Positions 1 through 64,000 of a stretch of DNA of 64,000 bases are shown here, one piece after another. This DNA comes from an uncultured Acidobacteriota bacterium (GTDB lineage Bacteria > Acidobacteriota > Vicinamibacteria > Vicinamibacterales > Fen-181), in NCBI GenBank assembly GCA_963698725.1, contig CAVORY010000011.1, positions 446,499 through 510,498 on the forward strand, given 5' to 3'. The translations under genes were made by a program, and so were the position numbers. Within the stretch, counting starts at the first letter, position 1. The number at the start of each line of letters is the position of its first letter. The notes under the pieces were generated by a model. The model saw nothing but the letters and a program-made list of their open reading frames with translations. It had not been told where the DNA came from and made no database searches.

Positions 1-135
1 TTCAGCGTCGGTCCAGACCGCCCAGACACCGGGAGTCAGGGCGGCGGCCACGCGGCGCCACACGGCTCGAGACGCGGGCGAATGGGTCATCCGCCGCTCG
101 TGGTAGTCGCGGAGCACGATGCCGGCGGCCGTCAC
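1..135 (-). CDS. Partial ORF (first ~45 codons, continues beyond window start); function unknown, lies directly downstream of pabA-pabB
   Basis: GTG at 135..133, two nt after the pabB stop. Strong G/C preference at codon position 3 in this frame. Too short for a homology call. Confidence 0.3.
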   Translation of the reverse strand, partial: MTAAGIVLRDYHERRMTHSPASRAVWRRVAAALTPGVWAVWTDAE

Positions 136-137
136 CT

Positions 138-1148
138 TCAGGAGCGTGTATCCCATGACAGCGCGCCGAGCTTGACGTGGAGCTCGTCGAACTCCGACTT
201 CGCGTTCGAGTCGTAGACGATGCCGCCGCCCACGCCGTAGACCCATCTCTCCGGTTCGCGAACGGCCGTTCGGATCAACAGGGCGAAGGTGGAGGCATCC
301 GCGTCGATCAGGCCGAGCGTCCCGCAGTACGCGTAGCGCGGCGTCGCCTCGAGCGCACGGATCTTCTCGAGGGCCGCCGCCTTCGGAGCGCCGGTGACCG
401 AACCGCCCGGGTGGAGCGCGGCCAGGGCGTCGAGTGCGGTCATCCCCTCGTCTAGTTCGCCGACGATATCGCTCACCGTCTGCAGGGCGTACGGAAGCGG
501 GATCACCCGCTGCTCGCACGCGACGGCCACCGAACGCGGCCGGCACACGCTCGTCAGGTCGTTACGCAGCAGATCGGTGATCATCGCCAGTTCCGCGCGG
601 TCCTTCTCGCTGGATTCCAGGACGCCGACGGCGTCGGGGCGGGCGGTTCCCTTCATCGGTTCGGTGCGGATGCGACGGCCAAGTGTCTCGAAGAACAGCT
701 CGGGCGACGCCGAGACGAACTCCTCTCCCCAGGGAAGGCGAACCCACGCGGCGAACCGGGGGGCGCCGTGGCGGCACATCAGTGAGAGGAGCCCGGCGCC
801 ATCGAGGCCACGAACGCTCGCCCTGACCGTATAGCAGACCTGGTAGACATCCCCCGCGGCAATCGCGTCCCGAATGGCGCCAACCGCGGCATCGTATCCC
901 TCGGCGTGCAGCGAGACGCCGAACGGGGCAGCCGGCCGATCGAAGGATGGCTCGACGTCGACCACTTCCTCTGCGATCAGTCGGAACGGATCGCTGCCGG
1001 GCCGCTCGAACGGAGCGTAGACCAGGAACGGGCCGACGGCGTCGGGCCCGGCGGCACGCAGGCCTCGAAGCAGGCGCCAACTGCTGCCGCCGAATCCGGG
1101 ACTGAGCAGCGCGAACGAATCGGCCTGTTCCAGGTCCTGCAGGTTCAC
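138..1148 (-). CDS. pabB: Chorismate-binding enzyme, aminodeoxychorismate synthase component I-like (PabB/TrpE family)
   Basis: C-terminal chorismate-binding signature (GGSVTGAPK..., PRYAYCGTLGLID, GGGIVYDSN). A GTG at 1148 overlaps the pabA stop as GTGA. The track ORF extends to 1241, but that part overlaps pabA. Confidence 0.8.
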   Translation of the reverse strand: MNLQDLEQADSFALLSPGFGGSSWRLLRGLRAAGPDAVGPFLVYAPFERPGSDPFRLIAEEVVDVEPSFDRPAAPFGVSLHAEGYDAAVGAIRDAIAAGDVYQVCYTVRASVRGLDGAGLLSLMCRHGAPRFAAWVRLPWGEEFVSASPELFFETLGRRIRTEPMKGTARPDAVGVLESSEKDRAELAMITDLLRNDLTSVCRPRSVAVACEQRVIPLPYALQTVSDIVGELDEGMTALDALAALHPGGSVTGAPKAAALEKIRALEATPRYAYCGTLGLIDADASTFALLIRTAVREPERWVYGVGGGIVYDSNAKSEFDELHVKLGALSWDTRS

Positions 1149-1714
1149 GACACGGCCTCGAAGAACGCCTCGAGCATTCGCCGCCCGGCAGGAGTGCCGA
1201 ACGAGTCCGGGTGGAACTGCAGGCCGGCCATCGGCAGCCACTCGTGCTCGATCGCCATCGGAATGCCGTCAGCGGTCGTCGCGACTACGCGAAGCGGCGG
1301 CACCACACCATCGAGCGAGAGCGAATGGTACCGCATGACAGAGTGCGGACCCACGATGCCGGGGAAGAGACGGGCGCGCTCGAACGTGATCAGCGCTCGC
1401 TTGCCGTGAACCGGATGGGTGCGGATCAGCCGCGCGCCGTGCGCCAGCCCAAGCGCCTGGTGTCCGAGGCAGATGCCGAGCAGAGGGAGTGCCATGGCCG
1501 CGGCCGCAGGGATGAGGTCCGCGATTCCGGCGCGGACCGGATCGGTCGGGCCGGGACCCACGACCACCGCGCCGACCCGATCGAGGCAGGTCGGATCGAG
1601 CGCCACCTCGCGGCCTGAGCGGATCAGAATCTCCGCCCTGGGCACCGGCAGGGCGTCGATCACGTTCCACGAGAACGAGTCGCCGTTCTCGATGAAGAGG
1701 ACCGCGCGTGTCAT
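1145..1714 (-). CDS. pabA: Glutamine amidotransferase component II (PabA/TrpG type)
   Basis: Class-I GATase catalytic motif LGICLGHQALG, with HSL and FHPDS later. Start taken at MTRAVLFIENGDSF (ATG 1714). The upstream part of the ORF is R/P-rich junk. Confidence 0.85.
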   Translation of the reverse strand: MTRAVLFIENGDSFSWNVIDALPVPRAEILIRSGREVALDPTCLDRVGAVVVGPGPTDPVRAGIADLIPAAAAMALPLLGICLGHQALGLAHGARLIRTHPVHGKRALITFERARLFPGIVGPHSVMRYHSLSLDGVVPPLRVVATTADGIPMAIEHEWLPMAGLQFHPDSFGTPAGRRMLEAFFEAVS

Positions 1715-1927
1715 AGCGACCGTCGGACGAGGCCGTCGTGTGGCGGCTGCCCGAGACCCGACGGCGGGAATCGCGGCATCGGCTCCATCATACATCGTCG
1801 TATCGCGCGGACGATGCCGGCGTACGGACCGCCCGTCGGCAGAATCTGCAGGTCGGCGGCTGCCGGACCTGGTGAACACCGCGCCCTTTTCAGTCGTCTA
1901 TAGTCATGCGAGCGGACCTGCCGAGGG

Positions 1928-4402
1928 ATGGACACCATGAACCTGATTCCGGGCGACCTGAAGTTCGGCGCAAGGCTCCTGTGGAGGAACAGGGGGTTCG
2001 CCGCCACTGCCGTGGCGACACTGGCCGTGTGCATCGCGGTCAACACCGCCATCTTCAGCGTGGTCGAGTCGGTGGTGCTGCGGCCGCTGCCGTTCCCCGA
2101 ATCGGACCGGGTGCTGCTGATGTACAACAGCTACCCTGGCGCCGGGGTGGAGCGGGCCTCGAATGGTGTCCCCGACTACTACGACCGCCTCGCCGGGATG
2201 CCCGCGTTCGAGGAGCAGGCGCTCTTCAACACGCCGAACCTGACGATCGGCTCCGCTGGCTCGGTCCAGCAGGTCCCCGGCATGAGCGTGACCCCCTCGT
2301 TCTTCAGGCTGCTCCGGGCCAGGCCGCTCGTCGGACGGCTGTTCGTGGAAGAGGATGGAGAAATCGGCAAGCAGCGCAAGGCCGTCCTCAGCTATGCGCT
2401 CTGGCAGGAACTCTATGCCGGCGACAGGTCGGTCATCGGCAAGGACATCCGGATCTACGGAAATCCCTACACCATCGTCGGCGTCCTGCCCCGGGACTTC
2501 TCCTTCCTGGATCCGCGGGTCCGCGTGTACCGGCCGCTGGCCTTCACGCCGGAACAGAAGTCTGATGACGCCCGGCACAACAACAGCTGGGAGATGATCG
2601 GCCGGTTGAAACCGGCCGCCACACGGGAGCAGGCCCAGGCGCAGCTCGACGTCATCAACGCCGCCAACATGTCGCGGCTTCCGCATTTCAGGGAGATCCT
2701 CACCAACGCCCGGTTCTCTACCCGCGCAATGCCGCTCCAGGATGAAGTGGTGAAGCCGATTCGGAAGACACTCTTCCTGCTCTGGGGCGGCGCGGTGTTC
2801 GTGCTCCTGATCGGCGTGATCAACATCGCCAATCTCGCCGTCGCCCGCGGCAGCGTGCGGATGCGGGAACTGGCGACGCGCTCCGCCCTCGGGGCCGGGC
2901 GGTGGCGGATCGCGCGCCAGCTGCTGACCGAGAGCGTCCTGATGACAGCCGGCGGCACGGCGCTGGGGCTGCTGCTCGGATACTGGGGACTCGGCGTGCT
3001 GCGACTCCTGCACGTCGAGCGGATCCCGAGGGGCGCGGAGGTCGGCCTCAGCGGAACGGTCGTGCTCTACGTGCTGGGACTGTCGGTGGCGGCGGCGGTG
3101 GTCATCGGGGTGATCCCCGTCGTCCAGGCGCTGCGGGTGAGCCTGGTCTCGGTGCTGCGTGACGACACGAGGACGGGCACCGGCGGACGGGGCGGCCGGG
3201 TGCTCCGCCACGGGCTGGTGGTGGCGCAGGTGGCCTTCGCGCTGATCCTGCTGATGGGCGCGGGCCTGCTCACCGCCAGCTTCCGCCAGGTCCTGGCGAT
3301 CCGTCCCGGCTTCGTCCCCGAACAGGTGGTGACCGGAACGGTGGGCCTTCCGGGGGCCCGATACCGGGACAATGCGGCGATGCGCTCGTTCACGGAACGG
3401 TCGCTGGAGAAGATCCGCGCGATCCCCGGCGTCCTCGAGGCCGGCGTCACCAACGCGATCCCGTTCGGCTCCGACTTCAGCGACAGCGTCATCATGGCCG
3501 AGGGCTACACGATGAAGCCCGGCGAGTCGCTCATTTCCGGCGACAACATGTCCGTCACGCCCCGGTATTTCGAGGCGCTGAAAGTGCCGCTCAAGGAAGG
3601 GCGCTTCTTCGACGAACGCGACACGCCCGACTCCCTGCGGGTCATCATCATCGACGAGAGGCTGGCGCGGAAGTTCTTCCCAGGCACGAACGCGGTCGGC
3701 AGACGGATGTGGCGCCCCACCAGCCCCGACGCGTTTCAGGACCCGTCCAAAGGGACCTACTACACGATCGTCGGCGTCGTCGGGGGGATCAAGCTGCGAG
3801 CCCTGGTGGACACCGACGAGCGCGTGGGCAGCTACTACTTTCCGTACTCGCAGAATCCGGATTCGGGGGTCACCTTCGCGGTCAGGTCGGCGGTGGAACC
3901 AGGGTCGCTCAAGGCCGCGATGCGGAAGGTGGTCACGGAGGTCGATCCCGAACTCCCCCTGTTCGACGTGCTGACGCTCCAGGAGCGGATTGACGACTCG
4001 CTGACGAGCCGCCGATCGCCGATGCTCCTGTCGCTGGGCTTCGGCGCGGTCGCGCTCTTCCTGGCCGCCGTCGGCATCTACGGCGTGCTGGCCTACCTCG
4101 TGGCCAGACGCGCGAGGGAGATCGGCATCCGCATGGCGCTCGGGAGCGACGGAAACCGGATCTTCAGGCTGGTGTTCACGGAAGGCGCGGTGATCGTCGC
4201 GGCCGGCGTCGGCCTGGGCGTGCTGGGATCCTGGGCGCTGGGCCGGTACCTCGAGAGCGCGCTGTTCGGGGTGCGGCCGCTGGATCCGGTGGTCATGGCG
4301 TCGACAGGAGTGACCTTGATCGTGGTCGCGCTGCTGGCGACGACGCTGCCGGCGTGGCGCGCGGCGAAGGTCGACCCGATCATCGCACTGCGGCAGGAGT
4401 AG
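1928..4402 (+). CDS. ADOP-family ABC transporter permease (duplicated MacB/FtsX-type)
   Basis: 824 aa. N-terminal TM after the RNRGFAATAV motif, two MacB periplasmic-domain/FtsX 4-TM modules, and a C-terminal PAWRAAKVDPIIALRQE tail typical of the family. Confidence 0.9.
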   Translation: MDTMNLIPGDLKFGARLLWRNRGFAATAVATLAVCIAVNTAIFSVVESVVLRPLPFPESDRVLLMYNSYPGAGVERASNGVPDYYDRLAGMPAFEEQALFNTPNLTIGSAGSVQQVPGMSVTPSFFRLLRARPLVGRLFVEEDGEIGKQRKAVLSYALWQELYAGDRSVIGKDIRIYGNPYTIVGVLPRDFSFLDPRVRVYRPLAFTPEQKSDDARHNNSWEMIGRLKPAATREQAQAQLDVINAANMSRLPHFREILTNARFSTRAMPLQDEVVKPIRKTLFLLWGGAVFVLLIGVINIANLAVARGSVRMRELATRSALGAGRWRIARQLLTESVLMTAGGTALGLLLGYWGLGVLRLLHVERIPRGAEVGLSGTVVLYVLGLSVAAAVVIGVIPVVQALRVSLVSVLRDDTRTGTGGRGGRVLRHGLVVAQVAFALILLMGAGLLTASFRQVLAIRPGFVPEQVVTGTVGLPGARYRDNAAMRSFTERSLEKIRAIPGVLEAGVTNAIPFGSDFSDSVIMAEGYTMKPGESLISGDNMSVTPRYFEALKVPLKEGRFFDERDTPDSLRVIIIDERLARKFFPGTNAVGRRMWRPTSPDAFQDPSKGTYYTIVGVVGGIKLRALVDTDERVGSYYFPYSQNPDSGVTFAVRSAVEPGSLKAAMRKVVTEVDPELPLFDVLTLQERIDDSLTSRRSPMLLSLGFGAVALFLAAVGIYGVLAYLVARRAREIGIRMALGSDGNRIFRLVFTEGAVIVAAGVGLGVLGSWALGRYLESALFGVRPLDPVVMASTGVTLIVVALLATTLPAWRAAKVDPIIALRQE

Positions 4403-4420
4403 GTTCAGGGGACCTCGTGG

Positions 4421-4440
4421 GGCAAGCCTCTGTGCTTGCC
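4421..4440. terminator. Hairpin between convergent genes (GGCAAGC-ctctgt-GCTTGCC)
   Basis: Perfect 7-bp stem with a 6-nt loop between the ADOP stop (4402) and the Uma2 stop (4449). No U-tract. Confidence 0.4.
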
Positions 4441-4448
4441 GGACACAT

Positions 4449-5144
4449 CTACCGTCGATGAGGTCGTCGTCCGGCAGCGGCCCGTGAAGCGGTGACGCGG
4501 CGTTTGCCGGCGCCGGCAGCGCGGCGTCGGCTCACGCCGGCCGGCGTGCTCGAGGCTGCCTCGTCCTGCTCGCCGGTCCACAGGAGCGCCAGGTCCAGCG
4601 GCACCTCCGAGAACGGCTCTGCACGCACGACCTTCGCGCCGGCATGGGCCGCGGCAATCACCCACCGTCCCGCTTCGAGTTGGAGCGCCTCGAGGAGGCG
4701 CGCGGAAGGATCGATGATCCACGCGTGGCCCACCTTCGCGCGCGCGTAGATCTGGAGCTTCTTCGCCCGGTCGAGCATCGCCGTCGAGGGCGATGAGACC
4801 TCGCACACCCAGTCGGGCGCGAGTGTCAGGTACGGCGCGTCCGGCACGTGTGGGAGGCGGCTGCGGCGCCAGCCGGCCAGGTCCGGCACCAACACGTTCC
4901 GGCCGAAGTGAAGCTCGGGCTCGTAGAGGATCACCCAGCCGCCAGGGCCGCCGCGGCCCAGGTCGAACGGTCCCCCAATGAGCACGCCGAGGAGGGAATG
5001 GGTCTTCGCGTGCCGGAGCGCCGGGCGCGGCGACGCATGCAGTTCGCCGTCAACAATCTCCGCCACCATGATGTCCGGGACCTTCTTCAGGTCCTCATAG
5101 GTGGCCCGGCAATCGAAGGGTGGGACGCGCGGCATCGGCTCCAT
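4449..5144 (-). CDS. Uma2-family (DUF820) putative endonuclease
   Basis: Family-like layout: YEDL..., AEIVDGEL, PDLAGW, APDWVCEVSSPST, DRAKKLQIYARAKVGHAWIIDP. The C-terminal ~45 aa tail is low-complexity. Confidence 0.75.
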   Translation of the reverse strand: MEPMPRVPPFDCRATYEDLKKVPDIMVAEIVDGELHASPRPALRHAKTHSLLGVLIGGPFDLGRGGPGGWVILYEPELHFGRNVLVPDLAGWRRSRLPHVPDAPYLTLAPDWVCEVSSPSTAMLDRAKKLQIYARAKVGHAWIIDPSARLLEALQLEAGRWVIAAAHAGAKVVRAEPFSEVPLDLALLWTGEQDEAASSTPAGVSRRRAAGAGKRRVTASRAAAGRRPHRR

Positions 5145-5297
5145 GATACATCGTCGTATCGCATGGAGGATGCCAACGCCAGGGAGTGGATTCCCGCACG
5201 TTTCGGCGTGATTGTATCGCCCGCGTTGCAGTTTCCTCGAGCCAAGGGCAATGCCCGAGTGCAGAATCTGCAGGCTCGCCGGCGGCCGGCCCCCGCG

Positions 5298-7412
5298 CTA
5301 CTTCAGGCCGCGCGCCTTCAGCAGCGGCTCGATGCTCGGCTCGCGCCCGCGGAACGCCTTGTAGAGAGCCATCGCCTCCTCCGAGCCGCCCTTCTCGAGC
5401 AGCGTGCGGAACGCCGCGGCCGTCGGCTGGTCGAACAGCCCTTTCTCCTTGAACGCCTCGAACGCGTCCTTGTCGAGCACCTCGCTCCAGATGTAGCTGT
5501 AGTAGCCCGACGCGTACAATCCGCCCTCCCCGAAGATGTGGCTGAAGTACGGGCTCCGGTAGCGGACCACGATCTCCGGCAGCAGCCGGATCTTCTCCAT
5601 CGCCGCCTTGTCGAACGCCGTCGCATCCTGCGGCGCCACGCTCGTCAGCGTGTGCCAGTCCATGTCGAGCAGGCACGCCGCCAGGTACTCGGACGTGATG
5701 AAGCCCTGGTTGAAGGTTCTGGCTTTCTTGATCTTCTCGACCAGAGCGACCGGAATCACCTCGCCCGTCTTGTAGTGCGTCGCGTACAGCTTCAGCACCT
5801 CGGGCTCGAGCGCCCAGTTCTCCATGATCTGCGACGGCAGCTCGACGAAGTCGGTCGGCACGTCGTTCAGGCTGCGATACCGCACGCGGCTGAAGAGCGA
5901 ATGGAGCGCGTGCCCGAACTCGTGGAAGAGCGTCTGCACGTCTTCGAGGCCGATCTGCGCGGGCGCCCCGCCGACCGGTCGGGGGAAGTTGCACACCAGC
6001 GTCGCGAGCGGCCGGATGTCGCGCCCCTCCCTCACCCACTGCTTGCGGAAGATGTCGCTCCACGCCCCCGCGTTCTTCCCCGGCCGCGGATGGAAGTCGG
6101 CGTAGAGGATGCCGAGATGCGCGCCGTCCCGGTCCTTCACCTCGAACGTCGAGACGTCCGAGTGGTAGACCGGCAGGTCGGTCCGGCGGACGAATGTGAG
6201 GCCGTACAGCTTCCCGGCAAGCGCGAACGCGCCGTCGCGCACGCGGTCGAGCGAGAAGTACGGCCGCAGCATCTCTTCGTCCAGGTCGAAGCGCTCCTTG
6301 CGGATCTTCTCGGTGTAGTAGCGCCAGTCGGCCGCCTCGACCCTGAATCCCGCCTGCGACTTTGCGCCCATCTCCCGGAGCGACGCGGCTTCCTTGATCG
6401 CCATCTCGCGCGCGGGAATCCACAGCCGGTTCAGCAGATCGTAGACCGCCGCTGGCTTCCTCGCCATCGCCTCTTCCAGCGTGAAGTCGGCGTATGTCGT
6501 GTAGCCGAGCAGCGTCGACCGCTCGAGGCGCAGCGCGGCCTGACGCGCGGCGTTCTTCTTGTTGTCCCACTGGTCGCCGTGGTCGCAGCGGCTCGTGTAG
6601 GCCGCGAGGATCTGCCGGCGCAGATCGCGGTTGTCCGCGTACGACAGGAACGGCCAGATGCTCGGCGACTGCAGGCCGAAGACCCACTTGCCGGGGAGCT
6701 TCGCGGCCCCGGCCGCCTCGGCGGCGCCCTCCACGACGTCCGACGGGAGTCCCGCGAGGTCCTCCCGCCGCTCGATGACCAGACGATACGCGTTCGTGTC
6801 GTGGAGCTGGTTCTCGTCGAACGCGACGCCGAGCGACGACAGCTCCGCGTTGATCGCCCGCAGCCTGGTCTGCGCCGCCTCGCCGAGGTTCGCGCCGCTC
6901 CGGACGAAGTCCTTGTAGGTGTCGTCGAGCAGCTTGCGCTGCGGGCCCGCGAGGCCGAGCCGGTCGCGCTGCTCCCACACCGTTTTGATCCGCGCGAACA
7001 GCCGCCGGTTCATCCGCACGTCGTCCACGTGCGCCGCCAGCATCGGCGCCGCCTCGCGGTTGGCCGCCTGCAGTGCGTCGTTCGTCTCCGACGCCGCCAG
7101 GCTCCTGAACACGAGCCCCACCTTCTCGAGCAGGACGCCCGAGTTCTCCAGCGCCTCCACCGTGTTGGCGAACGTGGGCGATGCCGTGGCCGCGGCAATC
7201 GCCTCGACCTCGCGGCGCTGCTCCTCGATGCCCGCCTTGAAGGCCGGGATGAAGTGCCCGGGCCTGATCTCGGTGAACGGCGGAGCGCCGAACGGAGTGG
7301 CCCACTCCTTCAGCAGCGGATTGGCTTGGGACACGGACGCCTCCGGCTTCTGCGCGCCGACGAGGGCGCCGGCCAGGACCAGTACGAAGAGCGTGGCGGA
7401 CAGTCTCGGCAT
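5298..7412 (-). CDS. dcp: M3-family zinc peptidase, peptidyl-dipeptidase Dcp-like, secreted
   Basis: 704 aa with an N-terminal signal peptide, the HEFGHALH zinc motif, and M3 architecture throughout. Confidence 0.9.
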   Translation of the reverse strand: MPRLSATLFVLVLAGALVGAQKPEASVSQANPLLKEWATPFGAPPFTEIRPGHFIPAFKAGIEEQRREVEAIAAATASPTFANTVEALENSGVLLEKVGLVFRSLAASETNDALQAANREAAPMLAAHVDDVRMNRRLFARIKTVWEQRDRLGLAGPQRKLLDDTYKDFVRSGANLGEAAQTRLRAINAELSSLGVAFDENQLHDTNAYRLVIERREDLAGLPSDVVEGAAEAAGAAKLPGKWVFGLQSPSIWPFLSYADNRDLRRQILAAYTSRCDHGDQWDNKKNAARQAALRLERSTLLGYTTYADFTLEEAMARKPAAVYDLLNRLWIPAREMAIKEAASLREMGAKSQAGFRVEAADWRYYTEKIRKERFDLDEEMLRPYFSLDRVRDGAFALAGKLYGLTFVRRTDLPVYHSDVSTFEVKDRDGAHLGILYADFHPRPGKNAGAWSDIFRKQWVREGRDIRPLATLVCNFPRPVGGAPAQIGLEDVQTLFHEFGHALHSLFSRVRYRSLNDVPTDFVELPSQIMENWALEPEVLKLYATHYKTGEVIPVALVEKIKKARTFNQGFITSEYLAACLLDMDWHTLTSVAPQDATAFDKAAMEKIRLLPEIVVRYRSPYFSHIFGEGGLYASGYYSYIWSEVLDKDAFEAFKEKGLFDQPTAAAFRTLLEKGGSEEAMALYKAFRGREPSIEPLLKARGLK

Positions 7413-7417
7413 GATGC

Positions 7418-9904
7418 CTACTCACACCTCAGCGACACCATCGGATCCACGCGCGCCGCGCGGCGCGCCGGTGCGTAGCACGCCGCCAGCGCGACGAGGA
7501 ACAGAATCGCCGGTACCGTGACGAACGTCAGCGGGTCGCGCGCGCTGACGCCGAAGAGCAGGGCGCTCAGATACCGCGACAGCGCCAGCGCGCCCGCAAG
7601 GCCGACGCAAACGCCAGCGGCCGCGAGCCAGGCGCCGTGCCCGACGACCATGCCGAGCACGCGGCCGCGGCCCGCGCCGAGCGCCATCCGAATCCCAATC
7701 TCGCGCGTCCCCTGCCCAACCAGGTACGCCATGACGCCGTAGGTGCCGACGGCCGCCACGACGAGCGCCAGCAGCGCGAAGACCGTCAGCAGCAGCGCCG
7801 TGAATCGCTGCCGTGCCAGCGACAGGTCGATGTACTGCGCCATCTCACGAACCGAGTACAACGGCAGCGCCGGGTCTATGTCGGCCATGGCCCGGCGGAT
7901 CGGGCCGGCCAGCGACGCGGGATCGACCGTCCCGCGCACGACGACGCTCAGCGTCCGGGTCGGGGCCTGCCCATGCGGCAGGTAGAGCGCAATCCTCGGA
8001 TCGTCGTCCAGCGACTGGTGCTTCACGCGGCCGACCACGCCTGCGACGGTGAGCCATGGGTTCTTCGAATCGACGCCGCCGTGACGCACCCGCTTGCCGA
8101 CGGCCTCGCCCTTCGGCCAGAACTCGCGCGCGAACCGCTCGTCGACAATGACCACTCCCGGGCCCGAGGCCACGTCGCGCTCGTCGAAGAACCGGCCGGC
8201 AACGAGCGGAATCTCCATCGCCTCGAAGTAGCGCCCCGCCACCACGCGCTCGTCGGTGTTGATGAACTGCTCCCCCGGCGGCGGCACCCGCCCCTCGATA
8301 CTGATGGGGGTCCACGCAGGGCTGTCGGTCAGCGGGAGAGCCGAACACCCGCCCGTCGCCCTCACCCCCGGCACCCGGTCGAGGCGTTCCCAGATCCGTT
8401 TGTAGGTGCCGAGCACCGGCTGCGCGCCGGCGTACTGAGGCCCGGCCAGCTGCAGCGCGAACGAGAGGACGCCCCGGGGGTTGAACCCGGGCGCAACGCC
8501 CTGCAGGTTCGCGAAACTCCGGACCAGCAGGCCCGCGCCGATGAGCAGCAGCACCGCCAGGGCCAGCTCCCCGACGACCAGCGCGCGGCGCGTGCGGTGG
8601 CCCCGACCGGCCGCCACGTCGCTCGCGCCCCTCCCCGCCTGCTTCAGCGCCTCCGTCAGATCCGGCCGCGACGCGCGGATGGCCGGCACCAGGCCGAACA
8701 GCACGCCCGAAACGAGCGAAGCGGCGAACGCGAAGCCGAGCACGCGCCAGTCGACGTCCACCTCCGCGAGCCTCGGAATGGACCGCGGGCCGAACCCGCG
8801 CAGCCAGCCGACGCTCCACGTCGCGATCAGCACGCCCAGCGTGCCTCCGCCGAAGGCCAGCACGACGCTCTCGGCCAGCAGCTGTCTGACGATGCGGCCG
8901 CGGCCGGCTCCGAAGGCCGCGCGCACGGCGAACTCCTTGCGCCTCGACAGCGCGCGCGCCAGCATCAGATTCGCCACGTTGGCGCACGCCACCAGGAGTA
9001 CGAACACGACGGCGCCCATCAGCACGTAGAGCCGGAGCCGCACGCCGCCCACCGCCTGCTCGAGCATCGGGACGATGCTGAAGGTCAATCCGCCGTTCGG
9101 CGGATAGACCTCCGGGTGGTCGCGCCGCAGCCGCGCCGTGATCGTGTCCATCTCGGCCTGCGCCTGCGCCGCCGACACGCCCGGCTTGAGCTTGCCGACG
9201 ATGTTGTAGTCTTCACGGTTCCGCGTCCGCGGAGCCGCCTCGCTGAGCGGCAGGGGCAGCACGACCTCGGTTACCTCGCCGCCGTAGAGCAGCGGCAGGA
9301 CGTCGCGCGGCAGCGAGAACGACGCCGGGAGCACGCCGACGACCTGGAACGGCTGCCCGTTCAGGGTGAGCGGCCTCCCCACGATGTCGGGCCGGCCGCC
9401 GTAGCGACGCGTCCACATGCCGTGCGTGAGAATCGCCGTCCCGCCGCGGCCCGGCTTGTCGTCGTCCGCCGTGAACAGACGCCCTTGCGCCGCCGATACG
9501 CCCAGCATCGGCAGGAGAGACGACGACACGCGAACGGCGCCGACCCGCTCCGGCTCGCCCTCGCCGGTCAGGTTCGCCATCGTCCCGATCGCGAGGCCGA
9601 GCTGCTCGAACCCGCGGTGCCCGTCCCTGATGTCGAAGTACTGCGCGGTCGAGAACCAGTCCTCGGCGATGCCGAGACCGGGCGAACGGTTCCAGAGCAC
9701 TGTCAGCCGATCCGCGTCCGCGTACGGAACCGGCCTGAGCAGCAGGGCGTTCAGCACGCTGAAGATCGCGGTCGTGGCGCCCAGGCCGAGCGCCATCGAG
9801 AGAATCGCCGCGGCGGCAAAGCCGCGGTTCGCGGCCAGCGCGCGCACCGCTCGGTTGGCGTCCCCCGCTGCGTCGGCCAAGAAGGCGCGAAGGCGGCGCG
9901 TCAC
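7418..9904 (-). CDS. ADOP-family ABC transporter permease (second copy)
   Basis: 828 aa from the GTG at 9904 (VTRRLRAFLADAAGD...RGFAAAAILSMALGLG), which overlaps the response-regulator stop as GTGA. Ends ...PARRAARVDPMVSLRCE. The ORF extension to 10501 overlaps the regulator and is rejected. Confidence 0.9.
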   Translation of the reverse strand: MTRRLRAFLADAAGDANRAVRALAANRGFAAAAILSMALGLGATTAIFSVLNALLLRPVPYADADRLTVLWNRSPGLGIAEDWFSTAQYFDIRDGHRGFEQLGLAIGTMANLTGEGEPERVGAVRVSSSLLPMLGVSAAQGRLFTADDDKPGRGGTAILTHGMWTRRYGGRPDIVGRPLTLNGQPFQVVGVLPASFSLPRDVLPLLYGGEVTEVVLPLPLSEAAPRTRNREDYNIVGKLKPGVSAAQAQAEMDTITARLRRDHPEVYPPNGGLTFSIVPMLEQAVGGVRLRLYVLMGAVVFVLLVACANVANLMLARALSRRKEFAVRAAFGAGRGRIVRQLLAESVVLAFGGGTLGVLIATWSVGWLRGFGPRSIPRLAEVDVDWRVLGFAFAASLVSGVLFGLVPAIRASRPDLTEALKQAGRGASDVAAGRGHRTRRALVVGELALAVLLLIGAGLLVRSFANLQGVAPGFNPRGVLSFALQLAGPQYAGAQPVLGTYKRIWERLDRVPGVRATGGCSALPLTDSPAWTPISIEGRVPPPGEQFINTDERVVAGRYFEAMEIPLVAGRFFDERDVASGPGVVIVDERFAREFWPKGEAVGKRVRHGGVDSKNPWLTVAGVVGRVKHQSLDDDPRIALYLPHGQAPTRTLSVVVRGTVDPASLAGPIRRAMADIDPALPLYSVREMAQYIDLSLARQRFTALLLTVFALLALVVAAVGTYGVMAYLVGQGTREIGIRMALGAGRGRVLGMVVGHGAWLAAAGVCVGLAGALALSRYLSALLFGVSARDPLTFVTVPAILFLVALAACYAPARRAARVDPMVSLRCE

Positions 9905-10263
9905 CGGGTCTTCACCATCTCCGCGATCAAGGCCACCAGACGGGACGGCTGAACGGGCTTGAGGAGAAAGGTCGCCCCCAAACGGGCGGCTTCGGCCACC
10001 AGCACCGGGTCCTCGTAGCCGCTGGTCACGATGACGGCGGGGGCGGGATCGAGGGTGCCGGCCTGCACGACCAGCTGCAGGCCGTTGTACTCGCCGAGGC
10101 GGATGTCGGTGACGAGAACGTCCGGCCTCACGAACGGCAGGAGCCGATGCGCCTCGGCAAAGCTCGACGCGGGCACCGCGCTGAAGCCGGCGTCGTGGAC
10201 GTAGGCGGCCCACCCCGAAAGTGTGGCGGGGTCGTCCTCGGCGATCAGAACCACGTATGACAC
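9901..10263 (-). CDS. Single-domain response regulator (receiver only)
   Basis: VLIAEDD...VLVTDIRLGEYNG...IVTSGY...LLKP receiver pattern. The GTG at 10263 is preceded by GGAG 8 nt upstream. Alternative ATG at 10293. Confidence 0.8.
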   Translation of the reverse strand: MSYVVLIAEDDPATLSGWAAYVHDAGFSAVPASSFAEAHRLLPFVRPDVLVTDIRLGEYNGLQLVVQAGTLDPAPAVIVTSGYEDPVLVAEAARLGATFLLKPVQPSRLVALIAEMVKTR

Positions 10264-10394
10264 GCCTGGTGCTCCGGGACCATTGTCCCACATCTTCGCC
10301 CCGCTTGACTTCCGGCCGCCGATGACGATACTTGCGGAAACACTGAAGAAGCCGCCGGGCTGGGTTCTCACCCACTGTCGGATTCACTGATGCC

Positions 10395-10715
10395 ATGTTC
10401 GTAACGTTGTTCCTGCTCACCGGCGCCGGCGGTATCGTGTTCTGGAACCTGATCGGCGGCCGGTTCGAAGGCGACCGGCCCCACCGATCGCTCCGGATCA
10501 CGATCGGCCGCTTCAGCCTGCACGTTCACCACTGGCTCTACTGCCTCGGGCTGATGGCGCTGTTCCATTCCTGGGACGCCGCCGGCCCGGGCGTCACCGG
10601 GTTCCTGTCCGGGTCCGTCGTCCAGGGCCTCACCTATCGCGACTGGTATCTGCTGGTCTACGACAGGGACAAGGGCGAGGAGATCTACGCTCGATGGCGC
10701 CCGCAGCCCGATTGA
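10395..10715 (+). CDS. Small hypothetical membrane protein
   Basis: 106 aa with two to three hydrophobic segments and good G/C third-position bias. No recognizable family. Confidence 0.5.
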   Translation: MFVTLFLLTGAGGIVFWNLIGGRFEGDRPHRSLRITIGRFSLHVHHWLYCLGLMALFHSWDAAGPGVTGFLSGSVVQGLTYRDWYLLVYDRDKGEEIYARWRPQPD

Positions 10716-11563
10716 TCGCCGCCGCGGTCCTGGCCGCAGTTGTCGGATCGCCCGTCCCCGCCCTGGCGTTCCAGCCGGCGGACGGTCCCGGTCCGCTGGA
10801 CCGCGTCTTTGCGCGGCTCTACAACTTCGACTTCGCCGGAGGCCTCGCCATTCTCGACGAGATGGAACGGGCGGAGCCGCAGAACCCGCTGGTGCCGTCC
10901 ACTCGGGCGGCCGCCTTCCTCTTCATGGAACTCGACCGCATGAAGATCCTCGAGACGCGGTTCTTCATGAGCGACGACAACATGGTGGACGGCTCCTCCA
11001 GGAAGGTGCCGGACCCGGCGGTCCGCGTCAGGCTGGTCGCCTCGCTCGATCGCGCGCGGACCCTCGCCAAGGCCAGGCTGGCCGCGCTGCCGGACGACGT
11101 GGAAGGGCTGTTCGCGCTGTGCATGAGCGCGAGCGTCGAGACCGACTACACCGCCCTCGTCGAACGCCGGACGTGGAGGAGCACGAAGCTGGCATCGGCG
11201 GTGATCGAGCCTGCACGGAAGCTGCTCGCCCGCACGCCGCCGTTCTACGACGTCTACGTCAACTTCGGCGCCCTCGAGTACATCATGGGCGAGCTTCCGT
11301 TCTTCGTACGGTGGTTCGTGCACATCGACGGTGTGAAGGGGAACAAGAGGCAGGGCATCGACCAATTGAAGCTCGCGGCCTACCACGGCCGCTACTACGC
11401 GCCGTTCGCGCGAATCCTGCTGGTCGTGGTCTCGCTGCGCGAGAAGAAGCTCGCCGACGCGGAGGAGCTGCTGGCCGGCCTCGTCAGGGATTTCCCCGAG
11501 AACCCGGTCCTCCGCGACGAACTGGCCAACGTCAGGCAACGGGCACGCCGCGCGGTGAAATAG
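10694..11563 (+). CDS. Hypothetical exported protein
   Basis: 289 aa with a signal-peptide-like N-terminus (AAVLAAVVGSPVPALA) and a helical, non-repetitive body. Coding-like composition. Confidence 0.6.
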   Translation: MAPAARLIAAAVLAAVVGSPVPALAFQPADGPGPLDRVFARLYNFDFAGGLAILDEMERAEPQNPLVPSTRAAAFLFMELDRMKILETRFFMSDDNMVDGSSRKVPDPAVRVRLVASLDRARTLAKARLAALPDDVEGLFALCMSASVETDYTALVERRTWRSTKLASAVIEPARKLLARTPPFYDVYVNFGALEYIMGELPFFVRWFVHIDGVKGNKRQGIDQLKLAAYHGRYYAPFARILLVVVSLREKKLADAEELLAGLVRDFPENPVLRDELANVRQRARRAVK

Positions 11564-11614
11564 CGAGGCGGCGCCTCGGACCGCCCAGCATCCCCGTCGA
11601 CGACGCCCTTCTCG

Positions 11615-13603
11615 CTAGAACGGTAGGCCGAGCGCCGACCTGATGAAGGCCGCGTCGAACGTCAGGAAGAAGACGTAGGCCGCCGCCGCACACCAGAACC
11701 CGACGAGTCCGGCGCGGACGGCCTGCGGGTAGGTTCGAAACGCCGCGGTGCTCAGCGCCAGCATCAGGAACAGCTCGAACGTCCCCCGCTGCCCATTGCC
11801 AACGTGCACCCAGATCGCCGCGAAGTTCAGGCAGATCCCGATGAGCGCGTAGACGAGCGCCGCCACGCTCGTCGCCGACGGCGCCACGAACGCCAGAACG
11901 ACGCTCAGGAGGAAGCCGCCGGCCAGGAGCACGGGGAAGGCGATCGCTGCCCGGGTCAGCTCCGGCGCCCCCCCGTAGTAACGCCCCTCGGCGACGACGC
12001 GCCAGAGATCCGCGATGCCGGCGAACGGCCATCCGAGGTCCGGCGGGTGACTCAGAAGCGCCTGGATGCCCAGGTCCGGAAACAGCACCCACGCCACGTA
12101 GAGCCGCCAGATCGCCATCACGCCGATGGCGAACAGGCCAACGAGAAGGGCCTCGCGGCGCCGGTTCGAGAACATCCCGGCACCGGCCACGCACGCGACA
12201 GCGACGACACCGGTTTCCCTCACCAGCAGCGACACGGCGAAGAACGCCCCCGCGAGCACCCATCGGCCGCGTGAGAAGCTCAGGATCCCGGCCACGATTC
12301 CCGCAGCGGCGACGGCCTCGGGCAGACCGGACTGGAGCGACGGCCAGAATCCCGGGATGAGCACGATCAACAGGCCGAGCGCCGCCGGCGCGCCCCGGTC
12401 CTGTGCAAGCCTCGCCAGCGCGAATGCTGCCAGGGCCAGCGCCGCAAGGATCAACCACACCATCGTCGCCGGGTACCATTGCCAGCGGCCGCCCGACAGC
12501 GCCCGGGCCAGCAGGCTGAAACCGATCCGGCCGTAGCGGTACGCGGGCGAGTCCATCACCAGCCGGTAGGTGGCCGGTGTGTCCCCGAAGGCCCGCAGGA
12601 ACGGGTCGAACGCGGCGAAGTACATGAACTGGCCGTCGTACCCACTGCCCTGCAGCAGGAGTGTGCCGCGGACGTCGTCGCGCGCGTTGAGCAGTGGGTT
12701 GGCGTCGAACGCACTTCGTGCGATCTGCAGGAAGCCGCTGTAGTTGCCCGAGTAGGAATCGCGCAGACGGGCGTTGACGATTCCGAGGAAGACCCCCAGC
12801 ACCAGCGCACCCGCGAGGCCGGCCCGAACCAGCGCCGCCCGTCGATTCGCGGGTTCGGCCTCCCGCCGCACCAACCACCGCCCGGCCACCCAGAGCCGAG
12901 GTGCAAGGAGCACGGCCAGGCACGTCATGAACGTTCGGGTCGGGAGCACGACGCGGTAGGCCGAGATCCACTGCGAGCACTGGCTGATCGCCAGAAGCAG
13001 GATGAGCGCTCCAGCGATCGTCCGGTAGAAGATCCGGGCCCAACGTGACGCCAGACGCGGAGACGGGAGCGTGAGAATCGCCGCCAGCGCCATCCAGAGC
13101 ACAAGGGTCCAGACGGCCGCAGGGCTCACGTAGCGGGTGGAATCCCACGGCAGCACGAACAGGGTCAGCGCGCCGCTCGTGTTGCCGTGGTGCGTCGCCA
13201 GTTCGAGATACTCGAGCGTCCACGGCGTCAACGGACCCGAAACGACCACCTCGCGGTCGGCCGCAGCCGCCTCGCCAGCCGTCACGGCGCAGTCCACACG
13301 CCGCGAGGCGCCGCCCTCGACGTCCCGTTCGCACGCCTGCGAGCCGTCGAACGAGACCCTCACGCGCTGGCTGCCGGCGGCCGCCGACTTGATCCTGGCA
13401 ATCACCGCGAACGGCGGACGGAGGCCCTTCAATTGCGGAAAGCCGGCCGTCGTCACCCGCACGGTCCCGTCGACCGCCGGGACCGGCGCCTGCAAGACCT
13501 TCGCCCTGACCGGGCGGAACTCGACGAAGACGTGGGTGTGAAAGACCAGCGCGGCCAGGGCTGCAAGCGCCAGCGCGCGCAGGACTCGAAGGGGGCTGCT
13601 CAC
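11615..13603 (-). CDS. Polytopic integral membrane protein (more than 10 TM; GT-C/oligosaccharyl-transferase-like topology, unassigned)
   Basis: About 663 aa from the GTG at 13603 (VSSPLRVLRALALAALAAL). Soluble N-terminal domain followed by many TM helices. The ORF portion upstream of 13603 merely reads through the 33-bp tandem repeat. Confidence 0.7.
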   Translation of the reverse strand: MSSPLRVLRALALAALAALVFHTHVFVEFRPVRAKVLQAPVPAVDGTVRVTTAGFPQLKGLRPPFAVIARIKSAAAGSQRVRVSFDGSQACERDVEGGASRRVDCAVTAGEAAAADREVVVSGPLTPWTLEYLELATHHGNTSGALTLFVLPWDSTRYVSPAAVWTLVLWMALAAILTLPSPRLASRWARIFYRTIAGALILLLAISQCSQWISAYRVVLPTRTFMTCLAVLLAPRLWVAGRWLVRREAEPANRRAALVRAGLAGALVLGVFLGIVNARLRDSYSGNYSGFLQIARSAFDANPLLNARDDVRGTLLLQGSGYDGQFMYFAAFDPFLRAFGDTPATYRLVMDSPAYRYGRIGFSLLARALSGGRWQWYPATMVWLILAALALAAFALARLAQDRGAPAALGLLIVLIPGFWPSLQSGLPEAVAAAGIVAGILSFSRGRWVLAGAFFAVSLLVRETGVVAVACVAGAGMFSNRRREALLVGLFAIGVMAIWRLYVAWVLFPDLGIQALLSHPPDLGWPFAGIADLWRVVAEGRYYGGAPELTRAAIAFPVLLAGGFLLSVVLAFVAPSATSVAALVYALIGICLNFAAIWVHVGNGQRGTFELFLMLALSTAAFRTYPQAVRAGLVGFWCAAAAYVFFLTFDAAFIRSALGLPF

Positions 13604-13644
13604 GGGAAGCCACTCTACCACAGCGGGACCGGCCTGCCGCCGGC

Positions 13645-13809
13645 ACGGCCTGCCTCGCCGAAGCTGCCTGGCAGCGAACGGCCTGCCTCGCCGAAGCTGC
13701 CTGGCAGCGAACGGCCTGCCTCGCCGAAGCTGCCTGGCAGCGAACGGCTTGCCTCGCCGAAGCTGCCTGGCAGCGAACGGCCTGCCTCGCCGCAGCTGCC
13801 TGGCAGCGA
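13645..13809. repeat. Tandem repeat, 5 x 33 bp (ACGGCCTGCCTCGCCGAAGCTGCCTGGCAGCGA)
   Basis: Five head-to-tail copies with 0-2 mismatches. Each contains the palindrome GCTGCC-T-GGCAGC. Lies in the divergent intergenic region between starts at 13603 (-) and 13871 (+). Confidence 0.95.
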
Positions 13810-13870
13810 AGGCGGGAGGCCGGCGCAAGAATCGGCGGGCTCCTCGTTCCAGGTGACAGAAGGAGGTCGC

Positions 13871-14674
13871 ATGAACCGAGCCCGTCGCATCGCCGCCGCC
13901 ATGTCCGCTCTGGCCGCACTGACAGTCGTTCCATCCGCTCTCAATGCCTCCCGCCCGCCCGTCACCGGCACCGTCGAAGTCGTCGTCGAGGGCCGGGCGC
14001 TCCCCGAGTACCGTGCGCACGGCACCCGCTACGTCGAGGCTTTCAAAGGCAAGGAATACGCCATCCGCCTGCACAACCCGTTCGACGTGCGGGTGGCTGT
14101 GGCGCTGTCGGTCGACGGCCTGAGCACGATCGACGCGCGGCACACGACGGCCGCCGCCGCGCGCAAGTGGGTCATCGGCCCCCACGAGACGATCACGATC
14201 TCTGGCTGGCAGACCTCGATGGCGCAGGCCCGGAGATTCTTCTTCACCACCGAGGACCAGTCATACGCCCAACGGCTCGGCCAGCCGGAGAACCAGGGGG
14301 TGATCAGCGCGGTGTTCTTCAAGGAGCGGGCGCCCGTCCACGTCGTGCCGCTCGCTCAGAACAGCGCGGCCGACGACTCGTCGCGCCAGCGGCCGGCGCC
14401 GGCTGGAGCTGCCGGAAAGGCCGAATCGCAGGCAGCCCGCGCCGCCGAAGAGTACGCCGCTACCGGCATCGGCGAACGGACAGATCATGCGGTCGAGATC
14501 GTGCACCTGAACCTCGAATCCAGGCCCGCGGCGACCATCGACATCCGCTACGAGTACCGTTCGCAACTGGTCCGGCTCGGCATTCTCCCGGACCGTCCGG
14601 CGGCGCCCGATCCCCTCTCGCGCCGCCAGAACGCCCACGGGTTCGACAAGGGCTTCTGCCCGGACATTCGGTAG
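13871..14674 (+). CDS. Hypothetical secreted protein
   Basis: ATG preceded by AGGAGG. Signal peptide MNRARRIAAAMSALAALTVVPSALNA. 267 aa with no family recognized. Confidence 0.65.
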   Translation: MNRARRIAAAMSALAALTVVPSALNASRPPVTGTVEVVVEGRALPEYRAHGTRYVEAFKGKEYAIRLHNPFDVRVAVALSVDGLSTIDARHTTAAAARKWVIGPHETITISGWQTSMAQARRFFFTTEDQSYAQRLGQPENQGVISAVFFKERAPVHVVPLAQNSAADDSSRQRPAPAGAAGKAESQAARAAEEYAATGIGERTDHAVEIVHLNLESRPAATIDIRYEYRSQLVRLGILPDRPAAPDPLSRRQNAHGFDKGFCPDIR

Positions 14675-14677
14675 GAA

Positions 14678-14729
14678 AGGGCTCAGGGCTCAAGGCTCAG
14701 GGCTCAGGGCTCAAGGCTTTGGGCTCAGG
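14678..14729. repeat. Heptanucleotide tandem repeat, about 7 units of (A/G)GGCT(C/T)A
   Basis: AGGGCTC AGGGCTC AAGGCTC AGGGCTC AGGGCTC AAGGCTT TGGGCTC, starting 4 nt after the stop at 14674. Confidence 0.9.
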
Positions 14730-14913
14730 CACGCTAGCCGCACGCCTGGATCCAAATCGCCCGGTCCGTGATACCGTGTCTCTGCCCCGGCGAGCCCTCG
14801 CCGAAGCGCTTCGCGCGAAGGCGGGCGGCCCCGCGCGAAGGCTCACGTGTGGCGCGGGGCTTCAGCCCCGCGATTCCCGCGCGTGTACTGGGCGGTCATC
14901 AAGGAGATTGGCG

Positions 14914-16668
14914 ATGCGGAGACGAGGCCTGTTCATGCTCGGGTTCATCCTGCTGGCGGTTGGCCTGATCGGCGCGGCAAGCTCGCAGGACGTGCAGAAA
15001 CCGTCGGCCGTGCAGGGAGCCCTGCCCGACGAGTGGCTCGGCAAGAAGATCTGCGGCTACCCCCGCCCCGAGGGTGTGCCGGTTGAAGTCTGGGAGAACG
15101 CCTGCGAAGCGTGCACGTCGGTGCCCACCAGCCCCGAGACGTCCGCGGACGGCACGCTGACCAGCCATTCCTGCGACGGCGGCTACGAGATCCGGATCAA
15201 GGTCGTGCCCGGCAGGTCCTACCCGGCTGGCGCCAAGCGCGACATCATGAAGGGCGGCGGCCTCGGCGAAGAGAAGCCGCCGGAGCGCCAGGAGCGCAAG
15301 GTCGGGGACATGCCGCAGGTGGCGCAGACCTTCACCCGCTACGACGCGTCGTACCCGTTCATGAACGAGAAGGGCGTCATCATCGGCGAGACGACGATCG
15401 GCGGCCGCCGCGAACTCTACAACGACGAAGGCCTGATGGACATCATGGAGCTCGAGCGGATTGCGCTCGAGCGCGCGTCCACGGCCCGCGAGGCGATCGC
15501 CATCATGGGCGAGATGGCCGAGAAGTACGGCTACGGCGACAGCGGCGAGTGCCTGACGATCGGCGACGCCAAGGAGGTCTGGCAGTTCGAGATCTTCGGG
15601 CCGGGCCCGGCCGAACAGGGCGCCGTCTGGGCCGCCAAGCGGATCCCGCCGGGCGAAGTCGGCGTCTCGGCCAACCGCTCCCGCATCACGACGCTCACCA
15701 GCGACCCGAACTTCACGATGTACTCGAAGAACGTCTACACCGTGGCCGAATCGATGGGTTGGTGGAAGAAGGGCGACCCGTTCCTCTTCAACCGGATCTT
15801 CGGCATGTCCGGCGCGCCGACGCCGAACCGCCGCGAGTGGCGCGTGCTCAGCATCCTGGCCCCGTCGCTGAAGCTCGATCCATGGGCGGGTGAGCAGCCG
15901 TTCTCGGTGAAGCCCGACAAGAAGGTCACGGTCCGCGACCTGATGGCGATCCATCGCGACATCTACCAGGGGACCGAGTTCGACCAGACCAAGGGCCCGC
16001 TCGCCGGCCCGTTCGGCACGCCGAACCGCTGGTCGATGCCGCAGGGCTACCGGGGGACACCCGGCTACTCGGCGACCGAGCGGATGATCGCCGTCCACCA
16101 GTGCTCCTACGTGACCGTCCTGCAGGCGCGCGCCAACATGCCGCCATGGCTCGGGAGCCTGGCGTGGTTCGCGCCCGACGACGCGAAGACGTCGGTCTTC
16201 ACGCCGCTCTACGCCGGCAATTTCAAGGTGCCCGCGGCGTACGAGATCGGCCGGCGCGACCGCTTCGATCGCAACTCGTTCTTCTGGGCCGCGAACTTCA
16301 TCGGCAACTGGGCGAACCTGAACTGGAGCGGGATGATGCAGGACATCCGCGCCAGGCAGGCCGAGATCGAGAACAAGCTGTTCGCCGACCAGCCGGTGAT
16401 CGAGAGACTCGCCCTCGAGATGTCCAAGACCGAGCCGGACCGCGCGCGCGTGTTCATCAGCGACTACTCGAACCGCGTGGCGCAGGAGAACTACATGAAG
16501 TGGTGGGAGCTGGCCGACAAGCTCGTCACCGACTATCAGGACGGCGGGTCGCGCACGTCCGGCGCCAAACGGTCGATCCCGGCCGACTGGCTCGAGAAGC
16601 AGGGGCCGTTCGGCACCAAGCTCCCGGAAACGCCGGCGAAGAAGGTCGAACAGCCCGTGAAGAAGTAG
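14914..16668 (+). CDS. C69-family dipeptidase, secreted
   Basis: AAGGAG RBS and a signal peptide. Candidate N-terminal nucleophile Cys context (ACEACTSV...SADGT), then YPFMNEKGVIIGETT and ...ECLTIGDAKEVWQFEI, typical of peptidase C69. Confidence 0.8.
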   Translation: MRRRGLFMLGFILLAVGLIGAASSQDVQKPSAVQGALPDEWLGKKICGYPRPEGVPVEVWENACEACTSVPTSPETSADGTLTSHSCDGGYEIRIKVVPGRSYPAGAKRDIMKGGGLGEEKPPERQERKVGDMPQVAQTFTRYDASYPFMNEKGVIIGETTIGGRRELYNDEGLMDIMELERIALERASTAREAIAIMGEMAEKYGYGDSGECLTIGDAKEVWQFEIFGPGPAEQGAVWAAKRIPPGEVGVSANRSRITTLTSDPNFTMYSKNVYTVAESMGWWKKGDPFLFNRIFGMSGAPTPNRREWRVLSILAPSLKLDPWAGEQPFSVKPDKKVTVRDLMAIHRDIYQGTEFDQTKGPLAGPFGTPNRWSMPQGYRGTPGYSATERMIAVHQCSYVTVLQARANMPPWLGSLAWFAPDDAKTSVFTPLYAGNFKVPAAYEIGRRDRFDRNSFFWAANFIGNWANLNWSGMMQDIRARQAEIENKLFADQPVIERLALEMSKTEPDRARVFISDYSNRVAQENYMKWWELADKLVTDYQDGGSRTSGAKRSIPADWLEKQGPFGTKLPETPAKKVEQPVKK

Positions 16669-16752
16669 ACGAGGCGGCTGTCCTGGCGGGCGCCACTCCG
16701 GCTCCCGCCAGGATTCCGCCGTCGCTCGACCGGCGGTAGCCGCACGACCGCC

Positions 16753-17736
16753 ATGCCCGCGAACCTCACCCCGGAATACAAGCGCGCCGAGGAACGCTAC
16801 CGGACCGCGAAGAGCCCGGAGGAGCGCCTCGACGCGCTCGAGGAAATGCTGCGCGTCGTCCCGAAACACAAGGGGACCGACGGGCTGCAGGGAGACCTCA
16901 AGGCCCGCATCTCGAAGCTCCGCAAGCAGCCGGCCAGCAAGACCGGCAGAAGCACGTTCAGCCACATGATCCCGCGCGAGGGCGCGGGGCAGGTGGCGCT
17001 GGTCGGCCCGCCGAACTCCGGCAAGTCGGCGCTGGTCGCCGCGCTGACCCGCGCCACGCCCGAGGTCGCCGACTATCCCTTCACGACGCGCGAGGCGACG
17101 CCCGGCATGATGCGCTTCGAACGGATCGCCATCCAGTTGCTCGACCTGCCGGCGTTGTCGCGCCAGCACGTGGAACCCTGGGTGTTCGACCTCGTCCGGC
17201 TGGCCGACCTGTGCTGGATCGTCGTGGACGGCCGGTGGCCGATCGAGGGGCTCGACGAAACGCTGGCGATCCTCGCAGACCGGCACATCGGGATTCGGCC
17301 CGCCGGCGACGATCTGTCGGTCCGCGATCTCGAGCGCGTCGTACGCCCCACCCTGCTCGTCGTCACCGGCGTCGACCGAGCGGAGGTTGGCGAATCGCTC
17401 GACACGCTCGACGAACTGCTGGAGCGCCGCTGGCCGATCTGCCCCGTCTCGGCCGTCACGCGCGCCGGCCTCGACGCGCTGCCGGCCCGGACGTTCGATG
17501 CGCTCGGTATCATCCGCATCTACACGAAGCAGCCAGGCAAGCCGGTCGACCCCAACGGCACGCCGTTCACGCTGCCGCGCGGCGCGACGGTCGAGGATCT
17601 CGCGGTGCGGATCCACAAGGACCTGCTGGCCAACATGACGTTCGCGCGCGCGTGGGGCGCCAACGTCTTCGACGGCCAGACGGTTCACCGCGACCACGTT
17701 CTCTCGGACGGCGACATCGTCGAGATTCACGAGTAG
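16753..17736 (+). CDS. Obg/DRG-like GTPase with C-terminal TGS domain
   Basis: G1 GPPNSGKS, G2 YPFTT, and a TGS-like C-terminus ending DGDIVEIHE. Confidence 0.85.
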
Positions 17737-17761
17737 CGGTATGATCTGGGAGGAGGGCCCC

Positions 17762-18076
17762 ATGCAGATCCAGGTGCACGCGGACAGCAGCGTCAAGGCT
17801 GGCCAGCACGTCGCCGGCGCGGCGGAAGCAGCCGTCGAAGGTGCCGTTCAGCGCTGGGTCCGGAGAATCACGCGCGTCGAGGTCCACCTCAGCGACGTCA
17901 ACCGCCACAAGGGCGGGGCCCAGGACAAGCGCTGCGTCATGGAGGCGCGGCTCGGCGGCCTCGAACCGATCGTGGTCACCCATACGGCCGCAACGCTGTC
18001 CGACGCGATCGACGGCGCCGCCGCGAAACTGCAGAAGACGCTCCAGACCACGCTCGGCCGGCTGAGCGAGCGCTGA
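17762..18076 (+). CDS. HPF/RaiA-family ribosome-associated protein (short form)
   Basis: GGAGG RBS. 104 aa beginning MQIQVHADS..., with a beta-alpha-beta-beta-beta-alpha style pattern and a ...AIDGAAAKLQKTL helix. Confidence 0.6.
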   Translation: MQIQVHADSSVKAGQHVAGAAEAAVEGAVQRWVRRITRVEVHLSDVNRHKGGAQDKRCVMEARLGGLEPIVVTHTAATLSDAIDGAAAKLQKTLQTTLGRLSER

Positions 18077-18111
18077 CGTGCGCCGCCGAGACCGGATGCT
18101 ATGATGGACGC

Positions 18112-18738
18112 GTGTTGAAGGCGCCGCTCGCGGCGATCGTTCTCCTGCTTGCCCTCGGCTCGGCGGCCTCGGCGCAGAACGACTCGGTCGTCGGCGTCGG
18201 CGGCGGTGTGGCGTTCCACGCCGCCACGGACCCGAACGTCGAGTCGCGGCCGGGTTGGGGCCTCGTCGGCCGGCTCCGCCGCGGCACGGGGCTCGGGTTC
18301 TCGCTCGGCATGGGCTGGTATACCTCCGACGTCCGCGCCGGCGTCGAAGGAGAGATCGTGCCGCTCGGCGCCGTCACCGTACGGCCGGTGATGGTCGGTG
18401 CCTCCTACACCCGGCAGTTCGCGCGCTTCGGGCTGACGGCCGGGCTCGTCGGCGGCTGGTCGTTCAATTCGGTGGAGCAGACGCCCGCCCAGCAGAAGGC
18501 CTACGGCGAAGCGATCGGCATGCCTGACGCGCGCCTGTCCGCCTCGAACGGCTGGGCGGCCAGGCCGTCGGTCACCTTCTGGTACGAGCTCGGCAACCAC
18601 TTCGGGGCGTATGCCTCGGTTGGCTACGCGATGGTCCGGACGACGGTCACGGCCAGCGGCGCTGCCGGGCAGCGGGGCGACGCTGTCAATCTCAGCGGCG
18701 GTGTCGTGTCGTTCGGCCTTGCGTACGGAGTGTTCTAG
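18112..18738 (+). CDS. Outer-membrane beta-barrel protein (OmpW/porin-like small barrel)
   Basis: Signal peptide ending ASAQ, alternating beta-strand pattern, aromatic C-terminal residue (AYGVF). Confidence 0.7.
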   Translation: MLKAPLAAIVLLLALGSAASAQNDSVVGVGGGVAFHAATDPNVESRPGWGLVGRLRRGTGLGFSLGMGWYTSDVRAGVEGEIVPLGAVTVRPVMVGASYTRQFARFGLTAGLVGGWSFNSVEQTPAQQKAYGEAIGMPDARLSASNGWAARPSVTFWYELGNHFGAYASVGYAMVRTTVTASGAAGQRGDAVNLSGGVVSFGLAYGVF

Positions 18739-18756
18739 CAGAGAGGAGTTCTTCGA

Positions 18757-19251
18757 ATGGCGATCAAAGACGCCCTGTTGCCCGAGTTCGATCACGAGAT
18801 GCAGGTGACGCGCAAGGTGCTCGCGCGCGTGCCCGACGAGAAGTTCGGCTGGAAGCCGCACGACAAGTCGATGACGCTCGGAAGGCTCGCCACTCATATC
18901 GCCCAGATCCCGGGCTGGGTCAAAGAGACGCTCGTCCAGGACAGTGTCGACATCGGCGCCGGTTTCAAGCCCACCGATCTCGCGACACGCGACGAGGTGC
19001 TCGCCAGGTTCGACGCGCTGGTGGCGTCCGGCCGGGCCATCATCGAGGGGACCACCGACGGGCAGTTCATGTCGCCGTGGACGCTGAAGGACAAGGGCCA
19101 GGAAGTCTTCACGATGCCCAAGGTCGCCGTCGTCAGGGCCTGGGTGTTCAACCACGCGGTTCACCACCGCGGCCAGATGAGCGTCTACCTTCGGCTGAAC
19201 GACGTGCCCGTACCGTCGATCTACGGCCCGAGCGCCGACGAAGCGAACTGA
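18757..19251 (+). CDS. DinB-family protein
   Basis: GAGAGGAG RBS. Four-helix DinB pattern with His residues (LATHIAQ..., NHAVHHRGQMSVYLR). Confidence 0.8.
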   Translation: MAIKDALLPEFDHEMQVTRKVLARVPDEKFGWKPHDKSMTLGRLATHIAQIPGWVKETLVQDSVDIGAGFKPTDLATRDEVLARFDALVASGRAIIEGTTDGQFMSPWTLKDKGQEVFTMPKVAVVRAWVFNHAVHHRGQMSVYLRLNDVPVPSIYGPSADEAN

Positions 19252-19370
19252 CCGGGTGCAGGGCCCCATCGTCTCCCCCACACGCGGCCCGTGGCGGGAT
19301 GCTACACCTTTATCAGTCCGCAAGCCCGAGGCCTGTTGGATAATCCACCGACCCGATAAGCCGACAGAAC

Positions 19371-19404
19371 GACTGAACAAGTCGACTGAACAAGTCGATT
19401 GACA
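19371..19404 (+). promoter_or_regulatory. Tandem 13-mer GACTGAACAAGTC x2 abutting a TTGACA hexamer; candidate operator/-35 region upstream of the hydrogenase operon
   Basis: Exact direct duplication at 19371-19383 and 19384-19396, with TTGACA at 19399-19404. Lies in a 505-bp leader that looks AT-richer by eye. The -10 is weak (CACACT 17 nt downstream). Confidence 0.3.
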
Positions 19405-19756
19405 TCGGGCCGAGTCGGCCCCACACTACGCGTGGCGTCCCGGCCGACCGTCCTCGACGGGTGGGACGCTTCCGGGCGTTTGACACGAAGTCGGGTTCGT
19501 CGTCAGACCTCGTGCACGGCTAGACGGACTACGCGGGAACTTGACTCATTCGCGGCGGCTTCGACTGTTCGACACGTTCAGGGTCGAGGTGGAGTTTCGC
19601 GGCAAGCGGTTCCGGTTGGCGCGTGGCCTCATTCCAGTTTTTCGCATCAGGCCGGCCACTGCCGTCGCGCTCCTGCCTTCCGATCCTGCAAGCGGTCGCG
19701 TTCGTTGAGGAAGCGGTGTGTGCGCGGCCTGCCCACGGCCGCGAGGAGAACCGATC

Positions 19757-21775
19757 ATGTTCGACGCCACCGGTCCCGTGCCTGACGGAACGATGCCGGA
19801 GGTCCAGCGGATGCGCATCGGCGTGTTCATCTGCCACTGCGGCGGCAACATCTCGGACGTGGTGGACGTCAAGCGGGTGGCCGAAGAAGCCTCGCGCATG
19901 CCGGACGTCGCGTTCGCGACGACGCACATGTTCAACTGCTCCGACCCGGGGCAGGCGCTGATCGAGCAGAAGATTCGCGAGCATGCGCTGACGCGCGTCA
20001 TCGTCGCGGCCTGCTCGCCGACGCTTCATCAGATCACGTTCCGGCGGGCGATCGAACGCGCCGGCCTCAACCAGTACCTCTTCGAGCACGTCAACATCCG
20101 CGAGCACGTGTCGTGGGTCATCGAGGATGGCGAGGCGGCCACGGCGAAGGCGTCGCGCCTGGTGCGCGCGGCGGTCAACCGGGCTCGCCATCTCGTTCCG
20201 CTCGATCAGCGCCGCATCCCGATTCACCCGGCGGCCCTGGTCATCGGCGGCGGCGTGGCCGGGCTGATGGCGGCACGCGATCTGGCCGACCGCGGGATGA
20301 AGGTGACGCTCATCGAGAAGCGGCCGTTCCTCGGCGGCCGGATGGCCCAGCTGTGGAACCTGTTCCCGACCGGCGAGGAGGCGCGCCCGATGCTCCTCGA
20401 ACTGGTTCACGACGTCGTGAGGCACCCGCTCGTCACGGTTCTCACCGGCGCGCACGTCACCGACTCGGAGGGCGTTGTCGGCGACTTCAAGACGAAGGTC
20501 ACCATCGACCCGCGGGGCGTGGACGAGCGGCTGACCTACCCGGGCAACGCGATTGCGGCCTGCCCGGAGGAGACGATCAGCGAGTTCGACTTCGCGCTCA
20601 GCCGCCGCAAGGCGATCTATATGCCGTACCCGGGATGCTACCCGCCGATCCCGGCCATCGACTGGCACACGTGCACGAAATGCGGGAAGTGCGTGGCGGC
20701 GGTGGGCGGGAAAGGGATCAACCTCAACGCCCAGCCGCGCGAGCTGACGCTGCACTCCGGCGTCATCGTTCTGGCCACCGGCTACGACCCGTACGAGCCG
20801 CTGCTCGGCGAGTTCGGCTACGGGATCTTCCCCAAGGTGATCACCCTTCAGCAGCTGCACCGGATGCTCGACCCGGAGGGGCCGACGGCGGGCGCGCTCC
20901 CCGTGGACACCCAGAAGCCGGTCCGGATCGGATTCCTGCACTGCGTCGGCGCGCGGCAGATCGAAGGCGTGAACGCGCCGCAGCCGGACGGCAAGGTGAA
21001 GGACTACTGCGCGCGCACCTGCTGCACGGCGGCCATGCACGCGGCGGTCGCCATCAAGGAACGCCTGCCGAACGCGCAGATCACGTCGTTCTACCAGGAC
21101 ATGCGGACCTACGGCCGGGGGCACGAGGAGTACTACGAGAAGGCGTCGGAGAAGGGCGTGCTGTTCGTCCGGTACAGCCCGCGGCACCCGCCGCGCGTCG
21201 ACAAGGACCGCTCGGGCCAGTGGCCGCTGGTCGTGCGCACGAAGGACCTGCTGACCGACAACCTGGCCATCGAAGTGCCGCTGGATCTGCTGGTGCTGGC
21301 GACGGGCGTCGTGCCGCACGACATCTCCGAGCTGGTGACGATGTACTCGTGCGCGGTCGGGTACGACAGTTTCCTGCTCGAGGTGCATCCCAAGCTGAGG
21401 CCGGTCGAACTGGCGGTGTCCGGCGTGTTCCTGGCCGGCTGCTGCCAGGGGCCGATGGACGTCACCGAGGCGTGTTCGGCCGCGTCGGCGGCCGCCTCGA
21501 AGGCGGCGGCGATGATCTCGCAGGGCCAGGTGGAGATGGACCCGTTCATCGCGAGCGTCGACGAGGCGGTGTGCACCGGGTGCGCCACCTGCCTGACGGT
21601 GTGCCCGTACGACGCGATCAGCCGCGACGAAGCGAGGGGGCTGGCGATGGTGAGCGAGGCGCTCTGCACCGGGTGCGGCACGTGCGCCGCCACCTGCCCG
21701 AGCGCGGCCATCCAGCAGGCCGGGTTCAACGACGACCAGGTGCGCGCGGAGCTCGAGGTGCTGCTGGCGGGGTAG
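19757..21775 (+). CDS. hdrA: HdrA-like FAD/FeS flavoprotein (heterodisulfide reductase subunit A family)
   Basis: N-terminal Cys cluster IGVFICHCGGNI, Rossmann motif VIGGGVAGLMAARDLA, and C-terminal 2x[4Fe-4S] motifs CTGCATCLTVCP and CTGCGTCAATCP. RBS GAGGAG. Confidence 0.9.
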   Translation: MFDATGPVPDGTMPEVQRMRIGVFICHCGGNISDVVDVKRVAEEASRMPDVAFATTHMFNCSDPGQALIEQKIREHALTRVIVAACSPTLHQITFRRAIERAGLNQYLFEHVNIREHVSWVIEDGEAATAKASRLVRAAVNRARHLVPLDQRRIPIHPAALVIGGGVAGLMAARDLADRGMKVTLIEKRPFLGGRMAQLWNLFPTGEEARPMLLELVHDVVRHPLVTVLTGAHVTDSEGVVGDFKTKVTIDPRGVDERLTYPGNAIAACPEETISEFDFALSRRKAIYMPYPGCYPPIPAIDWHTCTKCGKCVAAVGGKGINLNAQPRELTLHSGVIVLATGYDPYEPLLGEFGYGIFPKVITLQQLHRMLDPEGPTAGALPVDTQKPVRIGFLHCVGARQIEGVNAPQPDGKVKDYCARTCCTAAMHAAVAIKERLPNAQITSFYQDMRTYGRGHEEYYEKASEKGVLFVRYSPRHPPRVDKDRSGQWPLVVRTKDLLTDNLAIEVPLDLLVLATGVVPHDISELVTMYSCAVGYDSFLLEVHPKLRPVELAVSGVFLAGCCQGPMDVTEACSAASAAASKAAAMISQGQVEMDPFIASVDEAVCTGCATCLTVCPYDAISRDEARGLAMVSEALCTGCGTCAATCPSAAIQQAGFNDDQVRAELEVLLAG

Positions 21776-21786
21776 GGACGGAGGGC

Positions 21787-21861
21787 GGCTCAGGGCTTAG
21801 GGCTTAGGGCTCAGGGCCTTGAGCCATGAGCCTTGAGCCATGAGCCTTGAGCCTTGAGCCT
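21787..21861. repeat. Heptamer-built hairpin (GGCTYAG units facing YTGAGCC units) inside the operon
   Basis: Left arm GGCTCAG GGCTTAG GGCTTAG GGCTCAG. Right arm TTGAGCC ATGAGCC TTGAGCC ATGAGCC TTGAGCC TTGAGCC. The arms are mutually complementary. Confidence 0.9.
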
Positions 21862-21906
21862 GGCGCCCGGGAGCGGCGGGGTCGTCCGGCGGAGGAGACA
21901 GAGCAT

Positions 21907-22422
21907 ATGACCGACACGGACATCGTGACCAGGCCGGACGAAACCGCCAAGCCGGGCGCCTGGGAGCCGCGCATCATCGCGTTCCTCTGTTACTGGTGCT
22001 CGTACACGGGCGCCGACAACGCGGGGACCGCTCGCCTGAAGTACCCGGCCAACATCGACATCATCCGCGTGATGTGCTCGGGACGCATCGACCCCGACCT
22101 CATCATGACCGCGTTCGCCAAGGGGGCGGACGGCGTGATGGTGTGCGGCTGCCACATCGGCGACTGCCACTACATCGCCGGCAACCACAAGACGATGGCG
22201 CGCATGCCGATGGTCGCGCGGGTGCTCGGGGACTTCGGCATCGAGCCGGAGCGATTCGTGCACGAGTGGGTCAGCGCCGCCGAGGGGGACAAGTTCGCGC
22301 GCCTGGTCCGCCAGGTCACCGAGCAGGTCCGGCAGGCGGGCCCGCTCAACTGGCCCGCGCGCATGCGGCAGCGCGGCGTGGGGCACGGCCAGGACCTGCA
22401 TCCCTGGGGAGAAGAGGCATGA
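21907..22422 (+). CDS. mvhD: MvhD/FlpD-type hydrogenase iron-sulfur subunit
   Basis: PRIIAFLCYWCSY...IRVMCSGRIDP...VMVCGCHIGDCHY motif set. GGAGGA RBS. Confidence 0.9.
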   Translation: MTDTDIVTRPDETAKPGAWEPRIIAFLCYWCSYTGADNAGTARLKYPANIDIIRVMCSGRIDPDLIMTAFAKGADGVMVCGCHIGDCHYIAGNHKTMARMPMVARVLGDFGIEPERFVHEWVSAAEGDKFARLVRQVTEQVRQAGPLNWPARMRQRGVGHGQDLHPWGEEA

Positions 22423-23411
22423 CTGCAAGCATCCCGGCGGCCGAACGGCAGCCCGGCAAACTCCGGATCGGGATGTACTGGGCGTCGAGTTGCGGCGGGT
22501 GCGACATCTCGCTGCTCGAGATCGCCGAACACCTGCTCGAGCTGATCGAAGTCGCCGACGTCGTCCTGTGGCCGTGCGTGGCCGACTTCAAGTACCGCAC
22601 CGTCGCCGACTACCCGGACGGGTACATCGACGTCTGCCTGTTCAACGGCGGCGTCCGCAGCTCGGAGCAGGAGGAGATCGCGCGGCTCGTCAGACGCAAG
22701 AGCCGGACGCTGGCCGCCTACGGCGCCTGCGCCATGGACGGCGGCATCCCCGCGCTCGCCAACCTGAAGTCGTCCGACGAGATCTACGACGCCGTCTATC
22801 GCACCAACCCGACGCTGTACAACCCAGGCAAGACGGAGCCGGTCGAGCGGTGGTCCACTCCCCAGGGCGACCTGACGCTCCCCCGGCTCTACCCGCAGGT
22901 TCTCCGCCTGGCGGATGTCGTCCACGTGGATTACCAGATCCCGGGGTGCCCGCCCGTCGGCGCCCAGGTCTGGAAGGTGCTGCAGGCGGTGGCGGCTGGC
23001 GAGGTGCCGGCCCGCGCCGACGCCGTCCGCATCGGCTGCGACAACCGGTCGGTGTGCGACGAGTGCCACCGCGAGAAGCGCAAGACCCGCGTGAAGGAGT
23101 TCAAGCGGCCGCACCTGGCGATCCCCGAGCCCAACTGGTGCCTGCTGGAGCAGGGATTCGTGTGCCTCGGCGCCGCCACCCGCAGCGGCTGCGGCGCGCT
23201 GTGCACGAAGGCGGAAATCACCTGCCGCGGCTGCTACGGCGCCTCGGGCCTGGCGGCCGACCAGGGAACGGCCATGCTCAGCGCGCTCGGCTCGGTCATC
23301 GACGCGACGACCGAGGACCGGGCCCGCGAGATCGTGGACGGGATCGCCGATCCGACCGGGACGTTCTATCGCTTCAGTCTGGCGTCGAGCACGCTCAAGG
23401 CCCGCCGGTGA
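22419..23411 (+). CDS. mvhG: [NiFe]-hydrogenase small subunit (group 3, MvhG-like)
   Basis: ATGA overlap with mvhD. MYWASSCGGCDISLLE proximal-cluster motif and distal Cys clusters (CDECHREK, CLGAATRSGCGALC, CRGCYG). Confidence 0.9.
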   Translation: MTASIPAAERQPGKLRIGMYWASSCGGCDISLLEIAEHLLELIEVADVVLWPCVADFKYRTVADYPDGYIDVCLFNGGVRSSEQEEIARLVRRKSRTLAAYGACAMDGGIPALANLKSSDEIYDAVYRTNPTLYNPGKTEPVERWSTPQGDLTLPRLYPQVLRLADVVHVDYQIPGCPPVGAQVWKVLQAVAAGEVPARADAVRIGCDNRSVCDECHREKRKTRVKEFKRPHLAIPEPNWCLLEQGFVCLGAATRSGCGALCTKAEITCRGCYGASGLAADQGTAMLSALGSVIDATTEDRAREIVDGIADPTGTFYRFSLASSTLKARR

Positions 23412-23430
23412 AGCACGCGAGGAGCGAACG

Positions 23431-24945
23431 ATGACGACCGCGCCGTCCACGACCACGCCGCCCTTCCGGCGGATCAGCATCGACCCGATCACCCGCCTCG
23501 AGGGGCACGGGAAGATCGACATCTTCCTCGACGCCGACGGCGAGGTGGCCGACTGCTTCTTCCAGGTGCCCGAGCTGCGCGGCTTCGAGAAGTTCTGCGA
23601 GGGCCGCCCGGTCGAGGAGATGCCCCGCATCACGCCCCGGATCTGCGGCGTCTGCCCCGAGGCGCACCTGATGGCGGCCGCCAAGGCGTGCGACGCCGTG
23701 TACAAGGTGTCGCTCCCGCTGACGGCCAAACTGATCCGCGAACTCCAGTACAACCTCTTCTACGTCACCGATCACGCGACGCACTTCTACGCGCTCGCCG
23801 CGCCCGATTTCGTCATGGGCCCCGCCAGCAACCCGGCCGAGCGGAACCTGATCGGCGTCATCCGGAAGCTCGGCGTCGAGGTCGGCCAGAAGGTCATCAC
23901 GGCCAGGAAGTGGGGCCACGAGGCGGCGGCGATCTTCGGCGGCCGCCCGGTGAACCCCGAGAACGCCATCCCGGGAGGCGTGTCGAAGCCGATTTCCGCT
24001 TCCGAGCGCGAGCGCCTCGAGGAGATCACGCGCTACATGGTCGAGTTCGCGAAGTTCACGCTGGTCGTGCTGCGCGAGCAGGTGCTGGCGAACTCCGCGT
24101 ACGTCGACCTCATTCTGAACGGACCCTACGTCCACCGGACGTACTCGATGGGCCTGGTCGACGAGAAGAACCGCACCAACTTCTACGACGGCAAGGTGCG
24201 CGTTGTCGACCCGGACGGCCACGAGCTGTGCAAGTACGCGCCGCGCGACTACGCCAAGCACATCGCCGAACGGGTCGAACCCTGGAGCTACCTCAAGTTT
24301 CCGTTCCTCACCCAGGTCGGGTGGAAGGGGTTCGTCGACGGCAAACAGTCGGGCGTCTACCGCGCCACACCGCAATCGCGCCTCAACGTCGCCGACGCGA
24401 TGAGCACACCGCTCGCGCAGGAGGCCTACGAGGAGTACTTCGAGACGCTCACCGGCGACCGCACCGGCCATACCATGGTCCACCAGACGCTGGCGATCCA
24501 CTGGGCGCGGGTCGTCGAGATGGTGAACGCCGCCGAACGCGCCGCGGAACTGGTGCGCCACCCGGAGCTCACGCACCCTGAGAACTACCGCGTGATCCCG
24601 CACGACACCCCCACCGAGGGCGTCGGCATCGTCGAAGCGCCGCGCGGCACGCTCGTGCACCACTACGTCACCGACGAGAACGGCATCGTCCGCAAAGCGA
24701 ACCTCGTGGTGGGGACGACGAACAACCACGCGGCCATCTGCATGTCGATCAAGCAGGCGGCCCAGGGGCTCATCCGGAAGGGTGTCGAGGTCAACGAAGG
24801 CGTGCTGAACATGATCGAGATGGCGTTCCGCGCGTACGACCCGTGCTTCGGGTGCGCCACCCACAGCCTGCCGGGGAAGATGCCGATGGTGGTCAGGGTC
24901 AGGGAGGCGGATGGGACGGTGATTCAGGAGACGAGCAGGGCCTAA
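23431..24945 (+). CDS. mvhA: [NiFe]-hydrogenase large subunit (group 3, MvhA-like)
   Basis: N-terminal RLEGHGKI, L1 RICGVCPEAH, and C-terminal L2 DPCFGCATHS Ni-Fe ligand motifs. Confidence 0.95.
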   Translation: MTTAPSTTTPPFRRISIDPITRLEGHGKIDIFLDADGEVADCFFQVPELRGFEKFCEGRPVEEMPRITPRICGVCPEAHLMAAAKACDAVYKVSLPLTAKLIRELQYNLFYVTDHATHFYALAAPDFVMGPASNPAERNLIGVIRKLGVEVGQKVITARKWGHEAAAIFGGRPVNPENAIPGGVSKPISASERERLEEITRYMVEFAKFTLVVLREQVLANSAYVDLILNGPYVHRTYSMGLVDEKNRTNFYDGKVRVVDPDGHELCKYAPRDYAKHIAERVEPWSYLKFPFLTQVGWKGFVDGKQSGVYRATPQSRLNVADAMSTPLAQEAYEEYFETLTGDRTGHTMVHQTLAIHWARVVEMVNAAERAAELVRHPELTHPENYRVIPHDTPTEGVGIVEAPRGTLVHHYVTDENGIVRKANLVVGTTNNHAAICMSIKQAAQGLIRKGVEVNEGVLNMIEMAFRAYDPCFGCATHSLPGKMPMVVRVREADGTVIQETSRA

Positions 24946-24989
24946 GGCTCAAGGCTCGAGGCTCAGGCCTAAGCCCTGAGCCCTGAGCC
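24943..24989. repeat. Heptamer-built hairpin starting at the mvhA stop codon
   Basis: AAGGCTC AAGGCTC GAGGCTC AGG facing CCTAAGCC CTGAGCC CTGAGCC. Confidence 0.85.
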
Positions 24990-25006
24990 AGTCGAGGAGT
25001 GCACCA

Positions 25007-26323
25007 ATGGCTGAGATGAGGGACCGGTACGACGCGCTCGTGATCGGCGGGGGCATCGCCGGCATGCAGGCAGCCCTCGACCTGGGCGAGCAGGGGTTCG
25101 AGGTGCTCCTGGTCGAGCGCACGCCGTCGATCGGCGGCGTGATGGTCGGGCTCAACAAGGTCTTCCCCACGCTCGACTGTTCGTCCTGCATCTGCACCCC
25201 CCGCATGGCGGAATCGGCGCACCACCCGCGCATCCGGCTGCAGACCTACACGGAGGTCCGGTCGGTCGAACCGGTCGGCACCGGCTTCAGCGTGGATCTC
25301 GAGTGCAAGCCGCGCTACCTCCACGAGGACACCTGCATCGGCTGCGACGAGTGCGAGCTGGCGTGCCCGATCGAGGTGCCGCACGAATTCGACTACGGCC
25401 TCGGCGCGCGGCGCGCCATCTATATTCCCCACGGGAACGCCATCCCCCAGAAGGCGGTGCTCGATCTCGAGCACTGCGTCTTCTGCGGCAAGTGCGAGAA
25501 GGTCTGCCCGACACACTGCATCGACTTCACCGCCGAGGCGAAGCACGCCCGCGTGGACGTCGGCGCCGTGATCGTGGCCACGGGCCTCGACATCCTGCCC
25601 ATGGACAGGAAGCCGGAGTACGGCGGGACGCTGCCGAACGTCATGAGCCCGCTCGCCATGGAGCGTATCCAGTCGAGCAACGGGCCCTACGGGCGCGTGC
25701 TGCGGCCGGCGGACGGCAAGATCCCGCGGTCGATCGCTTACATCCAGTGCGCTGGCAGCCGCGACCGCTCGATCGGCGTGCCGTACTGCTCGCGGGTCTG
25801 CTGCATGTACGCGCTCAAGCAGGCCCTGCTGCTGCGCCACTACATCCACGACGTCGAAGTCGCCCTCTACTACATGGACATCCGCGCGTTCGGGAAGGGC
25901 TACGAGCAGTTCTACCGGCGGGCGGTGGCCGAGGGCGTCAACGTGATCAAGGGCAAGGTGGCCCGCGTCACCCAGACGGACAACTTCGACCTGATCCTGC
26001 GCGTGGAACTGCTCGACGAGGGGGGCCGCGTCGACGAGCACCGCTACGATCTGGTCGTGCTCAGCCAGGGTCTGATCGCCGCCTGGCACCCCGACGGCGT
26101 CATCGACATCGAAGATGCCGACGACGGGTTCATCCACACGCCGGAGATCAAGCTGAACCCGTCGTTCACCACGATGCCCGGCGTCTTCGTCGGGGGCGTG
26201 GCCGCCGGCCCGAAGGACATCCCGGACGCGATTGTCGAGGCGGGCGAGGCGGCGATGGCGGCGGCCAATTACCTGAAGCGGTACCGGTGGCGTTCGAGCA
26301 GGCCGGCGGTCGCCGTCGCGTAG
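25007..26323 (+). CDS. Second HdrA-like FAD-dependent oxidoreductase with 2x[4Fe-4S]
   Basis: VIGGGIAGMQAALDLGE Rossmann motif, CSSCICTPRM, and ferredoxin motifs CIGCDECELACP and CVFCGKCEKVCP. 438 aa. Confidence 0.85.
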   Translation: MAEMRDRYDALVIGGGIAGMQAALDLGEQGFEVLLVERTPSIGGVMVGLNKVFPTLDCSSCICTPRMAESAHHPRIRLQTYTEVRSVEPVGTGFSVDLECKPRYLHEDTCIGCDECELACPIEVPHEFDYGLGARRAIYIPHGNAIPQKAVLDLEHCVFCGKCEKVCPTHCIDFTAEAKHARVDVGAVIVATGLDILPMDRKPEYGGTLPNVMSPLAMERIQSSNGPYGRVLRPADGKIPRSIAYIQCAGSRDRSIGVPYCSRVCCMYALKQALLLRHYIHDVEVALYYMDIRAFGKGYEQFYRRAVAEGVNVIKGKVARVTQTDNFDLILRVELLDEGGRVDEHRYDLVVLSQGLIAAWHPDGVIDIEDADDGFIHTPEIKLNPSFTTMPGVFVGGVAAGPKDIPDAIVEAGEAAMAAANYLKRYRWRSSRPAVAVA

Positions 26324-26371
26324 GCGAGGCCGTGAGCCCTGAGCCGTGGGCCGGAAGTATGGAGTCGCGCT

Positions 26372-26671
26372 ATGCCTGAACCAACCGCGGCGAAAGCCGA
26401 CAAGCCGAAACGAGCGATCGAGGTCCTCCGCGAGCGGCACGGCGGCATGTCGAAAGAGCTCAAGGACTACTTCAACGAGCAGCAGAAGATCTACAAGGCG
26501 CTGCGCGCCGCGCTCAAGAACGGGCCGCGCACCGTCCCGCAGCTCGCCAAGGAGTGCGGCCTACCATCGCCCACCGTCATGTGGCACCTGATGGCGCTGC
26601 GCCGCTACGGCCAGGTGCTCGACGGCCCCGAAGAGAACGGCTACCTGCGCTACACGCTTCCGGGGGCATGA
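26372..26671 (+). CDS. Small winged-helix (ArsR-like) DNA-binding protein
   Basis: 99 aa. The PRTVPQLAKECGLPSPTVMWHLMALRRYGQV helix-turn-helix is followed by a wing. The stop overlaps the next start as ATGA. Confidence 0.65.
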   Translation: MPEPTAAKADKPKRAIEVLRERHGGMSKELKDYFNEQQKIYKALRAALKNGPRTVPQLAKECGLPSPTVMWHLMALRRYGQVLDGPEENGYLRYTLPGA

Positions 26672-27867
26672 TCATGCAGCACTACAGGGTGGACCCGACG
26701 CTCGGCACAGAACTCGCCGCCTTCGGCGGCCGGACGCTCGGCCGGTGTTTCAGTTGCGGGAACTGCACGGCGGTGTGCGGGCTCTCGAAGGGCGATACCG
26801 TCTTCCCCCGGAAGATCATCCGCTACCTCCAGGTGGGCCTCTCCGACCGGCTCCTGGAATCGCCCGAGCCATGGCTGTGCTACTACTGCGGCACCTGCTC
26901 GGAGACCTGCCCGCGCGATGCCGAGCCGGGCGAGCTGATGATGGCCGCCAGGCGGTGGCTCGTCAGCCGCTACGACTGGACCGGCTTGTCCAAGCGCCTC
27001 TACCTCTCCGAGGCCTGGGAGTTCGGCCTGCTCGGAGCGATAGCCCTCTTCGTGCTGGCGCTCTTCCTCGTCCCGGGCTGGCTCGGCCTGCCCTTCGGCT
27101 TCGCGAACATCAACGAGGCCGCCACCCAGCACGTCCGCCTCGACCTCTTCGCGCCCACGCACGTCATCCACTATGCCGACTGGGCGCTGGCGGCGCTGCT
27201 CGCCGGCCTGCTCGGCACCAACGCGGCGCGCATGATCATGTTCGTGAGAAGAGGAAGCGCGGGGCTGACGATCCCGCTCTCGATCTGGCTGGGCAAGGCG
27301 CACGAGTTCGTCGTGCACGGCCTCACCCAGAAGCGATGGCTCCAGTGCGACGCCGACGCGCGGTTCAAGTGGCTGAAGCACTTCGTGCTGGTGACCGGCT
27401 ACGCCACCGTCCTGCTGCTCGTCGTCGTGTTCCTGCCGGCGTTCCAGCGCGAGGACGCCCAGTTCCACTGGACCTCACTCCTCGGCTACTACAGCACCGC
27501 CACGATCCTCGGCGTCACGGCGCTGGCCATGCGCAGCCGGCTGCAGAAGAAGGAGCAGTACCACAAGTTCTCGCACGCCAGCGACTGGACGTTCCTGGTG
27601 CTCCTCTTCCTCACCGCGCTCTCGGGCATCGTCCTCCACCTGTTCCGCCTGTTCGACATGCCCTGGCCGACCTACGTGCTCTACGTCGTCCACCTCATGA
27701 TCGCCGTCCCGATGCTCATCATCGAGGTGCCGTTCGGCAAGTGGAACCACCTGGCGTTCCGCCCGCTGGCGCAGTACCTCGTCGAAGTGCGCGCGGCGGC
27801 GCAAGCGAAGCAGCCGGCGCCGACTCAGGCGGTCCGCCATACCCCCGCCCACGTGGGCGCACGATGA
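26668..27867 (+). CDS. HdrC-like 2x[4Fe-4S] domain fused to a 5-6 TM His-rich membrane domain (NarI/DsrM/HdrE-like)
   Basis: N-terminal CFSCGNCTAVCG and CYYCGTCSETCPR motifs. Then hydrophobic helices carrying conserved-looking His (HVIHYADW, HEFVVHG, HLFRLF, VVHLMIAVP). Confidence 0.75.
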   Translation: MIMQHYRVDPTLGTELAAFGGRTLGRCFSCGNCTAVCGLSKGDTVFPRKIIRYLQVGLSDRLLESPEPWLCYYCGTCSETCPRDAEPGELMMAARRWLVSRYDWTGLSKRLYLSEAWEFGLLGAIALFVLALFLVPGWLGLPFGFANINEAATQHVRLDLFAPTHVIHYADWALAALLAGLLGTNAARMIMFVRRGSAGLTIPLSIWLGKAHEFVVHGLTQKRWLQCDADARFKWLKHFVLVTGYATVLLLVVVFLPAFQREDAQFHWTSLLGYYSTATILGVTALAMRSRLQKKEQYHKFSHASDWTFLVLLFLTALSGIVLHLFRLFDMPWPTYVLYVVHLMIAVPMLIIEVPFGKWNHLAFRPLAQYLVEVRAAAQAKQPAPTQAVRHTPAHVGAR

Positions 27868-28379
27868 CCTTGCCGGCGCGTGAACCGGGCACGACCATCG
27901 TCTTGGGTCTCGGAAACCCGGTCCGCTACGACGACGCGGTCGGGTTGCGCGTGGCGGAAGCGGTCGAGCGCCTGCTGGCCGCCGAGCCGCTGCCCGGCGT
28001 CCGCGTGGCGACGAGCACGCGGGCCGGCCTGGAGCTGATCGACCTCCTCTCGGGCGCCTCGCGCGCCGTGATCGTGGACTGCCTGGTCCGGCCGGACCCC
28101 GTGCCCGGCCGCGTCACCCGCCTCACGCTGGAGGATGTGGCCGGGTCGGCGCGGCTCGTCGGCGCGCACGACGTGACCGTCGACACCGCCTTCAGGTTCG
28201 CCCGCGCCGCCGGCGTGCCGATGCCTGGCACCGTGGACATCTACGCCGTCGAAGCCGCCGACATCGATCGGATCGAAGAGGGCCTGTCGCCTGCCGTGGC
28301 CTCGGCCGTCGACGAGGTGGCCCGCGAGATTCACCGCCGCCTGTCCTTCCCCTCCCCCTGCCGTTGCGCCGCGGTGTAA
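27864..28379 (+). CDS. Hydrogenase maturation endopeptidase (HyaD/HybD/FrhD family)
   Basis: ATGA overlap with the previous gene. IVLGLGNPVRYDDAVG, IVDC and GAHD motifs. Confidence 0.85.
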   Translation: MTLPAREPGTTIVLGLGNPVRYDDAVGLRVAEAVERLLAAEPLPGVRVATSTRAGLELIDLLSGASRAVIVDCLVRPDPVPGRVTRLTLEDVAGSARLVGAHDVTVDTAFRFARAAGVPMPGTVDIYAVEAADIDRIEEGLSPAVASAVDEVAREIHRRLSFPSPCRCAAV

Positions 28380-28586
28380 CCTATCCTCCCCGGACATTCA
28401 GAACGCATCGCGAGATGTGAGACCGCGATTCGGGATCGAGCCGGCAGGGTCGGGATGCATCTGATTCTGGAAATCACGGCACCGCAAGGACGCGTTCCCG
28501 GCCTGCGAAGCGGCCCGCGAGAGATGCGCCCGGCCCTGTTGGCGACTCAGAATCGCGGCCTCCGATTCAGTAGCCGGAGGGCCGAC

Positions 28587-29678
28587 ATGACGACAACTCG
28601 GAACCGAGAGGAACCGACCGGGGACACCCGGCTCGGCGCGCAACGACGGGTGGATCAGATCAACGCCTTCACCCGCGAACTGGCGGAGCTCGAGCGCGAG
28701 GGGATCCTCGCGCTCGCGGCGGACCAGCGGGTCAACGTCGAGCGCCATCATGCGGGCGTGCTGGCGGAACTCGCGAAGCGGTTCGACGTGGACCGCACCG
28801 AAGGCCAGCGCCAGATGGCGCTCGGCATGCGCATCGCGTCGCTGCTCGGCGCCGTGACGCTGAGCGCCGCGGTCGTGCTGTTCTTCTATCGGGTGTGGGG
28901 GCTGCTGACCACCCCAATCCAGGTGGCGGCGCTCGTCGCCATGCCGCTCGTGATGCTGGCCGCCGTCGAGGTGGCGGCCCGGCTCGAACCGACGCGCTAC
29001 ATCGCGGCGGTGCTGTCGCTCATCGCCGCCGCCAGCTTCGCCCTGAACCTGTCCGGCGTCGGCGCCATCTTCAACATGGTCCCGTCCCCGATGATTCTGG
29101 CGGTGTGGGCGGCGTTCGCGTTGGCCGTCGCGTACGCCTACGGCCTCCAGCTCCTGCTGGCCGGCGGCGTGGCCGCCGCCATGGGCTACCTGATGTCGGC
29201 GGTGGCCGTCGCAAACGGGCTCGACTGGACCGTGTCGCTCGCCCGCCCGGAGCCGCTCCTCCTGCTCGGCGCCTGCGCGATCGCCGCGTCGTTCTGGCGG
29301 CGCGCCGTCCAGGCGGACGGGTTCGCTCGAACCTGGCGCCTGGTGGGCCTGGTCGCCCTCCTCCTGCCGCTGCTCTTCCTGTCGACCTGGCCCGAGATCT
29401 TCAGCTACGGTCTGCTGCCGATCGGCGCGCTGCACGCCGTCTACGACACGGCCGGGTTCGTCCTGCCGGCCCTGGCGGTGTGGGCCGGCATCCGCCGGCG
29501 GTGGCCCGAGGTGGCCAACTCGGCCGGCGCGTTCCTCGTGCTGTTCGTCTACGCGAAGTGCTTCGACTGGTGGTGGGAGGCAATGCCTCGCTACCTGTTC
29601 TTCCTGATGCTCGGCGGGCTCGCGATCGCGGCGATGATGGTGCTGGCGAAACTGCGTGGCCGGATGAGGGAGGTGTAG
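28587..29678 (+). CDS. Polytopic membrane protein, DUF2157-like
   Basis: Soluble N-terminal helix (INAFTRELAELEREGIL) followed by about 9 TM segments. Start uncertain: ATG 28587 after GGAGG, with in-frame alternatives up and downstream. Confidence 0.6.
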   Translation: MTTTRNREEPTGDTRLGAQRRVDQINAFTRELAELEREGILALAADQRVNVERHHAGVLAELAKRFDVDRTEGQRQMALGMRIASLLGAVTLSAAVVLFFYRVWGLLTTPIQVAALVAMPLVMLAAVEVAARLEPTRYIAAVLSLIAAASFALNLSGVGAIFNMVPSPMILAVWAAFALAVAYAYGLQLLLAGGVAAAMGYLMSAVAVANGLDWTVSLARPEPLLLLGACAIAASFWRRAVQADGFARTWRLVGLVALLLPLLFLSTWPEIFSYGLLPIGALHAVYDTAGFVLPALAVWAGIRRRWPEVANSAGAFLVLFVYAKCFDWWWEAMPRYLFFLMLGGLAIAAMMVLAKLRGRMREV

Positions 29679-29679
29679 C

Positions 29680-30501
29680 GTGACGCGCAAGGAACTCTGG
29701 ATCGCCGCCATCGTCGTCATCGTGTCGAACGCGTTCACGCTGTGGGCCGCGCGCGCGAACAGGGCCGCTGAGCCGGAGGCGGTGCTCGAACTGACCGAGC
29801 GCGAGTTGCGCCTGCCCGGAACGCGGGAGGCCGACAATACGGCGATGGCGCTGCGGCTCGAATGGACCGACCTGGAGCCGGCCTGGCGAGGCCCAGGGAC
29901 CGAGCAGGTGCCGGCCTGGTTCGACGCGGCGAAACTGGCGTCCATCGGTTTCGACACCAGCCTGCCGGTGACCCGCGAGAACGCCGAGCGTTACCGCGGC
30001 ATGGCGCCGCGAGCGGTGTACGCCGTGCTCGAGAACGACGGCGAGGCGTGGCGCCGCTACGTCGACGGCCTGCCGAGCGGCCAGGAGAAGGACACAGCGC
30101 TCGGCCAGACGCGCCTCGTGCTCATCGACGTCGGCACGGATCCGGGCGCCCTTCGCGTCAGGTACCCCGACCGCCGTCGGATGGCGGTCGTCCCGGCCAC
30201 CGCCGGCCTCAGCTTCGTCCAGCCGCAGTCTGGCGAGCCGTTCCTGAAGGGGCGCATCAACACCGTGTACCCGATGGAACTCAACGTCCCAAAGGACCTC
30301 AGGCCCGCCCTGGAATCGCTCGGGCCCAGGACGATGGTGGGGCGGGTCCCACCAGGCGAGACGATGGTGCGGCAGGGCGAGACGAACGTTGTGCCCCGGG
30401 AGCGCGACCTGGCCTTCGCAGAAGGGCCTCGCTACCGTGTCACTGTGAAATGGGGCCGCTCGCTCGAGCCGTGGATCGTGGGGGTGGAGCGGATCAAGTA
30501 G
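29680..30501 (+). CDS. Membrane-anchored hypothetical protein (possibly DUF4824-like), partner of the preceding gene
   Basis: GTG 2 nt after the previous stop. Single N-terminal TM (WIAAIVVIVSNAFTLW), 273 aa. Confidence 0.6.
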   Translation: MTRKELWIAAIVVIVSNAFTLWAARANRAAEPEAVLELTERELRLPGTREADNTAMALRLEWTDLEPAWRGPGTEQVPAWFDAAKLASIGFDTSLPVTRENAERYRGMAPRAVYAVLENDGEAWRRYVDGLPSGQEKDTALGQTRLVLIDVGTDPGALRVRYPDRRRMAVVPATAGLSFVQPQSGEPFLKGRINTVYPMELNVPKDLRPALESLGPRTMVGRVPPGETMVRQGETNVVPRERDLAFAEGPRYRVTVKWGRSLEPWIVGVERIK

Positions 30502-30916
30502 CGGGCAGCTGATAGCTGGCAGCTGACAGCTCACAGCGGATCTTCTCCGATCCGCTGCCAGCTGCCAGCTTCGCCAGGGCCCGTCCGCCCTCCGTGGTCC
30601 GCTGCCAGCTGCCAGCTATCCGTCCACCTTCCGTGATCCGCCGCCAGCTGCCAGCTATCCGCCCACCTTCCGTGATCCGCCGCCAGCTGCCAGCTATCCG
30701 CCCACCTTCCGTGATCCGCCGCCAGCTGCCAGCTATCCGCCCACCTTCCGTGATCCGCCGCCAGCTGCCAGCTATCCGCTCACCTTCCGTGATCCGCCGC
30801 CAGCTGCCAGCGACGCCCGGGCCCGTCCACCTTCCGTGATCCGCCGCCAGCTGCCAGCGACGCCCGGGCCCGTCCGCCCTCCGTGGTCCGCTGCCAGCTA
30901 CCCGCCACTTCGCAGG
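30501..30916. repeat. Composite repeat: GCTGCCA-heptamer hairpin, then a tandem array (1 x 47 bp, 5 x 39 bp, 2 x 47 bp, 1 partial)
   Basis: 39-bp unit CCGCCGCCAGCTGCCAGCTATCCGCCCACCTTCCGTGAT at 30599-30793. 47-bp variants at 30552-30598, 30794-30840 and 30841-30887. Lies between convergent genes. Confidence 0.95.
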
Positions 30917-30951
30917 ATCGCCACGTCGCAAGATCGCAAGTTACATCCCGT

Positions 30952-32020
30952 CTACGAGATGTCCGGCTTCGGCGTCGTCGCCGTGCTCTTCGGCAGTTCC
31001 GGCTTCTTGGTGTACTCGGGATCGATCTTCCCGGTCAGCACCTTCAGGAAGGTGATGATCTGCTGCGTCTCCGCGTCGGTCAGCTTCTTGCCGAGCTGGT
31101 ACTCGGCCATGTCGCGAACCGCCTTGTCGAGGCTCGCGACCTTGCCGTCGTGGTAGTAGGGACCGGTCTTCTCGATGTTGCGCAGGCTGGGCACCTTGAA
31201 GACGCCCTTGTCGGATTCGCTCTTGGTCACCTTGAAGCGTCCCGGGTCCGCCATCTCCGGATAGGTCTTCACCAGGCCCAGCTTCTGGTACGACGTGCCG
31301 CCGAGCACGGCGCCGTTGTGGCACGCCTGGCAGCCCGTGTCGAGGAACGTCTTCAGGCCGACCAGTTCTTCGGGCGTAAGTGCCGACTGATCGCCGTTCA
31401 GCAGGGCGTCCCAGCGGGACGGCGTCATCAGATTCCGCTCGAACGCGCCGATCGCCTTGGCCATGTTGTCGTACGTGATCGGCTGCTTGTCGTTCGGGAA
31501 CGCCTTCTTGAACAGGTCCAGGTATTCCGGCATCGACTTGAGCACGGCGACGACCTTCGCTTCGCCCGGCATGGCCATCTCCACCGGGTTCAGTACCGGG
31601 TCCCTTCGCCTGGGCCTCGACGTCGGCCGCCCGGCCGTCCCAGAACTGCGCGAAGTGCGCCGCGGCATTGTAGACGGTCGGCGAGTTGCGGTCGCCCACC
31701 TGGCCCTTGTGCCCATCGGAGGTCGGCTGGTTGTCCACGCCGTAGGTCGCCAGGTCGTGGCAGCTGTTGCACGAAATCGTCTGGCTCTTGGAGAGCCGCG
31801 GTTCGAAGTAGAGCATCCGGCCGAGCGTGATCGCGTCGGCATTCATCGCGCCCGACTGCGCCGGTACGGAGGCGGGCAGCGGCGCGAAGACCGACAGCCG
31901 GTCCTTCTCGATCGCCGGGGGCGGCGGAGTTGGGGCGGGCGCGGGTTGCGAGCTGCAGGCGGCAACGAACAACACGATCACCGCCGCGGCCGGCCATGCG
32001 AGAAACCTGAACCTGGTCAT
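30952..32020 (-). pseudogene. Di-haem cytochrome c peroxidase (CCP/MauG family), lipoprotein; interrupted by a +1 nt frameshift near 31596-31604
   Basis: N-terminal frame: lipobox LFVAAC, CNSCH haem motif, FWDGRAADVEAQAKGP. C-terminal frame: VLNPVEMAMP..., CQACHNG, PSLRNI. The junction GGACCCGGTACTG needs one base removed to give the conserved KGPVLNPVEM. Confidence 0.85.
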
Positions 32021-32033
32021 GAGTCCTCCCTTT

Positions 32034-32435
32034 TCAATCGAGCCGCAACCGCTCGACGCCGGCGACGGCGTCGAAGCCGACATCGAACGTCGCAATCCGC
32101 CGGATGTCGTGATTGAGCATCACGGCGGCGTGGATGGCATCGCGAACGCCGACACCGGTCCCACCGAGCAACAGGTCTCTCGCCCGGTCGGTGTCCGCGA
32201 GGGTCACCGGCAGGATCACGGGGCACAGCGCCGCGAACAGATTGTACACGTCCCGCGCCAGGTCGAGTCGCCTGAGAGCGGCGTACCGGTACAGGATCTC
32301 CTGGAGGACCTCCGTACTGCTGCAGACGTCCATCTCGCCGGTGCGCACGCGCTCGAAGAAGCGGAGCGCCGGTCCGCGCAGCGGGTGGTCCCGGCCGGCG
32401 ACGTACATCGGGATGTTCGAATCGACGAAGATCAT
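32034..32435 (-). CDS. vapC: PIN-domain toxin VapC
   Basis: MIFVDSNIPMY... with acidic PIN residues (D5, E, D, D). ATGA overlap with the upstream antitoxin. Confidence 0.85.
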   Translation of the reverse strand: MIFVDSNIPMYVAGRDHPLRGPALRFFERVRTGEMDVCSSTEVLQEILYRYAALRRLDLARDVYNLFAALCPVILPVTLADTDRARDLLLGGTGVGVRDAIHAAVMLNHDIRRIATFDVGFDAVAGVERLRLD

Positions 32436-32668
32436 CGACCCCGCCCCGCCTCGATTTCCGCCAGCATCTGATCGATGTCGCCGGTGGGCGCGCCAAGGGC
32501 CGACAGCCGATCCAATGGATCGACCGGCTCCTTGTCGTCCGCGATCGCGCGCTCCATGGCACGCCGCACCCAGGCACCTTTCGACATCCGGGTGCGCTGA
32601 GCCGCCTTGCGGACCCGCGCATCGAGTCCCTCTGGCACGAGAATCTGCATTCGGATACTCATATGCAC
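32432..32668 (-). CDS. vapB: Ribbon-helix-helix antitoxin VapB
   Basis: 78 aa. IRMQILVPEGLDARVRKAAQRTRMSKGAWVRRAMERA is an RHH pattern. Translationally coupled to vapC. Confidence 0.75.
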   Translation of the reverse strand: MHMSIRMQILVPEGLDARVRKAAQRTRMSKGAWVRRAMERAIADDKEPVDPLDRLSALGAPTGDIDQMLAEIEAGRGR

Positions 32669-32764
32669 ATGCTGTCATGAGTACACATCGTCGTCAAGGC
32701 CCCAGGCCGGGCTCGCCCACCCCGAGTTTCGAGGGCTGGAGGTCCGGCCGTGTCTGGAGGGGGG

Positions 32765-33839
32765 CTATCCGTTCCCGCCCGCGCGCCTGCGCAGCGCGCC
32801 CCAGGCTCTCGCCAGGCGCCCGCCCTGCGACTCACCGGCCTGCTCGAGCAGGTAGGTGTGCCAGTCGTCGCGGTCGCTCGCGACGCGCAGAGGTTTCAGC
32901 GCCAGCAGCCCGGTCGGGCCGATCGACCCTCGCAGGAAGCGCAGTTCCTGCAGCCGGGCTTTGACGTCGGGGTCGGGGGAGGTTTCCAGCCCCGCCTCGC
33001 GCGCCATCAGCATGCCCTTTGCGCGGATGGCCAGTTCGAGTTCGACCCGGAGCAGGCAGAACATGTCGGCCACCACCGGGCCCGGGAACCGCTCCTTGAG
33101 CTGGCCGAGGTACTTCCCGAGCCGCGTGCGCCCGAAGTCGGGGGACGTCACGAGGTTCAGCAGTTCCACATCGAGGTCGAGCCCCTCCCCGACCCACTCG
33201 CGCGTTGCGCGCTCGCTCCGCTCGAACACGTAGGTCACGACCGCAGGCACGAGCACCAGCAGGACGCACGTCGCGACGACCGGCGGCATCGGAAAGTGGT
33301 TGAACGCTGAATGGACGGCCACCGGAAGGGCCAGCGCGGCCGGGACGATGACCACTCCGCGCGCCGGGTACCGGTCGGACAGACTCTTGAGCAGGATCGC
33401 GAACAGCGCGGTCATCGCCCCGTGCAGGATCGCCGGCCCGAACCCGCGGACCAGCCACAGGATGAGACGCTCGTCCTCCACCGTGCGCAGGTACTCCAGG
33501 TTCTCCACCAGCGCGAACCCGGTCCCGACAGAGAAACCGACCAGCGCGGCGTCCACGAGGAACCCCAGCCGCCGCTGCCTCAGCACGATGACGACGTAGA
33601 CCGCCTTGAGGATCTTCCTCCGTCACCGGACCGACGTAGCGGGTGAGCGCGCGCGTGGAGAGGCCCGTTTCGGCCAGCAGCCACGAATGGAGCGCCAGGG
33701 CGGCCAGCGCGCTCAGCGCCCCGGCGATCAGGGCCGCGGCGACGGCTCTGAAGGGCACCAGCTTGAAGCTGTCCATCAGGAGCAGGACAGCCAGGAAGAC
33801 GAGCACCGGGAGCAGGGCCGCGACGATGCTGATCGCCAC
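32765..33839 (-). pseudogene. prsW: PrsW-family intramembrane protease; interrupted by a +1 nt frameshift near 33611-33615
   Basis: Frame A gives the TM-rich N-terminus up to RYVGPVTEE. Frame B continues (I)LKAVYVVIVLRQRRLGFLVDAALVGFSVGTGFALVENLEY...HGAMT...HSAFN. Removing one base in GAGGAAGATCCTC restores the family EExxK motif (EEILK). Confidence 0.8.
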
Positions 33840-33849
33840 GGTCCGAATT

Positions 33850-36829
33850 CTACCTGAGGACCTTCAGCGACACCATCGCCTCGTGGCGAGGCCCGCGCCC
33901 CTGCTCGAACGCCACGCCTGCGCCCACCGACAGCGTCATGTCCAGGTTCGAGAGCACGGTGAAGCGGAAGTCCAGCTGGCCGCCCGCGGTTCCGACGACG
34001 TGGCGGATGTCCGAGGCGTCCATGTTCGTGGCGATGCCGCTCACGAACAGCGCGGGACGCACCCAGGTCAAGTACGCCCCCGGCGTCCCCGCCCTCGCGA
34101 ACCGCCACGGCGGCAGGGTCCATTCGATCATCGTGCGGGCGAAATTGCGGCCGCCCAGCTCGTTCAGCTCCAGTCCGGGGAAGCTGAAGAACTCGCGGTA
34201 CCGCTTCTCGTTGCGGTAGTCCACGTAGTTGTTGCCGAAGCCGCCGAAGTAGAAGTTCGCGAACAGGTTGTTGACGTCGTTCGGCGAGAATCCGGCCGCG
34301 TTGCGGAACCAGACGGACGAATGGGCGATCGGCAGCGGGAACCCGACGTCCAACGTGCCGAGCATCCCGAAAACCGCCGTGCCGTCCACGTAGTCGACCG
34401 CCGCTACGGCGCTCGCCTTGCGGCCCTTCTCGTCGTCCACGCGGCCCATCGAGCCGGTCGTGTTCGAGTACGTTCAGGCGCGCATCGAACGAAGCGAGGC
34501 GATCGACCGACACCTCGACGTTCTGGTACGCCGGCAGCCGGTCGAGGTTGCCCGAGTAACTGGCGCCGAAGGTGACGTCCACCTTCTTCGGCTCGTCGTA
34601 GACGAGGCTCCGCTTGTGCTCGACGCCGAAGACGTACCCCTTGCGCCCGGTCTTGGTCGGCCCGACGATGTCGTAGAAGTCGGCGTTGTTGTACATCGCC
34701 TTGAACTTCCAGTCGTAGCGCTCGTAGTCCATGCGTACGTGGAGCCTCTCGTTGGTCGCAATGTCCCCGTTCAACGAATAGGAGCCCGCCAGCGTGAAGC
34801 GGTTGAGTTCCAGCGGGTCGGAGAAGTTGAAGCGCATCCCGACGGCTTGCGTGTCCTTGTATCCCTGGACGATCGGGTAGAACGACTCGCCCTTCAGACC
34901 TCCGGTCAGGCCGTACTTGCCCTTCTTCTTGTCCAGCGTGTTGTAGTCCACCGGCGGTCTGGTCTCCGTGTTCCAGGTCTTCAGGACCGGATGCTTCTCG
35001 ACCACCTCCGTCCCGAGGAACGTGATGTTGCCGAGGTCGTCGATAGGCGTCGCCGTGAGCCTCGTCAGCACGAACCCCTGGCCCGAGAACCGGAAGGCGA
35101 ACAGGTCGTCTCCGCCGAGCGGCAGCGGCCGGAAGAACCCCGTCTCGGCGTTGGTCACCGCCTCGATCTTCTTCGTGGCCAGCTCGTAGCGGTAGATGTT
35201 CGACACGCCGGTGAGGTAGGAACTCCCGTAGAGAAACCGGCCGTCGGGCGAGAAGACGAAGTTGTTCGGCACGGCGGCCTCGCCGAAGTCGAATTCGGCG
35301 ACCGGCGTGACGTCCTTCTTCAAGACCTTGGCGACGTCCATGACGCGCACGCTCTGGTGGCCGTTGACGAGGCCGAACGAGCACGCCAGGAGTGTGCCGT
35401 CCGGCGACACGTCCAGGTCGTATGGCACCTCGCCGTAAGCGAAGGTGTGTATCTGTTTCCAGTCGGTATAGGGGGGCACGATGCGCACCAGCGTCGCGAG
35501 GCCGTTCAGGTGCCGGATGCCCCACAGCGCCTTGTCGGCGCGGCTGAACGCCAGGTCGCCGATGCGCGCGTCCTTCTGCAGCATCTTCTTCCGGCCGGTC
35601 GCCGGATCGAGCGACATCAGGTCGCGATAGGCGCCGTTGTCCCGCGTGTAGAACAGCATGCGGCTGTCCGGGTCCCAGGCGAGCGCGGTCACCGTGTACA
35701 TCGCCGGGTCCTTCACGTCTGTGATGTGAGCCCCCGACGCGCGCGCGAGGTCGAAGGCGCCGACGTGCGCGACGACACCGGGGTAGTTGAAGGCGGCGTA
35801 GATCTTCCCGGCCTTCTCGTCGTAGTAGGCGCGCGAGACCGAACCCAGCGCTCGCTTCGACAGGTCCTTGTAAGGCGTGATCGGGTATTTCCGGATCGCC
35901 TCGAGGTTCTTCTGCTGGAATCCCTTCTCGAACGCGATCCACTCGGCCCAGGCGTCCTCGATCGACCGGTTGAACACCTTCTTGAACTGCGACGAGTAGT
36001 AGGCCTTGCTGCCGGGCTTTCGCGACGTCCACTCCACGAGTTGCTCGGGCGAGTAGCGGTTCGCCAGCCAGGTCATGAAGCGCGTGCCGTAGAGGTAGGC
36101 GTTGATCTGGAGCTGAAAGTCGATCTTCGTGCCCTCGGACGCCAGGCCCAGAGGATCGTAGATGTGCGCGTTGTCCTTGACCATCGCGCGGAAGACCATC
36201 TCGTCCCACCCGCCCTGCGCACGGCCGATGCCGCCGTCCATCCACGTGTCGGCGAACACCGCGATCCCCTCGTGGAACCACCGTGGCGCGGCCACGCGCG
36301 GCGCGGTCAGGTACGCATAGATCGCGGTCTCGGGCTGCTCCTTGATCGTGGACACCTTGCCGCCGAAGAGGCTGCGGAACGCCTTGTCGGCGCCGGCCGG
36401 CTGCCCCATCGTCGCCACGTGCACCAGCTCGTGGTTCATGATGAGGATGATCCGGTCGTTGGCCGCGATCGTCTCGAACGCGTAGCCGAGCGGCGCAATC
36501 TGGATTGAGAGCCGGTTGCGCGGCGTCACCGACGCGCCGGCATCGGCGCCGTCCGAGAAGTCGGCGAGCAGGACGTACACCTGCTCGTTCGGGTCGAATC
36601 CGAACACCTGGCGCTGGAATTCAAGCGACCTGAGAAACGACTGCACCGCGTGCGGCACGAGGTACGACTCGGTGAAGTCGAAGTAGATGATCGCCAGCTG
36701 GCCGGTGTCGAGGCGCGCGAGCTGCGCGGGGGACGGCGAGGCGGCGAGTGCGGTGAGCAAGAAGACCAGGCTGAACGCGCGAACCGCCCGACCCGACGAG
36801 CCAGCGCGGACCATCGCTTTCGGAGACAT
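33850..36829 (-). pseudogene. Large secreted protein: HExxH metalloprotease-like N-domain, beta-propeller repeats, C-terminal beta-barrel-like domain; +1 nt frameshift near 34469-34473
   Basis: GGGAGGG RBS and a signal peptide. NHELVH, then repeated SPDG propeller motifs. The last ~200 aa (..YSNTTGSMGRVDDEKG...FYFGGFGNNYVDY...) are in another frame. Deleting one base in AACGTACTCG joins them as ..ARLNYSNTTGS... Confidence 0.75.
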
Positions 36830-36935
36830 CGGCCCTCCCGTGCGGTCGGAACGATGGACGAACACACGAAGGCCCGGCGGCTCCCGCCATGGAGTCGCCG
36901 GGCACCTGACCCTCCGGTGAACCGCGCGCCGAACG

Positions 36936-38396
36936 CTACCTCGTTTTGATGAGACTCGCCTGCAGGGCCGCCTGGTCCTTCAGGGCCGCCTCGAAGTCGG
37001 GGTTGCCGATCAGCGCCGCGAAGCTGGGATCCCGGAGCGCTGCCTGGAAGTCGGGGTCGCCCAGCAGGGCGGCGAACGACCTCAGGCCCGCCCGCGCTTT
37101 CAGCGCGGCGTCGGCAGCGTCGCCCTGCATCGCGGCCTGCCCCTTCACCGCGGCCTGCCCCCTGAGCGCGGCCTCGAACGCGTCGTCGCCGCACAGCTTC
37201 GCCATCCCCTTGATGTTGGCTTGGAACGCCTCGTCGGTGAGCAGCTTGCTGAGCAGGCCGTTCTGCGCCTTCAGCGCCGCCTCAAACGACTCGTCGGATA
37301 TCATGGCCGCGAAGCGGTCGCCGTTCTTCAGCGCGGCCTGGACCGCGTCGTCGGCCAGCATCGCCGCGAACAGCTTGTTCCGAAGCGCGGCCTGGATCCC
37401 TGCCTGCTTCAGACTCGCCTGCTTCAGATTCGCCTCCTTGAGCGCCGCCTCGGCCTCGGCGAAGAGCTTCGCGAGCCCGACCTTGTTCCTCAACGCGGCC
37501 TGAACGTCATCGTCCATCAGGTACGCCTTGGCGGCGGGGTCCCTGAGCGCCGCCTCCATTGCCTCGCTCATGAGCGCCGCGTCGACGGCGTCGTCCATGA
37601 GCGCCGCCTCCACGTCGGCGTCGGCCAGCGCCGCGACGACATCCTGATCAGTGAGCGCCGCCTGCACGTCGTCGTCGGCCAGCGCCGCCAGCAGCTTCGC
37701 GTCCTTCAGGGCCGCATCGACGTCCCCGTCCTTCAGCGCCGCTTCCACCGCGTCGCTGGCGAGCAGCGCGCAGACCTCCGGATCCGCGAGCAGGCTGCGG
37801 ATCTCCTTGTTCTTCATGATCTTGTCGAACGTGTCGCTCTGGAGGAACGCCTGCGCATTGCCTGGCTTGGCGCTGACACCCGACGGCTGGGCGCCGCGAT
37901 ACCGGTCGGCCGCCCCGATGGCGCCCTGGGCCCCCTGGTCCACCGTCCGGCCATTGAAGTACACGACGGCGAGAAGGACGACGACCGCGAGCCCGGCGAC
38001 TCCCCACAACGCTTTCTTTGCCACGATCACACCTCCTCCGGCCATGCCGGCCTTGCGGAACGAATCCGAAGAATGGCTTCCCTGCTGAGAACGATGTGCG
38101 AACCAGGGAAATAGTTGGCGGCCGATCGCGGCCGGCAGCGACGCGAGGCGCCGGTGCCAGGCCGGACGCGGGGACCTGACGGCGGCAACCTCCGCCATCA
38201 CCCGGTCCGAAAACCCACCGGGAGGCTCTTCCGGGCCGAGCCCGTCCACCGCGGCGGCCAGACGCGCCAGAAGCTCGGCGCGTGCGCCGAGGTCCCGGTC
38301 CGCTGCGAGGCGGGCGCGGAACTGCTCCGCCTCCCCGGGCGAGAGCGCGCCGTCCAGTGCGCGATGAATCAACTCGTCGTCTTCGGGCCGGATCAT
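36936..38396 (-). CDS. Anti-sigma factor, single TM, with a long extracytoplasmic xxxAAL(K/R/M)D repeat domain
   Basis: The N-terminal anti-sigma helix (IHRALDGALSPGEAEQFRARL) is coupled by ATGA to the ECF sigma gene. TM at GVAGLAVVVLLAVVYF. More than 20 short repeats such as DVQAALTD, DVEAALMD, FEAALKD. Confidence 0.75.
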   Translation of the reverse strand: MIRPEDDELIHRALDGALSPGEAEQFRARLAADRDLGARAELLARLAAAVDGLGPEEPPGGFSDRVMAEVAAVRSPRPAWHRRLASLPAAIGRQLFPWFAHRSQQGSHSSDSFRKAGMAGGGVIVAKKALWGVAGLAVVVLLAVVYFNGRTVDQGAQGAIGAADRYRGAQPSGVSAKPGNAQAFLQSDTFDKIMKNKEIRSLLADPEVCALLASDAVEAALKDGDVDAALKDAKLLAALADDDVQAALTDQDVVAALADADVEAALMDDAVDAALMSEAMEAALRDPAAKAYLMDDDVQAALRNKVGLAKLFAEAEAALKEANLKQASLKQAGIQAALRNKLFAAMLADDAVQAALKNGDRFAAMISDESFEAALKAQNGLLSKLLTDEAFQANIKGMAKLCGDDAFEAALRGQAAVKGQAAMQGDAADAALKARAGLRSFAALLGDPDFQAALRDPSFAALIGNPDFEAALKDQAALQASLIKTR

Positions 38397-38944
38397 GACT
38401 CACGCTTCCAGTTCAGAAGGTCCTCGCCCAGTCGCTGCCGCGCCGAGTACAGCCTCGATTTCACGGTCTTCTCGGGCACGCCCAGCGCCTCGGCCATCTC
38501 AACGTAGGACATCCCCGCGTAGTGGCGCAGGACGACCACCTCGCGGTAGGCGGGCGTCAGACGCCTCAGCGCCAGCCGTACCCCCGTCCGCAACTCGGCC
38601 CGCTCGGCAATCCGGTGGGGGCTGTCCCCGGACGCCATGCTGGCATCGAGCGGCTCCATCAGGCGACGCGACCGCCTGACATTGAGGCACTCGTTCACCA
38701 GGATGCGGTAGAGCCAGCTGAAGAACTTGTGCCCGCTGTCGTACGTCTGGAGCTTCCGATAGGCGCTGACGAACGCGTCCTGGGCGGCGTCGGTGGCCGC
38801 GTCGGCGTCGCCAAGCATCCGGACGGCCACGGTGAACAGTACGCGCTGGTACCGTTCCACGAGCGTCCGGAACGCTGCCGTGTCGCCGCCGAGGCACCGC
38901 TCGACGATCACGCGGTCGTCGTCCTCGCCTACAGGAAAGGACAC
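38393..38944 (-). CDS. ECF-type RNA polymerase sigma-70 family factor
   Basis: Region 2 (FFSWLYRILVNECLNVRR) and region 4 (VVVLRHYAGMSYVEMAEALGVPEKTVKSRLYSARQRL). Confidence 0.9.
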   Translation of the reverse strand: MSFPVGEDDDRVIVERCLGGDTAAFRTLVERYQRVLFTVAVRMLGDADAATDAAQDAFVSAYRKLQTYDSGHKFFSWLYRILVNECLNVRRSRRLMEPLDASMASGDSPHRIAERAELRTGVRLALRRLTPAYREVVVLRHYAGMSYVEMAEALGVPEKTVKSRLYSARQRLGEDLLNWKRES

Positions 38945-39047
38945 GCGACCTCCGGGGAAGTTGGCGCGGGGTGGCCGGACGACTGGTTCGAACCGCGTAC
39001 CTTATACCACATCGCCGGTGGTATGATGACCGGGCTTCGAGCGCGCC

Positions 39048-39501
39048 ATGGTCTCCGAGCCGCGGCTCACCGTCCGTGTGGCAGCCGGCCAGGACGGCCT
39101 TCGCTCGGCCGCGGGCGCCCTCGACCGGTTCGAGGCCGCCCACTCGCTGGAATCCGGAGGCGGCATGGCCGGTTCACGTCGCGCTCGACGAGGTCCTCTC
39201 CAACGTCGTCCGTCACGGGACCGCCGGTCGCCCGAACCCGGTCATCGAAGTCACGTTCACGCTGGCCGCCGGAAGCCTCGAGGTCACGGTGGTGGACGAC
39301 GGTCCGGAGTGGGACCCGCTGGCGCTGCCGCCGCCCGACACGGCGACGCCGCTCGAAGCCAGGCGCCCCGGGGGGCTCGGCGTGCACCTGGTCCGGAACC
39401 TCATGGACCGCGTCACCTACAGTCGGCAGGATGATCGCAACCGGCTGGTGTTCGCGCGCCACTGCGAGGCAGCCGTTCGCGGGGCCCGTCTCAAGGAGTA
39501 G
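39048..39501 (+). pseudogene. RsbW-like anti-sigma factor/serine kinase (HATPase_c); +1 nt frameshift near 39147-39154
   Basis: The N-terminal 34 codons (MVSEPRLTVRVAAGQDGLRSAAGALDRFEAAHSL) are in one frame. The N-box onward (PEAAWPVHVALDEVLSNVVRHG...GGLGVHLVRNLMDRV) is in the +1 frame. Confidence 0.7.
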
Positions 39502-39505
39502 CCGC

Positions 39506-39844
39506 ATGGAGATCTCGCAGGTCGCGATGGACGGCGCGCTGGTGGTGGCGCCGGCAGGGCGCGTCGACAGCACCACCAGCGAGGCGCTCGAGCGCGCGCT
39601 GGCCGCGGCGCTGGACGGCGGGGCGCGCCGGATGGTGGTCGACCTCTCCGGCGTCGCCTACATCAGCAGCGTCGGCCTTCGCGTGCTGCTCGTCGTCGCC
39701 AAGCGGATGCGGACCGAGCGGGGCACGCTGGTGCTGTGCGGCCTGGGGGACGCCGTCAGGCAGGTCTTCGACCTGGCGGGATTCCTGCCGCTGTTCGCCG
39801 TCGAACCGTCGCGCGAACTGGCCGTCAGGCGGGCCGCGAACTGA
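39506..39844 (+). CDS. STAS-domain anti-sigma-factor antagonist (RsbV/SpoIIAA-like)
   Basis: AAGGAG RBS. DLSGVAYISSVGLRVLL contains the phosphorylatable Ser context. 112 aa. Confidence 0.85.
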   Translation: MEISQVAMDGALVVAPAGRVDSTTSEALERALAAALDGGARRMVVDLSGVAYISSVGLRVLLVVAKRMRTERGTLVLCGLGDAVRQVFDLAGFLPLFAVEPSRELAVRRAAN

Positions 39845-39849
39845 ACGGG

Positions 39850-39902
39850 GAGCCGGCAGACCGGCTCAGGGCTCACGGCTCAGGGCTTACGGCTCACGGC
39901 GG
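39850..39902. repeat. Perfect 7-bp hairpin (GAGCCGG-caga-CCGGCTC) running into about 5 GGCTNAS heptamers
   Basis: Begins 6 nt after the STAS stop. CGGCTCA GGGCTCA CGGCTCA GGGCTTA CGGCTCA. Confidence 0.85.
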
Positions 39903-39950
39903 CCGGCCCGGAGGCCGGCGCCGCAAGGGGCGGATTCTGGGGCGGATTGC

Positions 39951-40218
39951 GGTTGAACCACGGAGGGCACAAAGACCACAGAGATTCCAAGCTGAGGCTT
40001 CGACCGGGAGGCGCCACCGCGATGCGGCGGCGCCGGTCGCCCGGACGCGGCGCCGCGGGAACGAGCCCGCCAGTCGCTCTCGCGGGTTCGTTCCCGTTGC
40101 GCCGCGCCCGGCGGTCCGGGCCATTCGGCCCGGCCCCGGTCGAAGCCCGAACGGCCGTCACGCTGGCATACGTGACGCGGGCAAGCCTCCGTGCCCTCTG
40201 TGTTCTCTGTGGTTGAGG
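39951..40218. repeat. About 270-bp structured intergenic element (MITE-like or ncRNA) with related termini and a central 15-bp hairpin
   Basis: Termini share the CCACAGAGA/TCTCTGTGG and GGAGGGCAC/GTGCCCTCC words in inverted orientation. Central stem CGGGAACGAGCCCGC...GCGGGTTCGTTCCCG at about 40052-40095. Confidence 0.5.
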
Positions 40219-40240
40219 TCGGAGAATCGAGCAGACAGAC

Positions 40241-41906
40241 GTGGCCACCCTCGTCCTCACCATCGAACGACCCGGCCGGCCGGCCGAGACCGCGACATTC
40301 GACGCGGAGGAGCTCTTCGTCGGTCGCCGTGAGGGCGTGGACATCGCCATCCCGGACACGAGCGTGTCGCGACGCCACGCCCGGATCTTCCGGCGCGGGG
40401 ATGGCTGGTGGTCGAAGACCTGGCGTCGCGCAACGGCACGAAGCTGAACGGCATCCCCGATTTCCGGGCCAGCGCCATTCGCGGCGGGCGACTGCCGTGC
40501 GCATCGGCGACGCTACGCTGTGCATGCCGGCGCCGGGGGGCTCCGCGCCCCGCCCGGGCCCGTTCGCGAGCGCCTCCGACGACCACCTCACGACCTTCTC
40601 GGTCATCAAGCCGGCCGCCTCGCTGCTGGACGCGACCGGTGACCATGCGCAGGCCTCCTCCCGGCTGCGCATGCTGAACGAGGTGCATCGGGCCCTGGCG
40701 GCCCCGGTGTCGCGCGACGCGCTCCTGCAGATCGTCCTCGACCACGCGTTCGCCGCGTTGCGGCCGGAGTATGCCGCCGTGTTCCTCCTCGGCGCCGGAG
40801 GAGAACTCGTGCGAGCCGCCGAACGCCGCTCGTCGACGGCGTCGGCCACGCTGCTGATCTCGCGCCGCCTGGCCGAGGAGGTCACCGTCAAGGGGGCGGC
40901 GGCGCTGGTGCTGGACGCCCAGCTCGATGAGCGTTTCGCGTCCGAGAGCGTCATTCTCTCCGGCGTCCGCAGCATCGTCGCAGCGCCCCTCTCGGACGCC
41001 GAAGGCTGCCTGGGCATGATCGCCCTCTACTCGCACGCCGAGGCGAAGCGCTTCACCGAGGCCGACCTCGAGCTGCTGGTGTCGCTCGCGTCGGCGGCGG
41101 CGCTGCGCGTGCGCAATATCGCGCTGGTCGAGCAGGCGGCCGAACGCCGGGCGCTCGACCGCGAACTCGCGCTCGCGCGCGAAATCCAGGCGGGCATGCT
41201 TCGCCACCGGCTGCTGGAGCGGCCGGAGGTGTCCTTCGCCGCCCGCCAGATACCGGCTCACCTGGTCGGCGGCGACTTCTACGAGTTCCAGGCCGACCTC
41301 ACCCGCCTCTGGTTCGTCATCGGCGACGTGGCCGGCAAGGGGATGGCGGCCGCCCTGATGATGGCAATGGCGCAGACCCTGTTTCGCGCGACCGCCAGCC
41401 TCGGCCGGCCGATCGACGAGGTCATGGCCCATCTGAACCGCGACCTGGCGCGCGACAACGACCGCGCGATGTTCGTCACCGCCCTCGGCGGCTGCCTCAA
41501 TCTCGAAACGGGCCTGCTGCACCTGGTCAACGCCGGCCACAACCTCGCCTACCGCGTGCGATGCGACGGCTCGTTCGACGTCATCCGGGCCGCCAACGGC
41601 GTCGCGCTGGGGGTGGTCGAGGACGCGGTCTTCCCTGTCACCACGACCGCCCTCGAGCCGGGCGAGGCGCTGCTGGCCTACACGGACGGCGTGTGCGACG
41701 CCATCAGCCCGTCTGGCGCCGCCTTCGGCATCACGGGCCTCGAGCGCCACCTCGCCACGGTTGGCCGCCTCAGCGCCGACGCCGTCGTCGCCAGCGTGTT
41801 CGAGGTCGTGGAGCGGTTCGCCGAGGGCGCCCCTCAGGAGGACGACATCACCGTCGCCATGATCCGGTATCACGGGCCCGCGCGGGACGGCCCGCCGGCG
41901 CCGTGA
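40241..41906 (+). pseudogene. FHA-GAF-PP2C (SpoIIE/RsbU-type) serine phosphatase; two -1 nt frameshifts, near 40405-40411 and 40483-40493
   Basis: The FHA core is split over three frames: VGRREGVDIAIPDTSVSRRHARIFRRGDGW / VEDLASRNGTKLNGIP...AIRGG / TAVRIGDATLCM. The GAF region and PP2C motifs (GGDFYEF, VIGDVAGKGMAAAL, NAGHN, YTDGV) follow in the third frame. Confidence 0.8.
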
Positions 41907-41995
41907 TAAAATAGCTGGTTGTTTGGGTGGTGGACGGTCGTGGCACTAATACCGCCTCCTTCGAGGCACATTCGCAGCAGAGAGGGGATCATCCA

Positions 41996-43282
<1,287 letters not shown>

Positions 43283-43284
43283 AC

Positions 43285-43320
43285 GGGCTCAGGGCTTAGG
43301 GCTCAAGGCTCAAGGCCTAA
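43285..43320. repeat. Heptamer repeat, 5 units (GGCTCAG GGCTTAG GGCTCAA GGCTCAA GGCCTAA)
   Basis: Starts 3 nt after the gdhA stop. Confidence 0.85.
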
Positions 43321-43327
43321 GGAACGA

Positions 43328-43362
43328 GGGGCGGTCGAGCAATCGGCCGCCCCTTTTCTTTT
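43328..43362 (+). terminator. Rho-independent terminator of gdhA
   Basis: GGGGCGG...CCGCCCC stem with an inner CGA/TCG extension, followed by TTTTCTTTT. Confidence 0.7.
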
Positions 43363-43446
43363 CCGCCTCCCCGCCCTCCGCCCTCCGCCCTCCGCCTCCC
43401 CGCCCTCCGCCTTCCCGCCCTCCGCCTTCCCGCCTTCCCGCCTATT
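43363..43446. repeat. CCGCCCT-type 7/8-nt tandem repeat (about 11 units)
   Basis: CCGCCCT CCGCCCT CCGCCCT CCGCCTC CCCGCCCT CCGCCTT CCCGCCCT CCGCCTT CCCGCCTT CCCGCC. Pure pyrimidine-rich strand asymmetry. Confidence 0.9.
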
Positions 43447-43479
43447 CGAGTATCCTCATCTAGCGCGAGAGCGCGCCCG

Positions 43480-45282
43480 ATGACCACCACCCTGACGCGT
43501 CCGGCGATCCCCGCGTTCGACCGGCATTTCTTCGACGGGACCGAGCAGTTCACCTGCATCGGCAGCGGCCCCTACGGCGGCAAGGCCCACGGCCTGCTGA
43601 CGGTGAAGGACCTGCTGGCGACGGGGCTGGAAGCGGCGGCAGGCCGCGCCGTAGCCCGAGGGGCGAAGGCGGGGTCGAAGGCGTTCCTCCGCCACTTCGA
43701 CGTGCAGGTGCCGACGCTCACGGTGGTGACGACCGACCTGTTCGAGACGTTCATGTCGTCGAACCGGCTGTGGGACGTGGTGAACGCCGGCGAGCCGGAT
43801 CACCGGATCGCCCTCGCCTTCCTGGCCGCGGACCTGCCGGTCGAGCTGCTCGGGGATCTCTACGCCCTCACCCGCCAGGTTCACACGCCGCTGGCCATCC
43901 GGTCGTCCAGCCTGCTCGAGGACGCGCTGAACCAGCCGTTCGCCGGCGTCTACGCGACGAAGATGATCCCCAACAACCAGCACGACGTGGAGACGCGGTT
44001 CCACAAGCTGGTCGAGGCGGTGAAGTTCGTCTACGCGTCCACGTTCTTCCAGAACGCGCGTGACTACCGGCGCCTGACAGGCCACACGGGGGAGGACCGC
44101 ATGGCGGTCATCCTTCAGGCGATCGTCGGCCGCCGTCACCGCGACCGGTTCTATCCGGAGCTGTCGGGCGTGGCCCGATCGTACAGCTTCTACCGCTCCG
44201 GGAACACGCGGCCCGAGGACGGCGTCATCAACCTCGCGTTCGGCCTGGGGAAGACGATCGTGGACGGCGGCGTCACGTGGAGCTGCTCGCCGGCGCAGCC
44301 CCGCGCGACGCCGCCGTATTCGTCGGTCCGCGACCTGCTGCGCCAGACGCAGGTGCAGTTCTGGGCGGTGAACATGGGCAAGCCGCCCGCCTACGACCCG
44401 GTCGAGGAGGCCGAGTACCTCGTGCAGTCGGCGGTGGCCGACGCCGAGGAGGACGGCACGCTGCGGCTGGTGGCCTCCACCTACGATGCCGGGTCGGACC
44501 GCCTGTCGATGGGCGTGGGCGTCCGCGGCCCGCGCGCGCTCAACTTCGCGCCGCTGCTGGTGCTCGAGGAGTATGCGCTGAACGACCTCCTCAAGGCGCT
44601 GATGACACTGTGCCAGGAGGCGCTGGGCGCGCCGGTCGAGATCGAGTTCGCGGTGACGTTCCCGCCCGAAGGCGAGGATGGCCCGGCAAAGTTCGGGTTC
44701 CTCCAGGTCCGGCCAATGTCGGTGTCGGACACGGTGGTGGACATCGACCTCCAGTCGCTCGATCGCGGCGCCCTGCTCCTCGCCTCGGAGCGGGTGATGG
44801 GCAACGGCCTCGTCCCGGACGTTCGCGACGTCGTCTACGTGAAGCCGGAGGTGTTCGAGGCCCGCCACACGCCGGCCATCGCGTCCGACATCGCGCGGAT
44901 CAACGTGGGCCTGGTGGACCAGGGCATTCCGTACCTGCTGATCGGGTTCGGCCGCTGGGGAAGCTCGGATCCCTGGCTCGGCATCCCGGTCACCTGGCCG
45001 CAGATCGGGGGCGCCAAGGCCATCGTGGAGGCGACGCTGCCGGCGATGAACGTCGACCTGAGCCAGGGGTCGCACTTCTTCCACAACATCTCGAGCTTCA
45101 ACGTCAGCTATTTCTCGGTCCCCTTCCACGGCGACTTCCCGATCGACTGGGACGGCCTCTCGCGTCAGCCGGCGCTGACCGAGACCGATTTCGTCCGCCA
45201 TGTTCGCCTCGCCGCGCCGCTGCACATCGCCGTGGACGGGCGCCAGGGACACGGCGCCATCCTGTGGAGACAGGTTCCGTAA
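43480..45282 (+). CDS. PEP/pyruvate-binding (PPDK N-terminal ATP-grasp) domain protein, no phosphohistidine swivel domain seen
   Basis: 600 aa. LAIRSSSLLEDALNQPFAGVYATK signature and later a GFGRWGSSDPWLG segment. No GGxTSH motif. Confidence 0.8.
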   Translation: MTTTLTRPAIPAFDRHFFDGTEQFTCIGSGPYGGKAHGLLTVKDLLATGLEAAAGRAVARGAKAGSKAFLRHFDVQVPTLTVVTTDLFETFMSSNRLWDVVNAGEPDHRIALAFLAADLPVELLGDLYALTRQVHTPLAIRSSSLLEDALNQPFAGVYATKMIPNNQHDVETRFHKLVEAVKFVYASTFFQNARDYRRLTGHTGEDRMAVILQAIVGRRHRDRFYPELSGVARSYSFYRSGNTRPEDGVINLAFGLGKTIVDGGVTWSCSPAQPRATPPYSSVRDLLRQTQVQFWAVNMGKPPAYDPVEEAEYLVQSAVADAEEDGTLRLVASTYDAGSDRLSMGVGVRGPRALNFAPLLVLEEYALNDLLKALMTLCQEALGAPVEIEFAVTFPPEGEDGPAKFGFLQVRPMSVSDTVVDIDLQSLDRGALLLASERVMGNGLVPDVRDVVYVKPEVFEARHTPAIASDIARINVGLVDQGIPYLLIGFGRWGSSDPWLGIPVTWPQIGGAKAIVEATLPAMNVDLSQGSHFFHNISSFNVSYFSVPFHGDFPIDWDGLSRQPALTETDFVRHVRLAAPLHIAVDGRQGHGAILWRQVP

Positions 45283-45287
45283 CCGCC

Positions 45288-48200
45288 ATGAACCCGATTA
45301 ACCAGCCGGTCAACAACATCATCGAGCAGCTCCAGGAACGGGCGAAGGAGCTGCATACGCTCTACAAGGTCCACGAGCTGATCAACCAGCAGGACGCCCC
45401 GATCGACGAGGTCTGCCGGGCGCTGACGGAGGTGGTGCCGGCCGGCTGGCAGTACCCGAGCGTCTGCTGGGCGCGCATCACGCTCGACAACACGGTGTAC
45501 CAGCCGCCGCGCGTGACCGAGACCCCGTGGGTGCAGCGCGCCGCCATCACCGCGCAGGGCGAGACGGTGGGATCGCTCGAGGTCTTCTACACCCGCCAGA
45601 TGCCGCGCGCCGACGAGGGGCCGTTCCTCAAGGAGGAGCGGAAGCTCATCGACACCATCGCCGAGCGCCTGGGCCACTTCGTGATGCAGCGCCGGCTGCA
45701 GGCCACGCTCCGCAACTGGCAGTCGGCTATGGAGAACCTCGCGTCGCCGGAGCGGCGCGAGTGGTGGGTCATCATCGAGTTCCTGCGAAAGACCGACCAG
45801 CACCTGCTGATGCGGATCTCGCGCCGGATGCTGAACTACCTGTGCTGGAACGGCATCGACGAGGCGCAGCAGCTGCTGCAGCGGTTCGCCGCCGACTTCA
45901 CGGCGCAGACCGAGGGGTTCGAGGACAACATCCCGCTGCGGCGCAAGAGCATGGAGGAGCTGCTGGCGCTGACCGAGGACGCGTTCCGCATCGCCGCCGC
46001 GCATCTGAGCGAGGGCGAGATCGTCAGCTGCATCCAGACCTGGATCAAGGACGACAAGTCGGGCTTCCTCGTGGAGGCGGTCGAGAACCAGTGCACCTCG
46101 CTCACCGACATCGGGCAGGCGCTGGAGCGCTATCACCAGCTCGCGGTGCAGGACGAGGAGCTGTCACGGTCGGTGCAGATCGGCCTGCGGGTCTCGCTGG
46201 CGCGGCGGTTCTTCACCGAGGATCTCGAGTTCATCAACACCGCGAAGAACTACATCGGGATTGCCGATTTCTACGAGCTGGTCAACCACATCATCAGCCC
46301 GCCCGCGAGCCACGGGAAGCTCGGCGGCAAGAGCGCCGGGATGCTGCTCGCCTCGCAGATCATCCGCCGGTCGGGCGAGCACGCCGACCTGCTGGCGAAC
46401 GTCAAGGTGCCGAAGACCTGGTACATCGCGTCGGACGGCCTCATGAGCTTCGTCGAGTACAACCAGCTCGAGGACGTCTACAACCGGAAGTACCTCGAGA
46501 TCGAGCAGATCCGCCGTGAGTACCCGCACATCGTCCAGGTGTTCAAGAACTCGCGGTTCGCGCCGGAAATCATGAAGGGGCTGTCGCTGGCCCTCGACGA
46601 TCTCGAGGGCAGGCCGCTGATCGTCCGCAGCTCGAGCCTGCTCGAGGACCGGATGGGCGCCGCCTTCTCCGGCAAGTACAAGAGCCTTTTCCTCGCCAAC
46701 GTCGGCACCAAGGGGGAGCGGCTGAGCGCGTTGATGGACGCGATTGCCGAGGTCTACGCGTCGCTGTTCAGCGCCGACCCGATCGAGTACCGCGCCGAGC
46801 GCAACCTGCTCGACCTCCACGAGGAGATGGGGATCATGATTCAGGAGGTGGTGGGCTCGCGCGTCGGCCCCTACTTCCTGCCGTCGTTCGCCGGCGTCGC
46901 GTTCAGCAACAACGAGTTCCGCTGGTCGCCGCGCATCAAGCGCGACGACGGGCTGGTGCGCCTCGTGCCGGGCCTCGGCACGCGCGCCGTCGACCGCGTC
47001 GGCGACGACTACCCGATTCTCGTCGCCCCCGGCCAGCCGGGCCTGCGGGTCAACGTCACGCCCGACGAGATCCTGCGCTACGCCCCGCGCAAGATCGACG
47101 TCATCAACATCGAGACGCGGCGCTTCGAGACGATCGATGCGTCGGAGCTGTTCCGCGATTACGGGCGGGAGCTGCCGGCGCTCGACCAGATCGCGTCGGT
47201 CTACGACAGCGAGGGGATCCACCGGCCCGTCGGTTTCGGCTGGGACCCGGCCGAATCGCAGACCGTCGTCACCTTCGACGGCCTGATCAGCGCCACGCCG
47301 TTCATGGCGAGGATGCGGACGCTGCTCAAGCTGCTGCGCGAGCGGATCGGATCGCCTGTGGACATCGAGTTCGCCTCGGACGGCCGCGACCTCTACCTGC
47401 TGCAGTGCCGGCCGCAGAGCTTCTCGCAGGACGCCGTGCCGTCGGCCATCCCGCGCGACCTGCCGTACGACCGCGTGCTGTTCGCGGCCAACCGCTACGT
47501 GTCGAACGGGCGCGTCCCGGACATCACCCACGTCGTCTACGTCGACCCGGGGGAGTACAGACCAGCTCGAAAGCCTCGCCGAGATGAAGGACGTCGGGCG
47601 CGCGATCGGGCGGCTCAACAAGATGCTGCCGAAACGGCAGTTCATCCTGATGGGCCCCGGGCGCTGGGGCAGCCGCGGCGACATCAAGCTGGGCGTCAGC
47701 GTCACCTACTCCGACATCAACAACACCGCGGTGCTGATGGAGATTGCGGCGAAGAAGGGAAACTACGTCCCCGACCTGTCGTTCGGCACCCACTTCTTCC
47801 AGGATCTCGTCGAGGCCGGCATCCGCTACCTGCCCCTCTTCCCGGGCGACGACGGGCAGAAGTGCAACGAGCTGTTCCTCCGACGATCGCCGAACATCCT
47901 CGCTGAGATCGTGCCGGAATACGCCCACCTCGCGCACGTGGTGCGCGTGATCGACGTGCCCAAGGCGACCGACGGCCTGATCCTCCAGGTGCTGATGAAC
48001 GCCGACCTCGAGGAGGCGGTCGGGTACTTCGCGCCGACGACGGTGACGCAGGGGACGGCGCCGGAGCGGCGCCCCGACATCCACGCGGTCACCGAGGACC
48101 ACTGGCGGTGGCGGCTGCGCATGGCCGAGCACATCGCGGCCGAGGTAGACCCGGTGCGGTTCGGCATCAAGGGGATGTACGTCTTCGGCAGCACGAAGAA

Positions 48201-48471
48201 CGCGACGGCCGGCCCCGGCAGCGACATCGACCTGATCGTCCACGTCGACGCCGTCGAGCAGACGCGGCAGCAGCTGGAAGTGTGGCTCGAGGGGTGGAGC
48301 CTCTGTCTGAGCGAGATCAACTACCTGCGGACCGGCTACCGGACGGAAGGCCTGCTCGACGTGAAGATCGTCACCGACGCCGACTTCACGAACCACTCGA
48401 GCTTCGCGTCGAAGATCGGCGCTATCACCGACCCCGCCCGCGCGCTTCCGCTCCGTCGTGGCGCGGGGTAG
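45288..48471 (+). pseudogene. Multidomain paralog: sensor-like N-domain, PPDK-N ATP-grasp domain, C-terminal minimal nucleotidyltransferase; +1 nt frameshift near 47556-47561
   Basis: LIVRSSSLLEDRMGAAFSGKYKSLF. After VVYVDPGEY the frame shifts to DQLESLAEMKDVGRAIGRLNK...GPGRWGSRGD, which is collinear with the intact paralog. The C-terminal FGSTKNATAGPGSDIDLIVHV is a Pol-beta-type NTase G[ST]x9-10DxD motif. Confidence 0.8.
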
Positions 48472-48759
48472 CCGGCGCAGGTCGGACCCCTGGCCGGCCC
48501 GATGAGGCGCCGGTCGTGGCTGCCCGTCGCGAGGTCGTCCGGGTCTGGAGGGTCCCGCCGGGCAATCCCTCCCCTGGCAAAGAACCGCTGCGCCGGCTCA
48601 CCGTCCCTTCGTCCTGCGGTTGGGGCACACGCCGGGCATGTCGCCCCCATCCCCAACCGCGCCATTGTTGGCCGGCTGGCGGTTCTCGCTGCCCTGTCGA
48701 TGGCGAATGTCCACGGCTCGCTTGGGCGGAACCCTCCAGACCCGGCCGACCGTGACTTT

Positions 48760-48797
48760 CGCCGGTCTCGCGCGACATCCCGCACCCGTCCGCCGCG
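48760..48797. repeat. Partial copy (3-prime end) of the 236-bp dispersed module
   Basis: CGCCGGTCTCGCGCGACATCCCGCACCCGTCCGCCGCG versus CGCCGGTCTCGCGAGGCATCCCGCACCCGCCCGCCGCG at 54618 and 59895 (about 34/38). Confidence 0.7.
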
Positions 48798-49118
48798 CTG
48801 ATGTCTCGCGCGGGCGCCCGCGACACCCAGAAGCCGGTCGTTCCCAACAACAGGCCGCGATTCTGGATCGCGGCAGGCTGGCGGGCCGTTGCCGGACGAG
48901 CCGCTTCGGAGCAGCCCGTCATCGCGGGTCGGAAACCGACGAGCGGGTGGACCGGTTTCCCCCGCCGCCGCGCGGCCGCTCGAGCCAGGGCTTTAGCGCC
49001 AGGCGGGCACCGATGCCCGGAAACCGGTCCAGAGCAAGGATGGTTTCCCGGGCTGCGGAGGCGGCGAGGGAGGCAATGGGTCGACAGCCTGCCGCGACTC
49101 GCAATCGCGGCCTCTCGT

Positions 49119-49982
49119 CTAGATCAGTTCCCTTGTCGCAGAGGCCGGCTCGTCGGGATCGAAGCGCACGAGCGCCAGTTCGGGTCCGTCGTGGGCGGCG
49201 GAGAAGGCGTGCGTGTCGCCGAGCCGGGTGGACCAGTCGCCGGTGATCCGCGCCGACTCGTGCACGTGGCCGTGGAGCGTGACCCGAGGCTGCCGCGCCG
49301 AGATGAAACGCGCGATGGCGATGCTGCCGACATGGACGTCGATCGGCACGTAGTCGACCATGCGACCGTCGAGCGCGGCCCGATCGAGCGCGCTCTTGTA
49401 CGGCGGGCTGTGGAACAGCATGATCGCGCGCTCCAGCGGCCGGTCCCCCACCAGCGCCTCGAGGTCCTGCTGGATCGTCCCGTAGCGGACCTCCGATTCG
49501 TTGACCGGCATCGTCCGCATCCCTTCCTCGGGCGACGAGCACCCCGGGTCCACGTACCGCGACACGTCGTAGCGCTCCCAGTCCTTCAAGCTGAACGGCG
49601 TCGGCGGGACGCACGCGTAGCCGAACACCGTGAAGCCCCGCCACTCGATTCGCCGGTCGTGCGCGTAGTGCCACAGCCCGCGCGTGGCGACGTCGAGCAT
49701 CGCCGCTTCTTCGATGCGCGGATCGTCGTTGCCGAGGATGACGAAGACGTCCGGATAGGCGGGGCCGACGGCGCCCCGCACCCGCTCGAACGCAGGGGCG
49801 AGGAACCCGTTGATGAAGTCGATGTGGTCGGGGTCGACCGACCCCGCCAGGCCGAGGCCGGAGGGCAGCAGATCGCCGCCCAGGAACACCGCCGTCGGAT
49901 GTTCGGCCTCGACCGCCCGCAGCAGCTTGCCGTACCGGTCCGTGCGCCCGTGCAGGTCGGACGCGAAGAAGCACAGCGGCAT
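49119..49982 (-). CDS. Calcineurin-like metallophosphoesterase
   Basis: SDLHG, GGDLLP, GNDD, and GHVHE motifs in canonical order. Confidence 0.85.
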   Translation of the reverse strand: MPLCFFASDLHGRTDRYGKLLRAVEAEHPTAVFLGGDLLPSGLGLAGSVDPDHIDFINGFLAPAFERVRGAVGPAYPDVFVILGNDDPRIEEAAMLDVATRGLWHYAHDRRIEWRGFTVFGYACVPPTPFSLKDWERYDVSRYVDPGCSSPEEGMRTMPVNESEVRYGTIQQDLEALVGDRPLERAIMLFHSPPYKSALDRAALDGRMVDYVPIDVHVGSIAIARFISARQPRVTLHGHVHESARITGDWSTRLGDTHAFSAAHDGPELALVRFDPDEPASATRELI

Positions 49983-50064
49983 AATGAACAGCAGGGCTGC
50001 CCGCCGCCGCGCGGTGCGCTTCGGCGGGTCCGCCGTAGCCGGGCGGAGGCGGAAAGCACCGCTC

Positions 50065-51576
50065 CTACAGATCCCTCAGGCGCAGTACGCTGCGCTGCAG
50101 GTCGATCTCAACTTTGTACCTGCCGAGCAGGCTGTACCCCAGGATTCCGCCGATCTCGTAGCCGATCAGGACGCTGGGCGCCCGCAGGTTCAGGACGACG
50201 ACTGGCTGGTTCGGCATGCTGAGCGGGCCGAGCGCCAGGTGGACGCCCGGCAGCAGGTACGCCTCAGGGTCGGCGCCCGAGGCGCCGTACACCTTCAGCC
50301 GGATCCGCCGGCGGTCGTCCGGCGTGAACAGTCCGCGCGCCGTGCTCGTGCTGATCGAAATCGCCTCGCCGCCGGTGTCGATGATGAAGTTCGTGGGCGT
50401 GCCGTTCACCACCCCCTGCACGGTCGGGAGGCGGTGGTAGCGCAGCGGCATCTCCCTCGCCAGCGAGGCGTCCGGCAGCGGTTCGCCGATGTACAGCTTC
50501 CGGTGCCGGTAGTCGATCGTCATCGACAGGCCGAGCGCGAGCGGCGAGAAGCCGTCCATCTGGTCGGTCGGCAGGTCGCGCATCGACGGCGTCTTGACCA
50601 TGCACGGCAGGTTGAAGACCGTCATCGACCCGATCTCGAGCGACCGCAGCTTCCCGATCTTCAAACCCCGCAAGCCGGCCTCGCCGACGCCCGCCGTCAG
50701 CGTCTCGACCGTCGTCTGGATCTGGAACCGGCGCGCCGTCCGCTCGCTCAGGGCCGTGTGCTCGGCGCCGGTGTCGAGGGCGAAGTCGGCCGAGCGGCCG
50801 CCGTTGATCTTCCCCTTCACGATGACCTTGCCGTTCACCAGGCGGAAGTCGAGCACCTGGCGCTTCTCCCTTCCCTTCCACGCCATCTCGAACGGCACCA
50901 GGCCGTCGAACGATCGCAGGAACGCGATGTGGGTGCGGGCCCACTGCGATCGCTCGTACCGGTCGGCGCCCTTCAGCGTGTCGAGGTACTGGGTGTAGGC
51001 CGCCGCCGCGGCGTCATACCGGCGCATCCGCTCGTAGATGCTGCCGAGCGTGTGGCGAAGGTCGGACTCCCCAGGGGCGTCGCGCAACGCGGCGTGCAGT
51101 TCGTTCAGCGCCGGCTCGAACTGCCCCGTGGACGCCAGCGCCTTGGCGAGCCCGTGCCGCGCCCGCGCGTTGCCCGGCGAGAGCGACAGCGCGTCGCGGT
51201 AGGCCTTCTCGCCGTCATCGAACCGGCCCGACGCCCACAGCGCGTCGCCGGCCAGCGTCAGCGTGGCCGGGTCGATCGACCGGCTCCCTTCCAGCGACGC
51301 CAGGTGCGACGCAGCCACGCCGAACTCGGCCAGACGGAGCGCCGAGCGGACCACTCCCGCCCGCGCGCGATCGCGGATCGCCAGGTCCTCGCATCCCGTG
51401 GCGGCGAGGTACGTCCGGAGCGCCGTCCGATAGTCGGCGTGGTCGAACAGAATGTCGGCGAGCGAGATCTGCATCGTGGCGGTGGCCGCGCTCACCTGCC
51501 GGCTGGCGGTCGCGACCGGCAGCGAGAGGAGGCAGACACACGCGAGAGCGACGGCCAGACGGGGGCGAATGGTCAT
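50065..51576 (-). CDS. Secreted TPR protein with two retropepsin-like aspartyl protease domains
   Basis: Signal peptide and N-terminal TPR-like helices. Two DTG active-site motifs (FALDTGAEHTALS and FIIDTGGEAISIS). Confidence 0.75.
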   Translation of the reverse strand: MTIRPRLAVALACVCLLSLPVATASRQVSAATATMQISLADILFDHADYRTALRTYLAATGCEDLAIRDRARAGVVRSALRLAEFGVAASHLASLEGSRSIDPATLTLAGDALWASGRFDDGEKAYRDALSLSPGNARARHGLAKALASTGQFEPALNELHAALRDAPGESDLRHTLGSIYERMRRYDAAAAAYTQYLDTLKGADRYERSQWARTHIAFLRSFDGLVPFEMAWKGREKRQVLDFRLVNGKVIVKGKINGGRSADFALDTGAEHTALSERTARRFQIQTTVETLTAGVGEAGLRGLKIGKLRSLEIGSMTVFNLPCMVKTPSMRDLPTDQMDGFSPLALGLSMTIDYRHRKLYIGEPLPDASLAREMPLRYHRLPTVQGVVNGTPTNFIIDTGGEAISISTSTARGLFTPDDRRRIRLKVYGASGADPEAYLLPGVHLALGPLSMPNQPVVVLNLRAPSVLIGYEIGGILGYSLLGRYKVEIDLQRSVLRLRDL

Positions 51577-51593
51577 AGGAGCTCTCCGGGACG

Positions 51594-52055
51594 TTACCGC
51601 GCGTATGGTTCAATCGGAACGCCGTCGTACATCTCGTCGATGCGCATGATCTGCGACTCGCGGCCGTAGGTGCCCAGCTCGTAGTCCTCGCTCATGATCA
51701 GCGCCTTGACCGGCTTGGTCGGGCACGCCTCGGCGCACAGGCCGCAGAAGCTGCACCGCGAGAGATTGAAATCGAAATAGTCCAGCGTCTTCAGTTTCTG
51801 CCCGGGCTCTCGATGGCCTCCGAGCGAGATCAGATCGTCCGGGCACGCCTTCGCGCACTGATCACAGACGATACAAGTCTGCGCGCCGGTTCCAGGCTCG
51901 AGCTGGAGGCGGAGCAAGCCGCGGAACCGCGGCGCCGTCGGCCGCCGTTCCAGCGGGTACTGGAACGTGAACGCCGGCTCCGGAGTGTAGGTGAGCGTGA
52001 GCCACAGCCCCTTCAGGAGGTCCACGAGGAAGATCTTGCGCAGGAGTCTCGTCAT
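51594..52055 (-). CDS. nuoI: NuoI-like 2x[4Fe-4S] subunit (complex I subunit I family)
   Basis: YPLERRP...RFRG N-terminal pattern. CIVCDQCAKACP and CSFCGLCAEACP. Confidence 0.8.
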   Translation of the reverse strand: MTRLLRKIFLVDLLKGLWLTLTYTPEPAFTFQYPLERRPTAPRFRGLLRLQLEPGTGAQTCIVCDQCAKACPDDLISLGGHREPGQKLKTLDYFDFNLSRCSFCGLCAEACPTKPVKALIMSEDYELGTYGRESQIMRIDEMYDGVPIEPYAR

Positions 52056-52059
52056 CGCC

Positions 52060-52590
52060 CTACCCCTCCACCAGGACCGGCGTCGTCTCGCCGGACTTGA
52101 TCACCCGAGACTTGCGCAACACCGTGCCCTCGCGGCGGATCTTGTCCTGCAGCCGCATCAGGCCGTACAACAGCGCCTCCGGGCGAGGGGGGCACCCGGA
52201 GATGTACACGTCGACCGGCACCACCTTGTCGACGCCCTGCAGCACGCTGTAGGTCGGGAACGGCCCGCCCGCGTTCGCGCAGCTCCCCATCGAGATCACC
52301 CAGCGCGGTTCGGGCATCTGGTCGTACAGCCGCCGCAGCACCGGCGCCATCTTCTTGGTGACCGTGCCCGCCACGATCATCAGATCGGCCTGCCGCGGCG
52401 ACGCGCGGAACACTTCGGCGCCGAACCGCGCGATGTCGAAGCGGGGGCCGCCCGCCGCCATCATCTCGATGGCGCAGCACGCCAGGCCGAACCCCATCGG
52501 CCAGAGTGACGAGAGTCGTGCCCAGTTGAGGACCGCGTCGACGTTGGTAGTGATGATGTTGTCGGTGAATTGATGATCGATGAGACCCAT
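52060..52590 (-). CDS. nuoB: NuoB-like subunit (complex I 20-kDa / N2 cluster subunit family)
   Basis: [20 protein letters not shown] and [11 protein letters not shown] cluster N2 ligand motifs. Confidence 0.9.
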
Positions 52591-52603
52591 TCTGCCTCTC
52601 CCC

Positions 52604-52681
52604 AGCCGGCAGCGGGCAGCTGACAGCCGTCAGCGGATTCGGAGTGATCCGCTGGCAGCTGCCAGCTGACAGCTGCCAGCT
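52604..52681. repeat. GCTGNCA/TGNCAGC heptamer-built hairpin between ferredoxin and nuoB
   Basis: Left arm GCCGGCAGCGGGCAGCTGACAGCCGTCAGCGGA, loop TTCGGAGTGA, right arm TCCGCTGGCAGCTGCCAGCTGACAGCTGCCAGC. Confidence 0.9.
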
Positions 52682-52940
52682 ATTTCTTGTAGTACTCCGC
52701 GTTGATCTCGATGAAGCGCTTCCACTTCTCGGGCACCTCGTCGAGCGCGAAAATCGCCTCCACCGGGCACGCGGGGACGCACGCGCCGCAGTCGATGCAC
52801 TCGTCCGGGTGGATGTAGAGCATCTCCGCCGCCTCGAACCCCTCCTCGTTCTTCCGAGGGTGGATGCAGTCCACCGGGCAGACGTCCACGCAGGCGGTGT
52901 CCTTCGTCTTGATGCACGGCTCGGTGATGATGTACGCCAT
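52680..52940 (-). CDS. Ferredoxin (FdxA-like, 2 cluster motifs)
   Basis: 86 aa. CIKTKDTACVDVCPVDCIHP and CIDCGACVPACP. Confidence 0.9.
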   Translation of the reverse strand: MAYIITEPCIKTKDTACVDVCPVDCIHPRKNEEGFEAAEMLYIHPDECIDCGACVPACPVEAIFALDEVPEKWKRFIEINAEYYKK

Positions 52941-52962
52941 GATGCCCTCCGCCCCGCCGGCC

Positions 52963-53736
52963 CTACCTCACGCCCATCGCCACGGCAGAGAGATACCCCA
53001 GCCGCATCGACACATGGCGGGCCAGCTCCCACGCGCCCCGGTTGTGCACGCCGGCCAGCGCCCTGTCGTCCACACCCTGGCCACACACGCCAATCCGCGC
53101 CACCTCGTGCCCGGCGTAGTCGAATACCGGCGCGCACGTGCAGCCCACGCGCGAGGGACTCGCCACCGCCTGATCACCTTCTGCACCGGCGCCGGCACGG
53201 CGCACCAGATCGAGCCCGCGTGTCACGTCGCGCGCGTCGGACAAGCGCAGGCAACTGACTGCGAGCGATGGCGGCCTGCCGTTCCCCTCCGCGTACCGCA
53301 CGCAGTGCGACGGCATCTCGCGCCCGTAGTCCGCGCTCATCGCCACGTCGCCCGCCGTCGAACGCCGAACCGTCGTCACCTCGCCGGACGGCGGCACCGC
53401 CAGGAAGAGATCGCAGCCGGTCTGCGCCGCGTAGTCCCGCAGGACCGGATACGCGTGCATCCGAAGTTCCGAACGCCCCAGCATCCGGAAGGACAGGTCC
53501 AGCGTCTTCACGCCGAGGCTGTACCGCTGCGTTTCCGCGTCCTGGATGACGTAGCCGCGGCGCCTGAGTACCGCCAGCAGACGATGGACGCTCGGCCTGG
53601 GGAGTTTCAACGCCCGGCTCAGGTCGGATAGACTCATCCCGCCCGGCTCGAGCGACAGCGCCTCGCAGACGTCGAACGCCTTGTCGATCGACGTCACGGT
53701 GCCGGCGCCGCTATCGCGGTGGGCGTGGTCTGTCAC
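52963..53736 (-). CDS. IclR-family transcriptional regulator
   Basis: N-terminal wHTH (SIDKAFDVCEALS...MSLSDLSRALKLPRPSVHRLLAVL) and a C-terminal effector domain. Start uncertain (GTG 53736, no clear RBS). Confidence 0.75.
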   Translation of the reverse strand: MTDHAHRDSGAGTVTSIDKAFDVCEALSLEPGGMSLSDLSRALKLPRPSVHRLLAVLRRRGYVIQDAETQRYSLGVKTLDLSFRMLGRSELRMHAYPVLRDYAAQTGCDLFLAVPPSGEVTTVRRSTAGDVAMSADYGREMPSHCVRYAEGNGRPPSLAVSCLRLSDARDVTRGLDLVRRAGAGAEGDQAVASPSRVGCTCAPVFDYAGHEVARIGVCGQGVDDRALAGVHNRGAWELARHVSMRLGYLSAVAMGVR

Positions 53737-53752
53737 GGCTGGAGAGTCCAGT

Positions 53753-54307
53753 ATGCGGAATGGAGTTTCGTTCCTCAAACAGTATCCGCGAGGGCCACGG
53801 CTGTCAAGAACTTGCAGGGCGATCGCGCTCTCAGCGGCACTCCTGGCCTCGACCTCGCCCCGAATCGGGGACGCGGCGGTGGCCGCGGGCCAGAACGTCG
53901 ACCCGCCCGGCACGCCGGCCCCGGCGCTCGTCAGGCTGTTCACGCCCCTGCAGGCGCCCGCCGGGGCCTACACCGTGACCGTGTTGACCGACGGCATAGA
54001 GGCGGCGCTGGCGCTGGTGAAGACGGCCCTGGCCCCGAACGCTGCGGCCGGCGACCCGCCCGGGTCGTGGCAGGTCCAGCGAATGGACCCGCTCGAGGCG
54101 TTCGGCACGGCCGGCGCTTACGACCGGTCGAAGGTCGCCCGCCTGTACACCGGCCGCCGCGTGTCGGTCGTCCGCGGCCCCGTCGAGCGCGGCGGCAAGG
54201 TGGTCGCCGCCGTCACGCTCATCTCGCCGTACCCAGACCCTGCGCTCTCGCGGTTGGAGAAGGGGACATTGCTGATCCTGCTCCGCGTGGCTGGCAGCTT
54301 GCCTTGA
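53753..54307 (+). CDS. Hypothetical exported protein
   Basis: Strong G/C third-position bias in this frame. Signal-like AIALSAALLAST. Start uncertain. Confidence 0.5.
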   Translation: MRNGVSFLKQYPRGPRLSRTCRAIALSAALLASTSPRIGDAAVAAGQNVDPPGTPAPALVRLFTPLQAPAGAYTVTVLTDGIEAALALVKTALAPNAAAGDPPGSWQVQRMDPLEAFGTAGAYDRSKVARLYTGRRVSVVRGPVERGGKVVAAVTLISPYPDPALSRLEKGTLLILLRVAGSLP

Positions 54308-54422
54308 GCGAGCGCCCTTCGATGAACTCCGGGCGGCCCGAGCCTGTCGAGGGCCGAAGCGAGTCGCAGGGTAGGCAGTAGGCGGCGACTCCCGCCGCCA
54401 TGCCCCGTGAGCCGCCGGCCGC

Positions 54423-54658
54423 CGCGTCGGCCCGGTGCGGGCGCCCCGCTCGCCGGACTCCGGGCGGCTGCGCGGCAAACCCGCTCTCCGGCCCTTGTCG
54501 GCCGCTCGCCGCGGGGGTCGCGCGGTCTGATCCGCGTGCGTGATCGCGCTCTACCCCGCTGGGGCCCACCGCCTGCGAGCGTGTTTGCGAACTGACGCCG
54601 AGGCGCTTGCCGCCAGTCGCCGGTCTCGCGAGGCATCCCGCACCCGCCCGCCGCGGCG
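54423..54658. repeat. 236-bp dispersed repeat module, copy 1
   Basis: About 96% identical by eye to 59701-59936 in the same orientation. Contains the hairpin GCGCGGTC...GATCGCGC. Confidence 0.9.
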
Positions 54659-54946
54659 GCCGTCGGCCGCTGCACCGCTCGGCGGCGAACGGTGGCGTCC
54701 GCCTGGACAGGACCCGAACAGCGGAAGCCCGGTCGGGTCCGGCACGGACCTCCCGCCACGGGCAGCCGCGCACACGACGAGCGGCCTCACGCCGCCATAC
54801 CCCGTGAGCCCTGCCCTTCGACTCGGTCGCGTCGCGGCCTCGCTCAGGGCACCCCGAGCGAAGTCGAGGGGTGAGCCGTGAGCCCATAGCCCTCGGAGCC
54901 CCGCGTGCTATCATTTTGGTTTGCGGCCGAGCGCCGCTCAGAGCAC

Positions 54947-55855
54947 ATGGCGACCCCCATTCCCCTCGTCCGCAGGCCCGCCCAGAAGCCCGACTGGCTG
55001 AAGGTGAAGGCGCCCGGCTCGCCTCGCTACATCCAGCTCAAGCGGATGATCGGGGACCTCAGCCTCAACACCGTCTGCGAGGAGGCGCACTGCCCGAACA
55101 TCGGCGAGTGCTGGCACCACGGTACCGCGACGTTCATGCTCCTGGGCGACGTCTGCACGCGTAACTGCCCCTTCTGCGCCGTCGCGCACGGCCGCCCCGA
55201 CCCGCTCGACCCGGGCGAACCCGCCCGCGTGGCCGCCGCCGCCGAGCAGATGCAGCTGCGCTACGTCGTGCTCACGTCGGTCGATCGCGACGACCTGGCC
55301 GACGGCGGGGCGTCGGGCTTCGCCGCCACGATTACCGAGATCCGCCAGCGCCTGCCCTCGTGCCGGATCGAAGTCCTGATCCCCGACTTCCAGGGGAAAG
55401 AGGCGCCGCTCCACGCCGTGCTCGACGCCGGCCCCGACATCCTGAACCACAACACCGAGACCGTCCCGCGCCTCTACCGCACGGCGCGCCCGGGCGGCCG
55501 CTACCCGCGCACGCTCGAACTGCTCGACCGCGCGCGCACCTACGCCCCGAACATCCCGACCAAGTCCGGCCTGATGGTCGGCATCGGCGAGGAATGGGAC
55601 GAACTGGTGGCGACACTGGCCGATCTCCGATCGGTCGGCTGCGGCATCCTCACCATCGGGCAGTACCTGAGCCCCTCGGCCTCCCACCTGCCCGTGGCGC
55701 GCTACTATCATCCCGACGAGTTCGAGGCGCTGAAGGCCACCGCGCTCAGCATGGGCTTCGGGCACGTCGAGTCGGGCCCGCTGGTCCGGTCCTCCTATCA
55801 CGCGCACCAGCAGGCCGACGCCTACGACGAATCCACAGGGGTTGCGCACGCATGA
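54947..55855 (+). CDS. lipA: Lipoyl synthase
   Basis: CEEAHCPNIGECW auxiliary-cluster motif and the radical-SAM motif CTRNCPFC. Confidence 0.95.
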   Translation: MATPIPLVRRPAQKPDWLKVKAPGSPRYIQLKRMIGDLSLNTVCEEAHCPNIGECWHHGTATFMLLGDVCTRNCPFCAVAHGRPDPLDPGEPARVAAAAEQMQLRYVVLTSVDRDDLADGGASGFAATITEIRQRLPSCRIEVLIPDFQGKEAPLHAVLDAGPDILNHNTETVPRLYRTARPGGRYPRTLELLDRARTYAPNIPTKSGLMVGIGEEWDELVATLADLRSVGCGILTIGQYLSPSASHLPVARYYHPDEFEALKATALSMGFGHVESGPLVRSSYHAHQQADAYDESTGVAHA

Positions 55856-56865
55856 ACGATCCACTCGCCCCGCTGTCGCATGAGGCGCAGGTCGGACTCC
55901 TCCGGAAGATGCTCCTCGGCCGCCGGTTCGAAGAGCGCTGCGCCGAGATGTACGCGATGCAGAAGATCGGCGGGTTCTGCCACCTGGCGATCGGCCAGGA
56001 GGCGATCTCGGTCGGCGCGTTGTCGACGCTCGAGCCCGGCGATGCGATTTTCTGCTCGTATCGCGACCACGTGCACGCCCTCACCAAGGGCGCCGACCCC
56101 GGGCGGGTGATGGCCGAGCTCTTCGGCCGAGACACCGGCCTCTCGCGCGGCAAGGGCGGGTCGATGCACCTGTTCGACAAGGAGCACGGCATGCTCGGCG
56201 GCCACGCGATCGTGGGCGGCCACATCCCGCTCGCGACCGGCGTCGCGTTCGCGGCCAAGTACGAAGGGCGCCCGCAGGTGGTGCTGTGCTTCTTCGGCGA
56301 GGCGGCCGTCAACATCGGCGCGTTCCACGAGTCGCTGAACATGGCGGCCCTCTGGAAGCTCCCCTGCATCTACATCGTCGAGAACAACCGGTACGGGATG
56401 GGGACCGCCATCGAGCGCGCGTCGGCCCTCTACGACATCGCGGCGCGCGCGTGCGCGTACGACATGGCCAGCGAAACGGTGGACGGCATGGACGTCCTGG
56501 CCGTGCGCGAGGTCGTCGGCCGCGCCGTCGCCCTCGCGCGGCGCGAAAGCGCGCCGACGCTGATCGACGCCCGGTGCTACCGATTCATGGGCCATTCGAT
56601 GTCCGACCCGGTGCACGGCCACTACCGCACGCGGGAGGAAGTCGAGGCGCAGAAGACGAAGGACCCGGTGCGGACCTACTACCAGCGACTCGTCGACCAG
56701 GGGCTCCTCGACCCGGCCGGCCTGGAGCGGATGGACGCGGACGTGCGCACGATCGTCGACGCGGCGGTCGAGTTCGCCGAGGCGAGCCCCGAACCGGCCG
56801 ACAGCGCGCTGTTCGAGGATGTCTACAGCCAGCCGTACGGACCGTATACGAGGAGCCAGCCTTAG
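55852..56865 (+). CDS. pdhA: Pyruvate/2-oxoacid dehydrogenase E1 alpha subunit
   Basis: ATGA overlap with lipA. GFCHLAIGQEA and the ThDP motif GEAAVNIGAFHESLNMAALWKLPCIYIVENN. Confidence 0.9.
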   Translation: MNDPLAPLSHEAQVGLLRKMLLGRRFEERCAEMYAMQKIGGFCHLAIGQEAISVGALSTLEPGDAIFCSYRDHVHALTKGADPGRVMAELFGRDTGLSRGKGGSMHLFDKEHGMLGGHAIVGGHIPLATGVAFAAKYEGRPQVVLCFFGEAAVNIGAFHESLNMAALWKLPCIYIVENNRYGMGTAIERASALYDIAARACAYDMASETVDGMDVLAVREVVGRAVALARRESAPTLIDARCYRFMGHSMSDPVHGHYRTREEVEAQKTKDPVRTYYQRLVDQGLLDPAGLERMDADVRTIVDAAVEFAEASPEPADSALFEDVYSQPYGPYTRSQP

Positions 56866-56945
56866 CTGGCAGCTGTTAGCTGGCAGCTGGCAGCGGACTA
56901 ACGCGTGACTCCGTCCCAGGCCATGAGCCGTGAGCCGTGAGCGGG
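56864..56945. repeat. Two heptamer blocks: GCTGGCA-type (56864-56897), then TGAGCCG-type (56921-56945)
   Basis: TAGCTGG CAGCTGT TAGCTGG CAGCTGG CAGC ... GCCATGA GCCGTGA GCCGTGA GC. Confidence 0.85.
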
Positions 56946-56970
56946 CGCCGATTCGAAGTCGAAGACATCT

Positions 56971-57951
56971 ATGGCACTGATAACCTACCGCGAGGCGCTG
57001 ACCCAGGCGCTGGCCGAGGAGATGCGGCGCGACCCAAAGGTCTTCCTCATGGGCGAGGAGGTCGGCGTTTACCAGGGCGCGTACAAGGTCAGCCGCGGCC
57101 TGCTGCAGGAGTTCGGCCCGCGCCGCGTCATCGACACGCCCATCACCGAGGAAGGCTTCGCCGGCGTCGGCGTCGGTGCCGCGATGGTCGGGCTGCGGCC
57201 CGTCATCGAGATGATGACGTGGAACTTCTCGATGCTGGCGATGGACCAGATCATCAACGGCGCCGCGAAGATGCTCTACATGTCGGGCGGCCAGTTCACG
57301 ATCCCGATCGTCGTGCGCGGGCCGGGCGGCGCGGCGCACCAGCTGGCAGCCCAGCACTCGCAGGCGCTCGAGTCGTGGTACGCGCACGTCCCGGGCCTGA
57401 AGGTCGTCGCTCCCGCGACGCCGTACGACGCCAAGGGCCTGCTGAAGGCGGCCATCCGAGACGACGACCCGGTGATCTTCTGCGAGGGCGAGACGCTCTA
57501 CGGGTCGAAGGGCGAGGTGCCCGAAGGCGATTATGTCGTCCCGATCGGCGTGGCCGACGTCAAGCGCGAGGGCACCGACGTCACCATCGTCGCCTGGTCG
57601 AAGATGGTGAACGTGGCGCTGAAGGCGGCCGATGCTCTGGCCGCCGAAGGCGTGTCGTGCGAGATCGTGGATCTGCGCACGCTGCGCCCGCTCGACGAGG
57701 AGCCGATCCTCGCCTCGGTGCGCAAGACCAACCGCTGCGTCGTCGTCGAGGAAGGGTGGGAGTACGCCGGCGTCGGCGCGCAGCTGGCGTATCTGATTCA
57801 CCGCGACGCGTTCGGCGACCTCGATGCCCCGGTGACGCGGGTGACCGGCGCCGATGTCCCGATGCCCTACGCGAAGAACCTGGAGCACCTGGCGATGCCC
57901 TCCGCCGCGCGCGTCGTGGCGGCGGTCAAAGAGGTGCTGTATATCGAATAG
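56971..57951 (+). CDS. pdhB: Pyruvate/2-oxoacid dehydrogenase E1 beta subunit
   Basis: Transketolase-like Pyr and C-terminal domains ([13 protein letters not shown]..., IVRGPGG). Confidence 0.9.
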
Positions 57952-58024
57952 GGAAGAGGATTGAGGAGCGAGGGGCGAGGGCCTATCCCGTCCCTCGTTC
58001 CTCGTTCCTCATCCCTCGTCCCTA
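57951..58024. repeat. Heptamer-built hairpin of a third sequence type (GAGGNNC facing CCTCGTY)
   Basis: Left arm GGGAAGAGGATTGAGGAGCGAGGGGCGAGGG. Right arm CCCTCGT TCCTCGT TCCTCAT CCCTCGT CCC. Confidence 0.9.
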
Positions 58025-58040
58025 TTGTGAGGAACGACCT

Positions 58041-59303
58041 ATGGCTTCCCGCGTCGTGATGCCGAAGTTGAGCGACACCATGGAGGAGGGCAAGATCCTC
58101 CGCTGGTTGAAACAGGAAGGCGACCGGGTCGAAACCGGCCAGACGCTCGCCGAGGTGGAAACCGACAAGGCCACCGTCGAGATGGAGGCCTACACCAACG
58201 GCGTCATCAGGAAGATCGTGGCAGCGCCGGGCGACACGGTGAAGATCGGCGCGCTCATCGCGGTCATCGGCGCTCCGGACGAGGATGTCTCGGCGCTTCT
58301 CGAGACGCCGGCTCCGGCACCATCACGTGTGACACCGCCGCAGGCCGCAAGCCGCCAGCCCGCCTCCGCCTTTGAGGCTACGGCGGGCAAGCCGCAAGCC
58401 ACACCCCGCGAGCCCGCCTCCGCCTTCGAGGCTACGGCGGGCAAGCCGCAAGCCGCAGGAGGCCGCGCCCTTCGCGCTTCGCCGCTCGCGCTTCGAATGG
58501 CCGCCGAATCGGGCATCAACCTCGGCGCGCTCCAGGGCACGGGGCCGCAGGGCCGCGTCATCAAGCGCGACATCGAAGCCGCGCTCGCCGCCGCTGCCGC
58601 GCCGGCGCCGCCGGCCGCACAACCGGTCGGCGACGTGCAGGAGTTCGAGCTGTCGTCGATGCGGCGGACCATTGCGAAACGCCTGGTCCAGAGCAAGGCG
58701 CCGGTTCCCCACTTCTACCTGACGGTGGACGCCGCGGTCGATCGCCTGTGGGAGGCCTACCGCGCCCTTCGCGAGGAGAACTACCCGATCTCGCTCAACG
58801 ACGTCATCATCAAGGCCGCGGCCGTGGCGCTGCGCAGGCACCCCGAGATGAACGCGTCGTTTGCCGGCGATCACGTCAAGCAGTATTCGCACGTGCACAT
58901 CGGTGTCGCCGTGGCGATTGACGATGGTCTGATCACGCCGGTGATTCGCGACGCCGACACGAAGTCGCTGGCCGACATCGCGTCGGAGGCCAAGGCGCTG
59001 GCCGAGCGCGCCCGCAGCCGCCGCCTGCAGCCGAACGAGTACACCGGCGCGACGTTCTCGATCTCCAACCTCGGCATGATGGGCATCGACGAGTTCTCGG
59101 CCATCATCAACCCGCCCGAGGCGGCGATCCTCGCCGTCGGCGCGGTACGCGAAGTGCCGGTGGTCGAGGGGGGACAGGTGAAGGCCGGCCGCCGCATGAA
59201 GCTCACGCTGTCGGTCGATCACCGCGTCGCCGACGGCGCCCAGGCCGCGCGCTTCCTCGGCACGCTCCGCCGAATGCTCGAAAATCCGCTGCTGCTGGGC
59301 TGA
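58041..59303 (+). CDS. pdhC: Dihydrolipoamide acetyltransferase E2
   Basis: Lipoyl domain (EVETDKATVEMEA), PSBD (ASPLALRMAAESGINL) and catalytic DHRVADG. The linker carries a 54-bp tandem duplication. Confidence 0.9.
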   Translation: MASRVVMPKLSDTMEEGKILRWLKQEGDRVETGQTLAEVETDKATVEMEAYTNGVIRKIVAAPGDTVKIGALIAVIGAPDEDVSALLETPAPAPSRVTPPQAASRQPASAFEATAGKPQATPREPASAFEATAGKPQAAGGRALRASPLALRMAAESGINLGALQGTGPQGRVIKRDIEAALAAAAAPAPPAAQPVGDVQEFELSSMRRTIAKRLVQSKAPVPHFYLTVDAAVDRLWEAYRALREENYPISLNDVIIKAAAVALRRHPEMNASFAGDHVKQYSHVHIGVAVAIDDGLITPVIRDADTKSLADIASEAKALAERARSRRLQPNEYTGATFSISNLGMMGIDEFSAIINPPEAAILAVGAVREVPVVEGGQVKAGRRMKLTLSVDHRVADGAQAARFLGTLRRMLENPLLLG

Positions 59304-59700
59304 CCGCTCGAAGCGCGAGACGGCGCCTGCCCCTCGCGCCCGGCCCCGCGGCCGATGAGACGGCAGTCGTGGCCCCGCCGCCGACCGGTGCAGCGGCCGA
59401 CGGGCGCCGGGGGATGCCTGCTCGAGCGAACATGCGACCGCCTTCGCGCGAGGCTTCGGCGGTCCGCCGATAGCCTGGGCGGAGGCGGAGCCTGCCGTCG
59501 GTCGAATGCACAGCCCGGCACCGCAGGTTCAGACTTGCCCGGAGGCTGTCTGACCGATGCCGACTGGCTCACGAGAGACCCACCGACCGAGGATGCCGGG
59601 CTCGGCGCTGTCGAGCGTTCGCGAGAGCGGGCGCCCACGACGACCGGCGGCTCACGACCGGGCGACCGCAAGCCGGCTCGAGTGCCGGCCTGACCGTCGA

Positions 59701-59936
59701 CGCGTCGGCCCGGTGCGGGCGCCCCGCTCGCCGGACTCCGGGCGGCTGCGCGGCAAACCCGCTCTCCGGCCGTCGTCGGCCGCTGGCCGCGGGGGTCGCG
59801 CGGTCTGATCCGCGTGCGTGATCGCGCTCTACCCCGCTGGATCCCATCACCTGCGAGCGTGTTTGCGAACTGACGCCGAAGCGCTTGCCGCCAGTCGCCG
59901 GTCTCGCGAGGCATCCCGCACCCGCCCGCCGCGGCG
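59701..59936. repeat. 236-bp dispersed repeat module, copy 2
   Basis: See copy 1 at 54423-54658. Confidence 0.9.
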
Positions 59937-60010
59937 TCTGGGCAATGCCGGCCCTGGACGCAGGGGGGAACGCCGACGCGCTCGGGCCGCGCCGCCGGTG
60001 CTGAGGCGGT

Positions 60011-60043
60011 CCGCTGCCAGCTACCAGCTGCCAGCTGCCAGCT
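60011..60043. repeat. GCTGCCA heptamer run (about 4.5 units)
   Basis: CCGCTGCCAGCTACCAGCTGCCAGCTGCCAGCT, about 75 nt upstream of the next start. Confidence 0.85.
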
Positions 60044-60117
60044 TTCTCGGGGTCGTGTAAGATATCCCCGCCATCGTACCTTCCCGTCCGTGTCGCATCG
60101 ATCAATGGAGAGTGCGG

Positions 60118-63102
60118 ATGAACACCCGAAGAGCATGTCACGCCTGGTTCTTCCTGCCCCTGGTCCTCTTCGCCCTCGCGGCGCCTGCCGCCGCGCAGCC
60201 GGCAGCGCCCGACCTCGTTCGTGACCTCAAGTGGCGCAACATCGGCCCGGCCAACATGAGCGGCCGCATCTCGGACATCGAAGCGCTCGACGCCGACTTC
60301 AGCAAAGTCCTCGTCGCCACCGCCTCGGGCGGCGTGTTCAAGTCGGTCAACGCCGGCACCACCTGGGAGCCGATCTTCGACAAGTACTCCAGCGCGTCCA
60401 TCGGCGACGTCGCCTGGTTCCAGAAGAACCCGGACATCATCTGGGTCGGCACCGGAGAAGAGTGCGTCCGCAACAGCGTGGCCTGGGGCGACGGCATCTA
60501 CAAGTCGACCGACGGCGGCAAGACCTTCGCCCACATGGGCCTCAAGGACACCGGCAGCATCGGCAAGGTCCTCCTCCACCCGGCCGACCCCAACATCGTC
60601 TACGTGGCGGCCAGCGGCCACACGTGGGGCTACACCGGCGACCGCGGCCTGTTCAAGACGATCGACGGCGGCAAGACCTGGCAGAAGCTCGCCGGGGGCC
60701 TGCCGAGCGACGGCAAGACGGGCGCCATCGACATGGTGATGCACCCGACGAATCCGAACGTCCTCTACGTCACCTTCTGGCAGCGCCTCCGCCAGCCCTA
60801 CCGCTTCGACTCCGGCGGCCCGAACGGCGGCATCTTCCAGTCGACCGACGCCGGCAAGACCTGGAAGAAGCTGACGACAGGCCTCCCGACCGGCGACCTC
60901 GGCCGCATCGGCATCACCATCAGCCGCTCGAAACCGAACGTCCTGATGGCCATCGTCGAGCACAGCTTCCAGCCGGCCGCGCAGGCCGCGGGCAAGCCGA
61001 ATCCCGACTTCGCCGACATGACCAAGCTCGGATCGGGCATCTACCGCTCGGAAGACGGCGGCAAGACGTGGAAGTACCTGAGCCGCATGAACAGCCGGCC
61101 GTTCTACTACAGCCACATCATCCTCAATCCGGTGGACGACCAGCGGGTGTACTACCTGACCGCCAGCTTCATGAAGTCGGAGGACGGCGGCAAGACCTGG
61201 CAGAACGTGCCCGGCCTGCACCCCGACTACCACGCGATGTGGCTGGACCCGATGCACAAGGACCGCTTCTACAACGGCCAGGACGCCGGCGCGGCGCTCA
61301 CGCACGACCACGGCAGGACGTTCATCTATTTCGACAACATCTGCGCCGGCCAGTTCTACGCGGTGAGCGCCGACATGCGCGACCCGTACCACGTCTACGG
61401 CGGCCTGCAGGACAACGGCACGTGGGGCGGGCCGTCGATGCACCGCGAGGGGGCCATCCTCACCGACTTCTGGTTCAATATCGGCGGCGGCGACGGCTTC
61501 CATACGCAGAACGACCCGACCGACTGGCGCATCGTTTACGGCGAGAGCCAGGGCGGCTCCGTGTCGCGAACCAACGTCGAGACGCGCGAGTCGCGCAGCA
61601 TCCGGCCGACGCCGCAGAACATCGTGAACTACCGGGACTACTACCCGACGCCTCCGCCGGCCCCGGCCGCGCCGGCGCCGGGCCAGCCGCCGCAGCAGCC
61701 CGCCTCGCCGCTCCGCTTCAACTGGAGCACGCCGATCTACCTCTCGCCGCACAACCCGAGCACCGTCTACTTCGGCGGCAACCACCTGTTCAAGTCGGTC
61801 GATCGCGGCGACCGCTGGCAGATGGTCAGCCCCGATCTGACGACCAACGACAAGTCGAAGCTCGGGCCGCGGCAGGGCGGCACGATGACGCCGACCGGCG
61901 GCATGACGACCGACGATACGGGCGCCGAGACCCACTGCACGATCATCACCATCTCCGAGTCGACGCTCCGGCCCGGTGTCATCTGGGTCGGCACCGACGA
62001 TGGCAACGTGCAGGTGACGCGTGACGGCGGCGCGACCTGGGCCAACGTGCGGGCCGCGGTGCCCGGCGTGCCGAAGGGCACCTGGGTGAGCCGCGTCGAG
62101 GCGTCGCGCACCGCGGAAGGTGCGGCCTACCTGACGTTCGACGGTCACCGCAGCGACGACTTCAAGCCGTACGTCTTCGTGACGAAGGACTTCGGGAAGA
62201 CCTGGACGAGCCTGTCGGCCGGCATCCCGGACGGCCAGCCCGTCTACGTCATCCGCGAGGACCCGAAGAACGCGAACCTGCTGTTCCTCGGCACCGAATT
62301 CGGCGTGTTCTTCTCGATCGACGCGGGCAAGCAGTGGCACAGCCTGAAGCTGAACATGCCGACGGTGTCGTTCCACGACCTCCTGATCCACCCGCGCGAC
62401 AACGACCTCATCGCCGCCACGCACGGCCGCGGCATCTGGATCCTCGACGACATCTCGGCGCTGCAGCAGGCGACGCCGACGGTGCTGGCCGAAGACGCCA
62501 GGCTGTTCACGACAACCCGCCCGGCCACGCGGTGGCTGCGCATCCAGCGCGGCGGGTACGGGCGCGGCGACCTGTACTTCCAAGGCGAGAACCCGCCGGC
62601 CGGCGGGTTGCTCCACGTCTACAGGAAGACCGGCGTGCCGGCGACCGTCGAGATCACCGACGGCGACCAGCTCAAGGCGACGTTCATCGTCGACGACGCG
62701 AAGGCCGGCATCAACCGGATCGCGTGGGACCTGCGGTGGGATCCGTCGGCGGTGGTGGTGGAAAACACGGCGAACAGCGCCAAGTCGCAGATCGAGACGG
62801 CGCTCAAGCGGACCGACCTCAAGCCCGAGCAGAAGGCGGCGCTCGAAAAGGGCCTGGCGGCGGTCGCGAAGTACGCGAAGAACTACCGGAAGCTGATCGA
62901 GATCACGCAGGAGCTGGCCGATCTGATTCGGCCGCCCGGCATGGGGATGGGACAGCGCGGCGGCGGCATGCGCGGCGGGTTCGGCGGCGGCGGGCAGGCC
63001 GAGCCCGGCACCTACTTCGTGAAGATGACGGTGAACGGAAAGACGACGACGAGCAGGATCGTCGTGCGGCCGGATCCGATCCAGGCGGCCGCGGGACGAT
63101 AG
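60118..63102 (+). CDS. Secreted sortilin/VPS10-type BNR (Asp-box) repeat beta-propeller protein
   Basis: GGAG RBS and a signal peptide. At least 10 Asp-box motifs SxDxGxTW (STDGGKTF, TIDGGKTW, STDAGKTW, SEDGGKTW x2, TRDGGATW, TKDFGKTW, SIDAGKQW). Confidence 0.85.
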   Translation: MNTRRACHAWFFLPLVLFALAAPAAAQPAAPDLVRDLKWRNIGPANMSGRISDIEALDADFSKVLVATASGGVFKSVNAGTTWEPIFDKYSSASIGDVAWFQKNPDIIWVGTGEECVRNSVAWGDGIYKSTDGGKTFAHMGLKDTGSIGKVLLHPADPNIVYVAASGHTWGYTGDRGLFKTIDGGKTWQKLAGGLPSDGKTGAIDMVMHPTNPNVLYVTFWQRLRQPYRFDSGGPNGGIFQSTDAGKTWKKLTTGLPTGDLGRIGITISRSKPNVLMAIVEHSFQPAAQAAGKPNPDFADMTKLGSGIYRSEDGGKTWKYLSRMNSRPFYYSHIILNPVDDQRVYYLTASFMKSEDGGKTWQNVPGLHPDYHAMWLDPMHKDRFYNGQDAGAALTHDHGRTFIYFDNICAGQFYAVSADMRDPYHVYGGLQDNGTWGGPSMHREGAILTDFWFNIGGGDGFHTQNDPTDWRIVYGESQGGSVSRTNVETRESRSIRPTPQNIVNYRDYYPTPPPAPAAPAPGQPPQQPASPLRFNWSTPIYLSPHNPSTVYFGGNHLFKSVDRGDRWQMVSPDLTTNDKSKLGPRQGGTMTPTGGMTTDDTGAETHCTIITISESTLRPGVIWVGTDDGNVQVTRDGGATWANVRAAVPGVPKGTWVSRVEASRTAEGAAYLTFDGHRSDDFKPYVFVTKDFGKTWTSLSAGIPDGQPVYVIREDPKNANLLFLGTEFGVFFSIDAGKQWHSLKLNMPTVSFHDLLIHPRDNDLIAATHGRGIWILDDISALQQATPTVLAEDARLFTTTRPATRWLRIQRGGYGRGDLYFQGENPPAGGLLHVYRKTGVPATVEITDGDQLKATFIVDDAKAGINRIAWDLRWDPSAVVVENTANSAKSQIETALKRTDLKPEQKAALEKGLAAVAKYAKNYRKLIEITQELADLIRPPGMGMGQRGGGMRGGFGGGGQAEPGTYFVKMTVNGKTTTSRIVVRPDPIQAAAGR

Positions 63103-63107
63103 GGGCC

Positions 63108-63276
63108 GGCTCACGGCCCACGGCTCAGGGCTTAGGGCTCAAGGCTTAGGGCTGGATCACGCTGCCACGCTGTGGGACAGTTTGATCCGGCCGCAAGCCG
63201 TAAGCCGTAGGCCGTAAGCCGCAAGCCGTAAGCCGTGAGCCCTGAGCCCTAAGCCCTGAGCCTTGAGCCTTGAGCC
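63108..63276. repeat. Largest heptamer hairpin: about 6.5 GGCTNAG-type units, a 35-nt palindromic centre, and about 12.5 NNNAGCC-type units
   Basis: Centre GGATCA...TGATCC. Right arm GCAAGCC GTAAGCC GTAGGCC GTAAGCC GCAAGCC GTAAGCC GTGAGCC CTGAGCC CTAAGCC CTGAGCC TTGAGCC TTGAGCC. Lies between convergent genes. Confidence 0.9.
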
Positions 63277-63277
63277 T

Positions 63278-63313
63278 GCGAAGCCCGCGCTATTTCTTCC
63301 GCGCGGGCTTCGC
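63278..63313 (-). terminator. 13-bp perfect hairpin overlapping the last codons of the minus-strand gene
   Basis: GCGAAGCCCGCGC-tatttcttcc-GCGCGGGCTTCGC. The stop codon of the 63290.. gene sits in the loop. Confidence 0.55.
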
Positions 63314-64000
63314 CGGCGCCGGCTCCGGAATCTCCACCAGCCCGGCCGCCTTCAGGATCTCCAGGTAGTTGAGGACGTGCTGCAGGTCGGCGACGCGGCC
63401 CTGGGCCTGCGCGTCCAGCGCCTTCTTGATGTCGAGCGCGCTGTTCTTCCCGTTGCACAGCCGTGACAGCTCCAGCGTGTCGCCCGCCCGGTCGACCGGG
63501 AACTTCGTCCGGACGTCGGCCGGCACCGCGGTGATGAACTCGCGGTAGCCCTGATAGCCGTTCGCCGTCACCTTCGCCGTCGGCTTCGGGACGATCTTCG
63601 ACGCCTTCGCCTCGAGCTCGGTCGGCTGCAGGACCACCGGCGCCACGCTCAGCCTCCGCGCCGCCGCTTTCATGTGCACATCGAGCGCGGCCAGGTGGGA
63701 CGCGCCGACCTGGTCGATCGTCTTCTGCAGGCCGGTCACCTGGTCGCCGATCGCCTTCTTGTCCACCGCCAGCTCGTTCACCGTCTCGAGCGTCGCCTTC
63801 TCGTTGACGACGGCCGCCTCGATGTAGGCGCGGCCCAGCGTGTAGGCGTCCGTCAGGTTCGCCGAGGTCGCGTTGTTCAGCTCCTCGAAGCCGCGCACCA
63901 GCTGGTGCGCCAGCCGGCCGGCGCCGTTGCTGGCCGTTTCGGCTGCGATCTTCGCCGCCGTCACGTCATCCGCGTTCGCAATCGTGTAGGCGGCCGCGGC
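63290..64000 (-). CDS. Partial CDS (C-terminal about 236 aa; N-terminus beyond window end), hypothetical
   Basis: The frame is open to the window edge with coding-like composition. Ends ...LEILKAAGLVEIPEPAPAKPARKK. Confidence 0.6.
   Translation of the reverse strand, partial: AAAAYTIANADDVTAAKIAAETASNGAGRLAHQLVRGFEELNNATSANLTDAYTLGRAYIEAAVVNEKATLETVNELAVDKKAIGDQVTGLQKTIDQVGASHLAALDVHMKAAARRLSVAPVVLQPTELEAKASKIVPKPTAKVTANGYQGYREFITAVPADVRTKFPVDRAGDTLELSRLCNGKNSALDIKKALDAQAQGRVADLQHVLNYLEILKAAGLVEIPEPAPAKPARKK

Follow-up and report, generated by a model that had tools for sequence, protein, structure and literature searches.

Two adjacent genes, here termed A and B, encode paralogous proteins in which a PPDK_N-type ATP-grasp domain is followed by a conserved tail domain. 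They lie in a 64-kb stretch of DNA (the window), between a glutamate dehydrogenase gene (gdh) and a metallophosphoesterase gene. About 34 loci, spread over more than 10 phyla and one Thermoplasmata archaeon, keep this gene order. It is proposed, with a probability of about 40%, that the four genes specify a module for the covalent modification of glutamate dehydrogenase (GDH) under the control of a sensor. The proposal is drawn entirely from gene context and domain logic, with GDH named as the target from the gene neighbourhood. If true, the module would switch the enzyme reversibly, by covalent modification, where carbon and nitrogen metabolism branch. A search for a characterised member of the A/B family found none. 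Positions of the features are given in Table 1.

Table 1. Genes, domains and other features of the cluster (window coordinates)
Feature	Position	Strand	Description
Glutamate dehydrogenase (gdh)	41927..43282	+	hexameric, about 420-aa class; first gene of the conserved cluster
Terminator-like hairpin, gdh/A gap	43326..43355	+	13-bp stem (9 G-C pairs), T-rich tail; consensus scan
Gene A	43480-45282	+	600 aa; PPDK_N-type ATP-grasp (about residues 30-417), then conserved tail domain
A tail domain	44722..45279	+	residues 415-600; alpha/beta, roughly 180 aa
Gene B	45288-48471	+	1060 aa after one-base repair; frames 45288-47558, then 47560-48471
GAF-like putative sensor, divergent	45288..45692	+	B residues 1-135; alignment signature, Pfam GAF in 11 of 35 orthologues
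Conserved middle region	45750..46307	+	B residues about 155-340; possible degenerate receiver-like domain, then helical linker
B ATP-grasp (PPDK_N)	46317..47447	+	residues 344-720; Pfam E 1.1e-55
B tail domain	47490..48078	+	residues about 735-930; paralogue of A tail
One-base insertion (frameshift)	47549..47560	+	three-frame translation, orthologue peptides
Minimal Pol-beta-type NTase	48079..48471	+	B residues 931-1060; Pfam NTP_transf_2
Metallophosphoesterase	49119..49982	-	287 aa; convergent with B; last gene of the conserved cluster

Domain organization of the two ATP-grasp proteins

A first-pass annotation of the window had described A and B as a paralogous pair of PPDK_N ATP-grasp proteins, and both its open reading frame positions and the relationship itself are correct. 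The two proteins are 27–29% identical (29% over 551 aa, E 1e-40), the alignment covering the ATP-grasp domain and the tail, and Pfam assigns PPDK_N to both (residues 61–417 in A, E 1.9e-33). The signature motifs reported for the pair are also present: AIRSSSLLEDALNQPFAGVY and IGFGRWGSS in A, IVRSSSLLEDRMGAAFSGKY and MGPGRWGSR in B. The sequences GGK, RSSSxxED, ExA and QxRP are invariant in both paralogues, and for the B motifs GGK, RSSSLLED, FSGKY, EFA and LLQCRPQ the conservation is at least 98% across a set of 115 orthologues. An AlphaFold2 model of A (pLDDT 89.3, pTM 0.89) has as its top Foldseek matches rifampin phosphotransferase (5hv3, E 2e-12), HpeI (9goj, the fourth-best match, E 2e-10), PEP synthase (2ols) and PPDK (1kbl). 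Gene A has more than 8000 homologues, and prodigiosin ligases appear in the NCBIfam matches. Among orthologues that share at least 62% identity, B-family sequences show high conservation.

Neither A nor B was thought to have a swivel domain or a barrel, and this stands after three kinds of search, none of which turned up a cryptic swivel. Pfam gives no PEP-utilizers or PEP-utilizers_C match in A or B, Foldseek of the tail model found no central domain of PPDK, PEPS, EI or RPH (best E 0.13), and the GGx(T/S)SH motif is absent from all frames of the 64-kb window and 82 related loci.

The GxGRWGS motif had been noted as part of a downstream segment. The motif is there, but the segment forms a compact domain of high conservation that includes an invariant His. 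This tail is the most conserved part common to A and B, it comes directly after PPDK_N in every full-length protein scanned against Pfam, and its family has 1510 representatives at 50% clustering. Both proteins share the tail motifs GxGRWGS, E and SxG(S/T)HFF. In the A tail, residues G489xG491-R-W-G-S495, E517, S528xG530xH532-F-F and Y544 are invariant among 78 A-family and B-family sequences; the B tail displays GPGRWGSRGD, L.E.A and SFGTHFFQDLVE. A model of the tail alone (pLDDT 95.1, pTM 0.92) places GxGRWGS in a Gly-rich loop that follows a beta strand, E517 at the end of a beta strand, and SxGxHFF at the start of a helix, with the invariant His at the helix N-terminus. Neither of the structure libraries searched, PDB and BFVD, contains a counterpart of the tail: Foldseek finds nothing in the PDB at E 0.001 (best E 0.13, TM at most 0.27), and there is no match among the BFVD viral structures. 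There is also no match to Pfam. Given its compactness, its strong conservation and the position of the invariant His at the start of a helix, the tail may be a functionally analogous phospho-carrier.

Protein B has additional domains at both ends. A sensor-like N-terminal domain of about 110 aa had been claimed; its sensor-like character survives as a weakly supported GAF-like assignment, but the extension that precedes the ATP-grasp domain is about 340 aa in length, with a GAF-like part and a second, possibly receiver-like part. The GAF-like part shows the signature ERAKEL..LY ... PxGWQYP ... DEGPFLKEER in the alignment, and 11 of 35 B orthologues have a Pfam GAF match (best E 0.0026). The N-terminus of the window B itself has no Pfam match, GAF included. 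Fragments are named 'GAF domain-containing' by some sources. The middle region is possibly a degenerate receiver domain. A profile search against the PDB matches B residues of about 158–214 to CheY at E 0.17, which is not significant, and Response_reg is sub-threshold (26 bits versus a cut-off of 30.2) in related 986-aa proteins of Bacteroides and Parabacteroides.

At the C-terminus, Pfam supports the minimal Pol-beta-type nucleotidyltransferase (NTase) that the motif GS-x10-DID had suggested, with an NTP_transf_2 match at B residues 958–999 (29–31 bits versus a cut-off of 21). The motif reads FGS-TKNATAGPGS-DID (FGS-x10-SDID) and has a conserved LLDV downstream. Conservation of its G, S, S and D positions is at least 98%, and the predicted catalytic residues of the NTase are intact. 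MntA is the nearest named model, at a score below cut-off (22 bits versus 60; E 1e-4).

A frameshift suspected near position 47558 of B is indeed found in this sequence when it is compared with orthologue peptides. B orthologues read YVDP(E/D)xYDxLE(S/N)L across the site, which places the extra base of the window between 47549 and 47560; the inserted base is most likely the A at 47559, the alternative site being the G5 run at 47549–47553. With the insertion removed, B comes to exactly 1060 aa and so equals the intact orthologue P0121 (95% identity) in length, and intact B orthologues of 1055–1070 aa are abundant. Gene calling on the unrepaired window sequence gives a truncated B of 872 aa (P0169). 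Either the sequence is in error here or the lesion arose very recently; a genuine insertion may mean that the module is inactive in this window.

Conserved gene neighbourhood

The first-pass annotation overlooked the genomic context of A and B, namely a dedicated gdh upstream and the metallophosphoesterase gene downstream. The GDH matches Pfam ELFV_dehydrog_N (E 3e-54) and ELFV_dehydrog (E 5e-69), and in the PDB it is closest to Thermococcus GDH 1euz (E 9e-128). It resembles an ordinary hexameric GDH; no additional regulatory segment is evident. The true start of gdh is maybe a few codons 3′ of 41927. The terminator-like hairpin between gdh and A suggests that the two genes may not be co-transcribed; the terminator scan is a pattern match only, with four sites in the region versus 2.9 expected from shuffles. 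The metallophosphoesterase is recognized by Pfam Metallophos at 32.6 bits (cut-off 21.5).

The A–B pair is kept across genomes: B directly follows A in 29 of the 34 B-bearing loci, and natural A–B fusion proteins exist in some organisms (P0339, P0342). A gdh orthologue of more than 50% identity is present in 32 of these loci, in 25 of them immediately upstream in the same orientation. The metallophosphoesterase is found in 21 of the 34 loci with B versus one of the 45 loci without B, and never where the NTase domain is undetected; by tblastn, the long contigs L017 and L021 have neither. GDH identity to the window copy correlates with A identity (r = 0.66).

A paralogous arrangement occurs independently: an ELFV dehydrogenase is encoded within 8 kb in 24 of the 45 loci without B, and a gdh gene is also near distant relatives, including those of Bacteroides, Parabacteroides and Prevotella. 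The two B-less loci that are annotated (Bacteroides and Parabacteroides) encode the 986-aa protein, which consists of the sub-threshold receiver-like region, PPDK_N and the tail. The first-pass annotation had suggested ATP-dependent activation and then nucleotidylylation of a substrate. In more distant relatives the ATP-grasp domain and tail adjoin gdh without an NTase, which argues that the predicted ATP-grasp and NTase activities are separable. The cluster contains no conserved transporter or further biosynthetic genes.

Proposed control of glutamate dehydrogenase and alternative roles

A and B would act together, probably as a hetero-oligomer. B would supply the signal input through its GAF-like, possibly receiver-like N-terminus, and its minimal NTase would be a second catalytic output. 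Each ATP-grasp and tail unit would use ATP to phosphorylate or pyrophosphorylate the target, and the invariant His, Arg, Ser and Glu of the tail would form an acceptor/carrier site or a target-binding site in replacement of the missing swivel domain. The NTase would put a nucleotide, most likely AMP, on a protein hydroxyl group, and the metallophosphoesterase would take this nucleotide off. The most likely target is the co-encoded GDH. The domain content, the intact ATP-binding and NTase motifs, the missing swivel domain, the new tail, the synteny and the A–B fusions are observed, whereas the A–B complex, the chemistry throughout and the target are inferred. Mammalian Glud1 is AMPylated and inhibited by SelO, a precedent for GDH control by AMPylation (PMC12375108), and HpeI provides a precedent for a stand-alone dikinase ATP-grasp component (PMC12167813). 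The signalling-type N-terminal domains of B and its relatives favour a regulator rather than a pathway enzyme.

Several points count against GDH control: minimal NTases act on small molecules too, e.g. antibiotics, the linked GDH looks ordinary, a terminator-like hairpin separates gdh from A, the sensor-domain assignments are weak, and B is frameshifted in this window. A and B might instead phosphorylate and/or nucleotidylylate a GDH-linked metabolite (glutamate, 2-oxoglutarate or a derivative), or they might produce a nucleotide-based signal for the metallophosphoesterase to degrade; the tail would then be a substrate-binding domain, with direct transfer from ATP at the ATP-grasp/tail interface. 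An NTase paired with a phosphodiesterase is a typical arrangement for making and breaking down second messengers, and GDH supplies or consumes defined metabolites. Such a role is doubtful, though it deserves serious consideration. We know of no pathway that requires a reaction of this kind, pathway enzymes seldom have a GAF-like or receiver-like N-terminus, and the cluster lacks the transporter or further biosynthetic genes of a pathway. Two paralogous ATP-grasp and tail units, and the A–B fusions, are more like a regulatory complex. The characterised ATP-grasp relatives nevertheless all act on small molecules, i.e. pyruvate, rifampin and hydroxyphenylethanones (PMC12167813), and the prodigiosin ligases among the NCBIfam matches also speak for a small-molecule substrate. 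It is unlikely that A and B sense ATP/AMP as non-catalytic or allosteric partners of GDH and tune it by energy charge with no covalent chemistry by the ATP-grasp domains, the NTase being an accessory activity confined to this clade. This would agree with a conserved core beside gdh that is ATP-grasp and tail only, and bacterial GDHs are regulated by binding partners, e.g. in the Thermus GdhA/GdhB/APRT-homologue complex and by FHA proteins in actinobacteria. However, the ATP-grasp residues GGK, R, E/D, E, Q and R and the tail residues R, S, E, S and H are completely conserved, which favours chemistry rather than mere binding.

The structural match to HpeI, a stand-alone ATP-grasp component, and the established two-component dikinases (PMC12167813) raise the question of whether A and B are the ATP-binding parts of a conventional split dikinase whose swivel-His partner is encoded elsewhere in the genome. 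This is very improbable, given that the called neighbours of loci L001 and L002 include no gene for a PEP-utilizers domain and that the swivel motif is missing from the window and the 82 loci. In addition, HpeI is 330 aa in length and has no tail, whereas the tail follows the ATP-grasp domain in every full-length homologue examined, and the conserved partners are GDH and the metallophosphoesterase, with no swivel protein. An anti-phage defence or toxin–antitoxin element built around an MNT-type nucleotidyltransferase is scarcely credible. Weak PADLOC matches (PDC-S09, E about 1e-5) and the sub-cut-off MntA score, all in the NTase core, point in this direction, but they span only the generic GS...DxD core and a HEPN partner is absent. 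The genes are embedded with the housekeeping gdh in an order conserved across phyla, the B-family is highly conserved, and no mobile-element features were noted.

Comparison with known systems

PEP synthase, PPDK and rifampin phosphotransferase, which provide the best structural matches (5hv3, 2ols, 1kbl), have the same N-terminal PPDK_N ATP-grasp domain with GGK, RSSxxED...F(A/S)G, ExA and QxRP. A and B differ from these dikinases in having a tail of roughly 180 aa instead of the swivel phosphohistidine domain, PEP/pyruvate barrel or rifampin-binding domain. HpeHI, AcvAB and phenylphosphate synthase resemble A and B in that the ATP-grasp domain is apart from the swivel domain, and HpeI (9goj) is a strong structural match (PMC12167813). 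These systems function in aromatic catabolism, and their swivel and substrate-binding partner is encoded next door. In contrast, A and B have no nearby swivel partner, their ATP-grasp domain is always tailed in the proteins examined, and their conserved partner is GDH.

B shares with the MNT/MntA and kanamycin nucleotidyltransferase class the hG(G/S)-x9-13-DxD core and an acidic residue further downstream, with NTP_transf_2 above cut-off. It differs in that its NTase is attached C-terminally to an ATP-grasp protein of 930 aa and is without a HEPN partner. GlnE, which acts on glutamine synthetase, and AceK, the isocitrate dehydrogenase kinase/phosphatase, share with the proposed GDH module the logic of reversible covalent control of an enzyme central to carbon and nitrogen metabolism, a likeness of concept and not of ancestry. 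GlnE is an adenylyltransferase/removase with Pol-beta-type NTase domains. GlnE-specific or AceK domains were not detected in A or B, and the proposed writer (NTase) and eraser (metallophosphoesterase) are separate proteins. SelO is a pseudokinase-fold AMPylase of eukaryotic mitochondria and is unrelated to any domain of the A/B module, but it offers a precedent in that it inhibits mammalian GDH by AMPylation (PMC12375108).

The gene pair and its place beside gdh

Gene B of the window starts five bases past the stop codon of gene A, and the closest homologues of the pair found in a homologue search are those of Vicinamibacterales (Acidobacteriota). The G+C content of the window is about 69%. 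The reading frame of B is interrupted: one frame ends with ...VVYVDPGEY at 47558, and the next frame, which begins DQLESLAEMKD..., runs from 47560 to the stop codon at 48471. Peptides of B orthologues are unbroken at this site, where they read YVDP(E/D)xYDxLE(S/N)L, and thus the window gene has a single surplus base somewhere within 47549–47560. Most likely this is the A at 47559, because the Tyr residue is conserved there; the run of five G residues at 47549–47553 is an alternative site. Without the extra base B encodes 1060 aa, as do intact orthologues (P0121, 95% identity; more than 100 others are 1055–1070 aa). The frame downstream of the insertion is open and conserved over 303 codons, and therefore the lesion, if it is a mutation and not an artefact of sequencing or assembly, must be very recent. 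The first-pass annotation regarded A and B as paralogues, and this is borne out by 29% identity over 551 aa (E 1e-40), with similarity that spans the ATP-grasp domain and about 130 residues past its end. The motifs that it read from the DNA, RSSSLLED...F(A/S)G.Y, G(F/P)GRWGS and GS-x10-DID, are all present in the translations.

The main new finding is the genomic context, a cluster linked to gdh, the gene for glutamate dehydrogenase (GDH). In locus L001, a 3.2-Mb contig from a close relative, gdh, A, B and a metallophosphoesterase gene are followed by the TPR/aspartyl-protease and Fe-S genes of the window, and A, B and the metallophosphoesterase are present in L002, a contig binned as Bacteroidales. 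A scan of species-representative genomes yielded 80 loci, which were searched with the window proteins by tblastn. Counted by tblastn on loci of at most ±8–10 kb, many of them on fragmentary contigs, so that presence is underestimated, B lies directly after A in 29 of 34 B-bearing loci, and a GDH orthologue of more than 50% identity is found in 32, directly upstream and on the same strand in 25. The two genes, which the first-pass annotation treated as one system, are thus conserved neighbours, and natural fusions of them are found as well. The nucleotidyltransferase (NTase) domain of B is detectable in 27/34 loci and the metallophosphoesterase gene in 21/34, in 17 of these on the strand opposite to B, as in the window. 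B-bearing loci come from Acidobacteriota, Eisenbacteria, Planctomycetota, Ignavibacteriota, Bacteroidota, Gemmatimonadota, Chloroflexota, Chrysiogenia, Aminicenantes, Spirochaetes and a Thermoplasmata archaeon. The identities of GDH and of A to their window copies are correlated (r = 0.66), which fits a cluster that moves as a unit.

Among the 34 B-bearing loci, none without a detected NTase domain has the metallophosphoesterase, and in L017 and L021, which are on long contigs, neither was found by tblastn. The pattern points to joint loss, or gain, of the two. Only one of 45 loci without B has the metallophosphoesterase. The gdh link is wider than the B-bearing clade: of 82 loci in all, 57 have an ELFV-family dehydrogenase no more than 8 kb away, among them 24 of the 45 loci that have a distant A-like gene only.

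Features of the gdh-linked cluster, its flanks and related loci
Feature	Coordinates	Strand	Remarks
GAF + SpoIIE/PP2C phosphatase gene	40191-41906	+	SpoIIE E 6e-46, GAF E 2e-10
gdh	41927-43282	+	
Terminator-like hairpin	43326-43355		strong; between gdh and A
Gene A	43480-45282	+	600 aa
Gene B	45288-48471	+	
Terminator-like hairpin	48874-48854	-	B-metallophosphoesterase interval
Metallophosphoesterase gene	49119-49982	-	
TPR + double aspartyl-protease-domain gene	50065-51576	-	past metallophosphoesterase
NuoI-like + NuoB-like Fe-S genes	51594-52629	-	same order in L001
Third-class paralogue gene, L063	6765-9725		
Third-class paralogue gene, L064	6768-9728		
Third-class paralogue gene, L002	9978-13025		

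The flanks of the cluster vary. The GAF/PP2C phosphatase gene ends 20 bp ahead of gdh on the same strand; it was rejected as a member of the cluster because it is not conserved in relatives, and it could be a local regulator. The approximately 650 bp between the convergent B and metallophosphoesterase genes (48472–49118) have no convincing gene. In L001 the metallophosphoesterase gene comes after B in the same orientation, 1 bp apart, and the window and most other loci are inverted relative to this arrangement. The TPR/aspartyl-protease and Fe-S genes are probably unrelated housekeeping neighbours within Vicinamibacterales. No Rfam family was found at gathering score anywhere in the window (1–64000).

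An ATP-grasp domain followed by a conserved tail

At the level of the protein family, A and B carry the PPDK_N domain (PF01326) at residues 61–417 of A (E 1.9e-33) and 344–720 of B (E 1.1e-55), and both retain every catalytic motif of the ATP-grasp. Invariant residues in an alignment of 78 A- and B-family sequences are G33-G34-K35, R141-S-S-S, E147-D148, Q409 and R411 (A numbering). The full-length model of A (pLDDT 89.3, pTM 0.89) has Foldseek matches to rifampin phosphotransferase (RPH) 5hv3 (E 2e-12), HpeI 9goj (2e-10), PEP synthase 2ols and pyruvate phosphate dikinase (PPDK) 1kbl; for RPH, HpeI and PEP synthase the aligned span is about 350–440 columns, or roughly the size of the ATP-grasp. 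Direct sequence searches of the PDB with A and with the N-terminus of B gave nothing useful. Neither A nor B has a Pfam match to PEP-utilizers (PF00391) or PEP-utilizers_C (PF02896). The NCBIfam equivalogs for PEP synthase, PPDK, rifampin phosphotransferase and PigC/RedH align to the ATP-grasp only and far under their cut-offs, PEP_synth with 56 bits vs a cut-off of 740.

Directly after the PPDK_N domain, in the full-length family proteins scanned with Pfam, is a conserved tail. Queried with the tail only, a set of 1.84 billion representative proteins yielded 1510 family members. In the same 78-sequence alignment, G489, G491, R492, W493, G494, S495, E517, S528, G530, H532, F533, F534 and Y544 are invariant, all within the last 180 residues of A. 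A model of the tail only (A residues 415–600) is of high confidence (pLDDT 95.1, pTM 0.92) and displays a domain in which beta strands and helices alternate, with beta hairpins after them. Alignment and model together place the invariant residues on a Gly-rich loop after a strand, at a strand end and at a helix start, positions that may mark an active or phosphate-binding site.

The His residue that follows G-(S/T) at a helix N-terminus of the tail superficially resembles the GGxTSH site of the swivel domain, and for this reason the tail was modelled alone and searched against the PDB and BFVD. By eye, AKAIVEA...SQGSHFFHNISS is like GIVTE..GGxTSHAAIVAR. This cryptic homology was rejected, as the searches with the model came back empty: there was no PDB match at E ≤0.001 (best E 0.13, TM-scores ≤0.27), and nothing significant in BFVD, a library of viral structures. 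The best-ranked PDB matches scatter over unrelated three-layer alpha/beta folds and include no central domain of a dikinase or of Enzyme I. The tail has no Pfam match, not even with E values up to 5 allowed, and the motif GGx(T/S)SH is absent from every frame of the 64-kb window and of 82 related loci. Thus a canonical swivel domain is absent from A and B, and the first-pass annotation, which described the proteins as swivel-less, holds by Pfam, by the structure searches and by the motif census. As judged from the model, the tail is a conserved domain of its own kind, and neither of the structure libraries searched (PDB and BFVD) contains a relative. In function it may still be an analogue of the swivel domain.

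Other domains of B and other family architectures

Residues 1–135 of B have a strongly conserved signature in the alignment (ERAKEL..LY, PxGWQYP and DEGPFLKEER). GAF is the only family matched repeatedly among B orthologues (11/35, best E 0.0026), and some sources label fragments as 'GAF domain-containing'. Pfam GAF has no match in the window B itself, an hhalign comparison of its N-terminus with the window's own GAF domain gave nothing, and a homologue search with residues 1–135 found short B-orthologue fragments only, and no other architectures with this N-domain. These matches hint weakly at a divergent GAF-like sensor. Residues ∼155–340 show conservation as well. In a profile search of PDB sequences CheY ranks first, but at E 0.17 only, and the column aligned to CheY Asp57 is not conserved; this region might conceivably be a degenerate receiver-like domain.

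The C-terminal NTase of B, read in the first-pass annotation as a minimal Pol-beta-type enzyme, is confirmed as such by its Pfam match (NTP_transf_2/Polbeta, PF01909; residues 958–1002, 31 bits vs a cut-off of 21). The catalytic positions of its FGS-x10-SDID motif and the downstream LLDV are at least 98% conserved in 115 orthologues, and from its sequence the NTase looks active. It is a genuine Pol-beta-type minimal nucleotidyltransferase but not an MntA antitoxin; the MntA model NF047752 scores 22 bits vs a cut-off of 60.

Natural single-chain A-B fusions (P0339, P0340 and P0342) are 1523–1654 aa in length and have two tail stretches each. Fusions among the full-length proteins scanned with Pfam measure about 1640 aa; P0339 and P0342 have two confirmed PPDK_N stretches each, and the C-terminus of P0342 is the NTase. 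Paralogues of a third class, ∼986–1015 aa long, have sub-threshold receiver-like matches, PPDK_N and the same tail motifs, and adjoin gdh-family genes in Bacteroides, Parabacteroides and others. The 986-aa proteins of Bacteroides and Parabacteroides have a tail with all invariant motifs and match Response_reg with 26 bits vs a cut-off of 30.2. Their gene is directly beside gdh in Bacteroides (L063) and within ∼5 kb of gdh genes in Parabacteroides (L064), and in both loci two gdh genes flank it. The third PPDK_N protein of L002 has a receiver-like N-terminus and adjoins a second gdh-family gene. In P0441 (1557 aa), P0453 (1145 aa) and the L064 gene, DUF5752, receiver-like or OKR_DC_1_N-like regions precede PPDK_N and the tail. 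A tentative assignment of the Bacteroides homologue to BT1971 or BT1972 did not hold, BT1971 being a catalase.

A possible modifying system for GDH and its known relatives

GDH stands at the junction of carbon and nitrogen metabolism, and to our knowledge its post-translational control in bacteria is little known outside a few model organisms. We propose, with a probability of roughly 0.4, that A and B, with the NTase and the metallophosphoesterase, form a sensor-controlled modifying enzyme that acts on the co-encoded GDH. The fusions and the tight gene coupling suggest joint action of A and B. Each unit of ATP-grasp and tail would carry out ATP-dependent phosphoryl transfer, and the His, Arg, Ser and Glu cluster of the tail might serve as acceptor, carrier or target-binding site. 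The NTase would then put a nucleotide on a protein hydroxyl group, presumably of GDH, and the metallophosphoesterase would take it off again.

A rival reading is a small-molecule pathway of dikinase plus nucleotidyltransferase, tied to glutamate, 2-oxoglutarate or a nucleotide signal. It is possible but doubtful: B and the 986-aa paralogues have N-termini of a signalling type, which suit a regulator better than an enzyme of a pathway, and the gdh link recurs in two paralogous arrangements, which likewise favours a regulator of GDH. A non-covalent, energy-sensing partner of GDH is unlikely. A conventional split dikinase, with its swivel partner encoded elsewhere, is quite improbable; an ATP-grasp without a swivel has its precedent in HpeI, but there is no PEP-utilizers domain among the neighbour genes of the pair in L001 and L002, and the motif census of the window and 82 loci is negative. 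Least credible is a defence or toxin-antitoxin element. PADLOC has no matches for A or for B residues 1–756, and its sole match is of the NTase core of B to the candidate family PDC-S09 (E ∼1e-5); this reading was rejected because the match is restricted to a generic NTase core and because the synteny data are against it.

The GDH-modifying reading has a broader and more tentative form, which we consider rather unlikely, in which the ATP-grasp and tail are an unrecognised class of sensor-controlled protein-modifying enzymes that reversibly switch GDH in many phyla. A dikinase-type ATP-grasp would here be coupled to a new phospho-acceptor or carrier domain that replaces the swivel, and the fused NTase and the metallophosphoesterase would take part in switching GDH on and off. 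Such a class would range over many bacterial phyla and some archaea, and would include the abundant gut Bacteroidota. No paper that characterises the family or its gdh link was found in literature searches. The module adjoining gdh is a concrete, testable candidate for post-translational control of GDH; it is found in soil Acidobacteriota, Planctomycetota, Ignavibacteriota, Gemmatimonadota and a Thermoplasmata archaeon, and in simpler form in gut Bacteroides, Parabacteroides and Prevotella. Reversible inactivation of the GDH of Bacteroides fragilis in vivo was reportedly described in the 1980s, with no mechanism given; literature searches turned up no paper on it. If the description is correct, the tail-family proteins are candidates for the missing mechanism. 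Whatever the target, a confidently modelled tail takes the place of the swivel in a well-studied enzyme family, and this raises the question of how phosphotransfer would proceed without one.

In PEP synthase, PPDK and rifampin phosphotransferase, the ATP-grasp offers ATP to the swivel His, and the phospho-His moves to a second active site. A and B have the PPDK_N ATP-grasp in common with these PEP-utilising dikinases, but lack both the swivel phosphohistidine domain and the C-terminal PEP/pyruvate TIM barrel. Two of the three defining features are missing, and the names PEP synthase and 'pyruvate, water dikinase' are inappropriate for A and B. Some sources do annotate family members in this way. 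HEPN/MNT type VII toxin-antitoxin systems have a cognate HEPN toxin and an MntA-level score, and neither was found for B; the neighbourhood listings of L001 and L002 contain no HEPN gene. The analogy of the module to the GlnE adenylyltransferase system is functional only, as GlnE-specific domains have no Pfam or NCBIfam match in A or B. A precedent for the proposed target is SelO, an enzyme unrelated to A and B, which inhibits mammalian mitochondrial GDH (Glud1) by AMPylation (PMC12375108). In the two-component dikinase HpeHI, the ATP-grasp (HpeI) and the swivel plus substrate module (HpeH) are separate proteins (PMC12167813). A and B resemble this system in that a swivel domain is lacking, but its defining partner is an adjacent gene for the swivel His and substrate binding, which A and B lack nearby; conversely, A and B bear the extra conserved tail, and B has further domains. 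The A/B system would be a new form of known kinds of enzymes, with a real, if lesser, chance that it represents a new class of GDH-modifying enzymes.
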